A stretch of DNA of 64,000 bases. Origin: Anaerolineales bacterium. GTDB lineage: Bacteria > Chloroflexota > Anaerolineae > Anaerolineales > E44-bin32. The notes under the pieces are model-generated. The model did no database searches and was not told where the DNA came from. It saw only the letters and a list, made by a program, of their open reading frames with translations. Positions 1-64,000 of this stretch are shown here, in pieces; positions within the stretch are counted from its first letter, which is position 1, and each line of letters starts with the position of its first letter. Where the stretch lies: positions 19,016 through 83,015 of the forward strand of contig DAOUEJ010000216.1 in NCBI GenBank assembly GCA_034430615.1, written 5' to 3'. The position numbers and the translations under genes were made by a program.

Positions 1-1564
1 CGGCCGTTGGCTGGGAAGGAGGAAAGGATCCATCGCTGCCGTGGTTGTGATCCTGCTCTATACCGTGATGGTTGGCGCGCAGCCGGCCGTAGTGCGGGCA
101 GCGATCATGGCCTCTCTCGGGTTACTGGCGCGCTATCTTGGGCGTGTGAATGATGCGCTGCGAGCTCTTGGGATCGCGGCATGTTTGATGACCGCCATCG
201 ACCCCTATGCGCTCTGGGATGTCGGGTTTCAACTCTCCTTTGCCGCAACATTGGGTTTGATCCTCTACGCTGACCCGCTCCAGCGTTGGGCTGAGAGAGC
301 GCTGAACCGTCGGTTCGATCCGCGCGTCGCGCAGCGCGCCGCTCCCCTTCTCGGTGAATATGCACTGTTCACGCTCGCTGCACAGATCACAACCCTGCCC
401 ATCACCGCCATCGTTTTCCACCGCATCTCGCTGGTCTCTCTGGCGGCGAACATCACAATCCTTCCGCTGCAGCCCGGCCTGATGTTCCTGGGTGGAGCAG
501 CTATGCTCGCTGGCGCCATCTTCAGTCCTCCCGGACAAATGCTTGCCTGGCTCGCGTGGCCATTCGCAGCCGCCACCATCCGGATCGTCCAGCTCTGGTC
601 CGGTCTCTCTTCCGCCTCCATCCCAATTGGAGAATTCGATGGACTGCTTGTCATCGGTTATTACAGCCTGCTGTTCGGAACCACCTACATCCTCTCGCGC
701 CTCGGTCAGCGACCCGACGTGGGTATGGTGAGCTGGGTCAGGAAAGCCTTCTCACCCGCCTTGCTCCTATCTGGCCTCTTCCTGGCTTCGCTGCTGGCAT
801 GGCATGCCCTCCTGCGCCGGCCGGATGGCCAATTCCATGTCCACCTCCTGAACGTAGGTTCTGGTGATTCGATCCTGATCGACACTCCCGGGGGAGGCCG
901 GATCTTGATCGATGGCGGGCCAAGCTCCAATCACCTCACAGATCGGCTCAGCCATTATTCCTCACTCTTCGACAAACAGATCGATTGGTTGATCCTGGCC
1001 GGGAAAGATTATGATCAACTGGGAGGTCTGCTTGGGCTTGTGAAGCGTTTCCCTGTAGAGAGAGCGCTCATAGGCGTGGTGGACCCAGGGAGCACGGGGC
1101 GGAGGGTGCTGGAAGAACTCAACCAGCACTCAGTCGAAACGATCGAGCCACTTATCGGCAGCAAGCTTGATCTCGGACAGGGCGCAGTGCTCGAGGTGCT
1201 CTTGTCTGGACCACAGGGGTTGCTGTTGGTAATTGACTATAACGCGCTGCAAATTCTGCTTACACCAGGTGCAGACCCATCATCCATCCAACGCATCAGC
1301 CAGAGGACCGATCTGCGCTATTGGTCGGTTATCATGCTACCGGCGTGTGGTGATCCTGCTGTCGTACCCGAATCATGGTTATCACAGCTATCGGCAGTCG
1401 CGTTCGTGCTCTCCTGTGAGGCAGGAACTGATCCATTTTCTACGCAGGATTTGCCGCCTCCCGTAACCAACTCGAGCAACATCCTCAGGACGAATATCCA
1501 TGGCGATCTTACGATCAGCAGCGACGGAACCGAGCTCTGGATCGATGTCGAACGGACTCCTTGA
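1..1564 (+). CDS. comEC: Competence protein ComEC/Rec2 (DNA internalization channel), 5' end cut by the window edge
   Basis: The frame is open from the window edge, with no stop upstream of 41. A polytopic membrane region resembles the ComEC competence domain (VMVGAQPAVVRAAIMASLGLLA). It is followed by a metallo-beta-lactamase-fold segment, HVHLLNVGSGDSILIDTPGGGRILIDGGP. Confidence 0.85.
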   Translation, partial: GRWLGRRKGSIAAVVVILLYTVMVGAQPAVVRAAIMASLGLLARYLGRVNDALRALGIAACLMTAIDPYALWDVGFQLSFAATLGLILYADPLQRWAERALNRRFDPRVAQRAAPLLGEYALFTLAAQITTLPITAIVFHRISLVSLAANITILPLQPGLMFLGGAAMLAGAIFSPPGQMLAWLAWPFAAATIRIVQLWSGLSSASIPIGEFDGLLVIGYYSLLFGTTYILSRLGQRPDVGMVSWVRKAFSPALLLSGLFLASLLAWHALLRRPDGQFHVHLLNVGSGDSILIDTPGGGRILIDGGPSSNHLTDRLSHYSSLFDKQIDWLILAGKDYDQLGGLLGLVKRFPVERALIGVVDPGSTGRRVLEELNQHSVETIEPLIGSKLDLGQGAVLEVLLSGPQGLLLVIDYNALQILLTPGADPSSIQRISQRTDLRYWSVIMLPACGDPAVVPESWLSQLSAVAFVLSCEAGTDPFSTQDLPPPVTNSSNILRTNIHGDLTISSDGTELWIDVERTP

Positions 1565-1648
1565 ACGGCAGGGTATCGGAGACAGATCCCAATAACGTAC
1601 AATTCTAAACTTGGATCACATAACCGGGCGACTCAAAGGAAGGTTCTC

Positions 1649-3454
1649 ATGCCGATGAACGAAATCCCCAAGCGTGCCCAGATCGATTCGCGTTACACCT
1701 GGAACCGGGAGAGCATGTACCCAACATCTGAAGCCTGGGAGCAGGCCTTCGAGAGCGCGCGGGAGGAGATCGATGCCTACGCGGGTTTACATGAGGACTT
1801 CACCAGCAATGCCGTGAACCTGCGGAACGCGCTTAATTCTGCCTTCGAACTGCACAACCTGGTCGAGCGCGTGATGCTCTACGCCGCACTCGAATTCAGT
1901 GTTGATACAACCGACGATGAGTCTGCGGGCAGGAACAGCCGGGCTCGCAAGCTGCAAGCCGACGCCCGATCTGCAACCTCCTTCCTTGACCCCGGCATCT
2001 TGCAACTCGGCCAACCTACCGTGCTCACATGGATGGATGAAGAACCCGGCTTGAGAATTTACACCCATTATCTGAACGATCTTTTTCGCAAGGCCAAACA
2101 CGTCCGCTCTGAAGAAGTCGAGGCTTTGTTGGGCATGATCAATGATCCTTTCTCCGGGACCAGCAACACGGTTAGTATGCTGACCAACGCCGATATGCAC
2201 TTCGGCAGTGCGCGAGATTCGCAGGGCAGTGAGTTCCAGATCACACAAGGCTCTGTCCCTACGCTCATGACCCGTCCCGACCGGACACTGCGCCAGAACA
2301 CATGGGAGCGGTACCGCGATCGCTACCTTGAATATAAGAACACCCTCGCCAGCAGTCTCGAGACTTCGACCAAGCAGGCTGTATTTGTTGCCCGCGCGCG
2401 CGGCCACGAGTCAACCCTTCAAGCCGCGCTCTACCCCCATAACCTTCCGACCGAAGTGTTCCACAACCTGCTGGCTACCTTCGAAGAGCATCTTCCAGTC
2501 TGGCACCGCTACTTCTCACTCCGCAAGCGCCTGCTCGGGCTCGAGCAGCTACAGCTCTATGATGTCTGGGCACCGCTGACGGAAAACCCGCCTGAAATCT
2601 CCTTCGAACAAGCCATCGACTTTATCTGTGAGGGTCTTACTCCTCTTGGTGAGGAATACGTGGATACGCTTCGGCGCGGCGCACTGGAGAAACGCTGGAT
2701 CGATGTCTTCCCCAACCAGGGCAAACGGCAGGGCGCTTTCTCCTGGGGGACACCCGGAACACATCCTTTTATCGTGATGAACTACGACAACACTCTCTTC
2801 AGCTTGAGTACGCTGGCGCATGAACTCGGGCATTCGATGCACAGCTACCTGTGCTGGAAGACACAACCCCTGGTTTACGCTGACTATTCGTTATTCGTGG
2901 CGGAGGTTGCCTCCAATATGCATCAGGCCTTGGTGCGGGCATACCTGCTTGAGACTCAGGCTGATCCTGACTTTCAGATCGCATTGATTGAAGAAGCCAT
3001 GTCAAATTTCCACCGCTACTTACTTCAGATGCCAACCCTGGCTCGGTTTGAATGGCAAATGCACCAGGATGTGAGTGCTGGCCGTGGGCTGACGAGCACC
3101 TCCTTGATCGAATGTATGGCCGATCTCTTCCAGGAAGCCTACGGTGAGGCAATGGAGATCGACCGTCCACGCGTGGGTATAACCTGGGCCACATTTGGGC
3201 ACCTTTACGTCTATTTCTATGTCTTTCAGTACGCGACAGGCATCGCCGCAGCTCAGGCGCTTGCCGCCCGTTTGCTCTCGGGTGAACAGGGGGCACGCGA
3301 TGGCTACCTCGAATTCCTGCGCTGTGGAGGTGCTCGTTACCCACTGGACGCCCTCGATCTGGCAGGCGTCGATCTCCGGACACCGGAGATCATAGCCGAG
3401 GCTTTCAATGTCTTGACACGGCTTACCGATCGATTGGAATCGTTGACGTCATGA
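1649..3454 (+). CDS. pepF: Oligoendopeptidase F, M3B family zinc metallopeptidase
   Basis: 601 aa. Zinc motif HELGH occurs in STLAHELGHSMHSY. An aaggaagg RBS precedes the ATG. Length and overall pattern are typical of PepF. Confidence 0.9.
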   Translation: MPMNEIPKRAQIDSRYTWNRESMYPTSEAWEQAFESAREEIDAYAGLHEDFTSNAVNLRNALNSAFELHNLVERVMLYAALEFSVDTTDDESAGRNSRARKLQADARSATSFLDPGILQLGQPTVLTWMDEEPGLRIYTHYLNDLFRKAKHVRSEEVEALLGMINDPFSGTSNTVSMLTNADMHFGSARDSQGSEFQITQGSVPTLMTRPDRTLRQNTWERYRDRYLEYKNTLASSLETSTKQAVFVARARGHESTLQAALYPHNLPTEVFHNLLATFEEHLPVWHRYFSLRKRLLGLEQLQLYDVWAPLTENPPEISFEQAIDFICEGLTPLGEEYVDTLRRGALEKRWIDVFPNQGKRQGAFSWGTPGTHPFIVMNYDNTLFSLSTLAHELGHSMHSYLCWKTQPLVYADYSLFVAEVASNMHQALVRAYLLETQADPDFQIALIEEAMSNFHRYLLQMPTLARFEWQMHQDVSAGRGLTSTSLIECMADLFQEAYGEAMEIDRPRVGITWATFGHLYVYFYVFQYATGIAAAQALAARLLSGEQGARDGYLEFLRCGGARYPLDALDLAGVDLRTPEIIAEAFNVLTRLTDRLESLTS

Positions 3455-3505
3455 ACCGGGCTGGTTGAACAAAGCGCGGAGTTCGAAGTTTGAGGAAGGA
3501 ATAGC

Positions 3506-3742
3506 TCAGCGGCTGATCAGCACGCTGACAATGAGGATGCCGTTGTAAATATTGTGGGAATGGGAAACGATCTGCCAGCCCTCCCCGGCCATCGCTTCCA
3601 GGCGTTTTTGGAGCAGTCCTTCGATTTCGGAGAATGCAACCCGCACTTCAGGCACCTGCTCGCTCATCGTTTCAACAACAGCTCGCATCTTCAACCGGTG
3701 AGTAAAAACAAGTGTCTTGAATTCAGCACCTGATGCGGTCAT
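3506..3742 (-). CDS. Small hypothetical protein (78 aa)
   Basis: An aaggagag RBS lies 6 nt before the ATG. The C-terminal EGWQIVS segment resembles small DUF4177-like proteins, but the family is not resolved. Confidence 0.5.
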   Translation of the reverse strand: MTASGAEFKTLVFTHRLKMRAVVETMSEQVPEVRVAFSEIEGLLQKRLEAMAGEGWQIVSHSHNIYNGILIVSVLISR

Positions 3743-3923
3743 GGAGATCTCTCCTTCGTGCTTCCCTGATCCGGCTCTCAGGGAATCGCTCTCGCCGGCT
3801 TACCTCACCAGAACCCGGGCCGTGTGAGCCAGCCGGGATTTCATCCACAGGCTGGCTCACACGTGCAGCGAGGCACCGTTTGTACTGCAAGGTCTATGCC
3901 TACTCGGACTGCCAGCAAGAACA

Positions 3924-3954
3924 CTATGAGCGACCTGCAGGAGGTCGCTCATAG
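3924..3954 (-). terminator. Perfect 12-bp inverted repeat hairpin (ctatgagcgacc-tgcagga-ggtcgctcatag), candidate terminator of the 4016..4234 gene
   Basis: The inverted repeat was read directly. It lies about 60 nt downstream of the minus-strand stop. Only a weak T-rich tail (tgttcttgc) follows it on the minus strand. Confidence 0.4.
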
Positions 3955-4015
3955 ATACAAACCGAGCCTTTATTTGCGATCAGCGCCCGTGAGGAACAAT
4001 TCGTGGGCGCCCGCA

Positions 4016-4234
4016 CTAGCCTGAGCGACTCCCGGAGGTATGGGTCAGGCTCTTGAAAAAACCATGTCCATAGGCACGGGCAATTGCATCCAGGCCGTGC
4101 ATCGAGACCGCTGTGCGCCTCCCGCTGCGGAGATCCACATAAGTTGCTCGATCCAGATTCTGCGGACAATTGATGTCACGCATCATCTCGGCCAGGCGCT
4201 GCCGGTTTTCGTCACTTAGAAGGAATTCTGCCAT
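4016..4234 (-). CDS. Hypothetical protein (72 aa from MAEFLL...)
   Basis: Sub-ORF of track ORF 4016..4282. The internal ATG at 4234 is preceded by ggtgaggg. No recognisable motif. Confidence 0.4.
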   Translation of the reverse strand: MAEFLLSDENRQRLAEMMRDINCPQNLDRATYVDLRSGRRTAVSMHGLDAIARAYGHGFFKSLTHTSGSRSG

Positions 4235-4298
4235 CGCTTTGCCCTCACCAGGTGATAACGTGTTCACGCCAACAAGATGCAAGCTTTATGCCATCTGC

Positions 4299-4326
4299 TT
4301 GACCTCTACCCCGTCGTTCGTAGAAT
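4299..4326 (+). promoter_or_regulatory. Candidate sigma70-type promoter, TTGACC-16 nt-TAGAAT
   Basis: The hexamers were read directly, about 150 nt upstream of the 4476 start. There is no other support. Confidence 0.3.
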
Positions 4327-4475
4327 CCAATTCAAGTCCATTTGGGTTCGCCCCAGGTGAGGGAATCGCTCTACAACTCTTATCCATAGGCTTCTTCAGT
4401 GCACCGGATGCGCTGGTGCAGTGTTCTTTCCCTTAACGGGGCTAGATCAAAGATTGTAGGTAGGAAGGAAAAGTA

Positions 4476-6986
4476 ATGAAACGGAAGCTGCGCGGTTTTA
4501 AACCGAAAGCGATCGGGCTTGACTTTAACCTTTACCGGGTTGAGGTACCGATCACAGGCGTCTCCGATTCACACTTAAGTGTGGTCGATGTCTGGCCGGA
4601 GGGGGTCGACCGGACGGTGCTATTCGTCCACGGATATGCGGGTGTCGCTGAAACCTGGGAATACCAGATCAACCATTTCATGCAGTTTGCGCGCGTCGTC
4701 GCCCCGGATTTACGCGGTCACGGTCAGAGTGATGCGCCCTACACCCAGTACACGATGCCCGAACTGGTCAGTGATCTCGAGACGATTACCGCCTACCTTG
4801 ATTTCCCCCAACGCTTCACGCTCGTCGGCCACTCGTTTGGCGGCTCGATCTGCATCGAGTATGCAGCCCTCCATCCTGAACGGCTCGACAAGTTGGTCCT
4901 GCTCACAACTGCCGGGGAGTATCCACTACCCCGCGCGGCCCAGCTACTATCGCGTGTACCGACTGCTGCCTTCCGCCCGCTGTGGCGCTTCCGCCCGCGC
5001 TGGAACGCCGAAGTGCATGTGATGAAACGTATGATGCTCAACAACCTGCGCAAATGGCAGGGTTGGGATGCGATGAGCAAGATTAGAACACCGACTTTGA
5101 TCGTGACCGGTGAACGAGATCGCTACTTCCCGAAATCGGTTTACCAGCGTGTGGCCACCAGTATTCCCGGGGCGGAAGTGGTCGACATCGGGGCTTCCAA
5201 GCATAAGGTCCAACTTGAGCGCCACCAGGCGGTCAACCGTGCCATCGAGCGCTTCATCCTCGGGGAGGTAGACGGTCACCGCCACAGCTGGCGCGAGAAC
5301 ACCCTGGCTCCCACCGTCCACCCGGAACGCCCCTGGCTGCGCAGCTACGGCAAACACACACCCTTCTCGATCCCCATCCCCCGTCAACCTCTGCACAGTT
5401 TCCTCGAAGTTGCTGCCGACTGGCTCCCGAAACAGGTTGCGACCGTGTTCTACGGGTCTGAGCTTACCTATCAGCAACTCAACCGCCAGGTCAACCAATT
5501 TGCCCATGCCCTACATGGCTTGGGAGTCAGTCCCGGTGACCGGGTGATGGTGGTTCTGCCCAATATGCCCCAGCTCATCATCGCCTACTATGCCACGCTC
5601 AAAATCGGCGGTGTGGTCGTCCTGCCCAACCCCGACGCCTCTGGGGAAAGCCTGCTCGGCCAGGTCCGCATGACCGGTGCCCGGGTGCTCGTCACTCTGA
5701 GTGAGTTCAGCGCACTGGCTGGTCTCATCAGCGAGAAGACCGATACCCGGGTCGTCCTTGCCTCACTTCGCAACGCCGTTTCGGGGCGAACCTACAAACA
5801 ACTGATGGCCCGCTGGGAAGCGGCCGGCTTCCAATCCGCGCGCGAGGACAGCGAGCATGCGGTCGGGATTCAAATGGATCGTTTGATGATGGATGCCTCC
5901 TGGGATTCCCCTTCCGTGAAGGTCCGGCATGATGACCCCGCAGCAATCCTCTTCACGAGTGGAACGACAGACGAACCTAAGGGTGTCTGCCTGACCCACG
6001 CCAACCTTGTCGCCAACGCGCTGCAGACCCGTCACTGGATCCCGGAGCTGGAGACCGGAAAGGAGACATTCATGGCTGTCATACCGCTCACGCACAGCTA
6101 TGGCATGACCAGTGCCATGAACATCCCGATCGCCATGGCGGCGACGATCATCCTGCTCCCGGTCTTTGAACTTGATCAAGTACTCGAACATATCAAGGCT
6201 TACAAGCCAACCATCTTCCCCGGTGTACCCTCGATTTACATGGCCCTGAACCAGGCTCCGAATGTACGCGAGTACGGGCTCGAGTCGATAAAGGCCTGTA
6301 TCAGCGGCGCAGCACCACTGCCAATCGAAGTCCAGGAGACCTTTGAAAAGCTCACCCACGGCCGCCTGGTGGAGGGTTATGGCTTGACGGAAGCTTCTCC
6401 GGTGACCCATGCCTACCCCTTTGATGGACCGGAAAAACCGGGCTCGATGGGCATCCCCATCCCTGGAACAGAGGCGCGCATCGTCGACCTGGTCAGCGGT
6501 GAGCCGCTTTCACCCGGACAAGTCGGCGAACTGCTTGTGCGCGGGCCGCAGGTTATGCAGGGCTACTGGGCAGGTCCGGATCACGAACCAAACCAGGATT
6601 CACTGAAGGACGGCTGGCTTTATACGGGCGATGTTGCAGTCATGGATAGTGAAGGCTTCTTCACGATCATCAGCCGCAAGCGTGACACCATCATGGCTGG
6701 CGAGTTCAGCGTTTACCCGCGCGACGTTGAGGAAGTGCTTTACGAGAACAGTAAGGTGCTCGAGGTAGCGGTGGTTGGGGTCCAGTCCGAAGATGGCGGG
6801 CAGAAGGTCAAGGCCTTCGTCGTCCCACGCCCGGGAATGGACCTCTCGGAGGAGGAGCTGCTCGAACTCTGCCGCAGGCGGTTGGAACCCTACGCTGTAC
6901 CCTGGGAGATCGAATTTCGCAGCGAGCTTCCAAAATCATTCGTCGGCAAGGTGCTGCGCAGGATGTTGGTCGAGCACCCCTCATGA
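4476..6986 (+). CDS. Fusion protein: N-terminal alpha/beta hydrolase + C-terminal long-chain acyl-CoA synthetase (AMP-binding, FadD-like)
   Basis: 836 aa. The N-terminal ~270 aa has VLFVHGYAG and the nucleophile elbow GHSFGG. From about residue 300 it has the adenylation motifs FTSGTTDEPKGVCLTH, GYGLTE and YTGD, and the C-terminal KSFVGKVLRR. Confidence 0.85.
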   Translation: MKRKLRGFKPKAIGLDFNLYRVEVPITGVSDSHLSVVDVWPEGVDRTVLFVHGYAGVAETWEYQINHFMQFARVVAPDLRGHGQSDAPYTQYTMPELVSDLETITAYLDFPQRFTLVGHSFGGSICIEYAALHPERLDKLVLLTTAGEYPLPRAAQLLSRVPTAAFRPLWRFRPRWNAEVHVMKRMMLNNLRKWQGWDAMSKIRTPTLIVTGERDRYFPKSVYQRVATSIPGAEVVDIGASKHKVQLERHQAVNRAIERFILGEVDGHRHSWRENTLAPTVHPERPWLRSYGKHTPFSIPIPRQPLHSFLEVAADWLPKQVATVFYGSELTYQQLNRQVNQFAHALHGLGVSPGDRVMVVLPNMPQLIIAYYATLKIGGVVVLPNPDASGESLLGQVRMTGARVLVTLSEFSALAGLISEKTDTRVVLASLRNAVSGRTYKQLMARWEAAGFQSAREDSEHAVGIQMDRLMMDASWDSPSVKVRHDDPAAILFTSGTTDEPKGVCLTHANLVANALQTRHWIPELETGKETFMAVIPLTHSYGMTSAMNIPIAMAATIILLPVFELDQVLEHIKAYKPTIFPGVPSIYMALNQAPNVREYGLESIKACISGAAPLPIEVQETFEKLTHGRLVEGYGLTEASPVTHAYPFDGPEKPGSMGIPIPGTEARIVDLVSGEPLSPGQVGELLVRGPQVMQGYWAGPDHEPNQDSLKDGWLYTGDVAVMDSEGFFTIISRKRDTIMAGEFSVYPRDVEEVLYENSKVLEVAVVGVQSEDGGQKVKAFVVPRPGMDLSEEELLELCRRRLEPYAVPWEIEFRSELPKSFVGKVLRRMLVEHPS

Positions 6987-7058
6987 CCAACCCATGCCCG
7001 GGGGAAGGATTCACCAGTTCCCTTCGCAGCTCCGGAGATTTACAATACTAGGACTTCG

Positions 7059-7787
7059 ATGCTTCGGCGACGCTGGATTTGGTGGCTGGTTGTCCTGGGC
7101 ATTCTGTTTACAGGTGGATACTTGATGCTTCAACCCCGCTGGATCGTTCGGCGCTTAAACGGACATTCTCCAGGCGTACTCTACGCCGTGGACACTGATT
7201 CCCCTGTTATCGCCCTCACCATCGACGATGGCCCCGATCCGGAATCCACCCCGCGCATCCTTGAAATCCTCAATGAATACGAGGCACGTGCAACCTTCTT
7301 CCTGCTCACCGATCGCATTCCCGGATCGGAGGGGCTGGTTCAGCAGATCGTTAGCGGCGGCCACGAACTCGGCAACCACATGCTCACAGACCAGGCAAGC
7401 ATCCGGCTCTCAGCTTCGGAATTTGAGAAGCGTCTCCTCGATGCGCAGCGCGTTCTGGAAACCTACGCGGAAACCAGATGGTTTCGCCCCGGTTCAGGAT
7501 GGTACAACCAGGAGATGCTCTCCACTGTCACCCGCCACGGATACCACACGGCTCTCGGCTCGATATATCCGTACGATGCGCACCTGCCTTCATCCTGGCT
7601 GGCCTCGCGCTACATCCTGTGGCGAGCGCATCCAGGAGGCGTGATCATCCTGCACGATTCGGAAGCGCGAGGCGAACGGACCGTGGATACTTTGAAAGTT
7701 ATCCTGCCGGCGCTTCAGGAACGAGGCTACCGCATCGTAACCCTGACCGAACTCATCCAGCACGCAGACCAGGAAGGCCAATCCTGA
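7059..7787 (+). CDS. Polysaccharide deacetylase (NodB homology domain), N-terminal membrane anchor
   Basis: ALTIDDGPDPESTPRILEILNEYEARATFFLL and GHELGNH are NodB motifs 1-2. A single N-terminal TM helix is present. Confidence 0.85.
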   Translation: MLRRRWIWWLVVLGILFTGGYLMLQPRWIVRRLNGHSPGVLYAVDTDSPVIALTIDDGPDPESTPRILEILNEYEARATFFLLTDRIPGSEGLVQQIVSGGHELGNHMLTDQASIRLSASEFEKRLLDAQRVLETYAETRWFRPGSGWYNQEMLSTVTRHGYHTALGSIYPYDAHLPSSWLASRYILWRAHPGGVIILHDSEARGERTVDTLKVILPALQERGYRIVTLTELIQHADQEGQS

Positions 7788-7813
7788 CCCACACTTTTTC
7801 AAGGAGCATACTC

Positions 7814-8890
7814 ATGACCGATGGTGCCTATCGTCGTCTCGCCCAGCGGTTGGATGAGCTGCCGGATGGATTTCCGGCCACGCAGGATGGGTCCGAACTG
7901 GACCTGCTGGAAGTACTCTTTACTCCGGAGGAAGCCGATCTCGCCTCACATCTGCGTCTGACACCCGCCACGCCTGAATCGATCGCCTCTCAGCTTGGAA
8001 TGGACGCTGAGCACGTACGCATCCAACTCAAGCAAATGGCCAAGAAAGGCTTGATCGCGGCCGAGCGCACAGCTGATGGACTGGGCTATGGGTTAATGCC
8101 GTTCATCGTTGGGATTTATGAGATGCAGGCCGGTCGCATCGATCGCGAGCTTGCTGAACGCTTCGAGGCCTACTACCAGCAAGCCTTTGTCCAGGCCGTT
8201 GGAACCCAGCCATACTTCCACCGGGTTTTGCCCGTCCAGGAAACGATCGAGCTCGAGATGGAACTTCAGCCGTATGAGAGCACGGCGGCCTTAATCGACC
8301 AGGCTCAAGCGTGGGGGGTGGTGGACTGCATCTGCCGCGTCCAGAAATCCCTGATCGGGGAGGGTTGTGAACACCCTCTCGATGTCTGTATGATCCTGAG
8401 TTCGCAACCCGGCGCTTTCGATGCCAGCTCAAGCGTCAAGGCCCTTGACCACGATGGCGCCATTGCCACCCTGCGCAGGGCGGCCGAAGCCGGACTTGTC
8501 CACACCGTCAGCAACCACCAGGAAGGGCACTGGTACATCTGCAACTGCTGCACTTGCTCATGCGGGATTCTGCGCGGGCTGAAAGAATTTGGCGTGGCGA
8601 ATGTGGTCGCGCATTCCCGCTTCCTCAGCCAGGTCGAGGAAGAACTTTGTGTGGGATGCGAACTTTGCCTGGAATGGTGTCAGTTCGAAGCCCTTACCCA
8701 CGCGGAAATTGCGCAGGTTGACGCTGATCGCTGCGTCGGATGCGGGGTGTGCGTCATTCACTGCCCGGAGAATGCACTCACGCTTATCGAACGGACGACA
8801 GGGGAATCCCCCGTCCCTCCGCTCACGCTCGAGGAATGGCGGTCAGCACGTGCCCTTTCCCGCGGTATTGACCTGAATCACGTGATCTAA
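7814..8890 (+). CDS. 4Fe-4S dicluster domain protein
   Basis: ATG at 7814 (MTDGAYRRLAQRLDEL). The track ORF start at 7478 overlaps the previous gene and was rejected. Two ferredoxin motifs, CVGCELCLEWC and CVGCGVCVIHCP, plus extra Cys clusters (CNCCTCSC). Confidence 0.7.
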   Translation: MTDGAYRRLAQRLDELPDGFPATQDGSELDLLEVLFTPEEADLASHLRLTPATPESIASQLGMDAEHVRIQLKQMAKKGLIAAERTADGLGYGLMPFIVGIYEMQAGRIDRELAERFEAYYQQAFVQAVGTQPYFHRVLPVQETIELEMELQPYESTAALIDQAQAWGVVDCICRVQKSLIGEGCEHPLDVCMILSSQPGAFDASSSVKALDHDGAIATLRRAAEAGLVHTVSNHQEGHWYICNCCTCSCGILRGLKEFGVANVVAHSRFLSQVEEELCVGCELCLEWCQFEALTHAEIAQVDADRCVGCGVCVIHCPENALTLIERTTGESPVPPLTLEEWRSARALSRGIDLNHVI

Positions 8891-8896
8891 ACCTTC

Positions 8897-9652
8897 ATGG
8901 GCCTCCCCTACAGCGGGTTATCACTCCCCGGTCGGCGCAAGCCTTACCTGATGGCGCATCGCGGCAACCGCGCCCTCTTCCCCGAGAACACCCGCTCAGC
9001 ATTCATGCGGGCTTTCGAGGATGGCTCTGACATCCTCGAAACCGACCTGCAACTATCGGCCGACGACGTCTTTATGTGTATTCATGATGGCACAGTCGAT
9101 CGTACAACCAACGGCCATGGATCGGTGGCGGATCTAAGCCTGTCGGAGCTGCAGCGCCTCGACGCAGCCGCAAGCCATCCAGATCTCCCTCCGGAAATCA
9201 TACCGACACTGGAAGAGCTGAGTTCCTGGCTTCCACAAGATGTGGGGCTGGCGCTGGAGTTGAAATCGGATCGCTTCCTCGAACCTGGAATTGCGTCGAG
9301 ACTCCTCCGGCTTCTCCGTGAGGCAGACATCCTGAACCGAACCGTGATCCTATCCTTCAGCCAGGAGCGGTTGCGTTCAGTTAAGGCCCTCGATCCAGCC
9401 GTGCCCATCGGCTGGATTACTTTGAAGAGCGCCATCCCTCGCGGTACGTTCGAGATGCTGGGGCCGTTTTGGCCGCTGCTCATGCTCAACCCGTTCTTTG
9501 TTCGATGGGCCCACCGGCGACATCAAGTTGTTGCGCCGCTCGATTCGGCCCCGGAAGCCCGGCTGGGTTATTATTCATGGCTGGGGTGCGATGCTGTACT
9601 CAGCGATCACCCGCACATCACGGCCGAGAAGCTCGACAAGCTGCGAGGCTGA
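8897..9652 (+). CDS. Glycerophosphodiester phosphodiesterase family protein
   Basis: AHRGNRALFPENTRSAF ... LETDLQLSADDVFMCIHDGTVDRTTNG is the GDPD catalytic pattern. Confidence 0.85.
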   Translation: MGLPYSGLSLPGRRKPYLMAHRGNRALFPENTRSAFMRAFEDGSDILETDLQLSADDVFMCIHDGTVDRTTNGHGSVADLSLSELQRLDAAASHPDLPPEIIPTLEELSSWLPQDVGLALELKSDRFLEPGIASRLLRLLREADILNRTVILSFSQERLRSVKALDPAVPIGWITLKSAIPRGTFEMLGPFWPLLMLNPFFVRWAHRRHQVVAPLDSAPEARLGYYSWLGCDAVLSDHPHITAEKLDKLRG

Positions 9653-9743
9653 TCGGCCGTTTGAGGGCATTTCCCGGACAAATTACGAACTGGCGGGAGA
9701 GTCCTGACTACAACAGATCGTGCATTCCCTGAATGGAGTCCAG

Positions 9744-10631
9744 ATGGTCGTCGACAGCTTCAAATACCTGCCGCGCCTGATCGCCGCGTTCTACCAGATG
9801 GCGGAGGTTGAACCCCGCCGGCCGATTCCATGGACCCCTATGTCCGGTCCACTCGACCAATGCACGTTTGGTCTGGTCACCTCGGCCGGCCTCTACGCTG
9901 CTAATACCGACAGCCCATTCGATGTCGAGCGCGAACGACTTGAACCGACCTGGGGCGATCCCAGTTTCCGCCGCATCACGAAAGATATATCAACCGAGGA
10001 CCTCGCCATCAGCCACCTGCACCTCAACACGGCCGACATCCAGCGCGATCCCAATATCGTCTTCCCCCGCGAGCGGATGGAAGAACTGGTGGAAAACGGT
10101 CGCATTGGAGGACTGGCTGAAGAGAATTTCTCCTTCATGGGCTACCAGGGCTACCCGCCCGATACGAAAGCCTGGGAGCAGAAGTATGGTCCCCAGGTAG
10201 CCCAGGCGCTCAAGAGTGCTGGTGTCCAATGCGTCATCCTCACCCCGGTGTGACCAGATTGCGCCATCAACGTGCCCGTGCTGGCGCGTACACTCGAAGC
10301 CGCTGGACTCTCAACAATCCTGATCACGATGATGCCAGTTTGGGCAGAAGCGATCGGCGTCCCCCGAACACTCGCAGTCGAATTTCCGTTCGGTCATACC
10401 CTTGGGGCTCCCGGTGACACAGCGCAACAGCTGCGCGTGCTATCACAAGCACTTGGTATCCTTGAGCAGGCGACCGAACCCGGGTATATCGAACACAGCC
10501 TTGAAACATGGCACGAACCCTTGGATGCGGCCATTAAGTCCTGGCAGCCTGCTGAACCTTCTCCGATCATCGCCGAACTGTCGCCCAAGTTCCGTGAGAT
10601 GCTCCGCTCAAGGCGCCGGAACCGTTCATAG
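9744..10631 (+). CDS. PrdB/GrdB-family reductase selenoprotein B homolog with in-frame UGA (Sec) at 10251..10253
   Basis: Track ORFs 9720..10253 and 10272..10631 are in the same frame and are separated only by TGA. The joined sequence reads ...SAGVQCVILTPV-U-PDCAINVPVLARTLEAAGLSTILI..., a U-x-x-C motif. Flanking blocks (PIPWTP, LVTSAGL, FPRERMEELVENGRIG, AGLSTI) match my recollection of D-proline reductase PrdB, whose Sec lies in TAG-U-GTC. ATG 9744 has a ggag RBS. Confidence 0.8.
10260..10288 (+). promoter_or_regulatory. SECIS-like stem-loop downstream of UGA 10251..10253
   Basis: u-gcgcca / uggcgc-g outer stem with an inner acg-ugcc-cgu apex. It starts 7 nt after the UGA, with the apex about 20 nt after it. 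Folded by eye only. Confidence 0.4.
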
Positions 10632-10693
10632 GAGCTGGGATCCGGCTGAACTTTGATCGCAGAACATTAAGCTGCCGCAACAGGAGATTGAAA

Positions 10694-12106
10694 ATGCGTC
10701 CTCTTGAAATCTTGCTCCTGGTCCTGATCGGTACGGATCTCCTCAGTCAAATCCTTGATCGGAAGATCGAGTTTCAAGGACTTCCACTGATCCCGTCGCT
10801 AACGATCATCACCAGCACGCTTCAGATCACGCTCGAGGGCTATCGCTGGCAGCTTGTACCCGCCTATCTGCTTGCGATCAGTTTCTTCCTGCTCGCTATC
10901 GTCCGTAGACGACGTGAGCCGGAGTCGAAGAAAGGGACAAACTGGACATTCAAAGGCTTGGCTCTGCTGGCCTTCGCTGTGGCCATTGGCTTGCCGGTGC
11001 TGCTCCCGGTGCCTCGCCTGAACGCACCCGATGGATCCTATCCGGTGGGCACAACGACGCTCGAACTTGTCGACACAAAGCGCGTGGACCCTTATGCCCC
11101 TGAACCTGACCAGCCGCGCCGGACACTCCTGCAAATCTGGTACCCGGCTGAGGGCGCTCCCGGGCTCCACCACGCACCCTGGATGGAGGCGGCGGAAATT
11201 GTGGCTCCCGCCGTTGCAAATTGGATCAATCTGCCATCGTTCTTCCTTGACCACCTGGCGCTGTCTCGCTCTCCTGCTTTACAGGATGCACGTGTGTATC
11301 CGGCCAGCGATAGATACCCGATCGTGCTCTTCTCACACGGCTACGGTGGTTTTCGCGCCCAGAATACCAACCAGGCGATCTACCTCGCCAGCCATGGCTT
11401 CATCGTAGCGGCCGTCGAGCATACCTACGGAGCTGTCGTGACCGTTTTCCCCGACGGCGAAGTCGCCTACCACAACCCTGATACATTACCGGACGGGCTG
11501 TCAGAACTGGAAGACCTGGCGGCAACGCGACGCCTGGGGGACCAATGGGCCGGGGATCTGGCGTATGCGCTCGACACGCTGACCTCTCTAGATCAGGGCG
11601 GAGAGGGAGACCTTTTTACAAACCGGCTAGACCTAGAAAATATAGGCGTGATGGGGCACTCAACCGGAGGCGGGGCAGCGATCGAGTTCTGCCAGCACGA
11701 TCCACGATGCGCCTCGGTCCTGACCATGGATCCCTACTTGAAGCCGGTTTCGGAGCAAACCCTGGAAACTGGACTGGCGGTCCCTGCCCTTCATCTCTTT
11801 AGCGAGCGCTGGTCGTCGGGGGAAAATCAGCAGGCGTTCAGTAGGTTTGCCACGCAAGCAGCAAACAATACCTGGACAGGATCCATTGCCGGAACCGCTC
11901 ATTATGATTTTACGGACCTGCCACTGCTCACGCCCCTGGCTTCAATGATCAGTTTAAAAGGGCCGATCCCAGGGCCGCGTGTGGTTGAGATTATCAACGC
12001 ATACACGCTTGCGTTCTTCGATTTCACGCTCAAGGGACAGGCCTCCGCTTTAATCCCGGGATTGAGCACTCCATACGTTGAGTTGATCCTGAAGAATATC
12101 CCATGA
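10694..12106 (+). CDS. Membrane-anchored alpha/beta hydrolase, PAF-acetylhydrolase / dienelactone-hydrolase-like lipase
   Basis: N-terminal TM helices, then VLFSHGYGGFRAQNT and the nucleophile elbow GHSTGG. Confidence 0.7.
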   Translation: MRPLEILLLVLIGTDLLSQILDRKIEFQGLPLIPSLTIITSTLQITLEGYRWQLVPAYLLAISFFLLAIVRRRREPESKKGTNWTFKGLALLAFAVAIGLPVLLPVPRLNAPDGSYPVGTTTLELVDTKRVDPYAPEPDQPRRTLLQIWYPAEGAPGLHHAPWMEAAEIVAPAVANWINLPSFFLDHLALSRSPALQDARVYPASDRYPIVLFSHGYGGFRAQNTNQAIYLASHGFIVAAVEHTYGAVVTVFPDGEVAYHNPDTLPDGLSELEDLAATRRLGDQWAGDLAYALDTLTSLDQGGEGDLFTNRLDLENIGVMGHSTGGGAAIEFCQHDPRCASVLTMDPYLKPVSEQTLETGLAVPALHLFSERWSSGENQQAFSRFATQAANNTWTGSIAGTAHYDFTDLPLLTPLASMISLKGPIPGPRVVEIINAYTLAFFDFTLKGQASALIPGLSTPYVELILKNIP

Positions 12107-12181
12107 TCATCCGACAATCACGATCAATATATTTGAGAAAAGACAATCGGATGCTAGCTACAGAACGGACGGAATACCTCC

Positions 12182-15100
12182 ATGCAAACTAAAGCAGATC
12201 CACGCCTCAAATCGATCGTACTGGTCACAATGCTGGCCGTTCTCATTTTCTTGCTCGCTGCCTGCCGGGCTGCATCGGCCGTGCCGACGGATGAAGCCCA
12301 AGCGGGGCATGTCTTGATCGCCGAGATCTTGGGCGGGATCGAGGGTGACAATCTGCACGAATTCATCGAGCTCTACAATCCACAGCCCGAACGGGCGGAT
12401 CTTACGGGATGGTCGCTGGAGTACAAACTATCGGATGCGGACGGGAGTGTGGCGCTGTACGATTGGGAGATCCCGGCCTCGATCGGACCTAACGGATCGC
12501 TGCTGCTTGTGCACAGCGGCTTTTACCTGGGCGTGACCGCGGATGCCTATTTTGAGCAGGGTTTGAATCTCACATCTGGAGGACTGCGACTGATCGACGA
12601 CACAGGCCAGATGGTCGATCAGGTTGGCTGGGGATCGGCGCCAGTTGATTTTACGGAAGACTCGCCGGCGCCAGCGCTGCAAAATGGAATCTCTCTTGAG
12701 CGCCTGCCTGGTGGCAGTGCAGGCAGCACAGCGGATACTGATGACAACCTGGCTGATTTTGTGTTGCGGGAAGACCCCGCCCCCCGCAACACAGGCTCAG
12801 GCCCAACGCCAGGTGAAACGCCTCCCTTCTCTCTGACGCTTGATATTCCCGCTGGTGTCGCACCCGGGGATACGTTCCCAGTCGTGCTCCAGTTATCGAA
12901 CAACAGCGATCAGACAATCGCTAATCTGGAACTCCAGCTGCCACTGCCGGCGCCACTTGGAATCAGCCAGAAGCCGCCCGATTTGCAAATCGCGGGCACG
13001 ACCCTACAGGCACGCAGCGTTTCAATTGAAGGCGGGGCCAGCCAGTCCTGGACCATCCAGGTCCGCGCGCCCTGGACCTATCTCACGCTCCCACTGCGGG
13101 ATGTGTTTGCGCGGGATGCAGGCGGCCGCTATGCCTATGCCAACCCGGCCTGGCTCGAGATTCGGGAGGGGGTGATCCCGATCGGCGTCTCGAGGAACTT
13201 GATCGATACCACGGTGAAGGTTGAAGGCCTGGCGACGATGTACACGGGGGGCTACTTCGCCGGCTCGGGCAATGTCAAGTTCTACCTGCAGGATGAAAGC
13301 GGCGGGGTTCAGGTATGGGTGCCATCCGGTGAAGGCAGCCTCGCGGTGAACATCGGGGATCGGGTGCAGGTAACGGGTGAGATGCAACTTTACCGTGGCG
13401 CCCGTGAATTGGTGGCCACACCCGAAACAGTGATCATCCTCGATGCTGAACCTGGCCCTCGCCCATTGGAGGCCACGATCCAACAAGCCAGCCTCGATAT
13501 CGAGAGCCTCCCTGGCCAGCTGGTATCGGTCGAAGGAACCGCAAACCGTATCGAGGAATTCAGCTACAGTTTCGAAGTTGACCTGATCGATCCGGCAGGG
13601 AACCTGCTGACCCTGTACATCGATAAGCAGACTGAGATGAGCGTCGAGCAGCTTGAGCTTGGCCGGGATTATCAGTCAACCGGGATCCTGGAAGTGCTTG
13701 ATTCGACCGTCCTGCTTTATCCCCGCATCGCTGACGACCTGGTCGAGATATACCCCGAAGAAATTCTTCTCAGCGCTGAAGCGCCGCTCACCACACTGCC
13801 GGGCGTACCTTTCACGATCAGCCTGCAGGCCACCAACCACACACGGTCGGAATCATACAGACAAAACCTGATCCTTCCCTGGCCCCAGCCCGGGCTTACC
13901 CTGCTGGAGATCGAAGACGGCGGGGTCCTCGAAGAAGGTGAAATACACTGGTGGCTTCCAAGCCTTGATCCCGAGTTTGGATCCATCTCCGTAAAGATCA
14001 GGGTCGCAGCTGTCCCTGGTCAGACTGCGCGTCTCGTGGGCTACTATCTCCTCAGCCCTGCTGGCGGATTGACTTCTGAGGGCATCCCACTGCAAATCTT
14101 CCTGGGTGATGAAATACCCATCTGGGCTCTTCAGGGTGCGGGGGAGTCCTCATCGTACAAACTGAAGACAGTCACGACCTCTGGCATCGTGACAGGTGTC
14201 TTCCCGGACCTTGGAGGATTGTGGCTCCAAAACCCCCTGCCTGATGACGATCCATCGACTTCTGAGGGCATCTTCATCGCTTGCGGAGAGAAAGTGACTT
14301 CGCTCAAACCGGGTGACATGATTAACGTCACAGGCGTGGTGCGGGAGATCGCGGCGCAAACCCAGATTGCCGTTCAGGACTGCAGCAAGCTTGACCCGCT
14401 TTCCTCCAGGTTGTCGCTCCCTGAAGCACGCAGCCTCGACCCGCCGGTAGATCCGAGTGCCTCCGCTAAGTATTATGAGTCACTCGAGGGAATGCTGGTT
14501 GCGATCGAAGAGCCTGCCATCGTTATCGGGCCGAGCTCACGCTACGGCGAGACATTTCTCCTGCTTGAAAAATTGGGGGTTGAACGGCTGTATCGCGGGG
14601 ATCCGACCGGAGCCGTGATCACCATCGACGATGGCACCGATGCTGCCTTTGAGGATAGGGACGGGATGACTGCCGCACTGGCGGTTGGCGACCGGGTGAC
14701 CCGGGCTATCGGCCCGCTGGCCTACACCTTTGGTGCCTATAAGATCGAGCCGATCGAAGCGCTGGTGACGAACTCACAACCGCTGCCGCAGATCCCTTCC
14801 AGCCCCATCCTCGGAAACGGGCAGTTTTCCGTCATGACCTGGAACGTCGAGAACCTGTTCGACATCCTTGCTCCGCATCCAAGCAGCCCTCCCCGGCCAC
14901 GTAAAGCCGAGTACGAACAGCACCTGGAGAGGATCGCACGCACGATCATCGCCGCTGGATCCCCAGCCATCATCGCGCTGCAGGAGGTTGAAAATGTTGG
15001 GATCCTTGATGATCTGGCTGCTCTCGGGCTGCTCTCCGAATTCTCCTATCACGGCTACCTTCTGGAAGGGACCGACAGCCGGGGGATTGATGTCGGCTAC

Positions 15101-15652
15101 TTGATCCGGGAGGACCTGGTCCAGGTGTTGGACCTCAAGCAGCTGCCTGCTCCCGAAGGCTTGACCAGCCGGCCGCCGCTCTCCATCCACGTGCGCGTCC
15201 GTGAAGGGGGACAGGAGCTCGTGCTGTTCAACAACCACTTCCTGTCGCTATCCGGTGGTGAAGCCGCAACCGAGCCGCGCCGCACCGCACAAGCTGCCTG
15301 GAACGCCTCGCTGGTGGAAGCGCAGTTGGAATCAGAGCCTGGTGTGTGGGTGGCCGTGTTGGGTGACCTCAACTCGTTTTTCGTGGATCCTCCCATCGAA
15401 AGGCTGCGGGGGGCTGGGCTGAAACATGTGTTTGATGCGATCCCCGCGAGTGATCGTTATACGTACGTCTTCCAGGGGGTCTCGCAAAGCCTCGATCACA
15501 TCCTCGTGAGCGAGGACATGTGGGAAGAGTTGGTGGAGGTCACAGTGCTGCATCTCGATGCCGACTATCCGCCGCCCGTGCCCGGTGATCCATCGCCATG
15601 GCGGGAGTCGGATCATGACCCGGTCGTCGCGGTTTTTGAGCTTGCGCCGTGA
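12182..15652 (+). CDS. Large secreted/lipoprotein nuclease: lamin-tail domain (LTD) + C-terminal endonuclease/exonuclease/phosphatase (EEP) domain
   Basis: Lipobox-like LLAAC. The LTD signature is LIAEILGG...EFIELYNP...LTGWSL. The EEP N-terminal motif is FSVMTWNVENLFD and the C-terminal motif is SDHDPVV. Confidence 0.8.
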   Translation: MQTKADPRLKSIVLVTMLAVLIFLLAACRAASAVPTDEAQAGHVLIAEILGGIEGDNLHEFIELYNPQPERADLTGWSLEYKLSDADGSVALYDWEIPASIGPNGSLLLVHSGFYLGVTADAYFEQGLNLTSGGLRLIDDTGQMVDQVGWGSAPVDFTEDSPAPALQNGISLERLPGGSAGSTADTDDNLADFVLREDPAPRNTGSGPTPGETPPFSLTLDIPAGVAPGDTFPVVLQLSNNSDQTIANLELQLPLPAPLGISQKPPDLQIAGTTLQARSVSIEGGASQSWTIQVRAPWTYLTLPLRDVFARDAGGRYAYANPAWLEIREGVIPIGVSRNLIDTTVKVEGLATMYTGGYFAGSGNVKFYLQDESGGVQVWVPSGEGSLAVNIGDRVQVTGEMQLYRGARELVATPETVIILDAEPGPRPLEATIQQASLDIESLPGQLVSVEGTANRIEEFSYSFEVDLIDPAGNLLTLYIDKQTEMSVEQLELGRDYQSTGILEVLDSTVLLYPRIADDLVEIYPEEILLSAEAPLTTLPGVPFTISLQATNHTRSESYRQNLILPWPQPGLTLLEIEDGGVLEEGEIHWWLPSLDPEFGSISVKIRVAAVPGQTARLVGYYLLSPAGGLTSEGIPLQIFLGDEIPIWALQGAGESSSYKLKTVTTSGIVTGVFPDLGGLWLQNPLPDDDPSTSEGIFIACGEKVTSLKPGDMINVTGVVREIAAQTQIAVQDCSKLDPLSSRLSLPEARSLDPPVDPSASAKYYESLEGMLVAIEEPAIVIGPSSRYGETFLLLEKLGVERLYRGDPTGAVITIDDGTDAAFEDRDGMTAALAVGDRVTRAIGPLAYTFGAYKIEPIEALVTNSQPLPQIPSSPILGNGQFSVMTWNVENLFDILAPHPSSPPRPRKAEYEQHLERIARTIIAAGSPAIIALQEVENVGILDDLAALGLLSEFSYHGYLLEGTDSRGIDVGYLIREDLVQVLDLKQLPAPEGLTSRPPLSIHVRVREGGQELVLFNNHFLSLSGGEAATEPRRTAQAAWNASLVEAQLESEPGVWVAVLGDLNSFFVDPPIERLRGAGLKHVFDAIPASDRYTYVFQGVSQSLDHILVSEDMWEELVEVTVLHLDADYPPPVPGDPSPWRESDHDPVVAVFELAP

Positions 15653-15710
15653 ACGGGAAGGATCTTCATTCGAGTAAATTAATTGAGTGAATCATCTCCC
15701 GGAAATAGTA

Positions 15711-15734
15711 TGGGCAAGGTGACCTTGCCCCTAC
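15711..15734 (-). repeat. REP-like unit GTAGGGGCAAGG-TCA-CCTTGCCCA
   Basis: Minus-strand reading gives a GTAG head followed by an 8-bp stem. It is in inverted orientation to the GTAGGGGC unit at 15753, 18 bp away, and could also act as the nuclease-gene terminator. Confidence 0.55.
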
Positions 15735-15746
15735 GCGTATATATTA

Positions 15747-17503
15747 ACGATTGTAGGGGCTGTCCCAAAAGGGCAGCCCCATTCGCGTTTTAAGAGCAAA
15801 TCACTAGAATGGGGGACATGAAAAAGAAGAAAAGTCCACACGCTGTGTTCAAACCCTACACGATGGGCCAGCTGCAGCTCCCTACGAATCTAGAAGACCT
15901 CATCCCCGATGGTCACCTGGTGAGAAGGGTGCATGAAGCGATTGAGCGGGTGAATCTAGATCCCCTGATCCAGCAATACAAAGGGGGAGGGACCAGCAGC
16001 TACCATCCGAAGATGATGTTGAAGGTGCTGGTGTATGCCTACACCCAGCAGATCTACTCGTCACGGAAGATTGCCAAGGCGCTGCGGGAGAACATCCACT
16101 TCATGTGGATCAGCGGGAACAGCAGGCCGGACTTCCGCACGATCAACCGCTTCCGGGGCGAAGTGCTCGGGAAGGTGATGGCCGAGATCTTCACTGCGGT
16201 TCTCGAGCTGCTGATCGAAGAAGGCTATGTGAAGCTGGAGCATTATTTCCTGGACGGGACGAAGATCGAAGCCAATGCGGGCAAGTACACCTATGTGTGG
16301 GCGAAGAGCACGAAGCGAAACAAGGGCCAGTTGCAGGCGAAAGTGAAGCAGCTGCTGGAAGAGATCGAGCGGGTGAACAAGGACGAAGAAGAGGAGTATG
16401 GAGATCGTGATCTTGAAGAGCTGGGCGAAGAAGCTGAGATCGACGCCGACCGATTGGACAAGAAGGTCAAGGAGCTGGACGAGATCCTCCAGCGCGGATT
16501 GAGTGAAGGGGAGAAAAAGCCGGACAAGCGCGACAAGAAACGTGCGAAAGCCCTGAGGATCCTGGAGAAGGAATGCCTACCCCGCCTGCGAAAGTATGAA
16601 GAACAGGAGCGGATCCTGCAGGGACGGGGCAGCTATTCGAAGACGGATGAGGAAGCTACCTTCATGCGCATGAAGGATGATCCTCTGCGGAAGGCGCAGC
16701 TCAAGCCTGCCTATACCATCCTGGCACAGGGCAACCTCCAGTTGGGGACCGAGAACCAGTTTGTGGTTGGACTGAGTGTTCATCAGCGGCCGGGAGACAC
16801 AGGCTGTATGGTGCCGCATATGGAAGGGGTGAAAGCCCGCCTCGGCCGGCTTCCGGAGAAAGTCGTCGCGGACGCTGGTTATGGCAGCGAAGAGAACTAT
16901 GTCTACCTGGAAGAGCGAGGTGTGGAAGGCTTCGTGAAGTACAACACCTTCCACCAGGAACAGAAGAAGCGGAGCCGGAAGACGCGTTTCCTCGCCGAGC
17001 AGTTCCCTTACAACGAAGAGAAGGATGAGTTCATCTGTCCGGATGGGCGACGCATGCTCTATCGTGAGACAAGCCGATACAGGACAGAGAATAACTACTT
17101 GAAGGAAGTCCGCGTCTACGAGTGTGAAGGCTGCGCCGGGTGTAGGCTTCGCGCCGAGTGTACACATTCGAAGGAAAACAGACGCATTCGTGTGAGCTTT
17201 GTGCTGCAAGAATTGCGTGCAAAGGCCAGAGATCGTTTGCTCTCCGAAGAAGGGTTGGCTTTGCGTTCCAGACGCCCTGTGGAAGCGGAAAGCGTATTTG
17301 GGAGATTGAAACAGAATTGGCAGTTCAGAAGGTTGATGCTCCGGGGATTGAGAAAAGTAGAGACCGAGCTTAGCCTGCTCTGCATTGCACACAACCTATC
17401 AAAAATGACGGTTGCATAGCCGCCGTTCTTTTTTTTGCCACGCAAAAGTATGGAGAAAGGGCCGTCCAAGCTTCTTTTTGGACGGCCCCTACGGGTATCG
17501 TTG
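15747..17503 (+). mobile_element. IS1182-family insertion sequence (approximate ends)
   Basis: A single transposase ORF is flanked by inverted termini: aacgat..GTAGGGGCTGTCCCAAAAGGGCAGCCCC on the left and GGGCCGTCCAAGCTTCTTTTTGGACGGCCCCTAC..atcgtt on the right. I could not identify a target-site duplication. Confidence 0.7.
15809..17419 (+). CDS. IS1182-family (IS5-like DDE) transposase
   Basis: 536 aa. The N-terminus reads YTMGQLQLPTNLEDLIPDGHLVRRV...YHPKMMLKVLVYAYTQQIYSSRKIA. A central charged coiled region is followed by ADAGYGSEENY and the C-terminal LRGLRKVETELSLLCIAHNL. Confidence 0.9.
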   Translation: MGDMKKKKSPHAVFKPYTMGQLQLPTNLEDLIPDGHLVRRVHEAIERVNLDPLIQQYKGGGTSSYHPKMMLKVLVYAYTQQIYSSRKIAKALRENIHFMWISGNSRPDFRTINRFRGEVLGKVMAEIFTAVLELLIEEGYVKLEHYFLDGTKIEANAGKYTYVWAKSTKRNKGQLQAKVKQLLEEIERVNKDEEEEYGDRDLEELGEEAEIDADRLDKKVKELDEILQRGLSEGEKKPDKRDKKRAKALRILEKECLPRLRKYEEQERILQGRGSYSKTDEEATFMRMKDDPLRKAQLKPAYTILAQGNLQLGTENQFVVGLSVHQRPGDTGCMVPHMEGVKARLGRLPEKVVADAGYGSEENYVYLEERGVEGFVKYNTFHQEQKKRSRKTRFLAEQFPYNEEKDEFICPDGRRMLYRETSRYRTENNYLKEVRVYECEGCAGCRLRAECTHSKENRRIRVSFVLQELRAKARDRLLSEEGLALRSRRPVEAESVFGRLKQNWQFRRLMLRGLRKVETELSLLCIAHNLSKMTVA

Positions 17504-17597
17504 GGTAGTGACATGCCCTCATTGAAGTACCCGCAATGGCGAGTGGTCTAGGCGGAGATGAGACCAAACCCGCTTCCCGCAGTGAGTGCTGTCGGGG

Positions 17598-17945
17598 TTA
17601 GATATCCATCAAGCGGTCGCGTACGTCGATCGCCTGGCCAAAGGCTGCGCCAAACACCGCCAGGATGACGATCGCCACGATCCCCACCATGTCGGTCCAC
17701 TCGGCCTGGACGAAGTAAGGCAGCAGGAGCAGGACCAGGAGCCCGAGCAGGATCCCCACAAGGGTGAAAGTGATCACCTTTGGGATCTGGCTGAAGATTT
17801 TGGAGAACACGAAAGGCTCCCGGCTTCCACGCCGGCGCCGGGCGACGTGATGCTGAACTTTCTGCTGCTGAACCTGGGGATCGCGCAGCGAAATCTGCCG
17901 GTCACGGAGTTTGCGCAGGCGTTCGACCTCATCCTCACGGCCCAT
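17598..17945 (-). CDS. Small membrane protein (115 aa, basic N-terminus + 2 TM helices)
   Basis: A ggagga RBS lies 4 nt before the ATG. Two clear hydrophobic helices. No family recognised. Confidence 0.6.
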   Translation of the reverse strand: MGREDEVERLRKLRDRQISLRDPQVQQQKVQHHVARRRRGSREPFVFSKIFSQIPKVITFTLVGILLGLLVLLLLPYFVQAEWTDMVGIVAIVILAVFGAAFGQAIDVRDRLMDI

Positions 17946-18446
17946 ATCATCCTCCGAAATGGCATAAAACGTTCATTTGTATTGTAGCGAATATAAAGCT
18001 GGAATCAAGCCAGATTGCCGGACCTAGTGGATTAGCTCGGCCTGATCCTTGATCGCCCCGCGCTTGTCGAGCGGGATCTGTCGATCAGGATCAAGGTCCT
18101 GTGGAGGGTCAACCCGGTGAAAGTCAGATGCAGCGCGGGTTCCATATCAAAGCCTTCCATGCGCTCGAGACAATCCGAAGCGCCGGGACGGTGATCCACT
18201 CTGCGCAGCGCTGGCCTTCCAGCGTGGGACAAGCTTCCCGGAGCTAGCAACCCACTGAACCCGCACCCATCATCGCTGAGCTCACACCGAAGGTACGCGA
18301 AATCCTGCGCAATCGTCTACAATTCATCCCGCATTCAGAGTATCGAAAGTGATACCGAAGGTGTTTTATTCAAAGAGAATTGTGATGAAATATCATTGCG
18401 TCGGTGAATTGTTCGCAGCGCGATTACCATCGAGAAGGAAAAATCA

Positions 18447-19262
18447 TTGACTAAACCCAAATCGATGCTCAAGATTCTTGAGGAAACCAGCCGTACTTTC
18501 TATTTACCGATCATCCGCCTTCCCCAGGGGCTTCAGGAAGCAGTTGCCTCAGCCTACCTTTGTATGCGGGCGATCGATGAGATCGAGGATCATCCCGAGC
18601 TTGATCCGCGACAGAAATCGAATATCCTTCAAGCCGTGAGCTTTGCCCTTCAGGGTCAGCATTCCGTAGAAAACTTCAAGCACGAAGACTTGAGCGAAGC
18701 TTTCCTGAATATGACGCGGCTGCCAGAAGTAACCCAGCGGCTAGGCGAGTGGGCCATCCTGGCGCCTGGCGCAATCGCTCCCAGGATCTGGGAGGCTACC
18801 GCCGCCATGGCAGAACGGATGGCAATGTGGGCCCAGCGCGGTTGGTCTGTGGTTACCCAATCCGATCTTGATCGCTACACTTTCAGTGTCGCGGGTGCCG
18901 TCGGACTTCTGCTCTGCGACTTGTGGGGTTGGTTTGATGGCCTGCAACTCGAGCGTAGCCACGCCATCTCCTTCGGCCGCGGTCTACAAGCCGTGAATAT
19001 TCTCCGGAATCGCAAGGATGATCTCAGCCGAGGTGTGGACCTTTACCCTCAGGGTTGGGGTGATAAGGACATGGAAACCTACGCCCGCGACAGGCTTATC
19101 GCTTCAGAAAGCTACAGCAACACATTTCCTGAGTTATATAAGAGCTTTATCGCCATTCCGCATGCTCTGGCCGTCGCAACGCTCGACGCGCGCCGTGATG
19201 GGAAGCTCAAACTATCACGGGCTGCTGTCCTGCAGATCGTTAGTCAATTCGATCGGGCTTAA
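18447..19262 (+). CDS. Squalene/phytoene synthase family protein
   Basis: TSRTFYLPIIRLP...AYLCMRAIDEIED is the first Asp-rich motif. The second motif region, QAVNILRNRKDDLSRG, is atypical (N for the first D). TTG start with a gaaggaa RBS. Confidence 0.75.
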   Translation: MTKPKSMLKILEETSRTFYLPIIRLPQGLQEAVASAYLCMRAIDEIEDHPELDPRQKSNILQAVSFALQGQHSVENFKHEDLSEAFLNMTRLPEVTQRLGEWAILAPGAIAPRIWEATAAMAERMAMWAQRGWSVVTQSDLDRYTFSVAGAVGLLLCDLWGWFDGLQLERSHAISFGRGLQAVNILRNRKDDLSRGVDLYPQGWGDKDMETYARDRLIASESYSNTFPELYKSFIAIPHALAVATLDARRDGKLKLSRAAVLQIVSQFDRA

Positions 19263-19531
19263 TCTGAGCTGCCATAGCCCTTTCCAATGAATATGATCCA
19301 GCAAACAACTGGGAGAATTCGTTTACATAGCGGAAGAGCTAATCTGTACCTTCGATATATGTCCCAACCCACAGCATTTCATATCACGTTTTGATCACGA
19401 ACAACTTTTCCAAGGAATCGTTTTACTACTAAAGAGGGCATGTCAATCGTGAGTTCATAGTAACCGCCCTGGCCTAAATCGGACAGGAAGCCTCTGGTTA
19501 TAGTCGGGTGGGCCATGGCGTTAATGGAGAA

Positions 19532-19555
19532 ACGGGGCGCCTGTAGGCGCCCCGT
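19532..19555. terminator. GC-rich 24-nt palindrome acggggcgcctgtaggcgccccgt between convergent genes
   Basis: A perfect inverted repeat 32 nt downstream of the ABC substrate-binding gene stop, so it could terminate in both directions. It resembles the GGGGC-stem REP-like units seen elsewhere in the window. Confidence 0.45.
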
Positions 19556-19586
19556 CTGCGTTCATAGTTCGAACTCGATGACCGGG

Positions 19587-20993
19587 TTACTGCGTCTCGG
19601 CCAACGCCTCGGCTGCGGATGCGTTCAGCTCTGCCAGCAAAGTCGGGATCTGGTCGGCATCGCTCTGCAAGATAGCCGAGAAGGTATCCTGGACATCACG
19701 GCGAACCGTGCCCCAGGAAGCCCAGCCCGGTTCTCCAACACCGTACGGTGCCAGGTCAAGACCCTGCGCCCAGAGCGGGTTTGTGGCAGCATAGTCGGCA
19801 AGCAGATCAACTGCGCTGGCCCGAATCGGGTAGTACGCGCTGGCTTCGATCCACTTGGCATTGATCTCGGGGCTGGTAAACCACTTCAGGAACAACCAGG
19901 AAGCCACTTCCTTCTCAGGGGTTGATTTCACGATGGCCGAGTACTGTACGTAGGCATCTACGCCCTGCGTCCCACCGTCTCCCACAAAGGGGGTAAACGT
20001 CCAGACATCGTCATGGAAGGCACCCTCGGCCTCGAAAGCATCCGCCTGGTAGGTGTAGCCGGCGGTTGAGCTGATCGTGATCAATGCGCGGCGGGTGGCG
20101 AATTCGGGGTTCGGATAACCTTCGGTGGCGTAGGCGCAGCCCTCATCCCAGATTTCCTTCCAGAATTCGGCTGTGCGCACGACAGCCGGGTTGGTGAAGT
20201 CATAGCCATCACCGGCTTCGTTGTACATGGTCCCGCCCAATCCGAAGACGAAGGAGGCGACGTTGCTGGCACCGGTGTATAGCACCAACCCGCCCTGGCC
20301 ATCGTTGTCAGGGTTGTCATCGGCCGTATTGGCAGCCGTCGCGGCGCAGATCTGCGCTTTGTACTCATCGAGCGTCGTCGGCGGCGCGGCGAAACCAAGT
20401 TCCTCGGCCCAAGTGTTATTATAGAAGTTCACGTTCTCAGACTGCCCATGCGGGAAGCCTACCCGGACACCATTGGCGTTGACCCCGCCATCCCAAGCGC
20501 CGGTGTAGTAATCGGCGATCTCTTCCCCGGTCAGGCCCCAATCAGGATCATTGATGTAGCTATCCAGATCGGCCATCACATCGACCGAATGCCAGGTGTC
20601 GAGGGCGTTGGTGTAGCCCACGACGACATTGGGCAGGTCGCCGGACTGGATGGCGGCGTTCATCGCGTCTTCCAGGTCACGGTAGGCGCCCTGGTCGAGC
20701 GCCTCGACCGTGATGCCCCATTCGTTGGTGGCGTTGAATTCATCTACGATCGCCATCAAACCTTCACCAGTCGAGCCCGTGCCCCACACGTGCCAGAAGG
20801 TCACGGTCTGACCACTCGGGTCGACCGCCGGCATGGCCGGTTCAGGTGTCGGCTCCACCATCGGTGCTTCTGTGGGTGGGACGGCGGCTGGTGGTTCGGT
20901 AGGAGCTTCGGTGGCTGCCGGTGAACAGGCTGAGAGCGCAAGCGGCAGGACCAACGCCACGAGAAGCAACCAGGCGTACATATTCTTCTTCAT
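19587..20993 (-). CDS. Sugar ABC transporter substrate-binding lipoprotein (family 1)
   Basis: Signal peptide with lipobox LALSAC, a Pro/Thr/Ala-rich linker, then a typical extracellular solute-binding fold. First gene of a three-gene operon. Confidence 0.9.
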   Translation of the reverse strand: MKKNMYAWLLLVALVLPLALSACSPAATEAPTEPPAAVPPTEAPMVEPTPEPAMPAVDPSGQTVTFWHVWGTGSTGEGLMAIVDEFNATNEWGITVEALDQGAYRDLEDAMNAAIQSGDLPNVVVGYTNALDTWHSVDVMADLDSYINDPDWGLTGEEIADYYTGAWDGGVNANGVRVGFPHGQSENVNFYNNTWAEELGFAAPPTTLDEYKAQICAATAANTADDNPDNDGQGGLVLYTGASNVASFVFGLGGTMYNEAGDGYDFTNPAVVRTAEFWKEIWDEGCAYATEGYPNPEFATRRALITISSTAGYTYQADAFEAEGAFHDDVWTFTPFVGDGGTQGVDAYVQYSAIVKSTPEKEVASWLFLKWFTSPEINAKWIEASAYYPIRASAVDLLADYAATNPLWAQGLDLAPYGVGEPGWASWGTVRRDVQDTFSAILQSDADQIPTLLAELNASAAEALAETQ

Positions 20994-21083
20994 TGCGAAC
21001 TTTCCTCCTCGATACGAATTATCCAGGTAATATTGGACTGACTCAATTCCCTCTTCTTTCGATCGCTGCCTCCTTCCGGCCGA

Positions 21084-21980
21084 TCAACCCTTCAAACCGC
21101 TGCGGGCGATAGACTCCGTGAATTGCTTCTGGGTAAAGAAGTAGAGCACGAGTATCGGCACGATTGTAATAACCGCACCGGCCATCATCAAGTTCAACCT
21201 CTGGCCAGCCTCATCGATGAAGCTTAAAAAGCCGACCGTGATCGGACGCCAATCGGGTGTGTTGGTGACCAGCAAAGGCCAGGCAAGTGCATTCCACGAT
21301 CCCATGAAGGAGAGCACCAGGATAACCATTAAGGGTGCTTTGGCCAATGGAAGCACAACCTTCATCAGGAAACGCATATGCCCGGCGCCATCGATCTGGG
21401 CCGCGTCGAAGAGTTCGTCGGGGATCTGGGCGAAGAATTGCCGCAGAAGAAAGATCGAAAATACGCTCCCCATGAAGGGGATCGTCAGCGCCGGCCAGTT
21501 GTTGATCCACGGGATCGGACCGATCCGGCCCAGCCAGGTGACCGTCAGGAAGTTGGGGATGATCAAGACCATGGCCGGGATCATCATCGTGCTGAGCATA
21601 ACACCGAAGATCAGGTCCCGGCCGGGAAACTCGATCCGGGCAAATGCATAGGCTGCCAGGATGCTCACGGTGAGCTGGCCGGCCAGCGTGATAATGGTGA
21701 TCTGGATGCTGTTGATCATATACTCGGCGAACTGCGCTTCCTTCCACGCATCGATATAGTTCTCGAGGTGGATCGCGCTGGGGAACAACTTGACGCCCAT
21801 CGATTCACCGATCGACATGAAAGAGGTCGAGATCATCCACACGAAGGGAATCACTGCTAGCAGCGCACCCAGGATCAACACCAGGTAGGTCAGGCTATGC
21901 CGGGTGATGGCCCTCATCAACGTGCGTCCGAAACCCCTGTCCGCACCCGAGCTAATTCTCTGATCGGTTCGATCAGCCAT
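21084..21980 (-). CDS. Carbohydrate ABC transporter permease
   Basis: 298 aa, about 6 TM helices, EAA-loop region [21 protein letters not shown]. Overlaps the upstream permease by 8 nt. Confidence 0.9.
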
Positions 21981-23685
21981 AGAACACCCTCGATCCCTGC
22001 AGACGGTTATTGAGCACGGTCAGGCTCAGGATAATGGCAAACAAGACAAAAGCCAATGCCGACGCATACCCATATCGAACTTTGTCGTAGAACTCGAGGA
22101 AGATCGTGACGCTGAAAGTATCTACCGTGCCCAGCGAGAGTTCATGCCGCAAGACCCAGATGTGGCTGAACGCTTTAAACGTTCCGATGATCGCGATCAG
22201 TGAAAGGAAATAGGTGGTGGGAGACAGAAGCGGGAAGATGATCTGCCTGAAGATCTGCCAGCGTCCCGCGCCGTCGATCTCGGCCGCTTCGATTAATTCG
22301 GTCGAGATATTACCCAGCCCCGCCAGATAAATAACCGTGTCGTAGCCCACATAGACCCAGATCGAGAATATCATCACCACGACCAGCGCCAGGCTGGGAC
22401 CAGCAGCCCAGGCGGGGATCTCCTGGCCAAACCGCTCCGCCAGGAGTTTGAAGATGCCGTTCGGCTCCTGGATCCAGCGCAGGGGTTCAAGCCCGGCAAA
22501 TTGCAGCAGTTGGTTGACCGGAGCCTGAGGGCGGATGGAGAACATCTGCTTGAAGACGGCGGCGGAGGCGACAAAAGGCGTCACATAGGGCAGGAAGTAC
22601 AACATGCGGAATAGCTCAGATCCTGCCAGACGCCGGAAGAGAAGGACCGCAAGGAAGAGCGAGATCCCCAGCTGGAAGGGGACTGTCCCGAGAGAATAGA
22701 AGATGGTGACTTTCAGACCTTCCCACACGTCTTTGTCACCGGCGTCGATCACCATCGGGAGTTCTCCGATCAACACCCAGCCGCCGACTAACAAAACCGT
22801 GGCGCCGAGAATCCGCAGCCAGAACGTGCGCGTGGACATCTCCCCCTCTGCCTCCCGCCAGACGAACCAGGCCGCTATGAGTAAGAGCACACCACTGCTG
22901 ATGGTGATGATCTGGGACCAGAGAGCCGGGCTCTCGCCAGTTTCAAGCGTTTGTTGGTATGCAAGCCCTGCTTGCTGGTAGGTATAGGCAGCCAGGAAAA
23001 CCCCAACCCCGAGGGCGAACCAGATCGTGGTGAAGGAAACTTGATAGCCAAATGCCCCAGGTTTTCTCCACAAGCGGATAAAACCAAAGGATACGAGTAT
23101 GGCGATCACCAGCAGTAGTAGGAAAAGCTTCAGGGCCGCCACGACGTGCGGCACGGAGAATGCCTCGCCCAGCAATTGGATGAAGAGCTCGCGGGTCCGA
23201 TCGAGCGTGATGACCTTGTTGGCAATATCGAGCACATTCGGCAGGAGCAGCACGGTCCAGCGCAAGAAAGCGACCAGCGTTGCGGCGTGCAGTACACCGG
23301 GGAAGACCATGATCCACGGTTTTACCTCGCGTTCTTGCGCCTGTCTGAGGACCCGACGCATCAGGAACCAGGCCAATACGATAGCACCCACCGCCAATGC
23401 AAAGAGCAGGACGTAGATAAAGGTATCGATCGCGCGCACATAATTCGTGAGCCCGATGAAATCGCCCCGCCGCAGCTTCCATTGGTACAGGCTGACATAA
23501 AGCGCGAAGCCAACCGGGAAGATGCCGAAGACAAAGATCAGCAGCGTCGCCGGCAGGATCATCAGGTAGCCGGTTATATATTCTCGGAGCTTGCGGCCGC
23601 TGTGTCCGCTCATGCCGCTGCGGAGTCTTGCGAGCCGGGATTGCCTCGTAAGTTGAATATCCGCTGGTCGACGGGTTTCCTGCAC
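21973..23685 (-). CDS. Sugar ABC transporter permease with a long extra N-terminal membrane region
   Basis: 570 aa. The C-terminal ~300 aa has the EAA loop [21 protein letters not shown]. The N-terminal ~270 aa adds further TM helices. Confidence 0.85.
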
Positions 23686-23774
23686 TCGTCCTCCAAAACG
23701 CTCATGGATTAATGTGGATTAGAATTATAGGCTACCATGCAAAACTGAACCAGTGCCCACTTTCAAAAGAACGG

Positions 23775-25070
23775 ATGATCATGCTCCTTACAGACAGGTC
23801 TGCAGAAGCCATCGACCGTATTCAGGCTACACGCTTACCAGGACTCGACCTGGGCAGTGACAGCATCCACCCTAACTACAACGGCCTTTCGATCCTCAAC
23901 CTGCCCTCCAGCTTGTGCAAGTGGTTCGCGGCAGAGCCGCTGACCCATCCTGCCCTTGACCTTTCTGCATTGGACGCGCTGGCCGAAGACATCGATCAGA
24001 TCATCGTTGTCCTCGTCGACGCTGTTTCATTGAGCCGTTTCCAGCGCTGGATGGCAGACATGCTTCCGTCACTCACCACCGTACCCGGGGAGGCCTCCCT
24101 CACCACGATCACTTCCGTAGTTCCCTCGACGACGTGCGCCGCGCTGACGACTTTATGGACCGGACGCAGCCCGGCCGAACACGGAATCCTCGGTTATGAG
24201 ATATTTCTACGTGAATTCGGCCTGGTTGCGAACATGATCACCCATGCGCCAGCCGCGTTTGATGGTGAGGCTGGTTCGCTCTACCGCGCCGGCCTCGATC
24301 CGCTGACATTCCTCCCCGTTCCAACGATCGGACCGCACCTGGCACGAAGTGGTGTAGAAACCCATGCCCATCTGCATTACTCCATCAGCGGATCCGGCTT
24401 GTCCCGGATGCACTACCTGGATGTTCAGGTGCACACTTACGCCGGGGTATCCGACCTGTGGATTTCTGTTCGTCAGTTGGCAGAACAACCGCTCAAATCC
24501 AGGCGCTATCTCTGGGTTTACTATGGGGGCGTTGATGGACTTTCCCACCGGCATGGCCCTGATTCCGAGCAAGCCCGGGCTGATTTCCAGGCGTTCATCC
24601 TGGGCCTCTTCAACCATTTTCTGGAACCCCTCGATCGCGAAATCGGGAAACGAACACTCTTCCTGATGCTGGCCGATCATGGCCAGGTCACTACCCGGAA
24701 AGATCCTCAATATGAACTTCGCTCTCACCCAGGACTGGCCCGCCGGCTGCACATGAGCCCGACCGGTGAGAACCGGCTTGCGTATCTCTACCCGCGACCC
24801 GGCCAAGCGGAGGCCGTCAATGAATACGTTCGCCGAACCTGGCCAACTGGGTTCCAGCTCCTACCTTCTGGCTTCGCGCTCGAGGCAGTCCTGTTCGGGC
24901 CCGGTGAGCCGGCTGCTTCGGCGTTCGATCGTCTTGGCGACCTGATCGCTATCGCCCAGGATGATGCCTACCTGTGGTGGGCAACCAAGGAAAACCCGCT
25001 CATTGGACGCCACGGTGGCATCTCACGCGATGAAATGCTCGTTCCGCTCTTCGCCTACCGCCCGAGTTGA
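23775..25070 (+). CDS. Alkaline-phosphatase-superfamily protein (type I phosphodiesterase/nucleotide pyrophosphatase-like)
   Basis: Core motifs VVLVDAVS, SVVPSTTCAALTTLWTG and LMLADHG. The start is taken at ATG 23775 rather than the track start at 23712. Confidence 0.65.
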   Translation: MIMLLTDRSAEAIDRIQATRLPGLDLGSDSIHPNYNGLSILNLPSSLCKWFAAEPLTHPALDLSALDALAEDIDQIIVVLVDAVSLSRFQRWMADMLPSLTTVPGEASLTTITSVVPSTTCAALTTLWTGRSPAEHGILGYEIFLREFGLVANMITHAPAAFDGEAGSLYRAGLDPLTFLPVPTIGPHLARSGVETHAHLHYSISGSGLSRMHYLDVQVHTYAGVSDLWISVRQLAEQPLKSRRYLWVYYGGVDGLSHRHGPDSEQARADFQAFILGLFNHFLEPLDREIGKRTLFLMLADHGQVTTRKDPQYELRSHPGLARRLHMSPTGENRLAYLYPRPGQAEAVNEYVRRTWPTGFQLLPSGFALEAVLFGPGEPAASAFDRLGDLIAIAQDDAYLWWATKENPLIGRHGGISRDEMLVPLFAYRPS

Positions 25071-25141
25071 TATCCCTATCTCGCATCAAAACCACCTCCC
25101 AGGGTGTGGGAGGTGGTTTATTTCTTCCTACCTTGCATGAA

Positions 25142-26164
25142 TTATGGTTGCGCAGTGCCTCCCAGTGAAGGCAAGGGCAGCAGGTACGGATTATCAGCCG
25201 GGACGAGCATCACCTGGATGCCGGGGCCAAGCTTCTGGATGTATTCGAAGGTGATCAGGTCGGGATTGTTGCGCAGCGCATCGGCGATCAATCCCAAGGC
25301 CTCAGCCTCGGCCTTGGCCTCGATCACACGCGCCAGGGCATGGCCTTCGGCCTGGATCACAACAGCATCAGCCTCACCCTGGGCGACCTGGCGAGCTTGC
25401 TCAGCTTCCTGCTCGCGCTGCTGAACGATAAACGCGGCCTGCTGCGCTAGCTGCTCGGCAATCTGCTTCTGCTCAACCGAGGCAGCATATTCGTCTGAGA
25501 AGGCGATGTTGCGCAGGACAAACTCATGCAAAATCAGGTTGCCTTCATTAAAACTGGCTGCGAGCTGATCGGTCATGAATGTGGTCAATTCGAAACGCTT
25601 GGTGCTGATGACCTCATCGATCCTGAATTGTGAGACACCATCGCGGATGACACCGCGTGCAAAGGGCCGCACCAGGTTATTGATATACGCACCAGACCAC
25701 TTGATATGGGATTCAACCACTTTGGACGGGTCGATCGAGAAGATGACCGAGGCGTCGACCCGGACGATCTGGCCGTCCGCGGTGCGTGCTTCGACCGAAT
25801 CATCACCTTCTATCGCCCCCTCTTCTGGTGCGATCGACATGGTATATGTCTGGCGGGTGATGGGGTAGGTAATCACGTTCTCGAGAAAGGGCACAACCCA
25901 TCTCAAACCGGGTTCGAGCGCTTCTGGGCGGACACCATCACCGAGTGCGGTGATGACCACGCCACGCTCGGTCGGCTGGATGAAGACCAACCCCGCGCTG
26001 ACCGTCGTAAGAGCTAGCGCCAGGATGATCGCCCCGATGATGATGACCCCGGCAGATTTCATCCGCTGCCCGCGTGCAGCCTGGGCAACCGCCAATCCGA
26101 TGGTGCCAAGAGCAATGACCCAGGCTACTGTGGCGAGTGCCGATAGAACTACTGAGACGTTCAT
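25142..26164 (-). CDS. SPFH/band 7 (prohibitin/HflC-like) membrane protein
   Basis: N-terminal TM helices, an SPFH core, and a C-terminal Ala/Glu/Gln-rich coiled coil (QQREQEAEQARQVAQGEADA). Confidence 0.85.
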   Translation of the reverse strand: MNVSVVLSALATVAWVIALGTIGLAVAQAARGQRMKSAGVIIIGAIILALALTTVSAGLVFIQPTERGVVITALGDGVRPEALEPGLRWVVPFLENVITYPITRQTYTMSIAPEEGAIEGDDSVEARTADGQIVRVDASVIFSIDPSKVVESHIKWSGAYINNLVRPFARGVIRDGVSQFRIDEVISTKRFELTTFMTDQLAASFNEGNLILHEFVLRNIAFSDEYAASVEQKQIAEQLAQQAAFIVQQREQEAEQARQVAQGEADAVVIQAEGHALARVIEAKAEAEALGLIADALRNNPDLITFEYIQKLGPGIQVMLVPADNPYLLPLPSLGGTAQP

Positions 26165-26324
26165 TTTCTCCTCCTCAGGAAGTTGTTCTATTCTTGGCGA
26201 ATTTATTCGAGTGTACGAATTCTACCATGCACACCTCGGCGCCCCCGACAGGTGGCTGACATCTCCCGCCCACGGAGCGGAGTCGTAGATAGACTTGATT
26301 CATGATGGTGATCGGGTTGGTGTC

Positions 26325-26762
26325 TCAGCGTTCGAGCAGCACCGTAACCGGCCCATCGTTCTCGATCTCGACCAGCATTTGGGCTCCAAAGACGCCCTCA
26401 GCCACCGATAGATTCTGCTGGCGCAGACGTTTTGCAAATGCTGCCACAAGCGGTTCGGCAAGATCTGGTGAAGCGGCCTCGATGAAGCTTGGCCTTCGTC
26501 CCTTGTGTGTATCGGCGTAGAGAGTAAACTGCGAGATTACCATCACCTCACCCCCCACCTCGGCCAGGGAAAGGTTCATCTTCCCATCCAGGTCTTCGAA
26601 GATCCTCAGGGCGGCACACTTGTCTGCCACCCAGACGGCAGTTTCCTGATCATCATCCTTGCCAATGCCAAGCAGGATCACGAGACCCTTCCCGATAGCG
26701 CCAACCTCTGCTCCATCGATCGTCACCCGGCCTCGCCTGACGCGCTGAAGGACTGCTCGCAT
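26325..26762 (-). CDS. dtd: D-aminoacyl-tRNA deacylase
   Basis: MRAVLQRVRRGRVTIDG...GKGLVILLGIGKDD...ISQFTLYADT..GRRPSF is the canonical Dtd pattern over 145 aa. Confidence 0.9.
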   Translation of the reverse strand: MRAVLQRVRRGRVTIDGAEVGAIGKGLVILLGIGKDDDQETAVWVADKCAALRIFEDLDGKMNLSLAEVGGEVMVISQFTLYADTHKGRRPSFIEAASPDLAEPLVAAFAKRLRQQNLSVAEGVFGAQMLVEIENDGPVTVLLER

Positions 26763-26807
26763 GGGATACCTTTCCCTGATCAGGGATAAAGGCGATCAGA
26801 ATGATAT

Positions 26808-27050
26808 TTATCTTTTAAGGGCTTTGCCCACCAACTCGACCAACGCATCTGGCTCAATGTGGCTGCCGGTCTGCAGTTTTGAGTAGACCAGGTCCTCGCC
26901 CACCAGCACCTCGAAACGCCCCCCATCGGAGGGGATGAGTGCAATCGAGCTGACTTTGAATTCAAATGCCTTCAAGAGTTCGGCCATCGCACCGATGGCG
27001 CGGTCTGTATAGTGTCAAACTGCGCAGTACTCGATCGAGATCTCAACCAT
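26808..27050 (-). CDS. SelW-like (Rdx family) selenoprotein, C-x-x-U motif, Sec encoded by UGA at 27017..27015
   Basis: Not in the ORF track. A ggagggag RBS lies 5 nt before ATG 27050. Translation: MVEISIEYCAV-U-HYTDRAIGAMAELLKAFEFKVSSIALIPSDGGRFEVLVGEDLVYSKLQTGSHIEPDALVELVGKALKR, stop TAA 26810..26808. This matches the Rdx/SelW pattern: N-terminal beta strand, CxxC/U, then GG.FEV..G.L.(Y/W)SK. Confidence 0.85.
26983..26999 (-). promoter_or_regulatory. SECIS-like hairpin gccaucg-GUG-cgauggc, 15 nt downstream of UGA 27017..27015
   Basis: A 7-bp perfect stem read directly. A G/U-containing apex at this distance from the UGA fits a bacterial SECIS. Folded by eye only. Confidence 0.45.
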
Positions 27051-27189
27051 ATTTTCTCCCTCCAATATGCGTAATGTGCTGTATCTGCGTGCAACAGCAA
27101 GGAGTATACTGTATCGAACCCATCCGGCAATCCGGGAAAGTCTTGGGGCCCAGGGTCAAGTGTGCGATAATAGCGGAAGGAGGTGAAGT

Positions 27190-27411
27190 ATGCGCCGCTT
27201 TACATCTTTTATCGCTGGAGCCATGTGCGGTGCGCTCATTGGGTCCATCGCCGCGCTCCTCCTGGCTCCCTTCTCGGGAGACGAACTTCGAGAGCAGGTC
27301 CAATCGCGGACACTCGCCTTTCGCGACGATGTTCGTGAAGCCTACGATGCGCGCGTTGCCCAACTCGAGGCCGAGTTAGAGCAATTGCGGGGACGAGCCA
27401 GGAAGTCCTGA
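27190..27411 (+). CDS. YtxH domain-containing protein (73 aa)
   Basis: A ggaaggagg RBS. GAMCGALIGSIAALLLAPFSGDELREQV is the YtxH signature, followed by a helical tail. Confidence 0.7.
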   Translation: MRRFTSFIAGAMCGALIGSIAALLLAPFSGDELREQVQSRTLAFRDDVREAYDARVAQLEAELEQLRGRARKS

Positions 27412-27490
27412 ACTTGCCCGTTTTCTAAATGACAAAAGCGGATCACCTTAGCAAAGGGTGATCCGCTTTCTTTCTATGTAGATCGGTCGT

Positions 27491-29509
27491 TTAAGGGGTC
27501 AATTCGAATTCGTATGGGGCTGGTTGCCAGGTGTAGCGGGTCATCCCGCTTACAATCAGATAGGCAGGGCCCTGGCCAAGATCTACTTCGAGTTCGGCCT
27601 GGTTTAACTCATCCAATGGGATGAAGGTCACCTCGGGTTCAGCGCCCATTCGAATGAGGGTCAAACTGTAGATCTGGGGGAGCCGGTTGTATAAGCGGAC
27701 GAAGCCCTCGGCTTGCCAACCACCCTCATCCGTTTCAAAATCCTCCGTGTAGCCTATGGCGTCAATCGAGATGTCGTCCAGCAGCAGGCCATCGCCATTC
27801 ACCGCGGCATCCGTGATGTATTCAAAGCGGAGCATAAGCTGCACCCCAGCATAAGTGGATAGGTCAATGTTCTCTTCGATCCAGACGGGTGCCTCCCCCC
27901 CGCCGCTGAAGCCGTTGTAGCCCCAACCATAGGAGTTCCCGGATAGATCCTCGTCGGTTCCGGAGGGTGTCTCCAGGATTTGCCAGGTCGCGCCTCCATC
28001 GATCGAAGCCTCCAGGTAGAGATAATCCCAGCCTTCCTCGATGTCATACCAGGTCCAGTAGCTCAGTTCCACCGGGCCGGTGACGGAACGCAGATCGAAC
28101 TCGCGTGTGAGCTGCATATCCGACTCGTCACCCCGGTTGGACCAGAAGGTGAAGTCGCCTGAATGGGGTTCAGCCGGGAGCACGGGCACGGTCGTGGCGC
28201 CATCGAAGGTGAGCGTGAGGTCACCCATGCAATCGATGCGGATGTAGTCGATGCCGTACTGTTCCACCTGGCCCGATTGGCGCCCGCTGGGGCAGGTATC
28301 CACGCTCGCCGCTTCCTGGACAGCTGGCGGTGAGTAGGAGGAATAGCTGTAGCGGCCATCATCCAGCGCGGGATCGTCGACCAGCAGCGTCACCGTCCAA
28401 TCCCGGAAAACGTCATCGGCAGTGAGTGGCTGCGCCGCCCCGGTCTCACGCAGGTCCAGCGTGGCCAGGACTTCGTCGATCGAATCCAGCCCGTTCTTCG
28501 GATCGGCAACGACCGCCTTGGTGGCCTCCGAGCCGAAGCGATCCAGGAAATAGGCAAAAAACAAGAACGATTGCCCGTAGTGGGCGTCTCCGTGGGTCGG
28601 CCAATAGGTGAGCGCCAGGTCAGGATCATCCGTGTAGGCATAATCCCAGCCGCCGATATCAAAGCCGTTCAGGTGCGCGGCCAGTTCGGAGAAGCCCTCG
28701 TTCACCCATGATTCTTCATTGCGGTCCAGGTTCCAGTGGATCATATGCTGGAATTCATGGGCCAGCACGCCAGCGGTGTAGGTATCCCACAGGTTGCTTG
28801 TGTCAGCGCTCAGGTAGAACATCTCATGCGCGTTCGAATATTGTTGGGCCAGCGGTGATAGTTCGTCTGCCGGTGAGAAGTAGCCGGCGACCCTTTCGCC
28901 CAGGTTGCGGGCGTAGAGGATGTAGAGGTGCTCATCACCATCCACGCCGGGCGACCACTCGCTCCCAAAGAATTCCCGATCGGTGGGGTAGGCGTTAGCC
29001 TGGAAATCGTCCACAAGCGTCTTAACGTCGCTCAGATCGTACTTTACGCCCTTCTCAATCCAGAAGTAGATATTTTCGGTGGCGTAGACCAACTCGGCAT
29101 CGACCTCAAGGTTTTCGATCGTATCCACATTTCCAACCCAGAAAGTCTGGACAGTCCCAAGCGAGATCGGATCGGCCGAAGTGGCCACGACGCGTGGGAC
29201 GTCCGGGATGCCTCGCAATCGCTGTGCCAGTTCAATCGGATCGTTGTTGGGCACAATCGTGTCCGCCAATTGTTGGCTTGTCTGGCGAGCAAGATCCGGG
29301 GACCCGGCCGGTACGGATGGGAGCGCAACAGGCGTACGCGTCGGGGTGGCAATCACACCCGGGTCGTCTATTTGCACGACATCTGAAATCCTGCCACCCA
29401 ACCAGCGGGTGGCCACCAATCCCACACCCAGGCAGCCCACGCAAAGGGTCATGGTCAGGGCAAGCGCGATGAAAAACCAGGTTGTCGTTGAACGGCCTTC
29501 AGAAGCCAT
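27491..29509 (-). CDS. Membrane-anchored secreted zinc metallopeptidase (HExxH; possibly M30/hyicolysin-like)
   Basis: 672 aa with an N-terminal TM anchor. The zinc motif sits in VLAHEFQHMIHWN with a downstream WVNEGFSE. The family assignment is from recall and uncertain. Confidence 0.6.
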   Translation of the reverse strand: MASEGRSTTTWFFIALALTMTLCVGCLGVGLVATRWLGGRISDVVQIDDPGVIATPTRTPVALPSVPAGSPDLARQTSQQLADTIVPNNDPIELAQRLRGIPDVPRVVATSADPISLGTVQTFWVGNVDTIENLEVDAELVYATENIYFWIEKGVKYDLSDVKTLVDDFQANAYPTDREFFGSEWSPGVDGDEHLYILYARNLGERVAGYFSPADELSPLAQQYSNAHEMFYLSADTSNLWDTYTAGVLAHEFQHMIHWNLDRNEESWVNEGFSELAAHLNGFDIGGWDYAYTDDPDLALTYWPTHGDAHYGQSFLFFAYFLDRFGSEATKAVVADPKNGLDSIDEVLATLDLRETGAAQPLTADDVFRDWTVTLLVDDPALDDGRYSYSSYSPPAVQEAASVDTCPSGRQSGQVEQYGIDYIRIDCMGDLTLTFDGATTVPVLPAEPHSGDFTFWSNRGDESDMQLTREFDLRSVTGPVELSYWTWYDIEEGWDYLYLEASIDGGATWQILETPSGTDEDLSGNSYGWGYNGFSGGGEAPVWIEENIDLSTYAGVQLMLRFEYITDAAVNGDGLLLDDISIDAIGYTEDFETDEGGWQAEGFVRLYNRLPQIYSLTLIRMGAEPEVTFIPLDELNQAELEVDLGQGPAYLIVSGMTRYTWQPAPYEFELTP

Positions 29510-29583
29510 GCTTCCTCCTGGGAGGTAATGATTGCTGGATTATATCTAAACTCATCTGGTTTAACGCCAGTGAAGCAATCGGC

Positions 29584-31017
29584 TCAATTGTGTTGTGCTG
29601 CCAGAGTTCTATCATCCGGTCGAACGATGGGGAGTTGGACGGTGAAGCGGCTTCCACGGCCGAGCTCGCTTTGAGCGGTCAGGCGTCCGCCGTGGCTGGT
29701 CACAATTTCACGTGCAATCGCCAGCCCGAGGCCGGCACCGCGCTCCCCCCCACTGGCCCGGGCTTTATCAAGCTGGTAGAAACGCTCGAAGATTCGTGAG
29801 AGCTCGTCGGGCGGGATTCCTGCACCGCTATCATCGATGTGGACCGAGACCCACCCCTGGGATTGTTCGCACCAGAGTCGCACCTTGCCCCCAGGTTGGG
29901 TGTGCTTGATGGCGTTGTCGACCAGGTTCGTAAAAACCTGGGCCAGACGATCGCCATCACCCACGATCGGTGTTGGATCACCCACCTGCACCGTCAGGAT
30001 TACCTGGGCCTCCTGAGCCCGGACGCTCAAACGTTCCGCCAGGGATCGAAGCAGCACCTGCAGGTCGACGCGCTCGCGAGCGATCTTCATCTGGCCCGAA
30101 TCGAAACGCGCCAATTCCAATAAATCATCCACCAGCCGGCGAAGACGATTGGCCTCCTCATAGATCACACCGGCGGCATGCTCACGCCCTTCCTGATCCT
30201 CGACCGTGCCATCCACGATGGCCTGGGCAAAACCCTGGATCGAGGTCAGCGGGGTTTTGAGCTCATGGGAGACATTGGCGACGAAATCCCGCTGTGCTTG
30301 CTGCGAGGCCTGCATGCGGGCCGCCATATCATTGATCGCCCGACCCAGACTGCGCACCTCTTCCGGACCGCCAGGATCGAGGACTTCGTAGCGGCCATCG
30401 GCGATCTGCTTTGAGGCTTGCGCCAGGCGATCGAGCGGTGCTGCGACCCAGCGCGAGATGAGGAAGGAGAGCAGCACCGAAAGCAGCAGCGCCAGACCGC
30501 CCGCCTGGAGCAGCGGCCGCAAGAGCAGGTCATCTCCCCACGTCCGCAGCGACAGCAACACGGGTTTTTGCTGGCTCAGTACAAGGACATGCCCCTCCCC
30601 AAGAGGGCGCGAAATGTATACCCATGTCCGCCTGTCTTCTCCCCGCAGGCTGCCCTGGATAGTGCCTCCTGCGGCAGAGATCGATAGTCGGTCATCGGCC
30701 GGCCAGGCAGGGAGTTCTGGGCGACTGTCAATCACGGGCTCGCCTGTGTCGCTCAGGATCAGAATGCGAGCCCCCGTAGCCTGATCGATGCGATCAACAG
30801 CGCTCTGTAGTTCCGCCTGTGGAAGGCGCAGCAGCAGCCGGCCTTCGCCTCGCTCGAGGATCAACGGCATACTGGCGTTTAGTTGGGCGAGGATGCGCCC
30901 ATCCACGATTGGTGATCGCAGCAGGATCATCATCAGGCTCAACCCGATCAGAAAAAGCACCAATCCTGATGCGATCAGGTAGGTTATAAACAAGCGCGAT
31001 TGCAGCGATCGGAACAT
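29584..31017 (-). CDS. Sensor histidine kinase (2 TM, HAMP, HisKA, HATPase_c)
   Basis: H-box FVANVSHELKTPLTSI, N-box NLVDNAIKHT, G-boxes DDSGAGIP and GAGLGLAIA. Confidence 0.9.
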   Translation of the reverse strand: MFRSLQSRLFITYLIASGLVLFLIGLSLMMILLRSPIVDGRILAQLNASMPLILERGEGRLLLRLPQAELQSAVDRIDQATGARILILSDTGEPVIDSRPELPAWPADDRLSISAAGGTIQGSLRGEDRRTWVYISRPLGEGHVLVLSQQKPVLLSLRTWGDDLLLRPLLQAGGLALLLSVLLSFLISRWVAAPLDRLAQASKQIADGRYEVLDPGGPEEVRSLGRAINDMAARMQASQQAQRDFVANVSHELKTPLTSIQGFAQAIVDGTVEDQEGREHAAGVIYEEANRLRRLVDDLLELARFDSGQMKIARERVDLQVLLRSLAERLSVRAQEAQVILTVQVGDPTPIVGDGDRLAQVFTNLVDNAIKHTQPGGKVRLWCEQSQGWVSVHIDDSGAGIPPDELSRIFERFYQLDKARASGGERGAGLGLAIAREIVTSHGGRLTAQSELGRGSRFTVQLPIVRPDDRTLAAQHN

Positions 31018-31023
31018 GGGAGG

Positions 31024-31704
31024 CTAGGTGACCAATTTGTAGCCGACGCCGGTAACGGTCTCGATGAAGACCTGCTTGCTGCCTGAGAGGCGTTTGCGAA
31101 GATGGGCAACATGGACATCGACGGTGCGTGTCTGACCATAGAACTCGTAGCCCCAGACCAAGTTTAGCAGCTGATCCCGGTTGAGCACCTTGCCACGATG
31201 CTCGGCCAGGGTCAGAAGCAGGTCGAATTCCTTGGTACGGAGTATGATTGGCTCGCCGGCAACCGTGACCTCACGACTGCCAGGATCGATCATCACATCG
31301 GCCAGGTGGATCTGCTCACCAGTCTGCACAGTGCTGCGGACGGACCTACGCAGGATAGCCTTTATCCGGGCGACGAGCTCGCGTGGGTTGAAGGGTTTCG
31401 TGAGGTAGTCATCGGCCCCCAGCTCAAGCCCAACGATCTTGTCGATGTCTTCATCCCGCGCGGTGAGCATGATGATGGGTACGTCGCTCTCGGCCCGGAC
31501 CTTGCGGCAGACATCGAAACCATCCAGACCTGGGAGCATGATGTCGAGCACGATCAGTGCGGGTTTGAGATCCCGGATCGATTCGAGCGCCTGAAGCCCA
31601 TCATAGGCGGCTTCGACCCGATAGTTCTCACGCTCCAGGTAAAGGCGCCCCAGGTCGACAATATTTGCTTCATCGTCCACGAGCAGGATCAGTTCTCCAG
31701 CCAT
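31024..31704 (-). CDS. OmpR/PhoB-family response regulator
   Basis: Receiver domain with LLVDDE...DLKPALIVLDIMLPGLDG...LTA, and a winged-helix output domain (TVDVHVAHLRKRL...GVGYKL). Confidence 0.92.
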   Translation of the reverse strand: MAGELILLVDDEANIVDLGRLYLERENYRVEAAYDGLQALESIRDLKPALIVLDIMLPGLDGFDVCRKVRAESDVPIIMLTARDEDIDKIVGLELGADDYLTKPFNPRELVARIKAILRRSVRSTVQTGEQIHLADVMIDPGSREVTVAGEPIILRTKEFDLLLTLAEHRGKVLNRDQLLNLVWGYEFYGQTRTVDVHVAHLRKRLSGSKQVFIETVTGVGYKLVT

Positions 31705-31732
31705 ACCTTACTCCAGGACATGCTATCGGCGA

Positions 31733-32128
31733 TCAGGATGAACGCAGTGCAATCGCCTCGATCTCAACCGCCCCGCCCTTGGGCAGCGCTGCAACCTGGA
31801 CCGTGGAGCGGGCCGGCGGCGATTGTGGAAAGAACTCAGCATACACTGCGTTCATTCTGGTAAATTCGCTCAGGTCCTGCATGAAGACCGTGGTCTTGAC
31901 CACCGTGCCCAGGTCGGCGCCACCCGCAAGCAGCACTTGTTCCAGATTTTTGAGCGCCTGTCGGGTTTGCCCTTCGATCCCGCCCGGCGCGAACTCGCCG
32001 CTGACCGGGTCGATCCCCAGACTGCCAGATGCGAAGACCAGCGCATCCGTGCCGATAGCGACGGAGTAAGGGCCGATGGCCTGCGGTGCCTTGTCGGTAA
32101 TGATCACACTGCGGATGGACTTCATCAT
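31733..32128 (-). CDS. ridA: RidA/YjgF family reactive intermediate deaminase
   Basis: APQAIGPYSVAI...SGSLGIDP.SGEF...GIEGQTRQALKNLEQVL...PARSTVQVAALPKGGAVEIEAIA. Confidence 0.9.
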   Translation of the reverse strand: MMKSIRSVIITDKAPQAIGPYSVAIGTDALVFASGSLGIDPVSGEFAPGGIEGQTRQALKNLEQVLLAGGADLGTVVKTTVFMQDLSEFTRMNAVYAEFFPQSPPARSTVQVAALPKGGAVEIEAIALRSS

Positions 32129-32202
32129 GGAACCCTCCTGGAATCATCATTCGATCATGCGATTGTAAGCTTCAAGCAATCCCGATGCAAAAACAATGTA
32201 AC

Positions 32203-32227
32203 GGCACAGCGATGCCGTGCCCTCTAT
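32203..32227 (-). repeat. REP-like unit with degenerate head, ATAGAGGGCACGGC-ATC-GCTGTGCC, at the 3' flank of rayT
   Basis: On the minus strand it resembles the GTAGGGGCACGGC unit at 32780 and is in inverted orientation to it. The TAG of the head is the rayT stop codon (32226..32224). Confidence 0.55.
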
Positions 32228-32766
32228 GAATCTGGTATGTAATATGGGTCCAAACGCCAGCGGATAGAATTTTCGGTGATGTAGCATCGGATGCGGTTAA
32301 GTTTCGCCTCGTCCCGGATCACATGTTCGTAGTAATTGCGCTGCCAGACGATGAAATGCAGATCACGGTGAAATCGCCTCACGCCTGTCGTAACCGATCC
32401 TTTGAATTGCCCGATAATCGAGCCGAGTGACCGGGGAGGCCGATGTAGGGGCGCATCGCGATGCGCCCCTACTGGAACCGGCTTGTCCGATTCGTCAGTA
32501 ATTTGGATTATTAAGTGAACGTGGTTTGGCATGATAACAAATCGATCTATTTCGATACCACGTCTAAGGATTTGAAATCTCTTCAGTTCGTCCTCGACTA
32601 TCAATCCGATGGGTGAAAGAAATAATCTTTCCTCGGATATCTCGCTAAGGATTTGCCGCTTGTGAAAGGCACATATCGTCACGAAATACGCGCCGGGTCG
32701 GGTGTAATCGTACCCGGGCAAGCGCGTTGATCGCCGGCGATTTGGATGGTCGCTGGATCCGGTCAC
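32224..32766 (-). CDS. rayT: REP-associated tyrosine transposase (RayT / IS200-like Y1 transposase family)
   Basis: RLPGYDYTRPGAYFVTICAFHKRQ, HUH motif MPNHVHLII, C-terminal VWQRNYYEHVIRDE (catalytic Tyr region). Flanked by inverted GTAG-headed palindromes. Confidence 0.85.
   Translation of the reverse strand: MTGSSDHPNRRRSTRLPGYDYTRPGAYFVTICAFHKRQILSEISEERLFLSPIGLIVEDELKRFQILRRGIEIDRFVIMPNHVHLIIQITDESDKPVPVGAHRDAPLHRPPRSLGSIIGQFKGSVTTGVRRFHRDLHFIVWQRNYYEHVIRDEAKLNRIRCYITENSIRWRLDPYYIPDS
32445..32472. repeat. Perfect 28-nt palindrome GTAGGGGCGCATCGCGATGCGCCCCTAC inside the rayT coding sequence
   Basis: Read directly. It encodes VGAHRDAPLH just after the HUH motif. It has the same GTAGGGGC head as the intergenic REP-like units. 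Confidence 0.8.
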
Positions 32767-32779
32767 TATCCCCTGATTT

Positions 32780-32805
32780 GTAGGGGCACGGCGGGGCCGT
32801 GCCCC
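32780..32805 (+). repeat. REP unit GTAGGGGCACGGC-GGG-GCCGTGCCCC between the rayT start and the leuS stop
   Basis: A GTAG head plus a 10-bp stem in the 44-bp rayT/leuS spacer. It could double as the leuS terminator hairpin. Confidence 0.7.
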
Positions 32806-32810
32806 ATTTA

Positions 32811-35261
32811 TTACACGACGATATTCACCAACCGCCCCGGGACGACGATCACCTCCCGCGGCTGTTTACCTTCCATGAACCGCTTCGCCCCTTCGCTCTC
32901 CAGCGCCAGCTTGCGCGCCTGCTCTTCAGAGATATCGGCTGCCACGGTTAGCTTGTCGCGCACCTTGCCGTTTACCTGCACGACGAGCGTGATCTCATCT
33001 TCCTTGGCCAGCTCAGCATCAAATTCCGGCCAGGTCTGATTATGGATCGAATAGGGCATCTCCAGCCTCGACCACAGCTCTTCGGCGATATGCGGCGTTG
33101 CCGGCGCCATGAGAAGCAGCAGCATCTCCAACGCACGCTGGCAATCGGCCCTGGACACCGATCTAGACCCTTTCGCAGAAACGATCTCGTTCGTCAGTTC
33201 CATCAAACTTGAAATCACGGTATTGAACTCAAACTTCTCGAGATCGTTTGAAACGTGCCGGATGGTCTGGTGCACCTTACGCTCGAGCGCCCGCAGCGCG
33301 TCGGGCTGTGATCCAGGCGTCTGCATCTCGAGCACCTCATGCCCCAGCGACCATACCCGGTTCAACCAGCGCACAACTCCCTGGATGTTGTCCGGGTTCC
33401 AGGTACCGCCCTCCGACCAGCGGTATCCGAACATCAGGTAGGCCCTGACTGTATCCGCGCCGTACATCTTGACCTGTTCGTCGGGGTCGATAACGTTTCC
33501 GCGCGATTTACTCATGCGCTGCCCATCCGGACCCAGGATCTGGCCCTGGTTGCGCAGCTGCAGCATGGGCTCATTCCCCTCGGTTATGCCAAGGTCACGC
33601 AGAGCCTTGTGGAAAAAACGGGTGTAGATGAGGTGCATCGTGGCGTGCTCGACCCCGCCCGTATACGTATCGACCGGCATCCAGTAGTCATACTCACCCG
33701 GATCGAATGGCCCCTCTGAATACTGCGGGCTGAGGTAGCGCAGATGGTACCAGGAGGAGCACATGAATGTGTCCATCGTGTCAGTCTCACGCTCGGCTGG
33801 TCGCCCACAATCAGGGCACTGCGTGTATTTCCAGGTCGGGTGAAACTTGAGCGGGCTCTCGCCCGTTGGCCGCCACTCGATATCCTCCGGCAGTTCGACC
33901 GGCAGCTGTTCCTCGGGTACAGGCACGATGCCGCAATCCGGGCAGTAAACAACCGGGATCGGCGCTCCCCAGTAGCGCTGGCGTGAGATCAACCAGTCGT
34001 GCAAGCGGTAGTTGACCGAAAACTCACCTGTTCCTTTCGATTTTAGGAAATCGATGGTGTACTGGAAGGCTTTATCCGCTGGTGTTCCCGTCAGCGAGCC
34101 GGAGTTGATCATCTCACCATAGGCCGGTATGGCCTCGGTCATGCCCTCACCATCGAGGCTGTCATAACCCGCTGGCAAGATGACTGGGCGCACTTCCAGT
34201 TTGAATTTCCGTGCAAATTCGAAGTCGCGCTGGTCATGCGCTGGGACGGCCATGATCGCACCCGTGCCGTAGGTCATGAGCACGTAATCCGCGATCCAGA
34301 CCGGGATGCGTTCGTCATTGACCGGATTCATGGCATAACCACCGGTAAAGACGCCGCTTTTATCCTTGTCAAGCGCCTCACGCTCGATGTCCGACTGGCG
34401 TGCCGCCTGGTGGATGTACTCGTGAACGGCCTCGTGCTGCTCGGGCGTGGTCAGTTTCTCGACCAGCGGATGCTCGGGCGCTAACACCATGAAGGTTGCT
34501 CCCCACAGCGTATCCGGCCGGGTTGTAAAGACCTCGATCGCGTCACCATCTTCGGTGACAAAGGTCACCGTGGCCCCTTCGCTGCGACCGATCCAGTTCG
34601 TCTGCAGGATCTTGACCGTCTCCGGCCAATCGATCGTCGAGAAGTCGAGCAGTTCATCCGCATAGCGGGTGATGCGGAAAAACCATTGATCGAGGTCCTT
34701 CTTGATCACGGGCGTCTTGCAGCGCTCACAGACCCGGTTGTCACCAATCACCTGCTCGCGCGCCAGGGTCGTATTGCAGTTCGGGCACCAGTCGACAGGA
34801 GAATATTTCTTATACGCAAGATCATTCTTGAGAAACTGCAGGAAGAACCACTGCGTCCAGCGGTAATAAGCTGGATCGGCCGAGATCGCCTCCCGCGACC
34901 AATCCCACATGGCTCCCATGCTGCGCAGCTGGCGGCGCATGTTCTCGATATTCTTGTAAGTCCATTCCTTGGGGTGGATGTCACGGGCGATGGCGGCATT
35001 CTCGGCCGGCAGGCCAAAGGCATCGAAACCGATCGGGAAGGTTACATTGTAGCCGCGCATGTGCAGATAGCGCGCCCGCGCATCGGAGGGGGTCATGGCG
35101 AACCAGTGACCGATGTGCATATCCCCCGAGGTATAGGGGAGCATCGTGAGGAAGTAATACTTCTCACGATCTGGATCGACCCGGGCTTCATACAGCCGAT
35201 CGTCCACCCAGCGCGCCTGCCAGCGCGGCTCGATCTCTTCTGGTCGATATTGCTCCTGCAT
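32811..35261 (-). CDS. leuS: Leucine--tRNA ligase
   Basis: Start at MQEQYRPEEIEPRWQARW. HIGH-type motif PYTSGDMHIGH and KMSKS motif QRMSKSRGN, with the full-length bacterial LeuS pattern. The 37-codon upstream extension in the track overlaps the T-box leader and was rejected. Confidence 0.95.
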   Translation of the reverse strand: MQEQYRPEEIEPRWQARWVDDRLYEARVDPDREKYYFLTMLPYTSGDMHIGHWFAMTPSDARARYLHMRGYNVTFPIGFDAFGLPAENAAIARDIHPKEWTYKNIENMRRQLRSMGAMWDWSREAISADPAYYRWTQWFFLQFLKNDLAYKKYSPVDWCPNCNTTLAREQVIGDNRVCERCKTPVIKKDLDQWFFRITRYADELLDFSTIDWPETVKILQTNWIGRSEGATVTFVTEDGDAIEVFTTRPDTLWGATFMVLAPEHPLVEKLTTPEQHEAVHEYIHQAARQSDIEREALDKDKSGVFTGGYAMNPVNDERIPVWIADYVLMTYGTGAIMAVPAHDQRDFEFARKFKLEVRPVILPAGYDSLDGEGMTEAIPAYGEMINSGSLTGTPADKAFQYTIDFLKSKGTGEFSVNYRLHDWLISRQRYWGAPIPVVYCPDCGIVPVPEEQLPVELPEDIEWRPTGESPLKFHPTWKYTQCPDCGRPAERETDTMDTFMCSSWYHLRYLSPQYSEGPFDPGEYDYWMPVDTYTGGVEHATMHLIYTRFFHKALRDLGITEGNEPMLQLRNQGQILGPDGQRMSKSRGNVIDPDEQVKMYGADTVRAYLMFGYRWSEGGTWNPDNIQGVVRWLNRVWSLGHEVLEMQTPGSQPDALRALERKVHQTIRHVSNDLEKFEFNTVISSLMELTNEIVSAKGSRSVSRADCQRALEMLLLLMAPATPHIAEELWSRLEMPYSIHNQTWPEFDAELAKEDEITLVVQVNGKVRDKLTVAADISEEQARKLALESEGAKRFMEGKQPREVIVVPGRLVNIVV

Positions 35262-35264
35262 GCC

Positions 35265-35570
35265 GTCACCTCCCGGGCTAACCCGGAGTATCGATGCTTT
35301 CCGAAAACGTCTGCCGATTAAAAACAAAACCCTTCGCCACATCAGGGACGAAGGGATACTCCGCGGTACCACCCTGCTTGCCTGGATGAAACCAGGCCGC
35401 TCAGACGCGCTATCGGGCGAAACCCGCTCCTGGCTACAAGCGCTTCACCTGGAGGACCTGTCCCGTAGGGGGACAACAGGCGAGTTCAGCCTTGAGTGTG
35501 GTCCGCGCCCACCACGCCGGGCTTACACCCTTCCCGGCTCGCTGGCGGATGGCTTACTGCTCCTGTCCTG
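35265..35570 (-). promoter_or_regulatory. T-box riboswitch leader of leuS, Leu specifier CUC
   Basis: Read on the minus strand. Stem I carries an AG-bulge-like AGCGAG and a distal-loop GGUGUAA. The specifier-loop candidate is ca-CUC-A (35496..35494). The T-box sequence is AGCAGGGUGGUACCGCGGAG (core at 35374..35362). A terminator follows. Confidence 0.8.
35320..35355 (-). terminator. Intrinsic terminator of the T-box leader (cccuucg...cgaaggg + UUUUGUUUUU)
   Basis: A 7-bp GC-rich stem with a 12-nt loop followed by a U-tract. Its 5' arm is positioned to compete with the T-box antiterminator. Confidence 0.75.
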
Positions 35571-35590
35571 GCCGCTATTCAATTTTCAGG

Positions 35591-35663
35591 TGGACCCAGT
35601 GGGATTCGAACCCACGACCTTCTCAATGCCATTGAGACGCGCTCCCAACTGCGCTATGGGCCC
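35591..35663 (-). tRNA. tRNA-Ala (anticodon GGC)
   Basis: Folded by hand into a 73-nt cloverleaf: GGGCCCA-TA-GCGC-AGTTGGGA-GCGC-G-TCTCA-ATGGCAT-TGAGA-AGGTC-GTGGG-TTCGAAT-CCCAC-TGGGTCC-A. G3:U70 identity pair present. CCA is not encoded. Confidence 0.9.
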
Positions 35664-35676
35664 ATGCAAGTTCAGG

Positions 35677-35749
35677 TGGACCTGGCGGGATTCGAACCCG
35701 CGACCTCATCAGTGCGATTGATGCGCGCTCCCAACTGCGCTACAGGCCC
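35677..35749 (-). tRNA. tRNA-Ala (anticodon CGC)
   Basis: Folded by hand into a 73-nt cloverleaf: GGGCCTG-TA-GCGC-AGTTGGGA-GCGC-G-CATCA-ATCGCAC-TGATG-AGGTC-GCGGG-TTCGAAT-CCCGC-CAGGTCC-A. G3:U70 present. CCA is not encoded. Confidence 0.9.
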
Positions 35750-35912
35750 CTGTGGGGTGCGAGGATTGTACCTGAGCGTGAAGATGACTGTCAAGCAAAG
35801 TCAGGGAGAGGAGAATTGCCAAGCCACAAATCAAGGAGTGGAGCTGTGCAACCCTCCGGCATTCGCCCTCCAATCCATCGAAGGCTATAATCGGCACCTT
35901 CGAGGTGACCAT

Positions 35913-37013
35913 ATGCCTGATCCGATCCAACACCTGCAAGAACTCATACGCGCCAACAATTTCGATCTGCTCACCTTGATCCCAAGCCCTAGCCTGCATT
36001 ATCTTACCGGGCTGGATTTTCATCTGATGGAACGACCGGTCGTGCTCTTCATTCCAGCCTCAGGCGAGCCGGTCATGGCGCTGCCCGAGCTTGAATACCC
36101 GCGCATGCAGGAGGCGCATCCCTCGCTGCTATGCTTCCCTTATGGCGAGTCGGAGAGCGAGCGAGCGACCGCCCTATACTCGGCGGCGCAGCAGTTTCCA
36201 GACGCAGAGCGTATCGGCGTGGAGCCCCTGCGGATGCGGTTTTTCGAGCAGGAACTGCTACGGGAGGTAGCCCCTGGCTGGCGCTTCGTCCCTGCGGAGG
36301 GGATCATCGGCGAACTGCGCCTGCGTAAGTCGGCGGATGAAGTTGAACAGATGGCACGGGCGGTGCAGATCGCTGAAAGTGCGCTCGAAAAAACATTGCC
36401 CTCGATCCGGCCTGGCGTTACCGAGCGTGAACTGGCGGCCGAGCTGGTCGTCCAGCTTCTGCGTGCCGGTTCTGAGCCAGATCTGCCCTTCAACCCGATT
36501 GTCGCCTCTGGTCCCAACAGCGCCCTCCCCCATGCAACACCAACTGACCGCAAGCTGCAGGGCGATGATCTGTTGATCATCGATTGGGGGGCGCGCTCCG
36601 GCGGTTATATATCCGACCTGACGCGGACGTTTGTCCTCGGTCATTCTTCTGAGCAACAGCGTACCATCCATGGCCTTGTGGAAGCAGCCAACGCGGCCGG
36701 GCGGGCGAGAATCAAGCCCGGCATACAGGCGCAGGTGGTCGACCAGGCAACGCGGGCCATCATCGACTCCGGTGGTTATGGGAAGTTCTTCATCCACCGC
36801 ACCGGGCATGGGATCGGCCTGGAACCCCATGAACCCCCGAATATCCGCGCCGGTGACGAACTCGTGCTCGCCCCCGGGATGACCTTCACCGTCGAGCCCG
36901 GCATCTATCTTCCAGGCGAAGGCGGGGTCCGCATCGAAGACAACGTCGTGGTGAGCGAGACTGGTTCGGAAACGCTCAGTTCCCTGCCGCGCGACCTGAT
37001 CGAATTGTCATGA
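35913..37013 (+). CDS. M24-family Xaa-Pro aminopeptidase/dipeptidase
   Basis: Start at [20 protein letters not shown]. The pita-bread fold metal ligands appear in [29 protein letters not shown] and [20 protein letters not shown]. The track ORF start at 35496 runs through the tRNA genes and was rejected. Confidence 0.85.
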
Positions 37014-37780
37014 CGAGCATCATCCCGGGCGGAGAACCTTTCCTATTCCCGGTTGGCAATTCCGGCTGCTTGCTCATCCAGGGCTTCACCGGCGCTCCTG
37101 AGGAGATGCGCTGGTTGGGGAAGCATCTTGCCGGGCAGGGCTATACTGCCCTCGGCATCCGCCTGCAAGGTCACGGAACTACCCCAGCCGATCTGACCCG
37201 CATTCGTAAAGAGGATTGGCAGGCTGATATCGAAGATGGCATGGCGTGGTTGCGCGGCTGTACAACAAGGCAGATCGCGATCGGGCTTTCGCTGGGCGGG
37301 ATGCTGGCTCTGAACCTGGCTGCAAATGACGATCTGAACGGGGTGGTCGTGATGGCGACACCCTGGATGCTTCCACCAATCGCCCACCGCTTACGTCCAA
37401 TCATTCCGCTGCTCAGCCGTTTTTGGCGCTACCGCACACCGGAAGAACCCTCCGACTGGGTCGATCCAGAAGCGGGTGCGAGCAACGTCAATTATCCCGT
37501 TCAACCCCTGCATGCCGTCGGCCAGGTCGTCGATCAACTGGAGCAAACTCGATCCCTTTTGCCTCGAGTCACCTGTCCGGTGCTGCTGCTGTACTCCGAG
37601 GGAGATCTCACCGCTCCACCCGAACACGGCGAAACCTATCAGAAAAAAATCGGCAGTGAAGATGTACGCCTGATACGGATTCAGGGCAGCGGGCACAATC
37701 TGCCCCGGGATGCAGCCCGGGAGCAGGTCTTCCACCACATCACAAACTTCGTGAATGACGTGTTGGGAGGGGGTGGATGA
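37010..37780 (+). CDS. Alpha/beta hydrolase (carboxylesterase / monoacylglycerol-lipase type)
   Basis: CLLIQGFTGAPEEMRWLGKHLAGQGYTALGIRLQGHG and nucleophile elbow GLSLGG. The start overlaps the upstream stop (ATGA). Confidence 0.8.
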   Translation: MTSIIPGGEPFLFPVGNSGCLLIQGFTGAPEEMRWLGKHLAGQGYTALGIRLQGHGTTPADLTRIRKEDWQADIEDGMAWLRGCTTRQIAIGLSLGGMLALNLAANDDLNGVVVMATPWMLPPIAHRLRPIIPLLSRFWRYRTPEEPSDWVDPEAGASNVNYPVQPLHAVGQVVDQLEQTRSLLPRVTCPVLLLYSEGDLTAPPEHGETYQKKIGSEDVRLIRIQGSGHNLPRDAAREQVFHHITNFVNDVLGGGG

Positions 37781-38550
37781 GCATCATCCTTCCCGGCGCT
37801 GAACCGTTCTACTTCCCCGGCGGCGACGTGGGCTGCCTGCTTGTGCACGGGTTCACGGCCACCCCACAGGAGGTGCGTGGTCTGGGTGATCATCTTCACC
37901 GGGCCGGGCATACCGTGCTCGGCGTGCGACTGGCTGGCCATGGCACACGCTGGCAGGATCTAGCGCGCACTCGCTGGGGTGACTGGCTGGCCTCGGTCGA
38001 GAGCGGCTACCACCTGCTCCGGCCTCAATGCAACAAGATGGTCATCATGGGCTTATCTACAGGTGGGGACCTGGCGCTGATCCTGTCCACACGCTTCGAG
38101 CTGGACGGCGTGGTGACGATGTCCACCCCCTACCAGCTGCCGCCTATCCCTACCCTGCGTATGCTTTACCCGATCCTGACCCCGGTCAGCATGATCCTGC
38201 CCAAATTGCAGAAGGGACCGCCCGACTGGCGCGACCCAGAGGCGGCTGCGGCCCGGGTTCAATATAACTGCTATCCGCTGCGTGCCGTGCGTGAGTTTGG
38301 GCTTATGCTGGACACGATGCGCACCAGCCTGCCTTCTGTGCGGGTGCCGGTCCTCTCGATGCACTCGCTTGAGGATGGGTTCATTCCGCACAGCGACATG
38401 GGCCGGATCCACGCCGGACTCGGTTCGGTTGACAAGCAAGTGTTCAGCGTCGAACACAGCAACCACATCATTAGCTGCGACGCGGCGCGGGAGCTGGTCT
38501 TCGGGCAAGCGGCTGAGTTCGTCCGCAAGCTCGCCTCCCCGTCTGGGTGA
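37777..38550 (+). CDS. Alpha/beta hydrolase, tandem paralog of 37010..37780
   Basis: CLLVHGFTATPQEVRGLGDHLHRAGHTVLGVRLAGHG and GLSTGG. Colinear with the upstream paralog, with an ATGA start/stop overlap. Confidence 0.8.
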   Translation: MSIILPGAEPFYFPGGDVGCLLVHGFTATPQEVRGLGDHLHRAGHTVLGVRLAGHGTRWQDLARTRWGDWLASVESGYHLLRPQCNKMVIMGLSTGGDLALILSTRFELDGVVTMSTPYQLPPIPTLRMLYPILTPVSMILPKLQKGPPDWRDPEAAAARVQYNCYPLRAVREFGLMLDTMRTSLPSVRVPVLSMHSLEDGFIPHSDMGRIHAGLGSVDKQVFSVEHSNHIISCDAARELVFGQAAEFVRKLASPSG

Positions 38551-38622
38551 GAACAGGGAGACAGGAAGAGCGACAGCGAAGACAGGGCATTTGCGATTAT
38601 GCTCTGTAAGGAGGGAAACAAC

Positions 38623-39600
38623 ATGACACCGCTTTTGGAATGGGGTATCCCGGTTATTGCCTGGCTGCAGGGCCTGGGAGCATGGCTCACACCAATCATG
38701 CAGGCCGTTACCTTCCTCGGTGACGAGCAATTTTATCTCTTAATCCTGCCCATCCTGCTCTGGTGGGTCGATATCGGGCTCGGCATCCGCATTGGCCTTG
38801 CCCTGCTGCTCAGCGCCGGGTTGAACGGGGTATTAAAGTTGGTCTTTGGCACGCCGCGGCCGTACTGGGTTAGTGACCAGGTCCGGGCACTCAGTTCCGG
38901 GAGCACCTACGGCGTCCCTTCTGGCCACGCGCAGAACGCGGTCGTGCTCTGGGGTCGGCTGGCGGTTATGGTGAAGGCCTCCTGGTTGAAGTGGGCCATG
39001 GCCATCTTGATCGTACTGATCGGGTTCTCACGCAACTACCTGGCGGTCCACTTCCCAACCGATGTCATCGTCGGTTGGGGTATCGGCCTGCTCCTGCTGT
39101 GGGCGTTGGTGGCGCTGGACGAGCCTGTGCGAAAGAGGTTGGCCAGGATGAGCGTTGCCGGGCGTATCGCCATGGTTTTTCTGCTCTCACTGGCGATTAT
39201 TGCCCTCGGGGCTGCCGCCTTTGTGGGTACGGCGAATCGCATTCTCCCGGATTCCTGGATCGCGCAGGCGGCTGCCGCTGTCCCTGGCTCGGATCCGATC
39301 GAACCGCAATCCATGGCAGATTCAATCACCGCCGCCGGCACGCTGCTCGGCCTAGGGATCGGGGGGGTGCTGCTGCTGAATTGGGGAAAATTCCAACCCC
39401 GGGCCCGCTTCTGGGTGCTTCTTGTTCGCTATGTCATCGGAGTTGCCGGGCTGCTGGGGATCTACATCGGGCTGAGCGCCCTATTCCCTGGGGGGCACAA
39501 CTTCCTGGCCTATACCTTGCGTTTTATCCGCTACGCCGCGCTCGGGTTTTGGGTGGCATACCTGGCGCCGCGTTTGTTCGTACTCCTGCGTCTTTCGTGA
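38623..39600 (+). CDS. PAP2-family phosphatase, membrane protein
   Basis: An aaggaggg RBS precedes ATG 38623. PAP2 motifs K..FG.PRP, PSGHA and SRNYLAVHFPTDV. The C-terminal half has extra TM helices. Confidence 0.8.
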   Translation: MTPLLEWGIPVIAWLQGLGAWLTPIMQAVTFLGDEQFYLLILPILLWWVDIGLGIRIGLALLLSAGLNGVLKLVFGTPRPYWVSDQVRALSSGSTYGVPSGHAQNAVVLWGRLAVMVKASWLKWAMAILIVLIGFSRNYLAVHFPTDVIVGWGIGLLLLWALVALDEPVRKRLARMSVAGRIAMVFLLSLAIIALGAAAFVGTANRILPDSWIAQAAAAVPGSDPIEPQSMADSITAAGTLLGLGIGGVLLLNWGKFQPRARFWVLLVRYVIGVAGLLGIYIGLSALFPGGHNFLAYTLRFIRYAALGFWVAYLAPRLFVLLRLS

Positions 39601-39642
39601 AGAAATCTCGCCCATGAACGATCGTAAAATGAGGAAAATTTA

Positions 39643-40224
39643 ATGGATCCCCTTTTCTCCCACAACAGATACCTGCTAAAACGTCAGGTCCTTGCGCTCA
39701 CCGGCAAAGTCCGTGTGTATACCCCGACTGGTCAACTCGGACTCTATTCCGAGCAGAAGATGTTCAAGCTGCGTGAAGACATCCGCGTCTATGCTGACGA
39801 GAACAAGCAGCGCGAACTGCTTTGGATCCAGGCGCGGCAAATCATTGATTTCTCCGCCGCGTATGATGTAGTGGATCAGACCAGCGGGATGAAGGTGGGA
39901 GCCTTACGACGCAAGGGCTGGAGCTCGATCATGCGTGACACCTGGGAGATCCTCAATCCGCTCGACCAGGTCATCGGGATTGTGCAGGAGGACAGCGCCG
40001 GGCGAGCGTTCCTGAGGCGTTTCTTGTTGGGATCGCTGCTCCCACAGCGCTACGAAGTCCAAATGGCAGAGAGGCAGGCGGTCGCTCGATTTGAACAGCG
40101 CCTCAACCTGTTTCGCTACGAGTTGGAAATCGACTTTGCCCTCGACCCGACCGGTCTCGACCACCGCATAGGTCTGGCGATGGGGATCTTGCTGGCGATC
40201 ATTGAGGGCAAACAACAGAGTTAG
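39643..40224 (+). CDS. Hypothetical protein, scramblase/LURP-one (tubby C-terminal-like) resemblance
   Basis: 193 aa. The pattern YLLKRQVLALTGKVRVYTPTGQLGLYSEQKMFKLREDIRVY resembles LURP1/scramblase-related beta-barrel proteins. Weak assignment. Confidence 0.45.
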   Translation: MDPLFSHNRYLLKRQVLALTGKVRVYTPTGQLGLYSEQKMFKLREDIRVYADENKQRELLWIQARQIIDFSAAYDVVDQTSGMKVGALRRKGWSSIMRDTWEILNPLDQVIGIVQEDSAGRAFLRRFLLGSLLPQRYEVQMAERQAVARFEQRLNLFRYELEIDFALDPTGLDHRIGLAMGILLAIIEGKQQS

Positions 40225-40286
40225 CACGTCTTACGCTTTATCGTGAACAGAGCCGTACGGATTTGCCCGAGCAGGCAATCGGCTCA

Positions 40287-40655
40287 CTAACCCCGCCGCA
40301 TCTCGCGCCATAAGAACCAGCTCCCCTTCCGGTCGGAGACATCCTTCGGGGCACGATCGTAGTACAGGTCAAAGATCCTGCCGTCCTCGACCTCGACCCG
40401 GAAATAAAAACGACCGACGCCCCACGAACCGCGCCGCTCGGCTTTGCGTAGATTTTCAGGCCGCATGTTCATGCCCATGCGCCCGCTGCGCCCGAAATCA
40501 AACCAGGTCTGCAGCATCTGCGTGACCCGAAAATTCTCACCACCCAGCTTGAAATAGTCCGGTGGAATAGGTTTCTTTTCGAACAGTGGTTCTTTGATGA
40601 AGCCGACTTCAATGGGTGCGCCTATGAAGCGCTCAGGCAGGTAGGCTGCTGGCAT
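40287..40655 (-). CDS. Hypothetical cytoplasmic protein (122 aa)
   Basis: Codon-usage-consistent ORF that overlaps the upstream membrane-protein gene by 23 nt. No motif securely recognised. Confidence 0.5.
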   Translation of the reverse strand: MPAAYLPERFIGAPIEVGFIKEPLFEKKPIPPDYFKLGGENFRVTQMLQTWFDFGRSGRMGMNMRPENLRKAERRGSWGVGRFYFRVEVEDGRIFDLYYDRAPKDVSDRKGSWFLWREMRRG

Positions 40656-41067
40656 CGGGTTCTATCGCCGGCTGGAACCAGCGCAGGGTTGAGGGTAGCG
40701 CCAAACAGATCAGGATCAGCGGGGCCGTGACCAGGGCAACGCCAAGAAACAACAGTGAAAGCACTGCCAGGAACTGGGTGCTGCGCACAGCCCAGGATTG
40801 GCGGAGCCAGAGGCCCATCACTGCGCCTGCCAGTGCACACCCGATCACTAGACGCAGCCAGCCCTGGGTGCTGACGGAAAGCCTATTGAGGAGTTCAGGA
40901 CCGAAGGAGAGGGTAGCAATCAGTGGGATAGGATCCTTGGCTGCAGTTTCTCCGAAGACGCGCAAGAACAGGCCGCTCAAACCCAGCCACGTGCCCAGGA
41001 TGAACCCGGCCAGCGTGATGATCCATAAACCAGCAGGTCGTCTACTTTTGCTCAAATCTGCCGCCAT
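40633..41067 (-). CDS. Hypothetical membrane protein (about 4 TM)
   Basis: 144 aa, hydrophobic helices throughout. In an operon-like arrangement with 40287..40655. Confidence 0.5.
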   Translation of the reverse strand: MAADLSKSRRPAGLWIITLAGFILGTWLGLSGLFLRVFGETAAKDPIPLIATLSFGPELLNRLSVSTQGWLRLVIGCALAGAVMGLWLRQSWAVRSTQFLAVLSLLFLGVALVTAPLILICLALPSTLRWFQPAIEPDASSLPA

Positions 41068-41103
41068 AGCAAACGGGCCGGGAGTTCCCGGCCCGGCACA
41101 GAC

Positions 41104-43179
41104 TTAATCGCCTTCCTGCTTGTTTTGTTCTTTCTTAAGCGCAGCAATGAGTTCGTCGGCCACATGGCGCGGCACGACCTCATAGTGGCTGAACTCCGTG
41201 GAGAAGATGCCGCGTCCACCCGTCATGGATCGTAGATCCGTGGTGTAGCGCTGCATCGCGGCAAGTGGGACCTGAGCGGTCACCACGCTCCGGCCACGAT
41301 CGTTTTCCATCCCCTGGACCCGCGCCCGACGCGTATTCAGATCGCCGAGCACATCGCCCATGTTTGATTCCGGTACCGTGATACGCACGTTCATGATCGG
41401 CTCAAGCATGACGGGACCGGCATCATTCACAGCTAGCTTGAAGGCTTCCCGGCCTGCGACTTCGAAGGCGACAGCTTTCGAATCGACCGGATGCTCCTTC
41501 CCGTCTGTGATGGCAACTTTCACTTTCTCGACCGGATAGCCTGCCACCACCCCCTGCTTCATCACGCTTCGCACACCTTTCTCAATCGCCGGCATAAACC
41601 CCTGCGAGATAGCACCCCCGAATACCTCATTGGCGAACTCGTAATCCTCATCCTCGAGGGGTTCTACGCGTAGGTGGACCTCAGCGAACTGTCCAGCACC
41701 GCCGGTCTGCTTCTTATGGCGGTACATCGCCTGACCAGTCTTGGTGATCGTCTCCCGGTAAGGGACACGCGGGATCACAGTTTCAAGCCCGACCTGAAAT
41801 TTCGATTCAGCTTTGCGGATGGCCACATCGATATGCTGGTCACCCATGCCCTGCAGGATGGTCTGATTGGTACTGCCTTCCTGGTGCCAAGAAAGGGTCG
41901 GGTCCTCCTCCGTAAGGCGGGTCAGGGTGGGACTGATCTTGGTCGAATCGGCCTGGGTTTTCGGCATCACAGCCACCGAGAAGAGTGCGCTTGGGTAATC
42001 GGGCATCGGAATTGTTAGTGGACTCCTTTTGTCCCCGAGCGTATCCCCTGTGGCCGTTTCACCCAGCTTGGCAACGGTTCCGATATCACCGGCGTGCAGG
42101 TTTTTCACGCTCAATTGTTCTTTACCACGCATCAGGAAGAGTGTTCCCAGCCTTTCCTCCTCACCCTTGGTATGGTTCCAGACCCGGCTGTCGGAGCTAA
42201 GCGTTCCGGAGAACACCCGCAGGTAGGTCAGTTTGCCAACGAAAGGATCGGCGGTCGTCTTCCAGACATAGGCTGCGAGCGGACCCGAATCAGAGGCGAT
42301 AAGTTCTTCCTCCCCCCTGACCCCCTGGGCAGCTCGTGGCCGGCCTTCGGCTGGCGATGGCAGCAGGTTGACCATCGCTTCGAGCATGGGAACCACGCCA
42401 ACCGGCACCGAAGCCGCGCAGACGAAAACCGGGATGAAACGGCCGGACCAAATGGATTTCTTGAAACCACGTGCGATCTCATCCGGGGTGAGTTGATCGC
42501 CGTTTAGATACTTCTCGAGCAGGGCGTCATCACCTTCAGCGGCAGCCTCGACCAGCGAAATGCGACCTTCCTCTGCCTGATCAGCATATTCGGCCGGGAT
42601 GTCCTCAGATTCGGATCCATCTCCCGGACGGGCTTTCATGCTAAAGAGATCGATGATGCCTTTCAAATCGTGCGCCGAACCCCAGGGAATCTGGACCGGG
42701 ATCAGGGTAGCTTCCCCGGCTATCTTGGCAACCGACTGGAGCGTTGCCTGAAAGTTCGCATTCTCGCGATCCATCTTCGTGATCAGCACCAGGCGCGGAA
42801 GCCCGAATTTTTCTGCGTAATCCCATACGATCTCTGTCCCAACCTCCACCCCGGCGACCGAATCGACCAGGACAACGGCGCCATTCGCCACGCTAAGTGC
42901 GGAGATGACCTCGCCAACAAAATCTGTGTATCCCGGAGTATCCAACAGGTTGAGCTTATGATCTTGAAATTCGACCGGCACCACCGCAGTTGAGAGCGAG
43001 AGACAACGCCGGATCTCCTCCTCCTCAAAATCGGAGACGGTGTTTCCCTCTTCGACTTTCCCCATCCGTGTGATTGCGTTCGTGGCGAACAACATCGCTT
43101 CCGAGAGGATGGTTTTGCCACCCCCGCCGTGCGAAACCAGTGCGATGTTGCGAATGAATTCAGTAGCGTATTCCTTCAT
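41104..43179 (-). CDS. Elongation factor G family GTPase (EF-G paralog)
   Basis: 691 aa. G1 SHGGGGKT (non-canonical compared with AHIDAGKT), G3 DTPGYTDF, G4 TKMDR. EF-G domains II-V are recognisable to the C-terminus. Confidence 0.88.
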   Translation of the reverse strand: MKEYATEFIRNIALVSHGGGGKTILSEAMLFATNAITRMGKVEEGNTVSDFEEEEIRRCLSLSTAVVPVEFQDHKLNLLDTPGYTDFVGEVISALSVANGAVVLVDSVAGVEVGTEIVWDYAEKFGLPRLVLITKMDRENANFQATLQSVAKIAGEATLIPVQIPWGSAHDLKGIIDLFSMKARPGDGSESEDIPAEYADQAEEGRISLVEAAAEGDDALLEKYLNGDQLTPDEIARGFKKSIWSGRFIPVFVCAASVPVGVVPMLEAMVNLLPSPAEGRPRAAQGVRGEEELIASDSGPLAAYVWKTTADPFVGKLTYLRVFSGTLSSDSRVWNHTKGEEERLGTLFLMRGKEQLSVKNLHAGDIGTVAKLGETATGDTLGDKRSPLTIPMPDYPSALFSVAVMPKTQADSTKISPTLTRLTEEDPTLSWHQEGSTNQTILQGMGDQHIDVAIRKAESKFQVGLETVIPRVPYRETITKTGQAMYRHKKQTGGAGQFAEVHLRVEPLEDEDYEFANEVFGGAISQGFMPAIEKGVRSVMKQGVVAGYPVEKVKVAITDGKEHPVDSKAVAFEVAGREAFKLAVNDAGPVMLEPIMNVRITVPESNMGDVLGDLNTRRARVQGMENDRGRSVVTAQVPLAAMQRYTTDLRSMTGGRGIFSTEFSHYEVVPRHVADELIAALKKEQNKQEGD

Positions 43180-43329
43180 GGGCAGGGGATCCTTTAGGGA
43201 GATGTAGTAGACCCATGAATTCTAAAGCAGGAGAGATGTCTTGTAAAGACGGGCACCCTCGGCGGGCGAAATTTCCCACGCTGCCCAGCGTCTCAGGTGA
43301 TACAATCCGCCCTAGCCAAAGGAATATAC

Positions 43330-43815
43330 ATGCAGTTCATCAATCAATTTTCCTTCCTCATCCTGGCGGGCTTGCTGTTGTTGACCGTTGGCTGGGTCAT
43401 CCTGCATCGCACGACCGGTGCTGCTCGCTGGCTATCGCTCGGTGCGTTCACGCTGGGTTTGATCTTTTCCTTTTGGATTTTCAACCCTGGCCCCGGCAAT
43501 GCGGTTGCTGAACTCGATCTGGACAACCGGCAAGTGGGCGAAGGACCGGTCCTGCTGGAATTCGAAAGCCCCTTCTGCCTTGGCTGTATCGCTGCCCAGT
43601 CGCTCGTGGGCGAAATCACGCGCGAATATATTGGCCAACTCGATGTCATCCAGATCAACATCCTGGCGGCGGACTCCGCCCGCCTGAAGGACCGCTACCG
43701 CATCCAGTTCACCCCGACCTTCGTATTCCTGACCGCACATGGGGAGGAAGCCTGGCGCAGCATCGGCACGGTAGATCCCGAGCAGGTGCGTGCCAGCGTT
43801 ACCGGGGATTCATGA
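43330..43815 (+). CDS. Membrane-anchored thioredoxin-fold protein (CxxC = CLGC)
   Basis: An aaaggaa RBS precedes ATG 43330. Two N-terminal TM helices, then VLLEFESPFCLGCIAAQ...QFTPTFVFL, a thioredoxin-like pattern. Confidence 0.65.
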   Translation: MQFINQFSFLILAGLLLLTVGWVILHRTTGAARWLSLGAFTLGLIFSFWIFNPGPGNAVAELDLDNRQVGEGPVLLEFESPFCLGCIAAQSLVGEITREYIGQLDVIQINILAADSARLKDRYRIQFTPTFVFLTAHGEEAWRSIGTVDPEQVRASVTGDS

Positions 43816-44384
43816 TCCGCAGGGCGCTGTTCGAACTCAAGTACTTGCTGGGTAATGCGCCGTGGGATACAGGTATTTCACCCCCTGAGTTGTTGGCGTA
43901 CCTCGAATCGGCACCGGTTGGTCTCGCCATCGACCTCGGCTGTGGCACCGGGACAAACGCGATCACCATGGCCCAACATAACTGGACCGTTCTCGGGGTT
44001 GACCTCTCACCGATTGCCATCCGGCGGGCCCGCAGGAAGGCAACCACGCTCGCTCTGCCAATTGAATTCAAACGAATGGATGTTGCCCTGCTGCCTGGCG
44101 TACAAGGCCCATTTGACCTGGCGCTCGATATTGGCTGCTACCATTCGCTCCCGGTCCCAGATCGGGCAAGCTACCGCTCCAGGCTCGAGTCTCTCCTGCC
44201 CGCAGGAGCGGATTACCTGCTTTACGCCTGGCTTCCCAGCCAAGAGGACGGCGACAGCAATCCATCTCCCGAGGTTGAAATTCGTGAAGAATTCGAATCT
44301 TGCTTTAGCATCCTTTCGACCGCCGAAGGCACGGATCATGGTCGGACATCAGCCTGGTTCCAGATGCGGCGGAAGCCCACATGA
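43812..44384 (+). CDS. Class I SAM-dependent methyltransferase
   Basis: Motif I AIDLGCGTGTNAITMA and post-I VLGVDLSPIAI. ATGA overlap with the upstream gene. Confidence 0.8.
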   Translation: MIRRALFELKYLLGNAPWDTGISPPELLAYLESAPVGLAIDLGCGTGTNAITMAQHNWTVLGVDLSPIAIRRARRKATTLALPIEFKRMDVALLPGVQGPFDLALDIGCYHSLPVPDRASYRSRLESLLPAGADYLLYAWLPSQEDGDSNPSPEVEIREEFESCFSILSTAEGTDHGRTSAWFQMRRKPT

Positions 44385-45301
44385 ATGTGCTGGTGATGTT
44401 CCTAGACGGCGTCGGACTTGGCGAACGCGACCCTTCCATCAATCCGTTCTGCGCTGCGCATCTTCCAACGTTGCAGGGTTTGCTGGAGGGCGAACAGTTG
44501 GTGCTGGCTGCAGCACCCTTCGAAGGGAAAGATGCAACGCTGCTCGCTCTTGATGCCAACCTCGGCGTCGAAGGAACACCGCAATCCGCCTCCGGGCAGG
44601 CCACATTGTTGACAGGGAAAAACGTTCCGGCCCGGATAGGCGTTCACTACGGGCCTAAGCCCAACTCACCCATTCGGGAGATCCTTACAGAGGACAACCT
44701 CTTCATGCAAGTGCGCTCTCACGGCGGAACTGCTGCTTTGCTAAATGCCTATCCGCCGCGCTACTTCGAAGCAATCGATTCGGGCCGCCGGTTACGCTCG
44801 GCCATACCGTTCGCGTTCCACGCTGCCGGTCTGCCCTTGATGACGGCCGAGGACCTGCAGGCCGGCCGCGCGCTGTCGGTAGATTTCACGGGGCGGGGTT
44901 GGGCCGATCAGCCCGGTTTTCCCCCCGCGCCTGTTTATGGGCTGGAGCAAGCCGGAGGCGTGTTGGCCGGTCTTGCTGACAAGTACAGTCTCAGCTGGTT
45001 CGACTTCTGGCCCAGTGACTATGCCGGTCATAAACAGGATCACAAGCGGGCGGTGGATATCCTCGAATCCTTCGATGCCGTGTTTGGAGGATTGGTCCAG
45101 GCCTGGCGTGGTAAACCACGGTTAATCGTCCTGACCTCTGACCATGGCAACCTGGAGGATCTCAGCCAGCGCATGCACACGCGCAACCCAGTCCCAGCAC
45201 TGTTGATCGGTCCTCATACTGTTCGGGCTCGCTTCGCTCGCAGGTTGCATGATCTGGCAGATCTAATGCCGGCTGTGATGGATATCCTTTTTGGTGAATA
45301 G
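44381..45301 (+). CDS. Metalloenzyme-superfamily (alkaline-phosphatase core; cofactor-independent phosphoglycerate mutase / phosphopentomutase-like) protein
   Basis: VLVMFLDGVGLGERD at the N-terminus and LIVLTSDHGNLED near the C-terminus are the metal-binding blocks of this superfamily. Confidence 0.6.
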   Translation: MNVLVMFLDGVGLGERDPSINPFCAAHLPTLQGLLEGEQLVLAAAPFEGKDATLLALDANLGVEGTPQSASGQATLLTGKNVPARIGVHYGPKPNSPIREILTEDNLFMQVRSHGGTAALLNAYPPRYFEAIDSGRRLRSAIPFAFHAAGLPLMTAEDLQAGRALSVDFTGRGWADQPGFPPAPVYGLEQAGGVLAGLADKYSLSWFDFWPSDYAGHKQDHKRAVDILESFDAVFGGLVQAWRGKPRLIVLTSDHGNLEDLSQRMHTRNPVPALLIGPHTVRARFARRLHDLADLMPAVMDILFGE

Positions 45302-45379
45302 GACTGATAAAAGGAAGCGCTGGTTTCATAATAGCTTGGGGCTCGGTAAGGCCCTAAATGATCGTCGTTAGGTGAGTAG

Positions 45380-45865
45380 ATGAGCACCAATTCTGAAAGT
45401 CTGCGACATTTCATGCGTCAGTGGGCAACAGGCGTGACGCTGGTTACCTGTGCACTTGCGGAGGAGCGGCAGGGCATGACGGTCAGCTCCTTCACTTCGG
45501 TCTCACTCACACCACCACTGATCCTGGTTTCGCTGGAGATCGGCAGCGCAACCCACGCGCTCCTCTCGCGCGTGGGTTCATTCGCCGTGAGCATCCTGGA
45601 GGAATCCCAGCAGGCAATCTCCGACCGCTTCGCCGGCCGCGATCCTGAGATTATTGATCGCTTCCTGGAGAGCAGCTGGTAGATGAGCCCACTCGGCCAC
45701 CCTATCCCGGATGGAGCGCTGGCAAGCCTGGACTGCCGGGTCAGCACCACCCACCCTGGTGGAATGCATGCGCTCTTCCTGGCCGAGGTCCTCACTGCGG
45801 GATCCTTGAATGATGGAAAGCCTCTGCTATACTTCGATCGATCCTACCATCAGCTCATAGACTGA
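45380..45865 (+). pseudogene. Flavin reductase (FMN-binding split-barrel) interrupted by a single in-frame TAG at 45680..45682
   Basis: Track ORFs 45380..45682 and 45683..45865 are contiguous and in frame. Together they form one flavin reductase domain: ...FMRQWATGVTLVT...GMTVSSFTSVSLTPPLILVSL...DRFLESSW-TAG-MSPLGHPIPDGALASLDCRV...PLLYFDRSYHQL. Confidence 0.7.
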
Positions 45866-45874
45866 GGGGTAACG

Positions 45875-46483
45875 GTGGTTCTACGCCTCGATGAATCCGA
45901 ACAAGGAGTCCTCCTCAACCTTGCCTGGGAGAGCATTGAAGCGACGGTTCACAAACGCCATTTGCCCCAGCCTGACCTCGCCAGTCTCCCCGAACGCCTG
46001 CAGGAGAAACGTGCCTCCTTCGTTACCCTTACCCGTGAGGCTCGCTTACGGGGCTGCATCGGGAGCTTGGTAGCACAACTGCCCCTGGCACAGGACATCA
46101 TCCTGCGTGCGAGCTCGGCCGCGCACGAAGACCCACGCTTCCCGCCTCTTGAAAAGCATGAACTCAAGGATCTGACGATCGAGATATCCGTGCTGAGTAT
46201 CCCCCAGCCGCTCGTGTGTGAAGACCGTGGAGCTCTTCCAGCCGCGCTGCAGCCCGAGGTTGACGGCGTAATCCTTACATACGGGAAAATGCGGGCGACA
46301 TTTCTCCCGCAGGTCTGGGAACGCGTACCTGATCCGGTACAGTTTCTCGCCATGCTTTGTCGTAAAGCCAGCCTACCGGCGAACGCCTGGCGCGAGCTTC
46401 CGCTGCAGTTCTCAACCTACGCCGTCTTCTCATTCCAACGCACAAACACGGCAGCAGATTCTGGTCACCGCCCAGCAGCGTGA
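45875..46483 (+). CDS. AMMECR1 domain-containing protein
   Basis: FVTLTREARLRGCIGS...HEDPRFPPL...ISVLS are AMMECR1 hallmarks. GTG start. Confidence 0.85.
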   Translation: MVLRLDESEQGVLLNLAWESIEATVHKRHLPQPDLASLPERLQEKRASFVTLTREARLRGCIGSLVAQLPLAQDIILRASSAAHEDPRFPPLEKHELKDLTIEISVLSIPQPLVCEDRGALPAALQPEVDGVILTYGKMRATFLPQVWERVPDPVQFLAMLCRKASLPANAWRELPLQFSTYAVFSFQRTNTAADSGHRPAA

Positions 46484-46721
46484 GTTAAGCTGGGTCGATC
46501 AAGGCCAACTTCCATGAGGCCGTTTTGCAGCCGGTAATGCCCCCTGATGGAACGTGCAAACAACTGTGCCGATGGACCTGAGATTGCTATAGGGCGGATA
46601 CTGGCAGGGTAGCTCGCATGTCATACTGCGGGAAGCATCGGTTTATTTGGATCGATAATTGCGGCTGGTACGGGCCGGGATCGTCCCCCGGGGAGCACCT
46701 TCGATTAACTTGGAGGCTGTC

Positions 46722-47294
46722 ATGCCGCGATCACCGGTTACAGAACCAGAATCAATGCCACCTGTGCCAGAACTGGAAACCGAACGCCTCCTGCTACGCT
46801 CTTTTAGCCTGAAAGATGCTGGTCGGGTCCGGGAGCTGGCCGCGGCGCGCGAGATTGCAGCAACGACCTTGAACATCCCTCATCCGTATGAAGAGGGCAT
46901 GGCGGAAGCCTGGATATCAACCCATGAGGACGCTTATGAAGCCGGTGAGGCTGTCCACTACGCCATCACCCGCAAGCTCCAGGGGGATCTGATTGGTGCG
47001 ATCGGATTGGGAATCGAACGGGCTCATCAGCGGGCAGAAATGGGTTATTGGATTGGTGTACCTTACTGGAGCAAAGGATTCTGCACGGAGGCAGCCAGTG
47101 CGATCCTGAGGTATGGGTTTGAAACGCTAGGACTGCACCGTATCTATGCTCACCACATGATCAGCAACCCGGCCTCCGGGCGCGTCATGCAGAAGATTGG
47201 CATGATCCACGAAGGATGTCTGCGTCAACACGTCCTGAAATGGGGCATCCATCACGACTTGGAAATCTACGGTATGACGCAGACGGATGTGTAG
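46722..47294 (+). CDS. GNAT-family N-acetyltransferase (RimJ/RimL-like)
   Basis: A ggagg RBS precedes ATG 46722. LETERLLLRSFSLKDA...IGAIGL......GYWIGVPYWSKGFCTEAA..IL.YGFE.LGLHRIYA.H...N.AS.RVM.K.GM. Confidence 0.85.
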   Translation: MPRSPVTEPESMPPVPELETERLLLRSFSLKDAGRVRELAAAREIAATTLNIPHPYEEGMAEAWISTHEDAYEAGEAVHYAITRKLQGDLIGAIGLGIERAHQRAEMGYWIGVPYWSKGFCTEAASAILRYGFETLGLHRIYAHHMISNPASGRVMQKIGMIHEGCLRQHVLKWGIHHDLEIYGMTQTDV

Positions 47295-47322
47295 AGTAAT
47301 CTCTCCCCAGTTGCCACCCCGC

Positions 47323-47586
47323 CTAGAGCTGTTCGAAGCTATCTAGGTTTACAACGAACACGGTCGCCCGTCGCTGGCCTGACTCGGCCGGCGAGCATGA
47401 ATTTCGGATGATTTCCATGGCCTGATCGATGCGTCCTTCTTCCGTTCCGATCAGGAGCGTCGTGTTTCCCCTTCGCAGGAATCCCCCGGTTGAAGCGATA
47501 TAGGTCACCCGGAATTCCTGCTTGATCAGCGCTTGCAGTGCTGTTTCGTAATCTTCGTTTCGAATGATGACAATCATGAGTTTCAC
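47323..47586 (-). CDS. PII-like cyclic-di-AMP receptor, DarA/PstA (YaaQ) family
   Basis: 87 aa: MKLMIVIIRNEDYETALQALIKQEFRVTYIASTGGFLRRGNTTLLIG.... It is colinear with my recollection of B. subtilis DarA (MKLIVA..QD.D...L...L....[20 protein letters not shown].IG). The GTG start lies 1 nt after the antiporter stop. Confidence 0.8.
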   Translation of the reverse strand: MKLMIVIIRNEDYETALQALIKQEFRVTYIASTGGFLRRGNTTLLIGTEEGRIDQAMEIIRNSCSPAESGQRRATVFVVNLDSFEQL

Positions 47587-47587
47587 G

Positions 47588-49477
47588 TCAGATCACCTCG
47601 CATCGTTCAACATCCAGGGCAAATAGCATCGCTCGATGGACATCGATCGGTATTTCACTGCGGCGCTCAGGATCCTTATCAAGCATCGCCGGTGGGACAA
47701 ATTCGACTCTCTTGCGGCAAACCCGACGCAGCGTATCCTCAGCGTCCTCGAGCTTTCCTTCCGGGAGACCAATCAGGAGCAGGTGGTTCCGCCGACGGAG
47801 AAAGCCGCCATTACTTTGGATGCGTGTCACCCGCAGCCCTTGCATGGCCAGGGCATTTGAGGCCGATTCCAGATCAAGGGTGCTTACAATGATAAACAGC
47901 AGCTGGCAGATGTCATCCTCCCCGCCGCGCGGCATGAAATCCGAAATCCACGATTCCTGCCTGGAATCGAGTGCCAGGTCGACTTCGACAACGAGTTCAT
48001 CGAAGGATTCATCTGAAATCGCGCCAGAACGCCGCAAGTTTCCCAGCGCGCTGCGCTGGGCCCTCAACATCTCCCTGCGCGCCAATACGATCTCTTCCGC
48101 CTCGAGCTCCGGAGTATCGCTCAGGACTTCCTGCACCGCACCGGTCAGAACCTCCTGCCGCTGCTTAAGCACCGGCTCCAGCGAACGCCAGGTCGCTTCC
48201 GAGATCAGTCCGTCGATGCTCAATCGCCGGAGATGCTGGTACCCCGCCCGAACTGCAAGGGCCCGGGCATGGCGCCGCTCATACTCGATCTGGGCGTCGG
48301 ATTTTGTGATGATGCCCAGCCGTTTCAACAAGCCATTCATCGTCATGCCCTGCGCGACCAGGCTGAAGAGCACCACGCCATAGGTCATGACGATCAAAGT
48401 CGTTCGCATCTCCCCGAAATCGGCCTCCGGAAGACTCAAGGCCAGCGCAAGGGCGATGGCCCCCCTCAACCCTCCCCAGAACATGACATGCCGCCAGGAA
48501 TTGGGGATGTCCCGCCCGAGGCGTGAGAGACCATAGATGCTGATCGCGCGGCCGATGAGGACCGCCAGGATTGACCACAGGATCAGCTTCCAGTCCTGCA
48601 CCAGAGCGGAGATCTCGAGATCCAATCCAATGAGCAAGAAGACGGCCGAATTGGCGAGGAAAGCGATGTATTCCCAGAAGTTGAAGAGCGCGATGCGTGT
48701 GGTCGGGGACATCTCGCGTTCGCCGATATTTCCGCTGATCATTCCCGCAGCCACGACCGCCAGAACACCGCTCAGATGAAATTGCTCGGCGATGAGATAG
48801 GATCCGAAAGCCAGCACGGTGGTCAGCGTCGTCTCGACCAAGTAGTCGTCGACCTGGCTCATCAGACGTGAGATCAGCCAACCCAGGACAGCGCCTACCA
48901 GGATCCCGCCACCGCCAACCCGGATAAAATTGGCCACCCCGCTGGCAATCTCAAAACGCCCACTTTGAAGTGCACCCAGCGCCAGGCTAAAGAGCACAAT
49001 GGCTGTGCCATCGTTGAAGAGGCTCTCGCCTTCCAGTAGGACTTCAAGCTGCCTGGGCGCACCAAGTTTGCGGAAGATAGCCACGACCGAGACCGGGTCA
49101 GTCGCCGCGATCAAGGCACCGAATACCAGGGCCGCGGAAAGAGGTAAACCAGCGCCGGTCGACAGGATTCCCCCCACGACCAGCATATTCACAATCACGC
49201 CCGGGATGGCCAGGATCATGATCGTTTTCAAATCGCGGCGCAGATGAATAAAACTCAGGTGGAAGGCGGCTTCAAAGACCAAAGGCGGCAGGAGCAAGGT
49301 AAGGATGATTTCTGGCGTGAGCTCGATCGCCAGGCGTTCCCGGAAAGAAAGCACCAGGCCCGCCAGGACCAGTGCGACCGTATACGGGATGCGGAACCGG
49401 CGCACCAGGATGGCGACAACCGAAACCACCAGCAGCAGTTCCAGTACCAGGCTCTCGATCTGGACTAAATCATTCAT
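47588..49477 (-). CDS. CPA1-family Na+(K+)/H+ antiporter with a C-terminal DarA/PstA-like domain
   Basis: 629 aa. The N-terminal ~400 aa is a typical NhaP-type exchanger (ATDPVSV..IF...G.....LEGESLFNDGTAIV). The last ~115 aa (47591..47935) read LLFIIVSTLDLESASNALAMQGLRVTRIQSNGGFLRRRNHLLLIGLPEGKLEDAEDTLRRVC, paralogous to the downstream DarA-like protein. Confidence 0.85.
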   Translation of the reverse strand: MNDLVQIESLVLELLLVVSVVAILVRRFRIPYTVALVLAGLVLSFRERLAIELTPEIILTLLLPPLVFEAAFHLSFIHLRRDLKTIMILAIPGVIVNMLVVGGILSTGAGLPLSAALVFGALIAATDPVSVVAIFRKLGAPRQLEVLLEGESLFNDGTAIVLFSLALGALQSGRFEIASGVANFIRVGGGGILVGAVLGWLISRLMSQVDDYLVETTLTTVLAFGSYLIAEQFHLSGVLAVVAAGMISGNIGEREMSPTTRIALFNFWEYIAFLANSAVFLLIGLDLEISALVQDWKLILWSILAVLIGRAISIYGLSRLGRDIPNSWRHVMFWGGLRGAIALALALSLPEADFGEMRTTLIVMTYGVVLFSLVAQGMTMNGLLKRLGIITKSDAQIEYERRHARALAVRAGYQHLRRLSIDGLISEATWRSLEPVLKQRQEVLTGAVQEVLSDTPELEAEEIVLARREMLRAQRSALGNLRRSGAISDESFDELVVEVDLALDSRQESWISDFMPRGGEDDICQLLFIIVSTLDLESASNALAMQGLRVTRIQSNGGFLRRRNHLLLIGLPEGKLEDAEDTLRRVCRKRVEFVPPAMLDKDPERRSEIPIDVHRAMLFALDVERCEVI

Positions 49478-49505
49478 CGTCGGTCTAGGTCACCCATTTT
49501 ACAAA

Positions 49506-51908
49506 TCACTCTCTTTCACGGTCCTGCTCGATCCAGGTTCTGCCCTCGCCTGTCACGCGTGCCAAGCCTCCATCCGGGAATGTGATAATAACATGATCGC
49601 CCTTGTAGGAAACGCTCAAACCACGCCAGCGAATTGTTACCGGCCAGGGGTAAGGGTTTCCGGGTTCAACTTGCACCCGGTAGGGATCGCCAAGCTGAAG
49701 CCCGAGAGTGCGTAGGAAGAGATCCAATGGCGCCAGTCCGTCAAGAGCACCGCACTCACCAAGGGCTTGTGGTTCATCTGGATGGTATAGTGCGCTGAAA
49801 TCCTGATCCCTGCGGAGCCCGGAGATGACGGCTCCCATTAAGCGGCCCACGAGTTCGGCCGCTTCTTTACGGAAGCCATTGTCGAGCATCCCCTCTCCCA
49901 CCAGGCAATTGGCAAACATCCATACCGCACCCGGATTGCCCTCTTTGTCAGGCGCATAGCCCGTTTCACGGGCAGACACGATGGGGATGCCAAATGCCCG
50001 CCAGAAGCGCTTTTCGTCCAGAATCGTTCGTGTCACCATCTGGCGTGCACGGTCTGCTTCTAACATACCTGCCCAGAGTGGGAACAATCCGGCCACATCA
50101 TGCTGGCTGGTATCCACAAGCCTGATTTCTGTCGTGAAACCGTCGTCGAGACCTCCGATCGTGACCGAATTCAAGGCGCGGGCTGATTTATCAGCTGTAG
50201 CTGTACCCATCTTCCAGAACCACTGGAAGCTTGCATGGGAGAACCGTTCGACCATCTTGCGGTTCGTGCTTCCCTTCCCTCGGATGCTAACTTTGATCTC
50301 CTTAGACTCAAGTTCATCACCAAAGCAGCGGATAAGAACCCGGACCGGGGCCTCAAAGCTGCGCTTAAGCTCAAGGTCGAAAGACCCTTTCCCCTTACCA
50401 AGTCGGTCCCCAATTAAAGGTATGTTCATATCCCGGTCCTGCGAAACAAAGATTGAAGACTTCTCAACCCAGCAGGATTCGAGGGCCTTTCTGATGTTTT
50501 CAGCAGTTGATTCGATCCACGCTAGCGACCTGGTCTCACCTATGATGTGAGCCATCTCAGCCAACCTGATCAACTCACGGTACAGATAGGCTGCCAGATC
50601 GGGGCGTTCGACCAGCGAAATATCCAGCCCCTGACCCCAGCGCTCCCAGCCGACGTAGGCTGGCCAGGCGCGAAAACCACTCTGCGGCATGTGGCGCCAC
50701 TCCGGGAAGCCATCCCTATCGGTATCACGCTCCTCGCCAAACCAGCTACGAACCGAATGCAGCAAGGCCGGGAAAACCTCAGCCAGCATCTCGTTATTTC
50801 CGGTGCGGGTGTAGATCCTGTGGGCCAGGTCTGCGAGGAGTGGCATGCTCTCCCAGCCTGCATGCTGGCCACCCACGCCCGGTTGTCCGTCGATGGCGCC
50901 GCTCCCGGTTTCGGTTTGCAGACGATTTCGCAGCTCGCCCTCCACCAACCCCGGTGCAGCCGACAGCACCTGCCGGCTGATATAATGCGCGCTGGCAGCA
51001 TCTACACCACCCCACACCCCGTCATAATCACTGCCATCTCCGGCGGCGGAATAACCGTCAGCAGGTCTCCGCCGGCCCACAATCCCCGGGTAGCGAACAT
51101 GACGGGTTGGACCCACGAATGCCTGCAGACCGGCCACCTGGGAAAACCAGAAGGCGGCATCCCATTCTGGATCTCCTGTCTCGATCTCGACCAGGCCAGC
51201 GTTGAGCAACTTGATCCTTGCGATGCTCGCCTCCCAGGGAAGTCCGCACAGCCGCCGGGCCTGGTCAAAGGAAGCCCGCGGTTCCCTTTCACCTACATGC
51301 GCCCATAACCACGAACGGCTTCTGCCGGAGGCAAGATTGGCGCTTACCCCCAGCGATGGAAATGCAGAGGGTGGCGTTACTGCACCCCCTTCGATGAAGA
51401 TAAGGGGTGCAAGTCTCTCAAGTCCAGCTGTCAGCACATGCACCCCGTCAATCTGAACCGGGGAAAAGGGTGTCCCACCTGGTCCGGGACGGAGAACTGC
51501 ATGCAGCCGTACATCCAATACGAAAGGTGCTTCACCCCGGTTGATTACTTCGATACGTCCAATCACGGAATGGGAATCATGGACCCAGTATTCCTGCCGA
51601 AGTTGAATCCCGGCAAGTGGGTAAGCGTTCACCAGTAGGTAATTAGGGAAGATAATCTGGACCTGAGGTGGCTGGATGAAGGATGCCGGGTCAAGGACAT
51701 GCTGGCCGCCCACCGCAATCGAAGCGAAGAGGCGCATGCTGGGTGCGCGCAGACCATAAGTCGTCTCCAGCGCAAGCGCCGCCGGGTCGCCTCCGGCAAG
51801 GTTTAGAGCCCAGATCTGGTCATCCGTATAATCGACAGTAACCTGGCGGGCATCGGCCGCAATCAGCAGACGACGGGCATCCTCGTGTTTAAAACTCCAG
51901 CTTCGCAT
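49506..51908 (-). CDS. Putative (alpha/alpha)6-barrel glycoside hydrolase (GH63/MGH1-like or related); family uncertain
   Basis: About 800 aa with no signal peptide. Blocks such as RDTDRDGFPEW and VWMFANCLVGEGMLDNG resemble GH63/GH15/trehalase-type barrels. Weak, by eye. Confidence 0.5.
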   Translation of the reverse strand: MRSWSFKHEDARRLLIAADARQVTVDYTDDQIWALNLAGGDPAALALETTYGLRAPSMRLFASIAVGGQHVLDPASFIQPPQVQIIFPNYLLVNAYPLAGIQLRQEYWVHDSHSVIGRIEVINRGEAPFVLDVRLHAVLRPGPGGTPFSPVQIDGVHVLTAGLERLAPLIFIEGGAVTPPSAFPSLGVSANLASGRSRSWLWAHVGEREPRASFDQARRLCGLPWEASIARIKLLNAGLVEIETGDPEWDAAFWFSQVAGLQAFVGPTRHVRYPGIVGRRRPADGYSAAGDGSDYDGVWGGVDAASAHYISRQVLSAAPGLVEGELRNRLQTETGSGAIDGQPGVGGQHAGWESMPLLADLAHRIYTRTGNNEMLAEVFPALLHSVRSWFGEERDTDRDGFPEWRHMPQSGFRAWPAYVGWERWGQGLDISLVERPDLAAYLYRELIRLAEMAHIIGETRSLAWIESTAENIRKALESCWVEKSSIFVSQDRDMNIPLIGDRLGKGKGSFDLELKRSFEAPVRVLIRCFGDELESKEIKVSIRGKGSTNRKMVERFSHASFQWFWKMGTATADKSARALNSVTIGGLDDGFTTEIRLVDTSQHDVAGLFPLWAGMLEADRARQMVTRTILDEKRFWRAFGIPIVSARETGYAPDKEGNPGAVWMFANCLVGEGMLDNGFRKEAAELVGRLMGAVISGLRRDQDFSALYHPDEPQALGECGALDGLAPLDLFLRTLGLQLGDPYRVQVEPGNPYPWPVTIRWRGLSVSYKGDHVIITFPDGGLARVTGEGRTWIEQDRERE

Positions 51909-52021
51909 GTGACGATTGTACGGAGTGCAACCCAAATCGTCAAAGTGAATCCAACATCGTGTTCAGCCGGGTGACTGCTTCGTGCTAGAATAACGGCCAC
52001 CCTGCCAGGAGGAGTACCAGC

Positions 52022-52495
52022 ATGACAACCCTGCCAAAAATGCGTGGTATGTATTTTGAGGAATTCGAGGTTGGCCAGAAAGTCGTCAGCCCTGGCCGCA
52101 CGATCACTGAGGCTGATATCGTCGCTTTTGCCGGGATCTCAGGTGATTTCAACAGCATCCACACCGACGGTGAGTTCGCCCGTGATGCAGGGTTCGGACA
52201 GCGCGTAGCACACGGCTTGCTCGGGCTTTCCATCGCCTCTGGCCTGCTGGTTCGATCGGGCGTGATGGAAGGCACCGTGATGGCCTTTCGAGAGATCACC
52301 CAGTGGAAATTCAGCCAGCCCATATTCATCGGTGACACGATCCACGTCGTTCTGGAAGTCAGCGAGATGAAATCACTGCCCCGGCTTGGCGGGGGGTCGC
52401 TCCTTCTCGCACTGCACGTCCAGAACCAGGATGATGTGACCGTCATGAAGGGCCAGTGGTCGGTGCTCGTCCAGAGCAAACCGGCTGCGTCTTAA
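52022..52495 (+). CDS. MaoC-family (R)-specific enoyl-CoA hydratase/dehydratase
   Basis: Hot-dog fold pattern FAGISGDFNSIHTD.EFA....FGQRVAHG over 157 aa. Confidence 0.85.
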   Translation: MTTLPKMRGMYFEEFEVGQKVVSPGRTITEADIVAFAGISGDFNSIHTDGEFARDAGFGQRVAHGLLGLSIASGLLVRSGVMEGTVMAFREITQWKFSQPIFIGDTIHVVLEVSEMKSLPRLGGGSLLLALHVQNQDDVTVMKGQWSVLVQSKPAAS

Positions 52496-52566
52496 TCTTG
52501 TCAAGCCGATTTATAAGACGGCCTGCTGAATAATCCAGGCTAGCCTGCGTGCTATAATCCCCTGCT

Positions 52567-55500
52567 ATGACCGACCGGCCTGAGGGTCCTGCCGAATATG
52601 ATCTGCCAGAGGACGATCTCAAGTCTGAAGGGTCAAGTACGCCCGAGCGGCCGCTAACTTCTCCCGCGGGCGATCCAGCACAGCGTTTCCGCCGCATCCT
52701 GGAGGGTGATTCCACCTATCCTGGTCAAGCCACGGAAAAACCTGGTGAAGGCCAGGTGCAAGATCGTCATCCAACGGGCCTGCCGGATCTGACGGGCGGC
52801 TGGATGTCCGAGATGGACCCTCCCGCTATCGATGACGATCCGGCAGCTAGTGCGCAAGCCGATCCAGCACATGGAACCGGTGGTTCACGCCCCCTTGCAA
52901 CAGAAGCTGACTCAGGCCCACTCCCCGAGCGTGTCCCGGTCACCGACCCGGAAGCGACGCGTGTTGTTCCCTCTGCATACGCCCCCCCTCCCGAAAATCA
53001 TGGCAAGCCGCCTGGAAAGAGCCGCCGCTTCTCAGGCTGCAGCGGATGCATGCTGCGCATGGCGATCATGGCGCTCTTCGCCGGGGCAGCGCTTTTTATC
53101 GGGGTTATATCCTTCGGAATTTATCAATATGCATCGCTCGCCTCGACCCTGCCCCCGGTAGAAGATCTCAAGGATCGCGCCGCTCAGTTCGAGACCACAC
53201 GCATCCTCGACCGCGACGGCAACCTGCTGTATGAGATCCTCGATCCCCAGGCCGGGCGCAGGACTTATGTGCCCCTCGATCAAATTTCCCCGTATATGGT
53301 GGCCGCCATCATCTCCACGGAAGATTCCCAGTTCTACAGCCACCCCGGGTTCGATCTCCTGGCCATGCTGCGGGCGCTCTGGCAGAACTACACCACTGGT
53401 GAGGTCGTATCCGGGGCATCGACGATCACCCAACAGGTCGCACGCAACCTGCTCTTCACACCTGAAGAACGGGCCAGTGTCACCGCCCGGCGTAAAGCGC
53501 GCGAGGTCATGCTCGCAGCTGAGATCACCCGCCGCTACAGCAAAGATGTGATCCTCGAGCTCTATCTGAACCAATCCTTCTTCGGCAACCTTGCCTACGG
53601 GGTGGAGGCTGCAGCAGAAACCTATTTCAACACGACCTCCGACAAACTGACGCTGGCGCAGGGTTCCTTCCTTGCAGGCCTCGTTCAGGCACCTTCTGTT
53701 TACGATATCTATTCAAACCGCGAGGCGACCCTGGGCCGTCATCGCCAGGTGCTGACCTTGATGATCGACACCAGCATCGAAGATGGCTGCATCTACGTCA
53801 GCAACGCCCAGCACCCAATCTGCGTCCGGCCGGAAGACGCCGGTGCAGCTGCAGCGGAGATCATCAACTATGATTTCCCCGCTCCCGATGTGACCATTCG
53901 TTTTCCTCATTGGGTCACTTTCATTCGCGCAGAGTTGGAACAGCTTTACGATCCTCAAACGATTTACCGCAGCGGCTTCACGGTGTACACCACGCTCGAC
54001 CCGCGCCTGCAGCAGCAAGCCCAGGACATCGTGCGCGAGCAAGTCGCCAAGTTGGTGGAGAACCGAGCCATGAACGGCGCCCTGGTCGCGCTGCGTCCGA
54101 GCACAGGTGAGATCCTGGCAATGGTCGGTTCAGCGGATTTCAACAATGAGGCGATCGACGGTCAGATCAACATGAGTGTCCGTCCCCGCCAGCCAGGGTC
54201 CTCGATCAAACCGCTCACCTATCTTGCAGCTTTTGAGAAAGGGTGGAACCCGGCGACACTGATCTGGGATGTCCCCTCCGAATTTCCGCCCTCCGGAAGC
54301 CCGAGCGATCCCCGACCGCCATACATCCCTGTCAACTACGACGAACGCTTCCACGGCCCGGTCACAATCCGGACAGCACTCGCAAATTCATACAACATCC
54401 CGGCTGTGAAAACGCTTGATTTTGTCGGCATATACGACGACCCCTCCACACCGCAGGAAGAAGGCCTCGTCGCCTTCGCCCGCCGGGTGGGGATCAGCAC
54501 CCTCACCCGTGACGATTACGGTCTTTCTCTCACACTGGGTGGCGGCGACGTGACCCTGCTCGACCTGACCTCTTTCTACGCGACTCTCGCCAATGTGGGA
54601 AATAGGATCCAACCTACAGGCATACTCCGCATCGAAGATCACGAGGGGGTCGTAGTCTACGAATTTGAGCAACCAGAAGGTGAGCAGGTTGTCCACGCCG
54701 AGCACGCCTACCTGATCAGCAGCATCCTGAGCGATAACAGCGCCCGCAGCCCTGCCTTTGGAGCAAACTCGCTCCTCAACCTGCCCTTCACGGTTGCCGC
54801 GAAGACCGGGACCACGAATGATTTTCGGGATAACTGGACGCTTGGATTTACGCCTGATATTGCCGTTGGTGTCTGGGTGGGAAATGCCGACTACTCCCCG
54901 ATGATTGATACTTCCGGCCTCACTGGGGCTGCACCGATCTGGAATGAGTTCATCCAATTCGCCCAGGACCGCCTCACAGGCGGTGTGCCCTCGCCTTACC
55001 CAAGGCCGGCCGGGGTTGTTGATCGTGTCGTTTGTGCGATTTCCGGCGCGGAACCCTCCGAGTGGTGTCCGGATCAACGCACGGAAAGCTTTGCCAGCGA
55101 CCAGCTTCCCCTACCGAAGGAGCAGGATCTGTGGCAGCAGGTCTGGGTCGATAATTTCTCGCTCGAGCTTGCCTCAGCCTCTTGCGATACGTACGTGATC
55201 CAGAAGCTCGGGCTGAGCGTGGGTGATCCCTGGGCACGCAAGTGGCTGGAAGAGGATTCGCGGGGTCAGGCCTGGGCAGAGGATCATGAATTCCCGGATG
55301 GGAAAGTCTTCTTTATCCCGGATAAGACCTGTGATGAGTCGAGCCCGCACCCGATCATGAGCTTCAGCAGCCCGGTGGAGAATGCGACTATCACCAGCGA
55401 GATCCTGGAGATCTTCGGCACCGCAGGCGCCACGGCGGATTTTAAGGATTGGATCTTGGAATACAGCACCAGCCCCAACCCGAGCAACTGGCCAGACGTC

Positions 55501-55794
55501 ACGCTCGTGACCGAGCAGCGGCTCCAAGAGGGCAAACTCTGGACGATCGATCTCAACCAGTTGGGCATGGATAATGGACCTCTCACGCTGCGACTATCGG
55601 TGCGCAGTGAACGCGGTGGGTGGGCTTCGATCGTCCGTCATCTGAATGTGCTGCTTCCCACACCGACCCCGACGCCAACTCCAACTGTAACCCCGACTCA
55701 GACACCAACCGAGACGCCCACGGTAACAATGACGCCCACGGCAACAATGACTCCCACGCCGACCGATACCTCCACACCCATACCAACCAGTTAA
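52567..55794 (+). CDS. Class A penicillin-binding protein (PBP1A-type glycosyltransferase + transpeptidase) with long N- and C-terminal extensions
   Basis: GT51 motifs ISTEDSQFYSHPGFD and GASTITQQVARN. Transpeptidase motifs SSIKP, SYN and KTGTT. A ~165-aa low-complexity cytoplasmic N-terminus, one TM helix, and a C-terminal TPTPTPTPTVTPTQTPTETPT tail. Confidence 0.9.
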   Translation: MTDRPEGPAEYDLPEDDLKSEGSSTPERPLTSPAGDPAQRFRRILEGDSTYPGQATEKPGEGQVQDRHPTGLPDLTGGWMSEMDPPAIDDDPAASAQADPAHGTGGSRPLATEADSGPLPERVPVTDPEATRVVPSAYAPPPENHGKPPGKSRRFSGCSGCMLRMAIMALFAGAALFIGVISFGIYQYASLASTLPPVEDLKDRAAQFETTRILDRDGNLLYEILDPQAGRRTYVPLDQISPYMVAAIISTEDSQFYSHPGFDLLAMLRALWQNYTTGEVVSGASTITQQVARNLLFTPEERASVTARRKAREVMLAAEITRRYSKDVILELYLNQSFFGNLAYGVEAAAETYFNTTSDKLTLAQGSFLAGLVQAPSVYDIYSNREATLGRHRQVLTLMIDTSIEDGCIYVSNAQHPICVRPEDAGAAAAEIINYDFPAPDVTIRFPHWVTFIRAELEQLYDPQTIYRSGFTVYTTLDPRLQQQAQDIVREQVAKLVENRAMNGALVALRPSTGEILAMVGSADFNNEAIDGQINMSVRPRQPGSSIKPLTYLAAFEKGWNPATLIWDVPSEFPPSGSPSDPRPPYIPVNYDERFHGPVTIRTALANSYNIPAVKTLDFVGIYDDPSTPQEEGLVAFARRVGISTLTRDDYGLSLTLGGGDVTLLDLTSFYATLANVGNRIQPTGILRIEDHEGVVVYEFEQPEGEQVVHAEHAYLISSILSDNSARSPAFGANSLLNLPFTVAAKTGTTNDFRDNWTLGFTPDIAVGVWVGNADYSPMIDTSGLTGAAPIWNEFIQFAQDRLTGGVPSPYPRPAGVVDRVVCAISGAEPSEWCPDQRTESFASDQLPLPKEQDLWQQVWVDNFSLELASASCDTYVIQKLGLSVGDPWARKWLEEDSRGQAWAEDHEFPDGKVFFIPDKTCDESSPHPIMSFSSPVENATITSEILEIFGTAGATADFKDWILEYSTSPNPSNWPDVTLVTEQRLQEGKLWTIDLNQLGMDNGPLTLRLSVRSERGGWASIVRHLNVLLPTPTPTPTPTVTPTQTPTETPTVTMTPTATMTPTPTDTSTPIPTS
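55714..55749 (+). repeat. Tandem 18-bp duplication acgcccacggYaacaatg x2 within the Thr/Pro-rich tail of the PBP
   Basis: Read directly. It encodes TPTVTM/TPTATM. Confidence 0.8.
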
Positions 55795-55865
55795 CCTACT
55801 CACTGATTCAAGACAATCGCGGCAGGGCTTTGAATTGAGGAAGATCCTGGTTGGCTGCAAGCCCG

Positions 55866-56474
55866 TTACAGTTCGCGGTCAAACCATAATTCACGGTACT
55901 CACGGTTCCAATTTGAAGTAGCTCGCAGAGCTATGATGATGCCCACACCGGCGGCGATCGCCAGCGCTTCCGGGCTTGCCCTAAAAATCCACCAGAGTGG
56001 CGTCAGCAGCAATCCGCCGGTGAAGTTTCCCCGAGCCGAATGGCGGATGAGGATCTGCATTATGGCTGCCAACCCGACCCCCAGGATGAAACCGAACGGC
56101 CATATAGCAAGCAGCGCCCCGCCCCCAGTAGCCATCCCCATCCCGCCACGCATACCGGCTAGGACCGGCCAGCAATGTCCTATCACGAGCGCACCAGCAG
56201 CCAACCCAAGGCCCAGCAGCCCCTGGACAAGATGCATCGCCAGCCTCATCGCCAGGTAGCCTTTCCCCAGGTCCAGCAGCAGGACCGCGATGCCCGCCAC
56301 CCACCCGGCAGAGCGCATGACGTTGGTCGCGCCCGCGTGTCCTGAACCAGTCTGGCGGATGTCGCCGCCTGTGGTCCAGCGCGTGATCCAAACTGCAAAG
56401 GGAAGTGAGCCAAGGGCATAGGCGATCAGGATTGCCACAGTTGAGTTCAACAAGACTGGTGCCAGTTCTCCCAT
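55866..56474 (-). CDS. plsY: Glycerol-3-phosphate acyltransferase PlsY
   Basis: A ggagagg RBS precedes ATG 56474. YALGSLPFAVWI....GGDIRQTGSGHAGATNVMR....G......LDLGKG. Confidence 0.85.
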   Translation of the reverse strand: MGELAPVLLNSTVAILIAYALGSLPFAVWITRWTTGGDIRQTGSGHAGATNVMRSAGWVAGIAVLLLDLGKGYLAMRLAMHLVQGLLGLGLAAGALVIGHCWPVLAGMRGGMGMATGGGALLAIWPFGFILGVGLAAIMQILIRHSARGNFTGGLLLTPLWWIFRASPEALAIAAGVGIIIALRATSNWNREYRELWFDREL

Positions 56475-56507
56475 CGCCTCTCCGTAAAGAATCGGGCAGT
56501 ACAAAAG

Positions 56508-58730
56508 CTAGAGCAGCGGGAGCTGCGGGTCCTCGTGCTCGGGTGGGTCAATCGCCATGCGCTCCTTGAAGTTTGCCATCGTGATGGTCGTTTCAGCAGC
56601 CAGCCGGCGGACATGCCGGAACTTTATAACCCGCAGGCCGCTCTCCAGCCAGGCCTTGAAATGGGGGTCACGGCGGGTGCGTTCTGCAATCAACCCCGCT
56701 CGTCCACCAGGGACGACGAAGGTCAGCCGTTCTTGGTCGGCAGGCTGGGGCAGGTGACCCCAGCCTGCGGTTTCACGGATTTCGAAGGCGTGACCTGCTC
56801 CAGCCTCTCCAGTCTGCCAGATCACGCGTTCACCGGCATCGACCTCGAACCCCAGCCGCCTTCCCAACTCAACGAGCAGCGCCTGCATCTCGACACAATC
56901 GGCTTTTCGCAGCTCTGGATCGTCTTCAGCTCTCAAGTGCCATATATCCGCATCAGCAATTTTCAATGCATAAGACTGGAGGCAGGCATAGACCCAACGA
57001 CGGTCGGGTGTCAGCAATCCGGGGAATTGCTCGCAAACGGCTTGGTCCAACTCCCGACCCCGGACCTGCCTCTGATCCCGAAGCTGCCCGAGTATGCACC
57101 ATTCGACTCGGTCGAGCAGTGGATCTTCGGCTACATCCGGCTGTTTGAGGTCATAGACGCCACTTTCAGGTTCGCTCCCGCGGCTCAAATGTTCAAAGGG
57201 CTGCCTTTGCAGCACCTGCTCGATCTGATCCACCAACGATTGCATCGGATGACGCTGGGGCGCAGTCCAATCCTGATCGAGCTGCCGGAGTTCGGTGATC
57301 CGCGTCCAGGCCGCTGCGTGCAGGCAAGAGTAGGGCGCGGGCTGCGCATGCTCCACCAGGAGCTCTTGCATGGCGCGACGCAGTTCCACGTTCTCGATCC
57401 CGCGTCGGGATGCATGTTGTTCGCCTCGTTCGTTGACCCACTGCCCAACCAGCTGCTGATCATCACTGCGCAGTGCACAGCCGCTGAGTTTGAACCCGGC
57501 CCCCTCCACCCCGGCCATTGTCGCAGCCACAAAACCTGGTTCGGCTTCCGGTATATATACGATGGCTGGGTGGGATTGTGGGTAGCAGTCAGCGACGCTG
57601 CGCAAGACCGTCCGGATCGCCGTAGCATGCCAACCCCAGTCATATCGCCGCCGGCGAAGTGCGACCTTGATCGGCGCCGCCGCATCCCGCCCCCACAGCC
57701 AGGCTGTCCACAGCGCGCTCAGAGTCCAGAATGCCTGGTTCGGGCGGGGTGGGATCGTCAAGATAAGATCAATCCCATCGAATGCATGCTGCTCACGGCA
57801 CAAATCACGCGCCGGGCCGGGATAAAGACACACACCTGACGCTCGTCCTTGCCGAGTGCTGTCCCATTCGTGAACATCTACCCCCTCATCGTGCATCGCC
57901 CACTGGTCCAGTCCACGCTCAAGGGCGCGCCATACATTGAACTCTCTGTAACGGGAGGAGGCGATTAGTTGCCGGGGTCGCGTGCGACCCTCAGGGTAGC
58001 TCCACAAAGCATTGGCGGCGTCAAAGGCAGTGAGCAACAGGGCTTGCGTTGCGGCCAGCGTGCGTGCCTCAATGTTGGCCTGCGCAACTTTGTTCAGGAT
58101 CGTGATCAGGGCGAAGATCGCCCGACCCGGGTAAACAGATAAGGCAGCCTCAGCATGCTTGCGATCAGGATCTCCGGGTGGTGCCAGACTGTCCAGGGCT
58201 ACCGCAGCCTGCATGCTGCTGCGTGAGTAGTCTAGAGCGTTATCCCAATCCTCTTCGGTCGTGATGCTTTCTCCTGCATGTGAGCAGTGTTCGCATGAAT
58301 AAACCTTGTGTGAGGGCCCACCCAACTCCTTATCCCAGATGAAGTATTCAACATCGACGATTTCTCCACAGCGGGCGCAGCGGCTGCGGTAGAGGTCGAT
58401 GATGAAGGGTTCGAGACGCGTTTCATCCTTAGGGATTGCCGCCAGATGCGCGAGCGCAGCCTGGAGTTCTGCTACGCTGAAGGGTTGCAGAGTATAGCGG
58501 GTGACGAAGCGAGTGATCGGGTTATTGATAGCGAGGGTAATTTCACACCCTGCAAGTGCACACTCCAGCGCAAGCTGCGGAGAGGTACCAAAGGGATCGA
58601 AGACCCGCCGTACCCGTGGAAGCTTCCCTTCCAGCAACCGAAGGACAACCCCTTCCTCGAGCGGGGGAAGAAACCTCTCGAGCGGGTTCGGCCGTACCTC
58701 TGAATTCCCAACAGGCAGCGCAACGTTCAT
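56508..58730 (-). CDS. Large hypothetical protein with degenerate N6/N4 DNA-methyltransferase-like motifs and a Cys4 zinc ribbon
   Basis: 740 aa. VFDPFGTSPQLALECALAGCEITLAINNP resembles motif I (DPF.GSGT...G....G.E.NP) with the Gly-rich loop lost. CARCG...(x27)...CEHC is a zinc ribbon. DLILTIPPRPNQ resembles motif IV (DPPY) with both D and Y replaced. Confidence 0.5.
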   Translation of the reverse strand: MNVALPVGNSEVRPNPLERFLPPLEEGVVLRLLEGKLPRVRRVFDPFGTSPQLALECALAGCEITLAINNPITRFVTRYTLQPFSVAELQAALAHLAAIPKDETRLEPFIIDLYRSRCARCGEIVDVEYFIWDKELGGPSHKVYSCEHCSHAGESITTEEDWDNALDYSRSSMQAAVALDSLAPPGDPDRKHAEAALSVYPGRAIFALITILNKVAQANIEARTLAATQALLLTAFDAANALWSYPEGRTRPRQLIASSRYREFNVWRALERGLDQWAMHDEGVDVHEWDSTRQGRASGVCLYPGPARDLCREQHAFDGIDLILTIPPRPNQAFWTLSALWTAWLWGRDAAAPIKVALRRRRYDWGWHATAIRTVLRSVADCYPQSHPAIVYIPEAEPGFVAATMAGVEGAGFKLSGCALRSDDQQLVGQWVNERGEQHASRRGIENVELRRAMQELLVEHAQPAPYSCLHAAAWTRITELRQLDQDWTAPQRHPMQSLVDQIEQVLQRQPFEHLSRGSEPESGVYDLKQPDVAEDPLLDRVEWCILGQLRDQRQVRGRELDQAVCEQFPGLLTPDRRWVYACLQSYALKIADADIWHLRAEDDPELRKADCVEMQALLVELGRRLGFEVDAGERVIWQTGEAGAGHAFEIRETAGWGHLPQPADQERLTFVVPGGRAGLIAERTRRDPHFKAWLESGLRVIKFRHVRRLAAETTITMANFKERMAIDPPEHEDPQLPLL

Positions 58731-58816
58731 AATCTCCAGTATACGTCAACCCCTGCATTGGCTGATTCAGAATACACCATCTTGTCCTGCGCGGTCTCAG
58801 GCCTTAGACTGTTACT

Positions 58817-60097
58817 ATGCGCACACGCCTCCAAAGCCAACGAACCATCCCAAATTTGCTGGTACTCAGCCTGGCTCTTTACGGCTGTGGAACAGCATCG
58901 CCGGGTAGATCTGGGGCGGCCTTGGTGCTGCCGACAGGCTCTGATGCGGAAACGAGTGAAACCGCAGGCACTCCACAGATCATCGACCCTGCCCCGGAAG
59001 CTTGCCCGATCCCACCCGCCTCCCCGAACTTGCCGGCCCTCGCTGATTCCCGCACATGGGCGAGCGATCTATCGGGTTACCTGAACCAGGGCGGCTTGCT
59101 TACTGCCTTGATCGATGGGCTGAGGCAACGTCCTTTAATCCAGGGTTTCGCGAGCACCGGGAAGATCGCCGATCTCGACTCGAACGGGTACCAGGACCTG
59201 GCGTTGACGATCCTCGAGGACTCGACGCAAGGCATCGCCGCAGGCAGCCTGCTGATTTTCCTCTGCCAGGAAGATCATTTCGAACTTTCCTACCTGTCCC
59301 CGCCGGGCGAAAATCAAACTTTGCCTGAGATTGCAGCCGTGCGTGACTTGAACGCCGATGGCGTGACCGATCTGCTGCTTTCTTCCCACATCTGCGGGGC
59401 ACATAGCTGTTTTATCGAGCTGCAGCTGTTCAGCTGGGATCGATCTCGATTTGCGAACATCCTTGATGGGCGAAGTGATGACCTGCCGAACCCTACGCTC
59501 ACCCTCGAAGGACCTGACCCAGATGGCACCTGGCGTATATCACTGACCGGGACCGGGATCAGCTCGGCCGGCGCCGGACCTTACCGTGAACGGACGCGTA
59601 CCTGGTCGTGGGATGCTGCTGCAGCAACTTTTATTGCCGCTCCCGACCTGCTCCAGCCGCCCCGGTACCGCATCCATATGCTCCACGATGCCGATCTGGC
59701 AGCGGCGAGCGGGGATATGGTTTCAGCTTCCCAGGACTACGCTCGGGTGATCGAGGATGGCACACTGGATGATTGGATTGGCGGGGAGTCGAGCCGGCGC
59801 TCACTGGCCGCGTTCGCCGCGTTCCGGCAGATGTGGCTGCATCTCTGGCAGGGAGAGACCAGGGAGGCAAGCGCCGTACTCGAATTCCTGCAAGCCTCTG
59901 CGACAAACGACAGCGCCGACGTGCTTGAGATGGCCCGGATCACATTCGAAACTTACCAGCTGGAGGGGATCGAAGCGGCCTGCAGCGCCGCCCAAGCCTT
60001 TGCCGCCGCGCATCAGCAGGGTGTGCTCGAGCCGCTCAACTTCGGCTACGCAAACCGTTCCTTCAACCTTCCCGACATTTGCCTCAACCCAGATTGA
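58817..60097 (+). CDS. Putative lipoprotein with FG-GAP/VCBS-like repeats
   Basis: Signal peptide ending LALYGC. Ca-binding-like repeats DLDSNGYQDLAL and DLNADGVTDLLL. No catalytic motif. Confidence 0.5.
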   Translation: MRTRLQSQRTIPNLLVLSLALYGCGTASPGRSGAALVLPTGSDAETSETAGTPQIIDPAPEACPIPPASPNLPALADSRTWASDLSGYLNQGGLLTALIDGLRQRPLIQGFASTGKIADLDSNGYQDLALTILEDSTQGIAAGSLLIFLCQEDHFELSYLSPPGENQTLPEIAAVRDLNADGVTDLLLSSHICGAHSCFIELQLFSWDRSRFANILDGRSDDLPNPTLTLEGPDPDGTWRISLTGTGISSAGAGPYRERTRTWSWDAAAATFIAAPDLLQPPRYRIHMLHDADLAAASGDMVSASQDYARVIEDGTLDDWIGGESSRRSLAAFAAFRQMWLHLWQGETREASAVLEFLQASATNDSADVLEMARITFETYQLEGIEAACSAAQAFAAAHQQGVLEPLNFGYANRSFNLPDICLNPD

Positions 60098-60120
60098 ATT
60101 GACCTCGACTGGAGCAAGCC

Positions 60121-61248
60121 ATGCCACCGCTTAGCCTCGCCGATCTGCAGCCTAGGATGCCCACTCTCCTGCGCACACTGCGCCAGCTGGTTGAATTCGA
60201 ATCCCCGACAACAGCCAAGGAACATATCGACCTGCTTGGCTCTTTTATCACCGGTGAAATGGAACGAATCGGCGCGCACGTGACGCGCGATGCGCAGGAG
60301 AAAGCAGGTGACCACTTGCTGGGCACCTGGGGGGCGGCGACTCCCGGGATATTACTGCTCACCCATATCGACACTGTCCATCCGCTTGATTCGCTTGAAC
60401 ACATGCCGTGGCGGGAGAGCGAGCAGGCTGTGTATGGCCCAGGCGTGCTCGATATGAAGGTGAGCGTCGCCATGGCGCTCACGGCTCTTTCGGCGCTAAG
60501 GGAGGCCGGGAAGCTCCCGGTCGGCGTGTCCCTGCTCTGCACATCGGATGAGGAGACGGGCAGCCGGTCCTCCCGGAAGCTGATCGAGGAACTGGCCTCA
60601 AAGGCCGTGATCGTTCTGTGCCTCGAGCCAGCACTGCCTGGCGGTGCCCTGAAGACATGGCGAAAAGGCATCCTCGGGTTCAGGATCGATGTCCTCGGTA
60701 CAGCCGCCCACGCTGGAAGCGATATCCACAATGGGGTCAACGCGATTTTAGAAATGTCACACCAGGTGCAGGCAGTTACCGCACTAGCCGACGAGGAGGC
60801 TGAAACGACGGTGAGTGTCGGCGTGATCGCGGGAGGGACTCGATCGAACGTGGTCCCGCAATCCTGCTGGGCTCGGATCGATGTGCGCGCAAAGACCGTT
60901 GCAGAAGGGGAGCGGATCCTGAGAGACATGCACGCCTTAGAACCCGTTCTCCCCGGGGCTCAACTCGATGTGCGAGGCGGTTGGAAACGCCCGCCGATGG
61001 AGCGCGATGACAAGATGCAGGCCACCTTTCAGCGCGCCCGGCTGATTGGTGAGACATTGGGAATGAGCCTGATCGAAGGTGGCACCGGTGGCGGTTCAGA
61101 TGCGAATTTCGTGGCCCAGCTTGGCGTGCCTGTCCTCGATGGACTTGGAGCCCTGGGACGCGGCGCCCACACTCATGACGAGCTGGTGGAAATCGACACG
61201 CTCGCAGAACGGACCACACTCCTCGCGGCTCTGATCAGCGAGTGGTAA
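60121..61248 (+). CDS. M20-family metallopeptidase (glutamate carboxypeptidase / CPG2-like)
   Basis: LLLTHIDTVHP, YGPGVLDMKVSVAMAL, TSDEETGS and GGGSDANF are M20 metal and catalytic blocks. Confidence 0.85.
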   Translation: MPPLSLADLQPRMPTLLRTLRQLVEFESPTTAKEHIDLLGSFITGEMERIGAHVTRDAQEKAGDHLLGTWGAATPGILLLTHIDTVHPLDSLEHMPWRESEQAVYGPGVLDMKVSVAMALTALSALREAGKLPVGVSLLCTSDEETGSRSSRKLIEELASKAVIVLCLEPALPGGALKTWRKGILGFRIDVLGTAAHAGSDIHNGVNAILEMSHQVQAVTALADEEAETTVSVGVIAGGTRSNVVPQSCWARIDVRAKTVAEGERILRDMHALEPVLPGAQLDVRGGWKRPPMERDDKMQATFQRARLIGETLGMSLIEGGTGGGSDANFVAQLGVPVLDGLGALGRGAHTHDELVEIDTLAERTTLLAALISEW

Positions 61249-62533
61249 CCACTTGACCCGCAGCCTCCCACAGATCCTGGACCTGGCGCATTCGGGCCAT
61301 CTGCTGCAGGAAGGCATACGGGGATTCGGCCCGATCCCATAATTTCCGAACGGCCTCCCCCACTGGATCATCACCTGCCGCACCGCCCGGCTCATCCGCA
61401 TAAGCTCCGTGAAAGGCGAAGTAAGCCTGATTGAGGCGTCGAATGCGGTAGCCTCGATCCCAGAAGAAGACCCTGCGAGCTTCCATATAGGCTTCCGCCT
61501 GTTCGATTTCCCCTTGCTCTAATAGCTGATCCACCGTCATACGTGTCTGGCGCATTTCAGCCTGGAAATCGAACTCGGGTTCCGCTGCAGGATCGCTGGG
61601 TGGCGCGCTGGCAGCGGGCTCTGGCGGAAGCAGTTCGGGATAGAACTGACGCAGGATTTCACGCCCGATCGCAACCCCCATCAGCGAAGCAGTCGTCTCG
61701 TTCATGGTCCGCAGCTCGGGTGAGGCGCTATAGCGCACACCGAGTGGGTGCAACGATAAGTAGTTGTGAACCCACTCATGTCCGATGACCTCGGTCACCC
61801 AAACCAGAGCGGTGCTCTCCTGCACCATGGTCGGGTACGTTCCCAAGCCACCGACCGGCACCACTAGCGCAGAGGACCCGGTTGATGCTTCCACCGCCTG
61901 CTCAAGCTCAATATTGGCATCCAGGTCGAGGTCCAGGCGTAAATTAATATTCAGGTCCTGGCGAATTACGTCTCGAGGAGAGACGATCAGCGCGCTCGGA
62001 AGCGGTGCAAAAGTAAAGGACAGGGGTGGGATGATCGCACCCCCAACCCCAAACCCAAGCTCCCGCAGGATTTGTTCAGCCTGGGATCCAAGCACTTCCT
62101 CCGCAAGCGGACGCATCGCGCCGGCTTCGGAGTTAAGTGCGGCTACGCGTGCGGTCAATTCCTGCAGGTGCTGGTCGCGATCTTCGAGCCCGGGCTCCCC
62201 ATAGGCCAACTCGAGCTCACCCCGTGCTTCGTGCAAGTGACCGAGAGCCGCTAGATAGTCAAAAACAAGCTGCTGATCACGCGCAGGGGCAAGATACTCA
62301 GCAGCAGATAGGCTGGTGCTGGCGGCTTTCTCGATCCAGGCACTCAATGTCCAGCCAAGGAAATTGAATTCGACCGGGCGGGTCAGGAGCCGGATGCGAT
62401 CGGTTTGATCGACGACGAGCAAGCTGCTTCCCCCGAGCAGTATGAGGGTGATTAGCAGTAAAAGACTTCGCCTGAACCCTGTCCAGAAACCCAGCAGGAA
62501 TGCGCGCATGCCGGCATCATACCAAGCTAACAA
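61235..62533 (-). CDS. Membrane-anchored hypothetical protein with an HExxH motif (putative metallopeptidase)
   Basis: N-terminal TM helix. HEWVH occurs in VTEVIGHEWVHNYL, with a downstream NETTA. Family not recognised. Convergent 14-nt overlap with the M20 gene. Confidence 0.45.
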   Translation of the reverse strand: MLAWYDAGMRAFLLGFWTGFRRSLLLLITLILLGGSSLLVVDQTDRIRLLTRPVEFNFLGWTLSAWIEKAASTSLSAAEYLAPARDQQLVFDYLAALGHLHEARGELELAYGEPGLEDRDQHLQELTARVAALNSEAGAMRPLAEEVLGSQAEQILRELGFGVGGAIIPPLSFTFAPLPSALIVSPRDVIRQDLNINLRLDLDLDANIELEQAVEASTGSSALVVPVGGLGTYPTMVQESTALVWVTEVIGHEWVHNYLSLHPLGVRYSASPELRTMNETTASLMGVAIGREILRQFYPELLPPEPAASAPPSDPAAEPEFDFQAEMRQTRMTVDQLLEQGEIEQAEAYMEARRVFFWDRGYRIRRLNQAYFAFHGAYADEPGGAAGDDPVGEAVRKLWDRAESPYAFLQQMARMRQVQDLWEAAGQVVTTR

Positions 62534-62607
62534 GGCGAGTCAAGCTGGAGAATGGCTATGTTATAATCTCGCCTCACAGACCCCCGGTGGGATCTGTCGA
62601 AAACCTT

Positions 62608-63534
62608 ATGAACTTCCTCGTCACCGGCGCAGCCGGCTTTCTGGGTTCAAATCTCGCAAATCGTCTTGCCCGCGAAGGGCATCAAATCCGTGGTCTCGAT
62701 GACCTAAGCGCCGGTGACCCGGCCCGGCTCGGTTCTGAGATCCTCTTCACGCGCGGTGATGTAACCGACCGACCTAAACTCTGGACGCTGCTCCAGGACG
62801 TGGATTGTGTCTATCACCTTGCAGCCAAGGTTTCGGTTCCCGAATCAGTCCTTTACCCTCGCGAATACAACATCATCAATGTCGGCGGGACGGTGAGCGT
62901 GATGGAGGCGATGCGCGATGTCGGGGTAAGAAGGGTGGTATTCATTTCCTCCGGTGCGATTTATGGCGATGGAGGCACACAGGTTTTGAATGAGTTGGAC
63001 GCCCCCCGCCCCAGTTCACCCTACGCAGTGAGCAAACTCGCTGCAGAGCACTACGTCCGCACGATTGGAAAGCTATGGGGTATCGAGACGGTCTCGCTGC
63101 GGGTTTTCAATGCATACGGTCCGGGCCAGCCATTATCCGTCGCCCACCCTCCAGTCATACCCCACTTCCTGCGCGAGGCCGCCCTGGGTGGAACTTTGAT
63201 TATTCACGGCCAGGGCGAGCAGACACGCGACTTCGTCTACATTGATGACGTGATCGAAGCCATGGTCGCAGCCGCGACCGCTCCCACAATCGATCAGTCC
63301 GTGATCAACATTGGCAGCGGTGAAGCGACAAGCATCAAGACCCTCGGGCAGTACGTAATCGAAGCCATCGGGGCCAAGGTACAATGGATCTACAAGGAAG
63401 ACAACGATCCAGGTCCCTCTCACATGTGTGCTGATATCACCCTCGCTCGCAAGAAACTGGGCTACCAACCCCGCTACAGCCTGCAGGAAGGCCTGGATCG
63501 GATGATCCTCAAAGATGCCCGTTTCCAAGCGTGA
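62608..63534 (+). CDS. NAD-dependent epimerase/dehydratase (UDP-glucose 4-epimerase family SDR)
   Basis: ATG 62608. Rossmann motif VTGAAGFLGSNL and catalytic YAVSKLAAE (YxxxK). Confidence 0.88.
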   Translation: MNFLVTGAAGFLGSNLANRLAREGHQIRGLDDLSAGDPARLGSEILFTRGDVTDRPKLWTLLQDVDCVYHLAAKVSVPESVLYPREYNIINVGGTVSVMEAMRDVGVRRVVFISSGAIYGDGGTQVLNELDAPRPSSPYAVSKLAAEHYVRTIGKLWGIETVSLRVFNAYGPGQPLSVAHPPVIPHFLREAALGGTLIIHGQGEQTRDFVYIDDVIEAMVAAATAPTIDQSVINIGSGEATSIKTLGQYVIEAIGAKVQWIYKEDNDPGPSHMCADITLARKKLGYQPRYSLQEGLDRMILKDARFQA

Positions 63535-63592
63535 TGCCATCAGCAAATGAGCCCCGGATGGATCCGGCGAGCCACCCAACGGACCTGATCAC

Positions 63593-64000
63593 GTGAAACA
63601 GGGAGCTCGCCTTAAGCGCCCTTTCTTCGAGAGTGAGACGCTCACTGTCGCCCGTAAACTACTGGGAAAATCGCTCGTTAAGATTGAATCTGACGGGACC
63701 CGCCTGTGCGGCTCCATCGTCGAAACGGAAGCCTATGTCGGCGTAGATGATCTCGCGTGCCACGCCCGTGTCGGCCGGACCCGGCGTAACGCCGCGATGT
63801 GGGGTGACCCCGGGCATGCCTATGTCTATTTCACCTACGGCATGCACTGGATGCTGAACCTAGTCACCGAGCGAACCGGGTTTCCAGCCGCAGTACTTGT
63901 GCGAGCGCTTGTGCCGCGAGAAGGGCTGGCACGCATCCGATCACAACGTCCAGGACGTCCACTGTCTGAGCTTTGTAATGGACCAGCCAAGCTATGCCAA
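63593..64000 (+). CDS. mpg: DNA-3-methyladenine glycosylase (Mpg/AAG family), 3' end cut by the window edge
   Basis: Not in the track because it runs off the window. My translation from GTG 63593: VKQGARLKRPFFESETLTVARKLLGKSLVKIESDGTRLCGSIVETEAYVGVDDLACHARVGRTRRNAAMWGDPGHAYVYFTYGMHWMLNLVTE..., the canonical Mpg pattern. Confidence 0.85.
   Translation, partial: MKQGARLKRPFFESETLTVARKLLGKSLVKIESDGTRLCGSIVETEAYVGVDDLACHARVGRTRRNAAMWGDPGHAYVYFTYGMHWMLNLVTERTGFPAAVLVRALVPREGLARIRSQRPGRPLSELCNGPAKLCQ

Follow-up and report, generated by a model that had tools for sequence, protein, structure and literature searches.

According to our analysis, the window (the whole 64-kb stretch of DNA analyzed here) carries on its minus strand a short gene, referred to below as rdx, whose reading frame passes through an in-frame TGA. 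Its translation begins with MVEISIEYCAV, reaches the TGA at codon 12, continues with HYTDRAIGAMAELLKAFEFKVSSIALIPSDGGRFEVLVGEDLVYSKLQTGSHIEPDALVELVGKALKR and closes at a TAA; the residues following position 12 start with HYTDRAIGAM, and the C terminus ends in KALKR. A Shine-Dalgarno site of the ggagggag type precedes the start codon (Table 1). The sole open reading frame (ORF) of at least 60 amino acids listed at the locus is a 61-amino-acid ORF in the wrong frame (26780..26965), while the in-frame remnant 26808..26987 encodes 59 amino acids and falls below the 60-amino-acid display threshold. The Shine-Dalgarno site, the TGA-interrupted frame, and the wrong-frame ORF had been described in an earlier note on this DNA, whose statements about the sequence were each confirmed.

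Table 1 Features of the rdx locus and of the second TGA-interrupted gene, in window coordinates
Feature	Position	Strand	Basis or remark
Proposed full CDS of the SelW-like/Rdx selenoprotein	26808..27050	-	80 residues including Sec12; translation, Pfam, TIGR02174, full-length conservation in 89 loci
Shine-Dalgarno site GGAGGGAG	27063..27056	-	5 nt 5' of the start codon; direct reading
Start codon ATG	27050..27048	-	
Cys9 codon TGC	27024..27026	-	First residue of the CxxU redox motif
In-frame TGA, proposed selenocysteine codon (residue 12)	27015..27017	-	Same-column conservation; alignment to the second Cys of CxxC
Putative bacterial SECIS hairpin	26981..27002	-	MFE fold, pairing conservation, compensatory changes
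Internal ATG (Met22), false start of gene callers	26985..26987	-	Yields the 59-amino-acid P0001
Stop codon TAA of rdx	26810..26808	-	
dtd (D-aminoacyl-tRNA deacylase)	26325..26762	-	45 nt past the rdx stop; Pfam Tyr_Deacylase 3e-55, TIGR00256 171.7 bits
Sigma-70-like promoter match TTGCCG-16-TATACT	27103..27130	-	Consensus scan alone; no evidence of function
PrdB-like ORF	9744..10631	+	TGA at 10251..10253, U-P-D-C motif; GRDB PF07355 match

The spacer between rdx and the downstream gene dtd contains no terminator-like site, and the two genes are likely co-transcribed. A genome scan with one genome per species returned 518 relatives, the best 80 of which were analyzed; all of these are Chloroflexota, mostly Anaerolineales metagenome-assembled genomes (MAGs), together with the cultured Anaerolinea thermolimosa IMO-1. 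Among these best 80 (loci L009 to L088), dtd lies downstream of rdx on the same strand in 70 genomes, and trpS, encoding tryptophan-tRNA ligase, is found between the two in 57; rdx stands directly before dtd in 13 genomes, among which are the window's lineage and closer relatives. In one Anaerolineae MAG (locus L071), where TrpS scores 290.7 bits on TIGR00233, the rdx-trpS-dtd arrangement spans positions 3001..4688. From this gene order, one might speculate that a Sec-UGA located 12 codons into rdx makes the expression of trpS and dtd selenium- and SelB-dependent, or that Rdx is the dedicated redox partner of their products. We consider this very improbable; either possibility would, if true, provide the first bacterial function for the Rdx family.

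Elsewhere, the window contains a DDE-type transposase (DDE_Tnp_1_6/DUF772; 15809..17419, plus strand) and a weak IS200-like Y1 transposase remnant adjoining leuS (32224..32766, minus strand). Two long plus-strand ORFs in different frames, 43855..44553 and 44381..45301, share about 170 nt, and the match of the second to the Metalloenzyme profile (PF01676) is confined to the C-terminal half of the profile; together they may represent a frameshifted or mis-assembled phosphomutase-type gene.

Protein family and predicted fold

When U is replaced by C, the rdx product matches the Pfam family Rdx (PF10262) with an E value of 2e-18 and 66.8 bits, against a cutoff of 22.6, over profile positions 1 to 73 of 74. 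The truncated 59-residue remnant also exceeds the threshold with 41.6 bits, covering profile positions 22 to 73 only. The N-terminal 21 residues are hence worth an additional 25 bits and, because the coverage starts at position 1 instead of 22, the residues upstream of Met22, also the ones preceding the TGA, are deemed part of the domain. The NCBIfam model TIGR02174 (CXXU_selWTH) was passed as well (46.5 bits; cutoff, 34.2). The match to the equivalog NF041051 (SelTWH_Campy) stayed at 63 bits, below its cutoff of 88, and the protein is thus related to this Campylobacter-type equivalog without being a member of it. The Rdx/SelW-like family assignment made in the earlier note is borne out by the PF10262 match from the first profile position and by the TIGR02174 score.

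In the Protein Data Bank, the best sequence matches are 3dex (SAV_2001), 2fa8 (Atu0228), and 2p0g ("selenoprotein W-related"), all of which are bacterial Rdx proteins. In these alignments, C9-A-V-U12 falls on the CTQC/CRQC motifs, with Cys9 aligned to the first and Sec12 to the second Cys of the CxxC of the solved proteins. The proposal that the UGA occupies the second redox position is supported by this alignment.

The fold was assessed on the AF2 model of P0004, a full-length orthologue that is 61% identical and carries W at the Sec site. The model has a pLDDT of 91.3 and the topology beta1(2-9)-alpha1(12-29)-beta2-beta3-beta4-alpha2, in which the CxxU motif is placed where beta1 meets alpha1. 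Foldseek aligned it to 2fa8, 3dex, 2obk, and 2p0g with TM scores of 0.86 to 0.92 and an rmsd of about 1.3 Å, and to mouse SelW (2npb) with a TM score of 0.74; thioredoxins rank lower. Judging from this model, the gene product is predicted to adopt the thioredoxin-like Rdx fold.

Conservation of the TGA and of the hairpin that follows it

The protein database returned 49 homologues, nearly all 57 to 62 amino acids long and starting after the TGA; the 59-amino-acid P0001 and about 45 homologues have been deposited in this shortened form. Only two database homologues, P0004 and P0010, are "full-length," and both show W exactly at the Sec column. Their DNA has TGA at this position, hence the W stems from a gene caller that treated TGA as Trp on a short contig.

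At the DNA level, TGA was found at the identical column in 89 of 89 examined loci from Anaerolineae/Chloroflexota, the genome loci being those of the best 80 of 518 relatives. The orthologues, from about 80 species, are 53 to 85% identical and have intact ORFs on either side of the TGA, which always lies 28 codons 5' of an invariant PSDGG motif and within YCAV-U-HYTDRA. No locus has a Cys orthologue at the Sec position (0/89). Two outcomes that the earlier note named as refuting its reading did not occur: the alignment of homologues extends upstream of the TGA, and in none of the 89 loci is the TGA replaced by a sense codon or displaced.

The 7-bp hairpin with a GUG apex that the earlier note had placed 15 nt after the UGA was found again, and its pairing is kept through compensatory changes. 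The stem GCCAUCG-GUG-CGAUGGC pairs 26999..26993 with 26989..26983 around the apical loop GUG (26992..26990); two outer pairs, C27002-G26981 and G27001-C26982, are set off by the single bulged nucleotide C27000. The main stem begins 15 nt past the UGA and the outer pairs 12 nt past it. The 66-nt post-UGA segment folds with -18.5 kcal/mol (z = -2.2 versus dinucleotide shuffles). The synonymous recoding control gave z = -1.2 for the window gene and a mean of -1.1 over 83 genes, neither being significant, and two other gene regions show similar mean folding energies. The stability of the hairpin alone is weakly unusual, and it was not used as evidence.

Individual folds of 80 post-UGA segments show, in nearly all cases, a hairpin of 6 to 8 bp with a small apical loop containing GU. 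The hairpin occurs in two registers. In register A, the window type, the stem occupies columns 19-25/29-35 and the loop reads GUG, GUC, or GUU. In register B, where columns 15-20(21)/(25)26-31 form the stem and the loop is CGUGA or GUG, the hairpin starts exactly 11 nt past the UGA. Over columns 15-37, the registers are mutually exclusive within the one orthologous group, with 42 segments in A, 31 in B, and 7 ambiguous. In the course of the clade's evolution, the hairpin seems to have moved by 4 nt, with the protein alignment unchanged. RNAalifold found no consensus structure over all 80 segments, since the two registers coexist, and explicit structures were scored instead.

Scored over the orthologues, the window structure has 81% of its cells paired, versus 19 to 49% in controls in which the 3' partners were slid by 1 to 3 columns, and double-sided changes are seen in five of nine pairs. 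All seven stem pairs are kept in 39 of the 42 register-A sequences, through A-U/G-C, C-G/U-A, and U-A/C-G exchanges. These exchanges force coupled amino acid changes, from Ile...Met to Val...Thr/Ala, which keep pair 22-32 (Fisher p = 1.5e-10; like the other covariation figures, this value is uncorrected for phylogeny). The third-position entropy of the Ala codon within the stem is 0.46, compared with 1.88 for the Ala codon at position -2. As a within-gene control, we took each predicted hairpin of the window gene and counted the orthologues in which all pairs are kept: the post-UGA hairpin is fully kept in 54% of them and the other hairpins in 1 to 9%. The conservation of this hairpin is exceptional within the gene. 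The register-A loop contains GU in every case; the GU sits on constrained codon positions (Gly/Ser and Val), and its invariance is therefore partly a coding effect.

Rfam scans of the locus, at the gathering threshold and in permissive local mode, gave no match to a SECIS family; to our knowledge, Rfam contains no bacterial SECIS model. The hairpin has the features described for bacterial SECIS elements, namely, a stem-loop right after the UGA and a small apical loop with a G (PMC1088965).

Decoding of the UGA and alternative readings

With the reading frame, the family, the modeled fold, the UGA conservation, and the conservation and covariation of the hairpin documented above, we consider it highly probable that the locus encodes a Sec-containing, 80-residue SelW-like protein of the Rdx (SelW/SelT/SelH) family. 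The mechanism that we propose is drawn from established bacterial Sec decoding, as regards the SelB/SECIS interplay, the incorporation of selenium, and the redox chemistry. The ribosome would start at ATG 27050 and pass the UGA at 27017..27015 without terminating; the coding-region hairpin 12 to 15 nt past the UGA, with its GU apical loop, would serve as the bacterial SECIS and recruit SelB-GTP-Sec-tRNA(Sec), so that selenocysteine is inserted at residue 12. The resulting Cys9-x-x-Sec12 center, at the beta1/alpha1 junction of a thioredoxin-fold oxidoreductase, may alternate between the selenenylsulfide and the selenol/thiol forms, reducing or oxidizing a thiol substrate. The remaining doubt mainly concerns recoding to a residue other than Sec, or decoding machinery missing in this genome.

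When we inspected the 64-kb window for this machinery by Pfam, ARAGORN, and Rfam, neither selA, selB, and selD nor tRNA-Sec was found. The Pfam profile search was run in four batches over 40 window genes; none of the 46 window genes scanned is SelA, SelB, or SelD, and the sole translational GTPase among them is EF-G. Contigs of the same organism beyond the window ends (about 8 kb on the left and 5 kb on the right) contain no sel genes. ARAGORN detected no tRNA-Sec in the window or in any of the loci, and the only window tRNAs are a tandem tRNA-Ala pair with anticodons GGC and CGC, 11 nt apart (35589..35749, minus strand). A tblastn search of 0.63 Mb of DNA with E. coli SelA, SelB, and SelD queries yielded only a selD fragment in L071. 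Located some 3 kb downstream from rdx, this selD N terminus (5990..6237) reads IRLTSLSSCAG-U-ASKL..., with an in-frame TGA in place of the catalytic Cys codon. Two frame changes distribute it over three reading frames, and these could be assembly indels or the mark of a decaying gene.

The second Sec gene claimed in the earlier note, on the plus strand of the window, is real, being PrdB-like with a conserved TGA. By sequence comparison, this ORF belongs to the glycine/sarcosine/betaine/proline reductase selenoprotein B family; as it scores 140 bits on TIGR04483, an equivalog with a cutoff of 300, it is classed as PrdB-like and not as PrdB. For more than 100 Anaerolineae homologues, the annotated product is a 169-amino-acid fragment that ends at the TGA; at that position, one homologue reads W and another reads C. 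The hairpin after this TGA, in a segment begun after the TGA, was not significant by shuffling (z = -0.16), and no prdA-like gene was seen near the ORF. The annotations of Anaerolineales MAGs include SelD fragments, Chloroflexi have been listed among the Sec-decoding phyla (PMC1794560, PMC5322559), and an 8/4-type tRNA-Sec has been reported in Chloroflexi (PMC5389517). The second TGA gene, the selD of L071, the SelD fragments in MAGs, and this literature make Sec decoding plausible in this lineage, and we infer a functional Sec system in this organism.

Recoding of the UGA to a residue other than Sec, either to Cys by a tRNA-Sec-like tRNA acting via SelB or to Trp by near-cognate read-through, would agree with the lack of Sec machinery in the window and about 13 kb of flanks, and the hairpin would be required in this case as well. 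SelB-dependent insertion of Cys at Sec codons was reportedly described by Mukai and colleagues in 2016 for some bacteria. We nevertheless regard such recoding as very improbable, given that relatives carry selD with a TGA at its own catalytic position and that selenoproteins are well established in this family (PMC1088965, PMC1794560); moreover, a Trp in place of the second redox residue would destroy the CxxC/U chemistry.

If the TGA were a true stop, the gene would be the 59-residue ORF starting at ATG 26987, exactly as gene callers have it, and the 11 codons before the TGA would be a leader or a very small ORF of their own; the truncated ORF passes the Pfam threshold by itself, as noted above. 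Such a product, however, would be devoid of strand beta1 and of the entire redox motif, and the internal ATG used by the gene callers is present in just 36 of 83 orthologues. The codon-by-codon analysis, which comprised the 83 distinct genes among the examined loci, argues further against this reading, since purifying selection acts on the amino acids that the upstream codons encode, and these codons have their own Shine-Dalgarno site and ATG. All 83 orthologues have Tyr(-4) and Cys(-3), whose codons vary only synonymously at the third position (TGC/TGT for Cys), and Ala(-2) and Val(-1) are conserved at 94 to 95% with free third positions. Codons -11 to -1 as a whole vary at third positions only, and conservation drops sharply upstream of the ATG. 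Codon -11 is ATG in 62 of the 83 orthologues, and an SD-like core precedes the equivalent ATG in 76 of 78. The identical TGA column in all loci, together with the third-position-only variation of the flanking codons, indicates that the TGA is there by more than chance, and we hold a true stop to be most improbable.

A pseudogene with a nonsense mutation, which a stop 12 codons into the gene resembles when one sequence is viewed, and a genome-wide reassignment of TGA (code 4 or 25), as applied by the pipelines that translated P0004 and P0010 with W, are both effectively refuted and have a negligible probability, since the TGA is conserved at the same column in all 89 loci between intact ORFs and since TGA is the commonest ordinary stop in the window, ending 20 of 35 Pfam-supported genes, so that the organism uses the standard code. 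The database homologues, the conservation of the locus, the codon analysis, and the genetic code thus lead us to discard all three of these readings, namely, the true stop, the pseudogene, and the reassigned code.

Annotation and comparison with known systems

Gene callers shorten rdx because its proposed active-site Sec is encoded by an in-frame UGA, and for the purposes of annotation this means that rdx and at least 45 database homologues have been deposited as fragments of 57 to 62 residues without the active site. In the same lineage, the annotations of hundreds of PrdB-like genes also stop at the TGA. Selenoproteins are consequently missed in a systematic manner in Anaerolineae MAGs, and this truncation is the main point that the gene brings to light. 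Close homologues carry the JGI names "predicted Rdx family selenoprotein" and "selT/selW/selH-like putative selenoprotein" and the NCBI name "SelT/SelW/SelH family protein." The clade data set, with its 80 genomes, two SECIS registers, and compensatory changes, could be used to train bacterial SECIS models.

The SECIS of E. coli fdhF, as reportedly characterized by Liu and colleagues in 1998 and by Huttenhofer and Bock, is a coding-region hairpin about 11 nt past the UGA with a GU apical loop. The hairpin described here is similar to it in its position within the coding sequence and in its GU apical loop, which reads GGUCU in many orthologues, with a distance from the UGA of 11 nt in register B and of 12/15 nt in the window. 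The two differ in that they share no sequence similarity and that the present stem is shorter and has no evident bulged U, the window hairpin having a bulged C.

Compared with the Cys-containing Rdx proteins 3dex, 2fa8, 2p0g, and 2obk, to which identity is 25 to 38%, the gene product would have the same fold, according to the orthologue model, and the motif at the same position; these proteins, however, have a CxxC (CTQC/CRQC) and no recoding, whereas here the motif is C-A-V-U with the proposed Sec second. With mammalian SelW (mouse, 2npb), SelT, SelH, and Rdx12, it would share the Rdx fold and the CxxU motif (TM score, 0.74) at an identity of about 22%, and the gene belongs to a bacterial orthologous group and not to SelW proper. 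In eukaryotes, the SECIS is found in the 3' untranslated region and has another structure (PMC1088965), unlike the window hairpin, which is found in the coding sequence.

The closest likeness is to the bacterial SelW-like CXXU selenoproteins (PMC1088965, PMC1794560), which also have about 80 amino acids, an N-terminal CxxU, an Rdx domain, and an in-frame UGA with a stem-loop in the coding region directly behind it, whose small apical loop contains a G. These proteins occur in many sequenced bacteria, and their Cys orthologues are rare in Sec users (PMC1088965, PMC1794560), in line with the absence of Cys orthologues from the 89 loci. In the Sargasso Sea survey, they ranked first in abundance among the selenoprotein families, with 48 genes (PMC1088965), and a survey of 2006 counted only three selenoproteins in Chloroflexota (PMC1794560). 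Given that the family was already abundant in the 2005 survey, the biological novelty is small: the gene is an ordinary further member of the SelW-like family known since 2005 and shows no essential difference from it, its clade being from Anaerolineae and having the putative SECIS in two registers.

Follow-up and report, generated by a model that had tools for sequence, protein, structure and literature searches.

The 64-kb stretch of DNA analysed here (64,000 nt in full, hereafter the window) contains a rayT-like gene on the minus strand, at positions 32224..32766, with leuS as its neighbour on one side and ridA on the other. The gene starts with GTG at 32766, a 44-nt spacer away from the leuS stop codon (32811-32813), ends with TAG, and codes for a protein of 180 amino acids that we identify as a TnpA_REP/RAYT-like nuclease (Y1/HUH, single-strand DNA). 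The HUH motif, read from the sequence, is coded by CAC GTT CAC (H82-V83-H84; 32515..32523, minus strand), and the codon of the predicted catalytic tyrosine, Y162, is found at 32281..32283 on the same strand. These residues align to H59-M-H61 and Y115 of E. coli TnpA_REP (PDB 4er8, the sole sequence match among solved structures), which have been named as HUH motif and catalytic tyrosine of that enzyme (PMC3479197), and H82, H84 and Y162 are invariant in our homolog alignment A1. The protein passes the gathering threshold of Pfam PF01797 (Y1_Tnp, IS200-like; 28.5 bits, cutoff 23). Its top NCBIfam match is the equivalog model NF047646, REP_Tyr_transpos (E = 6e-16), well over the IS200 model (20.8 bits), at a score of 58.6 bits that lies under the cutoff of 80. 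Furthermore, an AF2 model of the protein (pLDDT 85.9) gave a Foldseek probability of 1.0 to ISDra2, TnpA_REP and IS608 (2xm3, 4er8, 2vjv, 2f4f), the structural alignment with 4er8 having about 17% identity, and more than 7900 homologs were found, several of them labelled 'REP element-mobilizing transposase RayT' by JGI. In all likelihood, the rayT product and E. coli TnpA_REP are related Y1/HUH nucleases; single-strand DNA binding and REP cleavage by the former are inferred, as there are no biochemical data for this RayT family.

No second RayT-like motif pair was found in the 64-kb window, so that rayT is single-copy there, and tnpB is absent from the same 64 kb. Together with a syntenic ortholog described below, these observations indicate that the locus is probably not an IS200/IS605 insertion sequence, and that rayT, single-copy in the window, is probably inherited vertically and does not behave as an IS. 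No long inverted repeats were seen around rayT, and an Rfam scan of the window detected two tRNAs and nothing else.

A hairpin is found on each side of rayT, with its head proximal to the gene. The upstream one (32780..32805, plus strand), which follows the leuS stop and precedes the ribosome-binding site of rayT, has a GTAG head, a 10-bp stem and a GGG loop (GTAG GGGCACGGC ggg GCCGTGCCC C) and folds at -14.3 kcal/mol (z = -5.5). The downstream one (32203..32227, minus strand) reads ATAG A GGGCACGGC atc GCTGTGCC, and its TAG (32226-32224) is the rayT stop codon; ATAGA replaces GTAG, one G.T mismatch is present, and the fold reaches -7.4 kcal/mol (z = -2.8). The arm GGGCACGGC is common to both flanks in inverted orientation, and 3/4 of its occurrences in the window fall in these two hairpins. 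The head GTAGGGGC occurs 6 times in the window versus 1.25 expected, a number reached in 0/100 shuffles. Two facing GTAG-GGGC hairpins of the same REP class, with different stems, lie in an intergenic region at 15708..15781 (15734-15712 on the minus strand and 15753-15779 on the plus strand, heads 18 nt apart), and a single one with an 11-bp stem and an 8-nt loop lies at 17459..17492 on the minus strand, also intergenic, just past the stop of ORF 15809-17419. Altogether the window contains 5-6 GTAG-GGGC hairpins with 4-5 different stems, the type described next occurring once. We consider it likely that the hairpins flanking rayT are the GTAG-headed REPs of a REPtron, one intact and one decayed.

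Inside the gene, at 32445..32472, lies a perfect palindrome of 28 nt, GTAGGGGCGCATCGCGATGCGCCCCTAC, whose two arms of 14 + 14 nt (GTAGGGGCGCATCG and CGATGCGCCCCTAC) are 100% complementary without any spacer. No other perfect palindrome of that length exists in the 64 kb (chance expectation 64000 x 4^-14, about 2e-4), and its arm has no other occurrence in the 64-kb window. As single-stranded DNA it folds at -15.3 kcal/mol (z = -5.5). On the minus strand it is read as GTA GGG GCG CAT CGC GAT GCG CCC CTA CAT, which encodes VGAHRDAPLH (residues V99-H108), with the rare codons GTA and CTA fixed; in the AF2 model this peptide is a low-confidence coil (pLDDT 53-66) between the HUH strand and helix 114-133. 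The identity and the location of the palindrome are thus directly shown. Cognate extragenic copies of its stem have not been demonstrated for this genome, of which only the window was available to us; in a scan of genome contigs, no RayT homolog exceeded 48% identity.

An earlier note, made from the sequence alone, had claimed the existence of these three elements, a REPtron organisation with a REP on each side of rayT and heads proximal to it, a stop-side TAG serving as the rayT stop, and a perfect 28-nt palindrome in the ORF encoding VGAHRDAPLH. All three elements are present at the coordinates given above and each of these claims held, the REPtron being supported by the Y1/HUH protein and the flanking GTAG hairpins, with the qualification that the downstream REP is decayed. 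The claim that the palindrome is a perfect copy of the flanking REP failed, since the two have only the GTAGGGGC head in common and their stems differ (GCGCATCG inside the gene, ACGGC in the flanking REPs), and the description of the peptide as placed immediately after the HUH motif was loose, since it starts 15 residues past H82-V-H84.

The syntenic ortholog of rayT (L081), 68% identical, is found in the same order of genes, leuS-rayT-ridA-RR-HK. Its palindrome is identical in 28/28 nt and occupies the same codon position, whereas identity in the rest of the gene is only 64% by nucleotide and 43% among codons for the same amino acid, and synonymous sites are saturated outside the palindrome; from codon identity alone, the probability of the palindrome identity is about 5e-4. 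Neither flanking REP is conserved in sequence in this ortholog, where a different hairpin follows leuS and none follows rayT. Conservation of the internal element at the DNA level is shown.

The internal palindrome is a hallmark of the family and not a peculiarity of this rayT: a perfect stem of at least 8 bp was present in the segment from HUH to WQRNYY in 63/77 homolog genes, from many phyla, whereas control segments of equal length in the same genes contained such stems in only 1/77 and 4/77. The mean best stem was 10.8, versus 5.3 after synonymous resampling. The loop peptide could be back-translated to a perfect GTAG..CTAC 28-mer in 71/117 of the closest homolog proteins, and in none of the shuffled loops. 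Both stop-free phases are in use, with many compensatory stem types, the VGAHGRAPL type (VGAHGxAPLH in the consensus of close homologs) and the RGGSRTAPT type, which like GRGVWPYAPT is an other-phase reading of the same DNA palindromes; the central tripeptides HRD, HGR, HGH, HCN and QGP are exactly the palindrome-compatible ones, and the sister genes L012 and L024 contain the same palindrome in different phases. The position of the element within the loop varies from 5 to 23 codons after HUH, and copy number and orientation also vary, with tandem and inverted doublets and with 8 single copies in plus and 8 in minus orientation. Inspection of the flanks of the internal palindromes revealed no conserved insertion target beside them, only that the palindrome is now and then longer by 1-6 bp.

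Furthermore, REPs cluster around the homolog rayT genes, where we counted 261 GTAG-headed hairpins versus 6-42 for eight control heads, an excess of about 6-16 times over most control tetramers; the high score of one more control head, TAGG (226), comes from counting those GTAG hairpins again. At 25/32 loci the internal stem was also the stem of REPs located at most 400 nt from the gene (permutation mean 2.0, maximum 7.5). This match with the flanking REPs is shown for the family, and the rayT of the window is an exception to it. An internal GTAG hairpin is kept at 57 loci and one near the gene at only 40. In a RayT tree calculated with the loop masked, palindrome types cluster by clade, and proteins that are 50-66% identical, with 30-57% identity in codons for the same amino acid, nevertheless have 26-28/28 palindrome nucleotides in common, a comparison that is partly circular because the groups were picked by half-site. 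The palindrome is missing or decayed in L004, L023, L033, L070 and the Leptolinea plasmid RayT, and loops are shorter in homologs without it; in L033 and L023, relatives within the same clade, the internal site is empty or decayed but the flanking copies are intact. The Leptolinea plasmid (AP024711.1), the only close plasmid match, was considered as a replicon for a REP census and rejected, being a classical REPtron without internal REP, and it serves as a negative example. Viral contigs yielded only 4 weak RayT relatives, so that phage carriage does not explain the wide distribution.

The exact 28-mer of the window is also present in more than 117 unrelated metagenome contigs, a set that is a lower bound and not a random sample, since the window's own contigs are absent from it. 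Contrary to expectation, a rayT gene was found at 0/117 of these loci. Between 40 and 50 of the 117 copies (about 40%) lie inside long ORFs, often in-frame in other genes, which indicates that intragenic landing is ordinary for this element, and the contigs with identical 28-mers range from 33 to 73% in GC.

The earlier note would have been refuted if the motif were not repeated elsewhere, if rayT homologs uniformly encoded the same peptide without palindromic DNA, or if the flanking hairpins were ordinary terminators without a shared head outside the locus. None of this was the case: the GTAG-GGGC head does recur in the window, including hairpins outside the rayT locus, and the homologs have palindromic DNA read in two phases rather than one fixed peptide. 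For the internal palindrome that note had offered three options, a self-targeting hairpin, a regulatory hairpin, or an inserted REP that a variable loop tolerates. The last has direct support, from the low-confidence coil and from the shorter loops of homologs without palindrome. The idea of a potential substrate of the gene's own product has indirect support, through the 25/32 matches between internal and flanking stems.

Several known systems resemble this locus. As in the E. coli tnpA_REP (yafM/rayT) REPtron (Nunvar 2010, PMC2817692; Ton-Hoang 2012, PMC3333891; Messing 2012, PMC3479197), a single-copy Y1/HUH gene has a GTAG-headed hairpin on each side, its HUH motif and catalytic tyrosine align to 4er8, and inheritance is syntenic and not IS-like. 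The differences are the low identity of this RayT to 4er8 and its score under the NCBIfam equivalog cutoff, the two-fold symmetry of the internal 28-mer, which has both GTAG and CTAC, and REP types that cross phyla instead of being species-specific. The loop between HUH and helix is short in YafM. Short palindromic repeats in-frame in coding genes, presumably tolerated in loops, are known from the intragenic GTAG/CGTC REPs (Di Nocera et al. 2013, PMC3733652) and from the Rickettsia palindromic elements; the REPs of the former study are hosted by unrelated genes (uvrA, recB and others), whereas in our family the repeat lies in the gene of its own presumed nuclease, at one loop in most members. 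The supplementary files of that study contain neither 'transposase' nor 'IS200', and 'RAYT' only in an alignment file. In the open-access literature searched, from which most subscription journals were absent, we found no account of a rayT coding sequence with a REP in it. REPtrons and intragenic REPs were already known; what is new is that the nuclease gene itself contains a palindrome of the cognate type, and does so in about 80% of a very large family, as shown for 63/77 homolog genes.

In Pseudomonas and Enterobacteria, the REPIN-RAYT systems (Bertels & Rainey 2011; Bertels et al. 2017, PMC5581495) have in common with this family the long vertical association of a domesticated RAYT with cognate REPs and the inverted REP doublets, some of which are here inside the CDS. 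In contrast, REPINs are extragenic and lineage-specific, with no internal copy described, and identical 28-mers are found here across 33-73% GC. The 'Group 4' RAYTs of Cyanobacteria, Chlorobia and Caldilineae (PMC5581495) might overlap with our family. IS200/IS605 elements (IS608, ISDra2) have the same fold and chemistry, and their subterminal hairpins are recognised via a 5' guide tetranucleotide; however, their ends enclose the gene and the unit is multicopy, whereas rayT of the window is single-copy and syntenic and has a hairpin inside the gene. Finally, TIRYT/TIRtron units (Di Nocera 2013) also contain RAYT-like genes; these are found outside Proteobacteria next to other repeats, some with a GGGG-rich motif, but the repeats that flank them are long terminal inverted ones and not GTAG hairpins.

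REPs and RAYT nucleases are among the commonest bacterial repeats, yet the mechanism by which REPs are copied, and what keeps an enzyme matched to its repeat, are still open. The explanation that we favour, somewhat more likely than not, is that the internal palindrome is a sequence-specific site of the REP class kept within its own nuclease gene, its function being inferred. The locus would be a vertically inherited REPtron, with a single-copy rayT between leuS and ridA and one intact and one decayed GTAG-headed REP. The palindrome would belong to a set of discrete, widespread GTAG...CTAC palindromes, would occupy the one dispensable loop of RayT, between the HUH strand and the next helix, and would be kept at the DNA level, not as a peptide motif, as a site specific to the RayT clade that carries it, for which the clade-specific types are shown. 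When single-stranded, either strand would fold to the same hairpin, in which A-G of the GTAG 'guide' would pair with C-T of the CTAC tail, the geometry proposed for the guide and cleavage site of TnpA_REP, so that the palindrome would be a self-contained binding and cleavage substrate. In E. coli, TnpA_REP binds GTAG base-specifically, A3 and G4 determine cleavage at a CT site, and binding is lost when the sequence of the hairpin is randomized (PMC3479197); it is only by analogy with this enzyme, the one case in which REP binding and cleavage are known, that binding and cleavage by our RayT are inferred, and the same holds for the two roles that follow. Because it is inside the ORF, the palindrome would be inseparable from the gene by recombination or loss of flanks, and enzyme and cognate site would always be inherited together, as a linked 'seed' copy. 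The internal site may also feed back on rayT expression.

Some observations speak against a recognition site. In the window, neither the two flanking REPs nor the three other GTAG hairpins have the internal stem, the element is not essential since some homologs lack it or have a decayed copy, the same 28-mer is in-frame in many unrelated genes, and RayT scores under the REP_Tyr_transpos cutoff. The variation in position, copy number and orientation could also come from repeated insertion without function. The main rival, which remains possible, is a neutral scar of insertion in cis, without any role, in which RayT puts REPs preferentially near its own gene and survivorship fills the tolerant loop in nearly every family member, the dispensable HUH-helix loop being the only part of rayT that accepts an in-frame insert. 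In favour of it are the variable phase as well as position, copy number and orientation within the loop, with doublets that mirror extragenic REP arrangements; the single type found in different phases in L012 and L024; the empty or decayed sites of L033 and L023 next to intact flanking copies; the clustering of REPs around these genes; the 40-50/117 copies in other long ORFs; and the disorder of the loop. Against it, 28/28 nt are kept in the syntenic ortholog although synonymous sites are saturated and the flanking REPs are gone, internal copies outlast flanking ones (57 versus 40 loci), and discrete types stay intact across proteins that are 50-60% identical.

Less probable is a structural regulatory hairpin, a GC-rich stem in the mRNA or the non-template strand that throttles translation or transcription or directs RNA processing, keeping the transposase low as hairpins do for IS200 tnpA, with no need of recognition by RayT. 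The very stable fold and the equal numbers of the two orientations (8 versus 8), expected if structure alone matters, fit this idea, and a possible down-regulation of RAYT expression by REP hairpins has been suggested (Di Nocera et al., PMC3733652). However, a purely structural role predicts free compensatory drift, which is not what we see: in the ortholog, and among members of a clade, the sequence is unchanged at the GTAG/CTAC ends, through the stem and even at the centre, and the element matches the flanking REP type. We regard it as very improbable that the flanking hairpins are ordinary terminators or stabilisers of the leuS and rayT mRNA ends with an incidental GTAG. It is true that both were flagged by a terminator-like scan, that the ortholog has a different hairpin after leuS, so that one may be needed there regardless of sequence, and that the downstream hairpin has a T-rich tail. 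Against this, the scan found no excess over shuffles (2 versus 1.4), the upstream hairpin was flagged on the plus strand, opposite to leuS and rayT, the flanks have the arm GGGCACGGC in common and inverted, the GTAGGGGC head is found at three other intergenic hairpins, and GTAG hairpins exceed most control heads around the homologs; moreover, the two roles are not mutually exclusive, and the downstream degenerate REP could double as a weak terminator. A functional peptide, VGAHxxAPLH, with the palindrome as a by-product of its codons, is common among close homologs but can be practically ruled out. We rejected it on account of the change of phase in other members, the destruction of stems by synonymous resampling and the palindrome-compatible tripeptides, to which the fixed GTA and CTA codons, the low-confidence coil and the homologs without the peptide can be added.

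Beyond the favoured reading of a kept recognition site, a bolder one is conceivable, in which the 28-bp GTAG...CTAC palindromes are minimal mobile elements with a heritable master copy inside the nuclease gene, a sort of 'inside-out' transposon where the transposase ORF surrounds the mobile DNA rather than lying within it. If so, palindrome types would diversify together with RayT clades, the two forming a protein-DNA recognition code, transfer of rayT alone would carry the template to seed a new genome, and a gene carrying its own template would explain identical 28-mers in organisms of 33-73% GC.

The internal palindrome labels the DNA that each RayT probably recognises and so provides dozens of natural enzyme and site pairs, useful for studies of specificity and for the engineering of HUH tags, and it offers a testable route for the co-inheritance and seeding of REP populations. 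The locus is also an example of a DNA-level element that constrains the synonymous sites of a coding sequence, and it accounts for odd recurrent peptides in metagenome proteins, such as VGAHGRAPL, GGSRTAPT, GAIHELPL and similar ones. A smaller observation concerns the end of the gene: the GTAG termini of REPs often supply TAG stop codons (Di Nocera et al. 2013, PMC3733652), and at a minimum of 8 homolog loci (L007, L008, L021, L030, L048, L070, L071 and L074) a GTAG hairpin starts 3 nt before the end of the rayT ORF.

Three hairpins lie at the rayT locus, and the coordinates that the earlier note had assigned to them proved exact on inspection of the sequence. The internal palindrome, at 32445-32472 within the rayT ORF, is GTAGGGGCGCATCG|CGATGCGCCCCTAC, with arms of 14 + 14 nt that are 100% complementary and no spacer. 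It is the sole perfect palindrome of 28-nt length in the 64-kb window, for which simple arithmetic gives a chance expectation of ~2e-4. Its coding (-) strand, GTA GGG GCG CAT CGC GAT GCG CCC CTA C, encodes V99-GAHRDAPL-H108. The upstream hairpin (32780-32805, + strand) has a 10-bp stem and sits in the spacer separating the leuS stop (32811-32813) from the rayT GTG start (32766). The downstream hairpin (32227-32203, - strand) is degenerate: it carries one G.T mismatch and has ATAGA for GTAG, and it supplies the TAG that stops rayT. Folding as single-stranded DNA gave -15.3 kcal/mol (z = -5.5) for the internal palindrome, -14.3 kcal/mol (z = -5.5) for the upstream hairpin and -7.4 kcal/mol (z = -2.8) for the downstream one. 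The arm GGGCACGGC is common to both rayT flanks, with 3/4 of its occurrences in the window falling in these two hairpins, and GTAGGGGC occurs 6 times in the window, compared with 1.25 expected. The further claim that the internal element is a perfect copy of the flanking REP palindrome failed: it resembles the flanking REPs in the head alone, and the window contains no second copy of its arm.

The rayT gene (32224-32766, - strand) codes for a product of 180 aa. RayT passes the Pfam Y1_Tnp threshold (28.5 vs 23 bits) and does not meet the NCBIfam equivalog cutoff of 80 bits, its best match, REP_Tyr_transpos, scoring 58.6 bits. When a profile of 35 homologs was compared with PDB sequences, the single match was E. 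coli TnpA_REP (4er8); RayT H82/H84 align to its HUH histidines H59/H61, and Y162 to the catalytic Y115. At probability 1.0, the AlphaFold model of RayT (pLDDT 85.9) matches three transposases, those of ISDra2, TnpA_REP and IS608. By architecture and fold we class the locus as a REPtron with a RAYT-like nuclease, although it lacks NCBIfam equivalog membership. The window holds no second gene of the RayT kind, and the relatives with names belong to Anaerolineales/Chloroflexota. A 68% identical ortholog on another metagenome contig has the same leuS-rayT-ridA-response regulator-histidine kinase order; rayT has therefore kept its position through inheritance, in the manner of domesticated RAYTs and unlike an insertion sequence.

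The internal palindrome is a family-wide feature of the DNA. The survey used the DNA of the 80 best-scoring homolog loci out of more than 572, with proteins 34-48% identical; most of these loci derive from MAGs, and they span Chloroflexota, Cyanobacteria, Planctomycetota, Acidobacteriota, Bacteroidota, Nitrospirota, Patescibacteria and others. In the homolog alignment the consensus VGAHGxAPLH follows the HUH motif. The segment between the HUH and WQRNYY motifs contains a perfect stem of ≥8 bp in 63/77 genes and of ≥14 bp in 30/77, whereas control segments of equal length from these genes contain stems of ≥8 bp in 1/77 and 4/77, and synonymous codon resampling lowers the mean best stem in the segment from 10.8 to 5.3. 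The majority form is a 28-nt GTAG-GGGC-N6|N6-GCCC-CTAC, with diverse, fully compensated interiors, starting 5-23 codons past the HUH motif. Both stop-free phases are used (GTA-GGG, giving VGA...APL, and xGT-AGG, giving RGG...APT), the remaining phase being a TAG stop, and in-ORF tandem copies or inverted doublets occur in loci L005, L017, L025, L028, L032, L049, L062 and L069. The loop peptide can be back-translated to a perfect GTAG..CTAC 28-mer in 71/117 of the closest homolog proteins and in 0 shuffled loops. The palindrome peptide is predicted to be a coil (pLDDT 53-66) that links strand 82-89 to helix 114-133, and loops are shorter in palindrome-free homologs. Taken together, the stems, the two phases, the resampling, the back-translation against shuffled loops and the low-pLDDT coil practically rule out that the cause is a conserved peptide motif.

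The 764 kb of loci contain 261 GTAG-headed hairpins, compared with 6-42 for eight control tetramer heads; a ninth, TAGG, gave 226 by recounting the same hairpins with a one-base shift. GTAG hairpins are concentrated within and beside RayT genes. Internal and near-gene stems are the same in 25/32 loci having both (permutation mean 2.0, maximum 7.5), commonly in the layout REP - HUH half - REP - Tyr half - REP, and the window is among the 7/32 in which they are unlike. The rayT ORF ends 3 nt into a GTAG hairpin in 8 or more loci, the window being alike, with the TAG of the hairpin as stop. When the loop is masked for building the RayT tree, the types of palindrome still group by clade (GGSRTAPT, GATHASPL, GARHAVPL, GATRRVAPT, GAIHELPL, DTARRVPT and others). 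In one clade, with the common type GGGCGTATGG, the element is in phase 0 in L012 and phase 1 in L024, its internal copies have decayed in L031 and L023, and L033 has it in the flanks only; the internal element undergoes gain, maintenance and decay.

Between the window and L081, the locus of the syntenic ortholog, the internal palindrome is identical in 28/28 nt at an unchanged codon position, and its full codons are identical in 9/9 cases (P ~5e-4), compared with 64% identity of the genes and 43% identity of same-amino-acid codons outside the palindrome. The flanking REP sequences are not kept in L081, where leuS is followed by a different hairpin and rayT by none. RayT genes whose proteins are 50-66% identical have 26-28 of 28 nt in common, a comparison with some circularity, since half-sites served to pick the groups. 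Internal hairpins are present in 57 loci vs 40 with a near-gene hairpin; on these counts, the internal copy is the most persistent component of these REPtrons.

The exact 28-mer was also found in at least 118 stretches of metagenome contigs. A RayT gene is absent from all 117 loci of this partial sample, whose G+C ranges from 33 to 73%. Some 40-50 of the 117 copies lie within open frames of ≥200-300 aa, where they read VGAHRDAPL or xRGASRCAPT, a share mildly below that of random positions in the same loci. From this spread and these in-frame copies we conclude that the 28-mer is a discrete, very widely dispersed element that is tolerated in coding regions. Its near-universal occurrence in one RayT loop far exceeds this general intragenic background. 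Tandem partial one-arm copies (…GCGATGCGCCCCTAC repeated) stand beside the full palindrome in four metagenome loci (L091 4430-4500, L119 700-760, L129 2087-2150 and L157 8721-8800), and suggest that the CTAC end undergoes slippage or repeated nick-and-copy.

E. coli TnpA_REP binds the 5' GTAG base-specifically, places A3 and G4 to pair with a CT dinucleotide that it cleaves between C and T, and does not bind a hairpin of randomized sequence (PMC3479197). In the 28-mer hairpin, G4 and A3 pair with C25 and T26 of the CTAC tail, so that each strand would offer guide and cleavage site together in one unit. By analogy with TnpA_REP, the one characterised enzyme on which all functional claims for RayT and the internal element rest, we infer, without binding or cleavage data, that the internal element by itself is a full substrate that its RayT clade recognises by sequence. 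Located within the ORF, it cannot be unlinked from rayT, and we propose that this inseparability is why it persists despite decay of the flanks, why types cluster with clades and why whole 28-mers are conserved. It might act as a feedback site, provide a seed or template copy, or combine these roles, none of which has been shown.

The element might instead be a neutral scar of insertion in cis. This remains possible, since it fits the varying position, phase, copy number and orientation, as well as the frequent landing of the element inside genes; however, it leaves unexplained why 28/28 nt agree between two orthologs whose synonymous sites are saturated. A purely structural regulatory hairpin would fit the stability and the absent orientation bias (8 vs 8), but is unlikely, as it explains neither the conservation at the sequence level nor the match to flanking REPs. 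The flanking hairpins may also act as terminators or mRNA stabilisers, which is compatible with their being REPs. REPtrons, GTAG REPs, intragenic REPs and REP-donated TAG stops are already known (PMC2817692, PMC3333891, PMC3733652, PMC5581495), and the locus is of the same kind; what sets it apart is the internal, clade-matched palindrome. Neither a REP within a rayT coding sequence, nor these 28-mers, nor their peptides were found in the literature searched, which included few subscription journals.

Several further observations concern related loci. Flanking REPs read as peptide lengthen the gene calls of some homologs in the alignment, as in the N-terminus MGAGHKVCPY… of P0012 and the C-terminus …GARHTVPLLQ of P0062, and probably cause starts and stops to be mis-annotated. 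Close RayT paralog pairs occur in L001 (5908-7271, ~100 nt apart), with different internal types and phases (GCGCACGG in phase 0 vs GCGGTTCG in phase 1), and in L050 (5968-8029, ~900 nt apart), with identical internal type. In L025, seven GTAG hairpins with ~62-nt spacing (6590-6974) lie directly 3' of a rayT holding an in-ORF inverted REP doublet. The Leptolinea sp. HRD-7 plasmid AP024711.1 (L202-L206) carries a classical REPtron without internal REP (rayT at 182232-182738), with three GTAG-GGG(C/T)GGA hairpins upstream and three downstream, and a BIME-like cluster of six alternating REPs at 56164-56472. In 14 metagenome loci (L090, L099, L100, L105, L106, L108, L115, L117, L118, L120, L133, L166, L182 and L194) the DNA is AT-rich and the exact 28-mer forms the centre of a longer repeat that is conserved (…ACCATTGAC[palindrome]…GATCAAAACCTGGTAAAAATATT); the palindrome could be carried here by a MITE or composite element.

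Elsewhere in the window, two facing GTAG-GGGC hairpins, REP-dimer-like with heads 18 nt apart, are intergenic after + strand genes (15708-15781), and one more lies in the intergenic spacer after a + strand gene (17459-17492); the stems of these three differ mutually and from the rayT locus. At 19532-19555, overlapping the first part of ORF 19515-19925, an inverted repeat with perfect 11-bp arms, ACGGGGCGCCT ag AGGCGCCCCGT, has a REP-like GGGGCG core without GTAG head. In the stretch from the decayed REP to the start of ridA, TTTGCA-18-TACAAT (32162-32191, - strand) resembles a sigma-70 promoter and might allow ridA transcription independent of leuS-rayT, an inference from sequence alone. Two adjacent tRNA genes lie upstream of leuS (35591-35663 and 35677-35749, - strand; Rfam 66.7 and 65.8 bits), and the ORF finder drew long spurious ORFs across them.

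Follow-up and report, generated by a model that had tools for sequence, protein, structure and literature searches.

Here we describe a conserved module of Anaerolineae in which a CPA1-type Na+(K+)/H+ exchanger is covalently fused to a long-form DarA/PstA-like receptor domain and is frequently followed by a translationally coupled gene for a short, loop-less form of the same receptor family. On balance, we favour the reading that the exchanger carries its own second-messenger sensor, a heteromer of the long and short forms, and is regulated by c-di-AMP. Judged from sequence and predicted structure, the module would most likely serve c-di-AMP control of cation/proton exchange, with the two forms most likely acting as partners in one heteromeric receptor.

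Introduction

Among bacterial messengers, cyclic di-AMP is the main one for potassium and osmotic balance, and of its dedicated receptors DarA/PstA is the most conserved. The antiporters CpaA and KhtTU sense the messenger through RCK_C/TrkA_C domains on CPA2-type transporters. Stimulation by c-di-AMP has been reported for the K+ exporters CpaA and KhtT. In the literature of 2023 the partners of DarA/PstA were called “enigmatic”, and in December 2025 they were still described as “unknown”. The first candidate, GlnR in S. aureus, was put forward as a target of PstA by a preprint of July 2026, with weak and transient binding. A heteromer is not considered for the homotrimeric PstA/DarA of Firmicutes in the literature found, and searches on the fusion, on DUF970/PF06153 and on PII-like transporter fusions returned no description of the fusion or of the pairing.

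The window analysed here is a stretch of 64,000 nucleotides from the genome of an Anaerolineales bacterium. A first-pass annotation of it had proposed that a Na+/H+ antiporter ends in a DarA/PstA-like domain and is followed by a stand-alone DarA paralog with which it could form mixed trimers. What is new here, at the level of sequence, is the recognition of two separate receptor forms, one long and one short, each conserved and travelling with the other.

Results

Architecture of the fusion gene

The gene for the CPA1 Na+/H+ antiporter with its long-form DarA/PstA-like domain (47588..49477, minus strand; 629 aa) runs from an ATG start to a TGA stop at 47588-47590, with a reading frame that is continuous in the window. 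The membrane transport domain (residues 1-387; 48317..49477, minus strand) is all-helical in the AF2 model and matches the Pfam family PF00999 (Na_H_Exchanger) over residues 16-385 with 248 bits. Within it lie an ATDP motif (residues 125-128; 49094-49105, minus strand) and an FNDG motif (residues 154-157; 49007-49018, minus strand), which we take, by analogy with PaNhaP and MjNhaP1, to be the T-D of the unwound helix and the N-D motif of electroneutral CPA1 exchangers, respectively. Residues D127, P128, S152, N155, D156 and R338 are invariant across 79 homologs.

The cytoplasmic helical domain (residues 394-514; 47936..48298, minus strand), supported by the coverage of NCBIfam TIGR00831 (a_cpa1; residues 11-501, 329 bits, cut-off 279.6) and by five helices in the AF2 model, is the C-terminal domain that a_cpa1-type antiporters natively have. 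It is followed by a flexible hinge (residues 515-524; 47906..47935, minus strand), free of secondary structure and of low pLDDT (<50 at residues 517-519), and then by the long-form receptor domain (residues 525-629; 47591..47905, minus strand), for which the model predicts a beta-alpha-beta-beta-alpha-beta fold. This domain matches PF06153 (CdAMP_rec) over residues 526-625 with 44-48.6 bits, above the Pfam gathering cut-off of 27; its long B-loop (residues 587-616; 47630..47719, minus strand), a putative effector loop, has low pLDDT values of 52-65. No RCK or TrkA domain was found in the fusion at E<=1 in a Pfam profile search, and the exact sequence of the window protein has no database record. 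Foldseek matched the fusion to SLC9C1, SOS1, NHE1, PaNhaP and MjNhaP1, the alignments to SLC9C1 and SOS1 covering ~530-550 columns and so extending past the membrane domain.

A coupled gene encodes a short receptor form

The short-form DarA/PstA-like gene (47323..47586, minus strand; 87 aa) begins with GTG one nucleotide past the antiporter stop; the open reading frames, their boundaries and their spacing are as first annotated. Its Shine-Dalgarno sequence, GAGGTG (47594..47599, minus strand), is embedded in the last codons of the fusion, where it spells the Glu-Val of the C-terminal CEVI, and a GAGG motif lies 8-12 nt 5' of the short-gene start codon in 47/47 adjacent pairs examined.

The short form scores 83.5 bits against PF06153 in Pfam, although over profile positions 1-65 of 109 only, and shares 46% identity with the fused domain over 63 gap-free residues (E=1e-17). 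It is predicted to be compact (AF2 pLDDT 88.7) and resembles the PstA/DarA structures 4rww, 4wk1 and 4rle with a Foldseek TM of ~0.8. GGFL (residues 34-37; 47476-47487, minus strand) and GNTT (residues 40-43) are present; the long loop that connects helix 2 to strand 4 is shorter by about 22 residues, which leaves a 7-residue loop, SPAESGQ (47374-47394, minus strand), and RRA (47365-47373, minus strand) stands where DarA/PstA has its GGA kink. The short-form family has a loop of 9-10 residues and (R/K)RA at the kink, and the best 120 of its 938 matches are all 85-97 aa long. The paralog does belong to the DarA/PstA family, as had been annotated, but it is a loop-less short form and not a full DarA.

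Receptor family and ligand-pocket residues

By sequence, both the fused domain and the short form match the PDB entries 4rww, 4d3g/4wk1, 4rle and 3m05. Together with the Pfam score, these matches to solved structures bear out the assignment of the antiporter C-terminus to the DarA/PstA family. Against the NCBIfam DarA equivalog model NF058593, which has a cut-off of 140 bits, the fused domain reaches 45-49 bits and the short form 82; on these profile scores the two proteins are members of the PF06153 family but not DarA equivalogs.

In PstA, mutagenesis or crystal structures have implicated T28, the GGFL segment, N41, the backbone of G47 and stacking on F99 in c-di-AMP binding, in agreement with the annotated placement of GGFL in the nucleotide pocket. 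The fused domain of the window keeps all of them in its sequence and has thus not lost the nucleotide-binding residues: in LmPstA numbering, T551 corresponds to T28, N564 to N41, G570 to G47 and F619 to F99, with GGFL at residues 557-560 (47798-47809, minus strand). Across 78 fused domains, T28 is found in 75, G34 in 78, F36 in 69, N41 in 66, G47 in 78 and F99 in 75; K2 and Q/H108 are lost. The 57 short forms retain T28 in 57, G34 in 56, F36 in 55, N41 in 40, G47 in 55, F99 in 53 and Q108 in 49. T28, N41 and the short GGFL T-loop are present in both window proteins, and conservation of these features ranges from 70 to 100% in the fused and the short-form families.

The loop also separates the two forms. 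G95-A96 is typical of the fused-domain family at the kink position, which reads HRA in the window, where T43 is replaced by L and T97 by M; kink and T43 are degenerate in those fusions that have a short partner. The fused B-loop (between C64 and A96 in LmPstA numbering) measures 28 residues in 59/78 domains, compared to 31 in LmPstA. The fused long form and the free short form are, by these sequence features, distinct and conserved receptor forms. In PstA the B-loop moves when c-di-AMP binds, and the delta71-87 loop deletion retains binding, so that a loop-less short form could still bind the ligand.

Distribution and pairing in Chloroflexota

The combination of PF00999 and PF06153 occurs in at least 120 protein clusters at 58-100% identity, with lengths of 617-726 aa and a conserved junction region. 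Relatives were found in 117 species-level genomes, of which 80 were examined; these 80 are all Chloroflexota, nearly all with an intact fusion (78 intact genes in 80 Chloroflexota/Anaerolineae loci), and among the genomes examined the fusion was seen in Chloroflexota only. The architecture therefore recurs well beyond the window assembly, and both the covalent fusion and its translational coupling to a second gene, as first annotated, are conserved in dozens of genomes. Split fusion genes are seen in a few low-quality or long-read MAGs (L061, L063 and L066).

A short gene adjoins about 50 of the 78 fusions, mostly at a distance of -4 to +4 nt to the stop, and this coupling is kept in about 50 species, down to ~40% identity; it is not adjacent in about 25, hence linkage of the short form is not universal. 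The long and the short form are found, too, as free gene pairs (L053 and L060) and as single-chain proteins, which make up 36 of the 150 representatives listed and always have the order long then short. These tandem proteins are found on many contigs, also in contexts without any transporter, and their halves show the same split of features as the separate forms. The best 150 matches in the representative library contain no full-length fusions, probably a clustering effect, which makes the library unusable for counting. Co-variation with the antiporter linker reaches a partial r of 0.48 for the short form and the fused domain alike, in mirror-tree correlations (short form, linker and fused domain) that are confounded by shared phylogeny.

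Genomic neighbourhood

An MGH1-like glycoside hydrolase (49506..51935, minus strand; PF22422, 97 bits), without a PDB sequence match, lies 28 nt upstream of the fusion and is its same-strand upstream neighbour in 40/77 loci. Upstream of the three genes, the sole promoter-like site lies at 51943-51915 (minus strand), with none in the 28-nt spacer between hydrolase and fusion, and the hydrolase is the probable first gene of the transcription unit. The conserved neighbourhood is one of ion-transport genes; besides this hydrolase it contains a second exchanger as well as a CitMHS transporter alongside a CBS-pair protein. Proteins of ~115-120 aa that follow the second exchanger (L001 and L060) were considered as a split helical linker and rejected, as they show no similarity to it; they form a family of their own with weak PII-like matches.

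Diadenylate-cyclase hallmark motifs were found neither in the window nor in any locus, which cover a small part of each genome. No c-di-AMP enzyme was identified by Pfam among the thirty further open reading frames of the window, no c-di-AMP phosphodiesterase in the window or flanks, and no c-di-AMP riboswitch in an Rfam scan of the window. The same scan found two tRNAs. Since only a small part of each genome is covered, these absences are weak counter-evidence to c-di-AMP sensing.

Discussion

The arrangement of domains suggests how such a module might work. In a dimeric CPA1-type exchanger, the helical domain and the hinge would lead to the long-form domain, with its pocket residues and mobile B-loop, while the coupled gene would supply the short subunit, which has the most canonical pocket residues and no B-loop. 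At the cytoplasmic side of the exchanger, long and short forms could then assemble into a heteromeric PII-like receptor and bind c-di-AMP at subunit interfaces, whereupon the ligand would order or move the long-form loop and the hinge against the helical domain and so change exchanger activity. If the c-di-AMP-activated K+ exporters are a guide, binding would most likely stimulate cation efflux.

We suspect a partnership of the two forms because they occur together in three guises: as fusion plus coupled gene, as a free gene pair and as one polypeptide. The geometry of the assembly is a problem, because a trimeric receptor family, PstA/DarA, meets a dimeric exchanger family, CPA1. Candidate assemblies are a trimer of two long and one short subunits per antiporter dimer, or 1:1 pairs, each with a single canonical c-di-AMP site; the tandem proteins imply 1:1 rather than 2:1. 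The mixed trimers proposed in the first-pass annotation thus draw support from the co-occurrence of the forms and from the single-chain proteins, but the stoichiometry may be 1:1 and not 2:1. A bolder view, which we put forward tentatively, is that the DarA-type receptors of Chloroflexota are, natively, heteromeric PII-like sensors of two components, in which the long form would provide the output loop and the loop-less short form the best-preserved half of the pocket, and that in Anaerolineae they were built into a dimeric CPA1 exchanger. If so, the fusion would be the first example of a PII-superfamily sensor joined covalently to a transporter and would give the DarA family a direct target in the membrane, and the short subunit would reconcile a two-fold transporter with a three-fold receptor.

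Other explanations have to be weighed against a heteromeric sensor. The short form might be an independent soluble c-di-AMP receptor with targets of its own, its adjacency resulting from tandem duplication of the fused domain and co-expression, with the fused domains acting alone. We regard this as unlikely, even though the fusions without an adjacent short gene, the tandem proteins with no transporter nearby and the several PstA paralogs known in Chloroflexi would fit it: coupling as tight as that seen across about 50 species, with an embedded Shine-Dalgarno sequence, speaks against independence, as do the pairing of both forms as free genes and as a single polypeptide, the co-variation of the short form with the linker, and the loss from the short form of the sole loop thought to touch targets.

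Less probable still is that the fused domain is no longer a c-di-AMP sensor and serves as a constitutive oligomerisation module or scaffold, or senses another nucleotide. T28, the GGFL turn, N41, G47 and F99 stand at 85-100% in the 78 fused domains and include positions at which mutations reduce or abolish the binding of c-di-AMP by PstA, and the domain keeps the short T-loop that in PstA excludes ATP-type binding. These features outweigh, in our view, the scores under the DarA equivalog cut-off, the loss of K2 and Q/H108, the degenerate kink and T43 where a short partner exists, the lack of a c-di-AMP enzyme in the small part of each genome that window and flanks represent, and the binding of several adenine nucleotides by the PII-like SbtB reported in PMC9974498. 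An artefactual fusion, in which misassembly or a frameshift has merged separate antiporter and DarA genes, is next to impossible given a continuous frame, a conserved junction, and the recurrence of the architecture in independent clusters and of intact fusions in genome loci from many projects.

The heteromeric, c-di-AMP-responsive exchanger that we favour combines features of several known systems. It shares with the free PstA/DarA (YaaQ) of Firmicutes (PF06153; 4rww, 4d3h, 4wk1 and 4rle) the fold, the short GGFL T-loop and the T28/N41/G47/F99 pocket residues, and the fused form in addition retains the D12/R67 pair as well as the long B-loop; but the Firmicute proteins are ~109-aa homotrimers, whereas here the long form resides in a transporter and is accompanied by a loop-less 87-aa short form. 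Like CpaA and KhtTU, it is predicted to be a cation/proton antiporter under c-di-AMP control, yet with a PII-like sensor on a CPA1 transporter in place of an RCK domain it is not a member of that class. In GlnK-AmtB and SbtB-SbtA, a PII-superfamily sensor is encoded beside a transporter on which it acts directly, the free trimer plugging the trimeric transporter with its T-loops; the present module differs in the covalent attachment of its sensor, in having the B-loop as its long loop and in a transporter family whose members are dimers. The best structural matches, SLC9C1 and SOS1 (28-30% identity over ~540 aligned columns), are dimeric CPA1 exchangers; as predicted for the window protein, a nucleotide-sensing module comes after their cytoplasmic helical domain. 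Theirs is a cyclic-nucleotide-binding domain for mononucleotides, joined in SLC9C1 by a voltage-sensor domain, whereas the window protein would rely on a PII-like receptor domain for a cyclic dinucleotide and on a partner subunit encoded separately.

Being covalent and natural, the fusion points outright to a CPA1 cation/proton exchanger as a physical partner of DarA/PstA. The description of the DarA target as elusive agrees with the literature, and the accompanying Rosetta-stone argument, that DarA-like proteins gate such exchangers, is justified for the Chloroflexota lineage but for that lineage only, GlnR having been named elsewhere. The module also offers a simple experimental system of one membrane protein and one 87-aa subunit. 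The split into long and short forms suggests that family members can act as heteromers in which the subunits share out sensing and output. c-di-AMP control of antiporters would extend from RCK domains to PII-like domains, and the fusion would be a bacterial counterpart to the eukaryotic exchangers with a cyclic-nucleotide-binding module.

A CPA1 antiporter with an added PstA/DarA-like domain

Here we show that the 629-aa product of the fusion ORF (47588..49477, minus strand, ATG start, TGA stop at 47588-47590) combines a complete CPA1 exchanger with a PstA-like domain that is attached at the C-terminus through a hinge and has a conserved pocket. Pfam places Na_H_Exchanger (PF00999) at residues 16-385 (248 bits) and the receptor domain CdAMP_rec (PF06153) at residues 526-625 (44 bits vs a cut-off of 27). 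The fusion passes the NCBIfam antiporter equivalog TIGR00831 (329 bits vs 279.6) across residues 11-501; the antiporter is thus complete without the receptor domain, which has been added to it. The ion-site motifs ATDP and FNDG are intact, with D127, S152, N155 and D156 invariant among homologs. One nucleotide separates its stop from an 87-aa ORF (47323..47586, minus strand, GTG start at 47586), whose product matches PF06153 with 83.5 bits over profile positions 1-65 of 109 only. The fused domain (long form) and the 87-aa type (short form) share 46% identity over 63 ungapped residues (E=1e-17), and both match solved PstA/DarA proteins by sequence; neither reaches the NCBIfam DarA equivalog cut-off of 140 bits (45-49 and 82, respectively). 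ORFs, Pfam, NCBIfam and PstA/DarA matches thus confirm the antiporter-DarA-like fusion and separate downstream gene proposed in the first-pass annotation. The free DarA paralog described there is a PF06153 member, but falls about 22 residues short of a normal DarA.

The predicted fusion structure (mean pLDDT 78.7) comprises a helical membrane domain (residues 1-387), five cytoplasmic helices (394-514), a low-confidence hinge (517-519) and a beta-alpha-beta-beta-alpha-beta unit (525-622) with a low-confidence loop (587-616). Among solved structures it is closest to SLC9C1 of sea urchin and SOS1 of plants (28-30% identity, ~530-550 columns, an alignment extending beyond the membrane domain), followed by NHE1/3/9, PaNhaP and MjNhaP1; SLC9C1, SOS1 and the other top matches were solved as dimers. 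The short-form model is compact (pLDDT 88.7) and closest to PstA and DarA (TM ~0.8), with classical PII proteins ranking lower.

A misassembly or a frameshift could have joined two genes, and split fusion genes do occur in three poor or long-read assemblies. PF00999 and PF06153 are, however, combined in all of the best 120 related protein clusters (58-100% identity, 613-636 aa), the named members of which are Anaerolineales or Chloroflexi. Scanning one genome per species gave 117 relatives, and the 80 loci kept, all from Chloroflexota/Anaerolineae MAGs, held 78 intact fusion genes (617-726 aa) in an ORF-by-ORF analysis. Recurring in at least 120 clusters and as 78 intact genes, the fusion is no assembly artefact.

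Conservation of the residues of the PstA c-di-AMP pocket

L. monocytogenes PstA, whose numbering is used here, served as the reference for an alignment of 78 fused domains and 57 stand-alone proteins, with pocket residues taken from PstA crystal structures and mutagenesis. In PstA, alanine substitutions at T28, the 34-GGFL-37 turn and N41 weaken or abolish c-di-AMP binding and R26 is dispensable; the G47 backbone, F99 stacking and Q/H108 complete the pocket, and a 94-GGA-96 kink allows the ~30-residue B-loop to swing onto the ligand. With a B-loop of 28 residues, the fused long form (n=78) bears out the PstA-type pocket, GGFL included, anticipated in the first-pass annotation: D12 (78), T28 (75), G34 (78), G35 (70), F36 (69), L37 (71), N41 (66), G47 (78), R67 (69), G95 (65), A96 (76), T97 (73) and F99 (75). 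K2 has been lost, and E or V occupies position 108. The window's fusion carries T551, G557-G558-F559-L560, N564, G570, R590 and F619 as mapped residues, deviating at L566 (canonical T43), H614-R615 (G94-G95) and M617 (T97).

The short form (n=57) keeps K2 (57), R26 (47), T28 (57), G34 (56), G35 (56), F36 (55), L37 (49), G40 (57), N41 (40), T43 (57), G47 (55), T97 (54), F99 (53) and Q108 (49), by which it resembles the canonical pocket more closely than the fused form does. The B-loop here spans 9-10 residues, and the kink reads (R/K)(R/K)A. Since PstA lacking loop residues 71-87 retains c-di-AMP binding in lysates, the loop-less short form can plausibly bind the ligand.

Probable partnership of the long and short forms

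The short form is an obligate-looking partner of the fusion. Its gene lies directly 3' of about 50 of the 78 fusions (45 in a first count, plus five mis-scored from over-long ORF calls), mostly at a gap of -4 to +4 nt, and a GAGG Shine-Dalgarno motif stands 8-12 nt 5' of its start in 47/47 pairs inspected. Conserved C-terminal Glu-(Val/Glu) codons of the fusion encode this motif; in the window, GAGGTG (47594-47599, minus strand) lies inside the fusion's last codons. Together with the 1-nt gap, the motif upholds the suggested translational coupling. The fusion gene itself contains a promoter-like site (ATGACA-16-TATCAT, 47889-47916, minus strand; a consensus match only, 10/12) where the receptor domain begins, ~300 nt 5' of the short gene; it could permit separate short-form expression. 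Copy number also varies: locus L074 (2465-7067) carries a tandem of two fusion + short-form pairs, and L076 (6693-7250) and L078 (1057-1633) have two consecutive short-form genes behind one fusion.

At two loci, L053 and L060, the fusion has no adjoining short gene, and a free pair, a full-length long form (111-112 aa) beside a short form (90 aa), lies 1.8-3.4 kb downstream. Searched exhaustively with the fused domain, 1.84 billion representatives yielded 555 matches, and 36 of the best 150 were single chains of 206-260 aa, always ordered long form, 15-54-residue linker, short form. One tandem gene recurs on 17 contigs, another lies on a 149-kb contig and more than 80 further tandem clusters exist, so these genes are real. 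The halves divide features as the separate forms do: K2 is missing from the long half, which retains D12/R67, GGA and a loop of 28-34 residues, and the short half mostly keeps K2, with a 9-17-residue loop and a degenerate kink. Full-length fusions (>=600 aa) were absent from the best 150 representatives, which held C-terminal fragments only, yet are abundant in 90% clusters, probably an effect of clustering or representative choice.

Divergence across 41 pairs supports the partnership, though the partial correlations, conditioned on the membrane domain, are confounded by phylogeny: r is 0.48 between the short form and the antiporter's cytoplasmic linker, equal to that of the fused domain, and 0.40 between long and short forms.

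Gene neighbourhood

An MGH1-like glycoside hydrolase gene (809 aa, PF22422; 49506-51935, minus strand) lies 28 nt upstream of the fusion, and such a hydrolase is the same-strand upstream neighbour in 40/77 loci. Upstream of the three genes, a promoter-like site occurs only ahead of the hydrolase gene; none was found in the 28-nt spacer. PF22422 takes its name from mannosylglycerate hydrolase, an enzyme acting on a compatible solute; this is no more than a hint of an osmotic role, and a PDB sequence search gave no match for the hydrolase.

Two other neighbours recur. One is a pair that usually lies just upstream of the fusion: a second Na_H_Exchanger, unfused and ~405-450 aa long, and behind it a conserved protein of ~115-127 aa whose start often overlaps the exchanger's stop (L001 4333-5896; L060 8509-10136; also L003, L004, L005, L015, L021, L025, L030 and L039). 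The small proteins are mutually homologous (34% identity, E=1e-26) and have no Pfam match; their only PDB matches, weak ones to PII/GlnK (E=0.008-0.8), make them a possible second regulator of PII-like type that is paired with an exchanger. The other is a ~152-aa CBS-pair-only protein adjoining the fusion, with the architecture of the c-di-AMP receptor DarB/CbpB, plus a CitMHS transporter (L053 6727-8473; L060 6724-8468; also L029, L030, L047 and L055); in L053 and L060 the free long + short pair follows these.

The rest of the window is ordinary chromosome (LeuRS, EF-G, PBP1A and others), including, unrelated to the module, a DDE transposase (DUF772 + DDE_Tnp_1_6; 15809-17419, plus strand) and two adjacent tRNA genes (35591-35749, minus strand). 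No c-di-AMP enzyme or riboswitch was found in these 64 kb; DAC-domain proteins occur in Chloroflexi.

Discussion

Known c-di-AMP-controlled antiporters sense the nucleotide through RCK_C domains; Pfam found no RCK domain in the fusion. Control of cation/proton antiporters by c-di-AMP is itself established, as is control of transporters by the PII family, but in GlnK-AmtB and SbtB-SbtA free trimers act on trimeric transporters. Partners of DarA/PstA were unidentified "despite extensive efforts" in a 2023 paper and still reported unknown in December 2025; a July 2026 preprint proposed GlnR as the first PstA target, in S. aureus. PstA homologs were already known from green non-sulfur bacteria through Campeotto et al., who noted three paralogs in Sphaerobacter and Thermomicrobium and described neither fusion nor long/short pairing; we found no description of either in the literature searched. 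The architecture, already present in precomputed Pfam annotations, is as far as we could find catalogued but undescribed.

CPA1 proteins are dimers, whereas PstA/DarA proteins are trimers. A trimer of 2 long : 1 short might form under each antiporter dimer, with a single short subunit filling the third place; the 1:1 ratio encoded by tandem proteins is compatible with long-short pairs or with stacked long3/short3 rings. Residue 108 of a PstA subunit contacts the same phosphate as G94 of the adjacent subunit; the most canonical site would be the interface of short-form Q108 with long-form G95 and B-loop. At the opposite interface, long-form E627/V628 would face short-form R72-R73; this contact might need no ligand, or the arginines might stand in for the loop contacts that are missing.

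In a different setting, protein P0428 (317 aa, 19 member sequences) combines PF00486 (OmpR-type DNA-binding Trans_reg_C) with PF06153. One possible reading, of interest in view of the recent PstA-GlnR report, is a DNA-binding domain joined to a tandem DarA-like receptor; another is faulty gene calling on a 2-kb contig.

In the mechanism that we propose, long and short forms would join in one PII-like heteromer, c-di-AMP would bind at subunit interfaces, and movement of loop and hinge against the helical domain would modulate exchange. As c-di-AMP stimulates the K+ exporters CpaA and KhtT and inhibits uptake systems, we tentatively favour activation of cation efflux. Support from the fusion for a link between DarA and antiporters extends to Anaerolineae only, not to the DarA/PstA proteins of Firmicutes.
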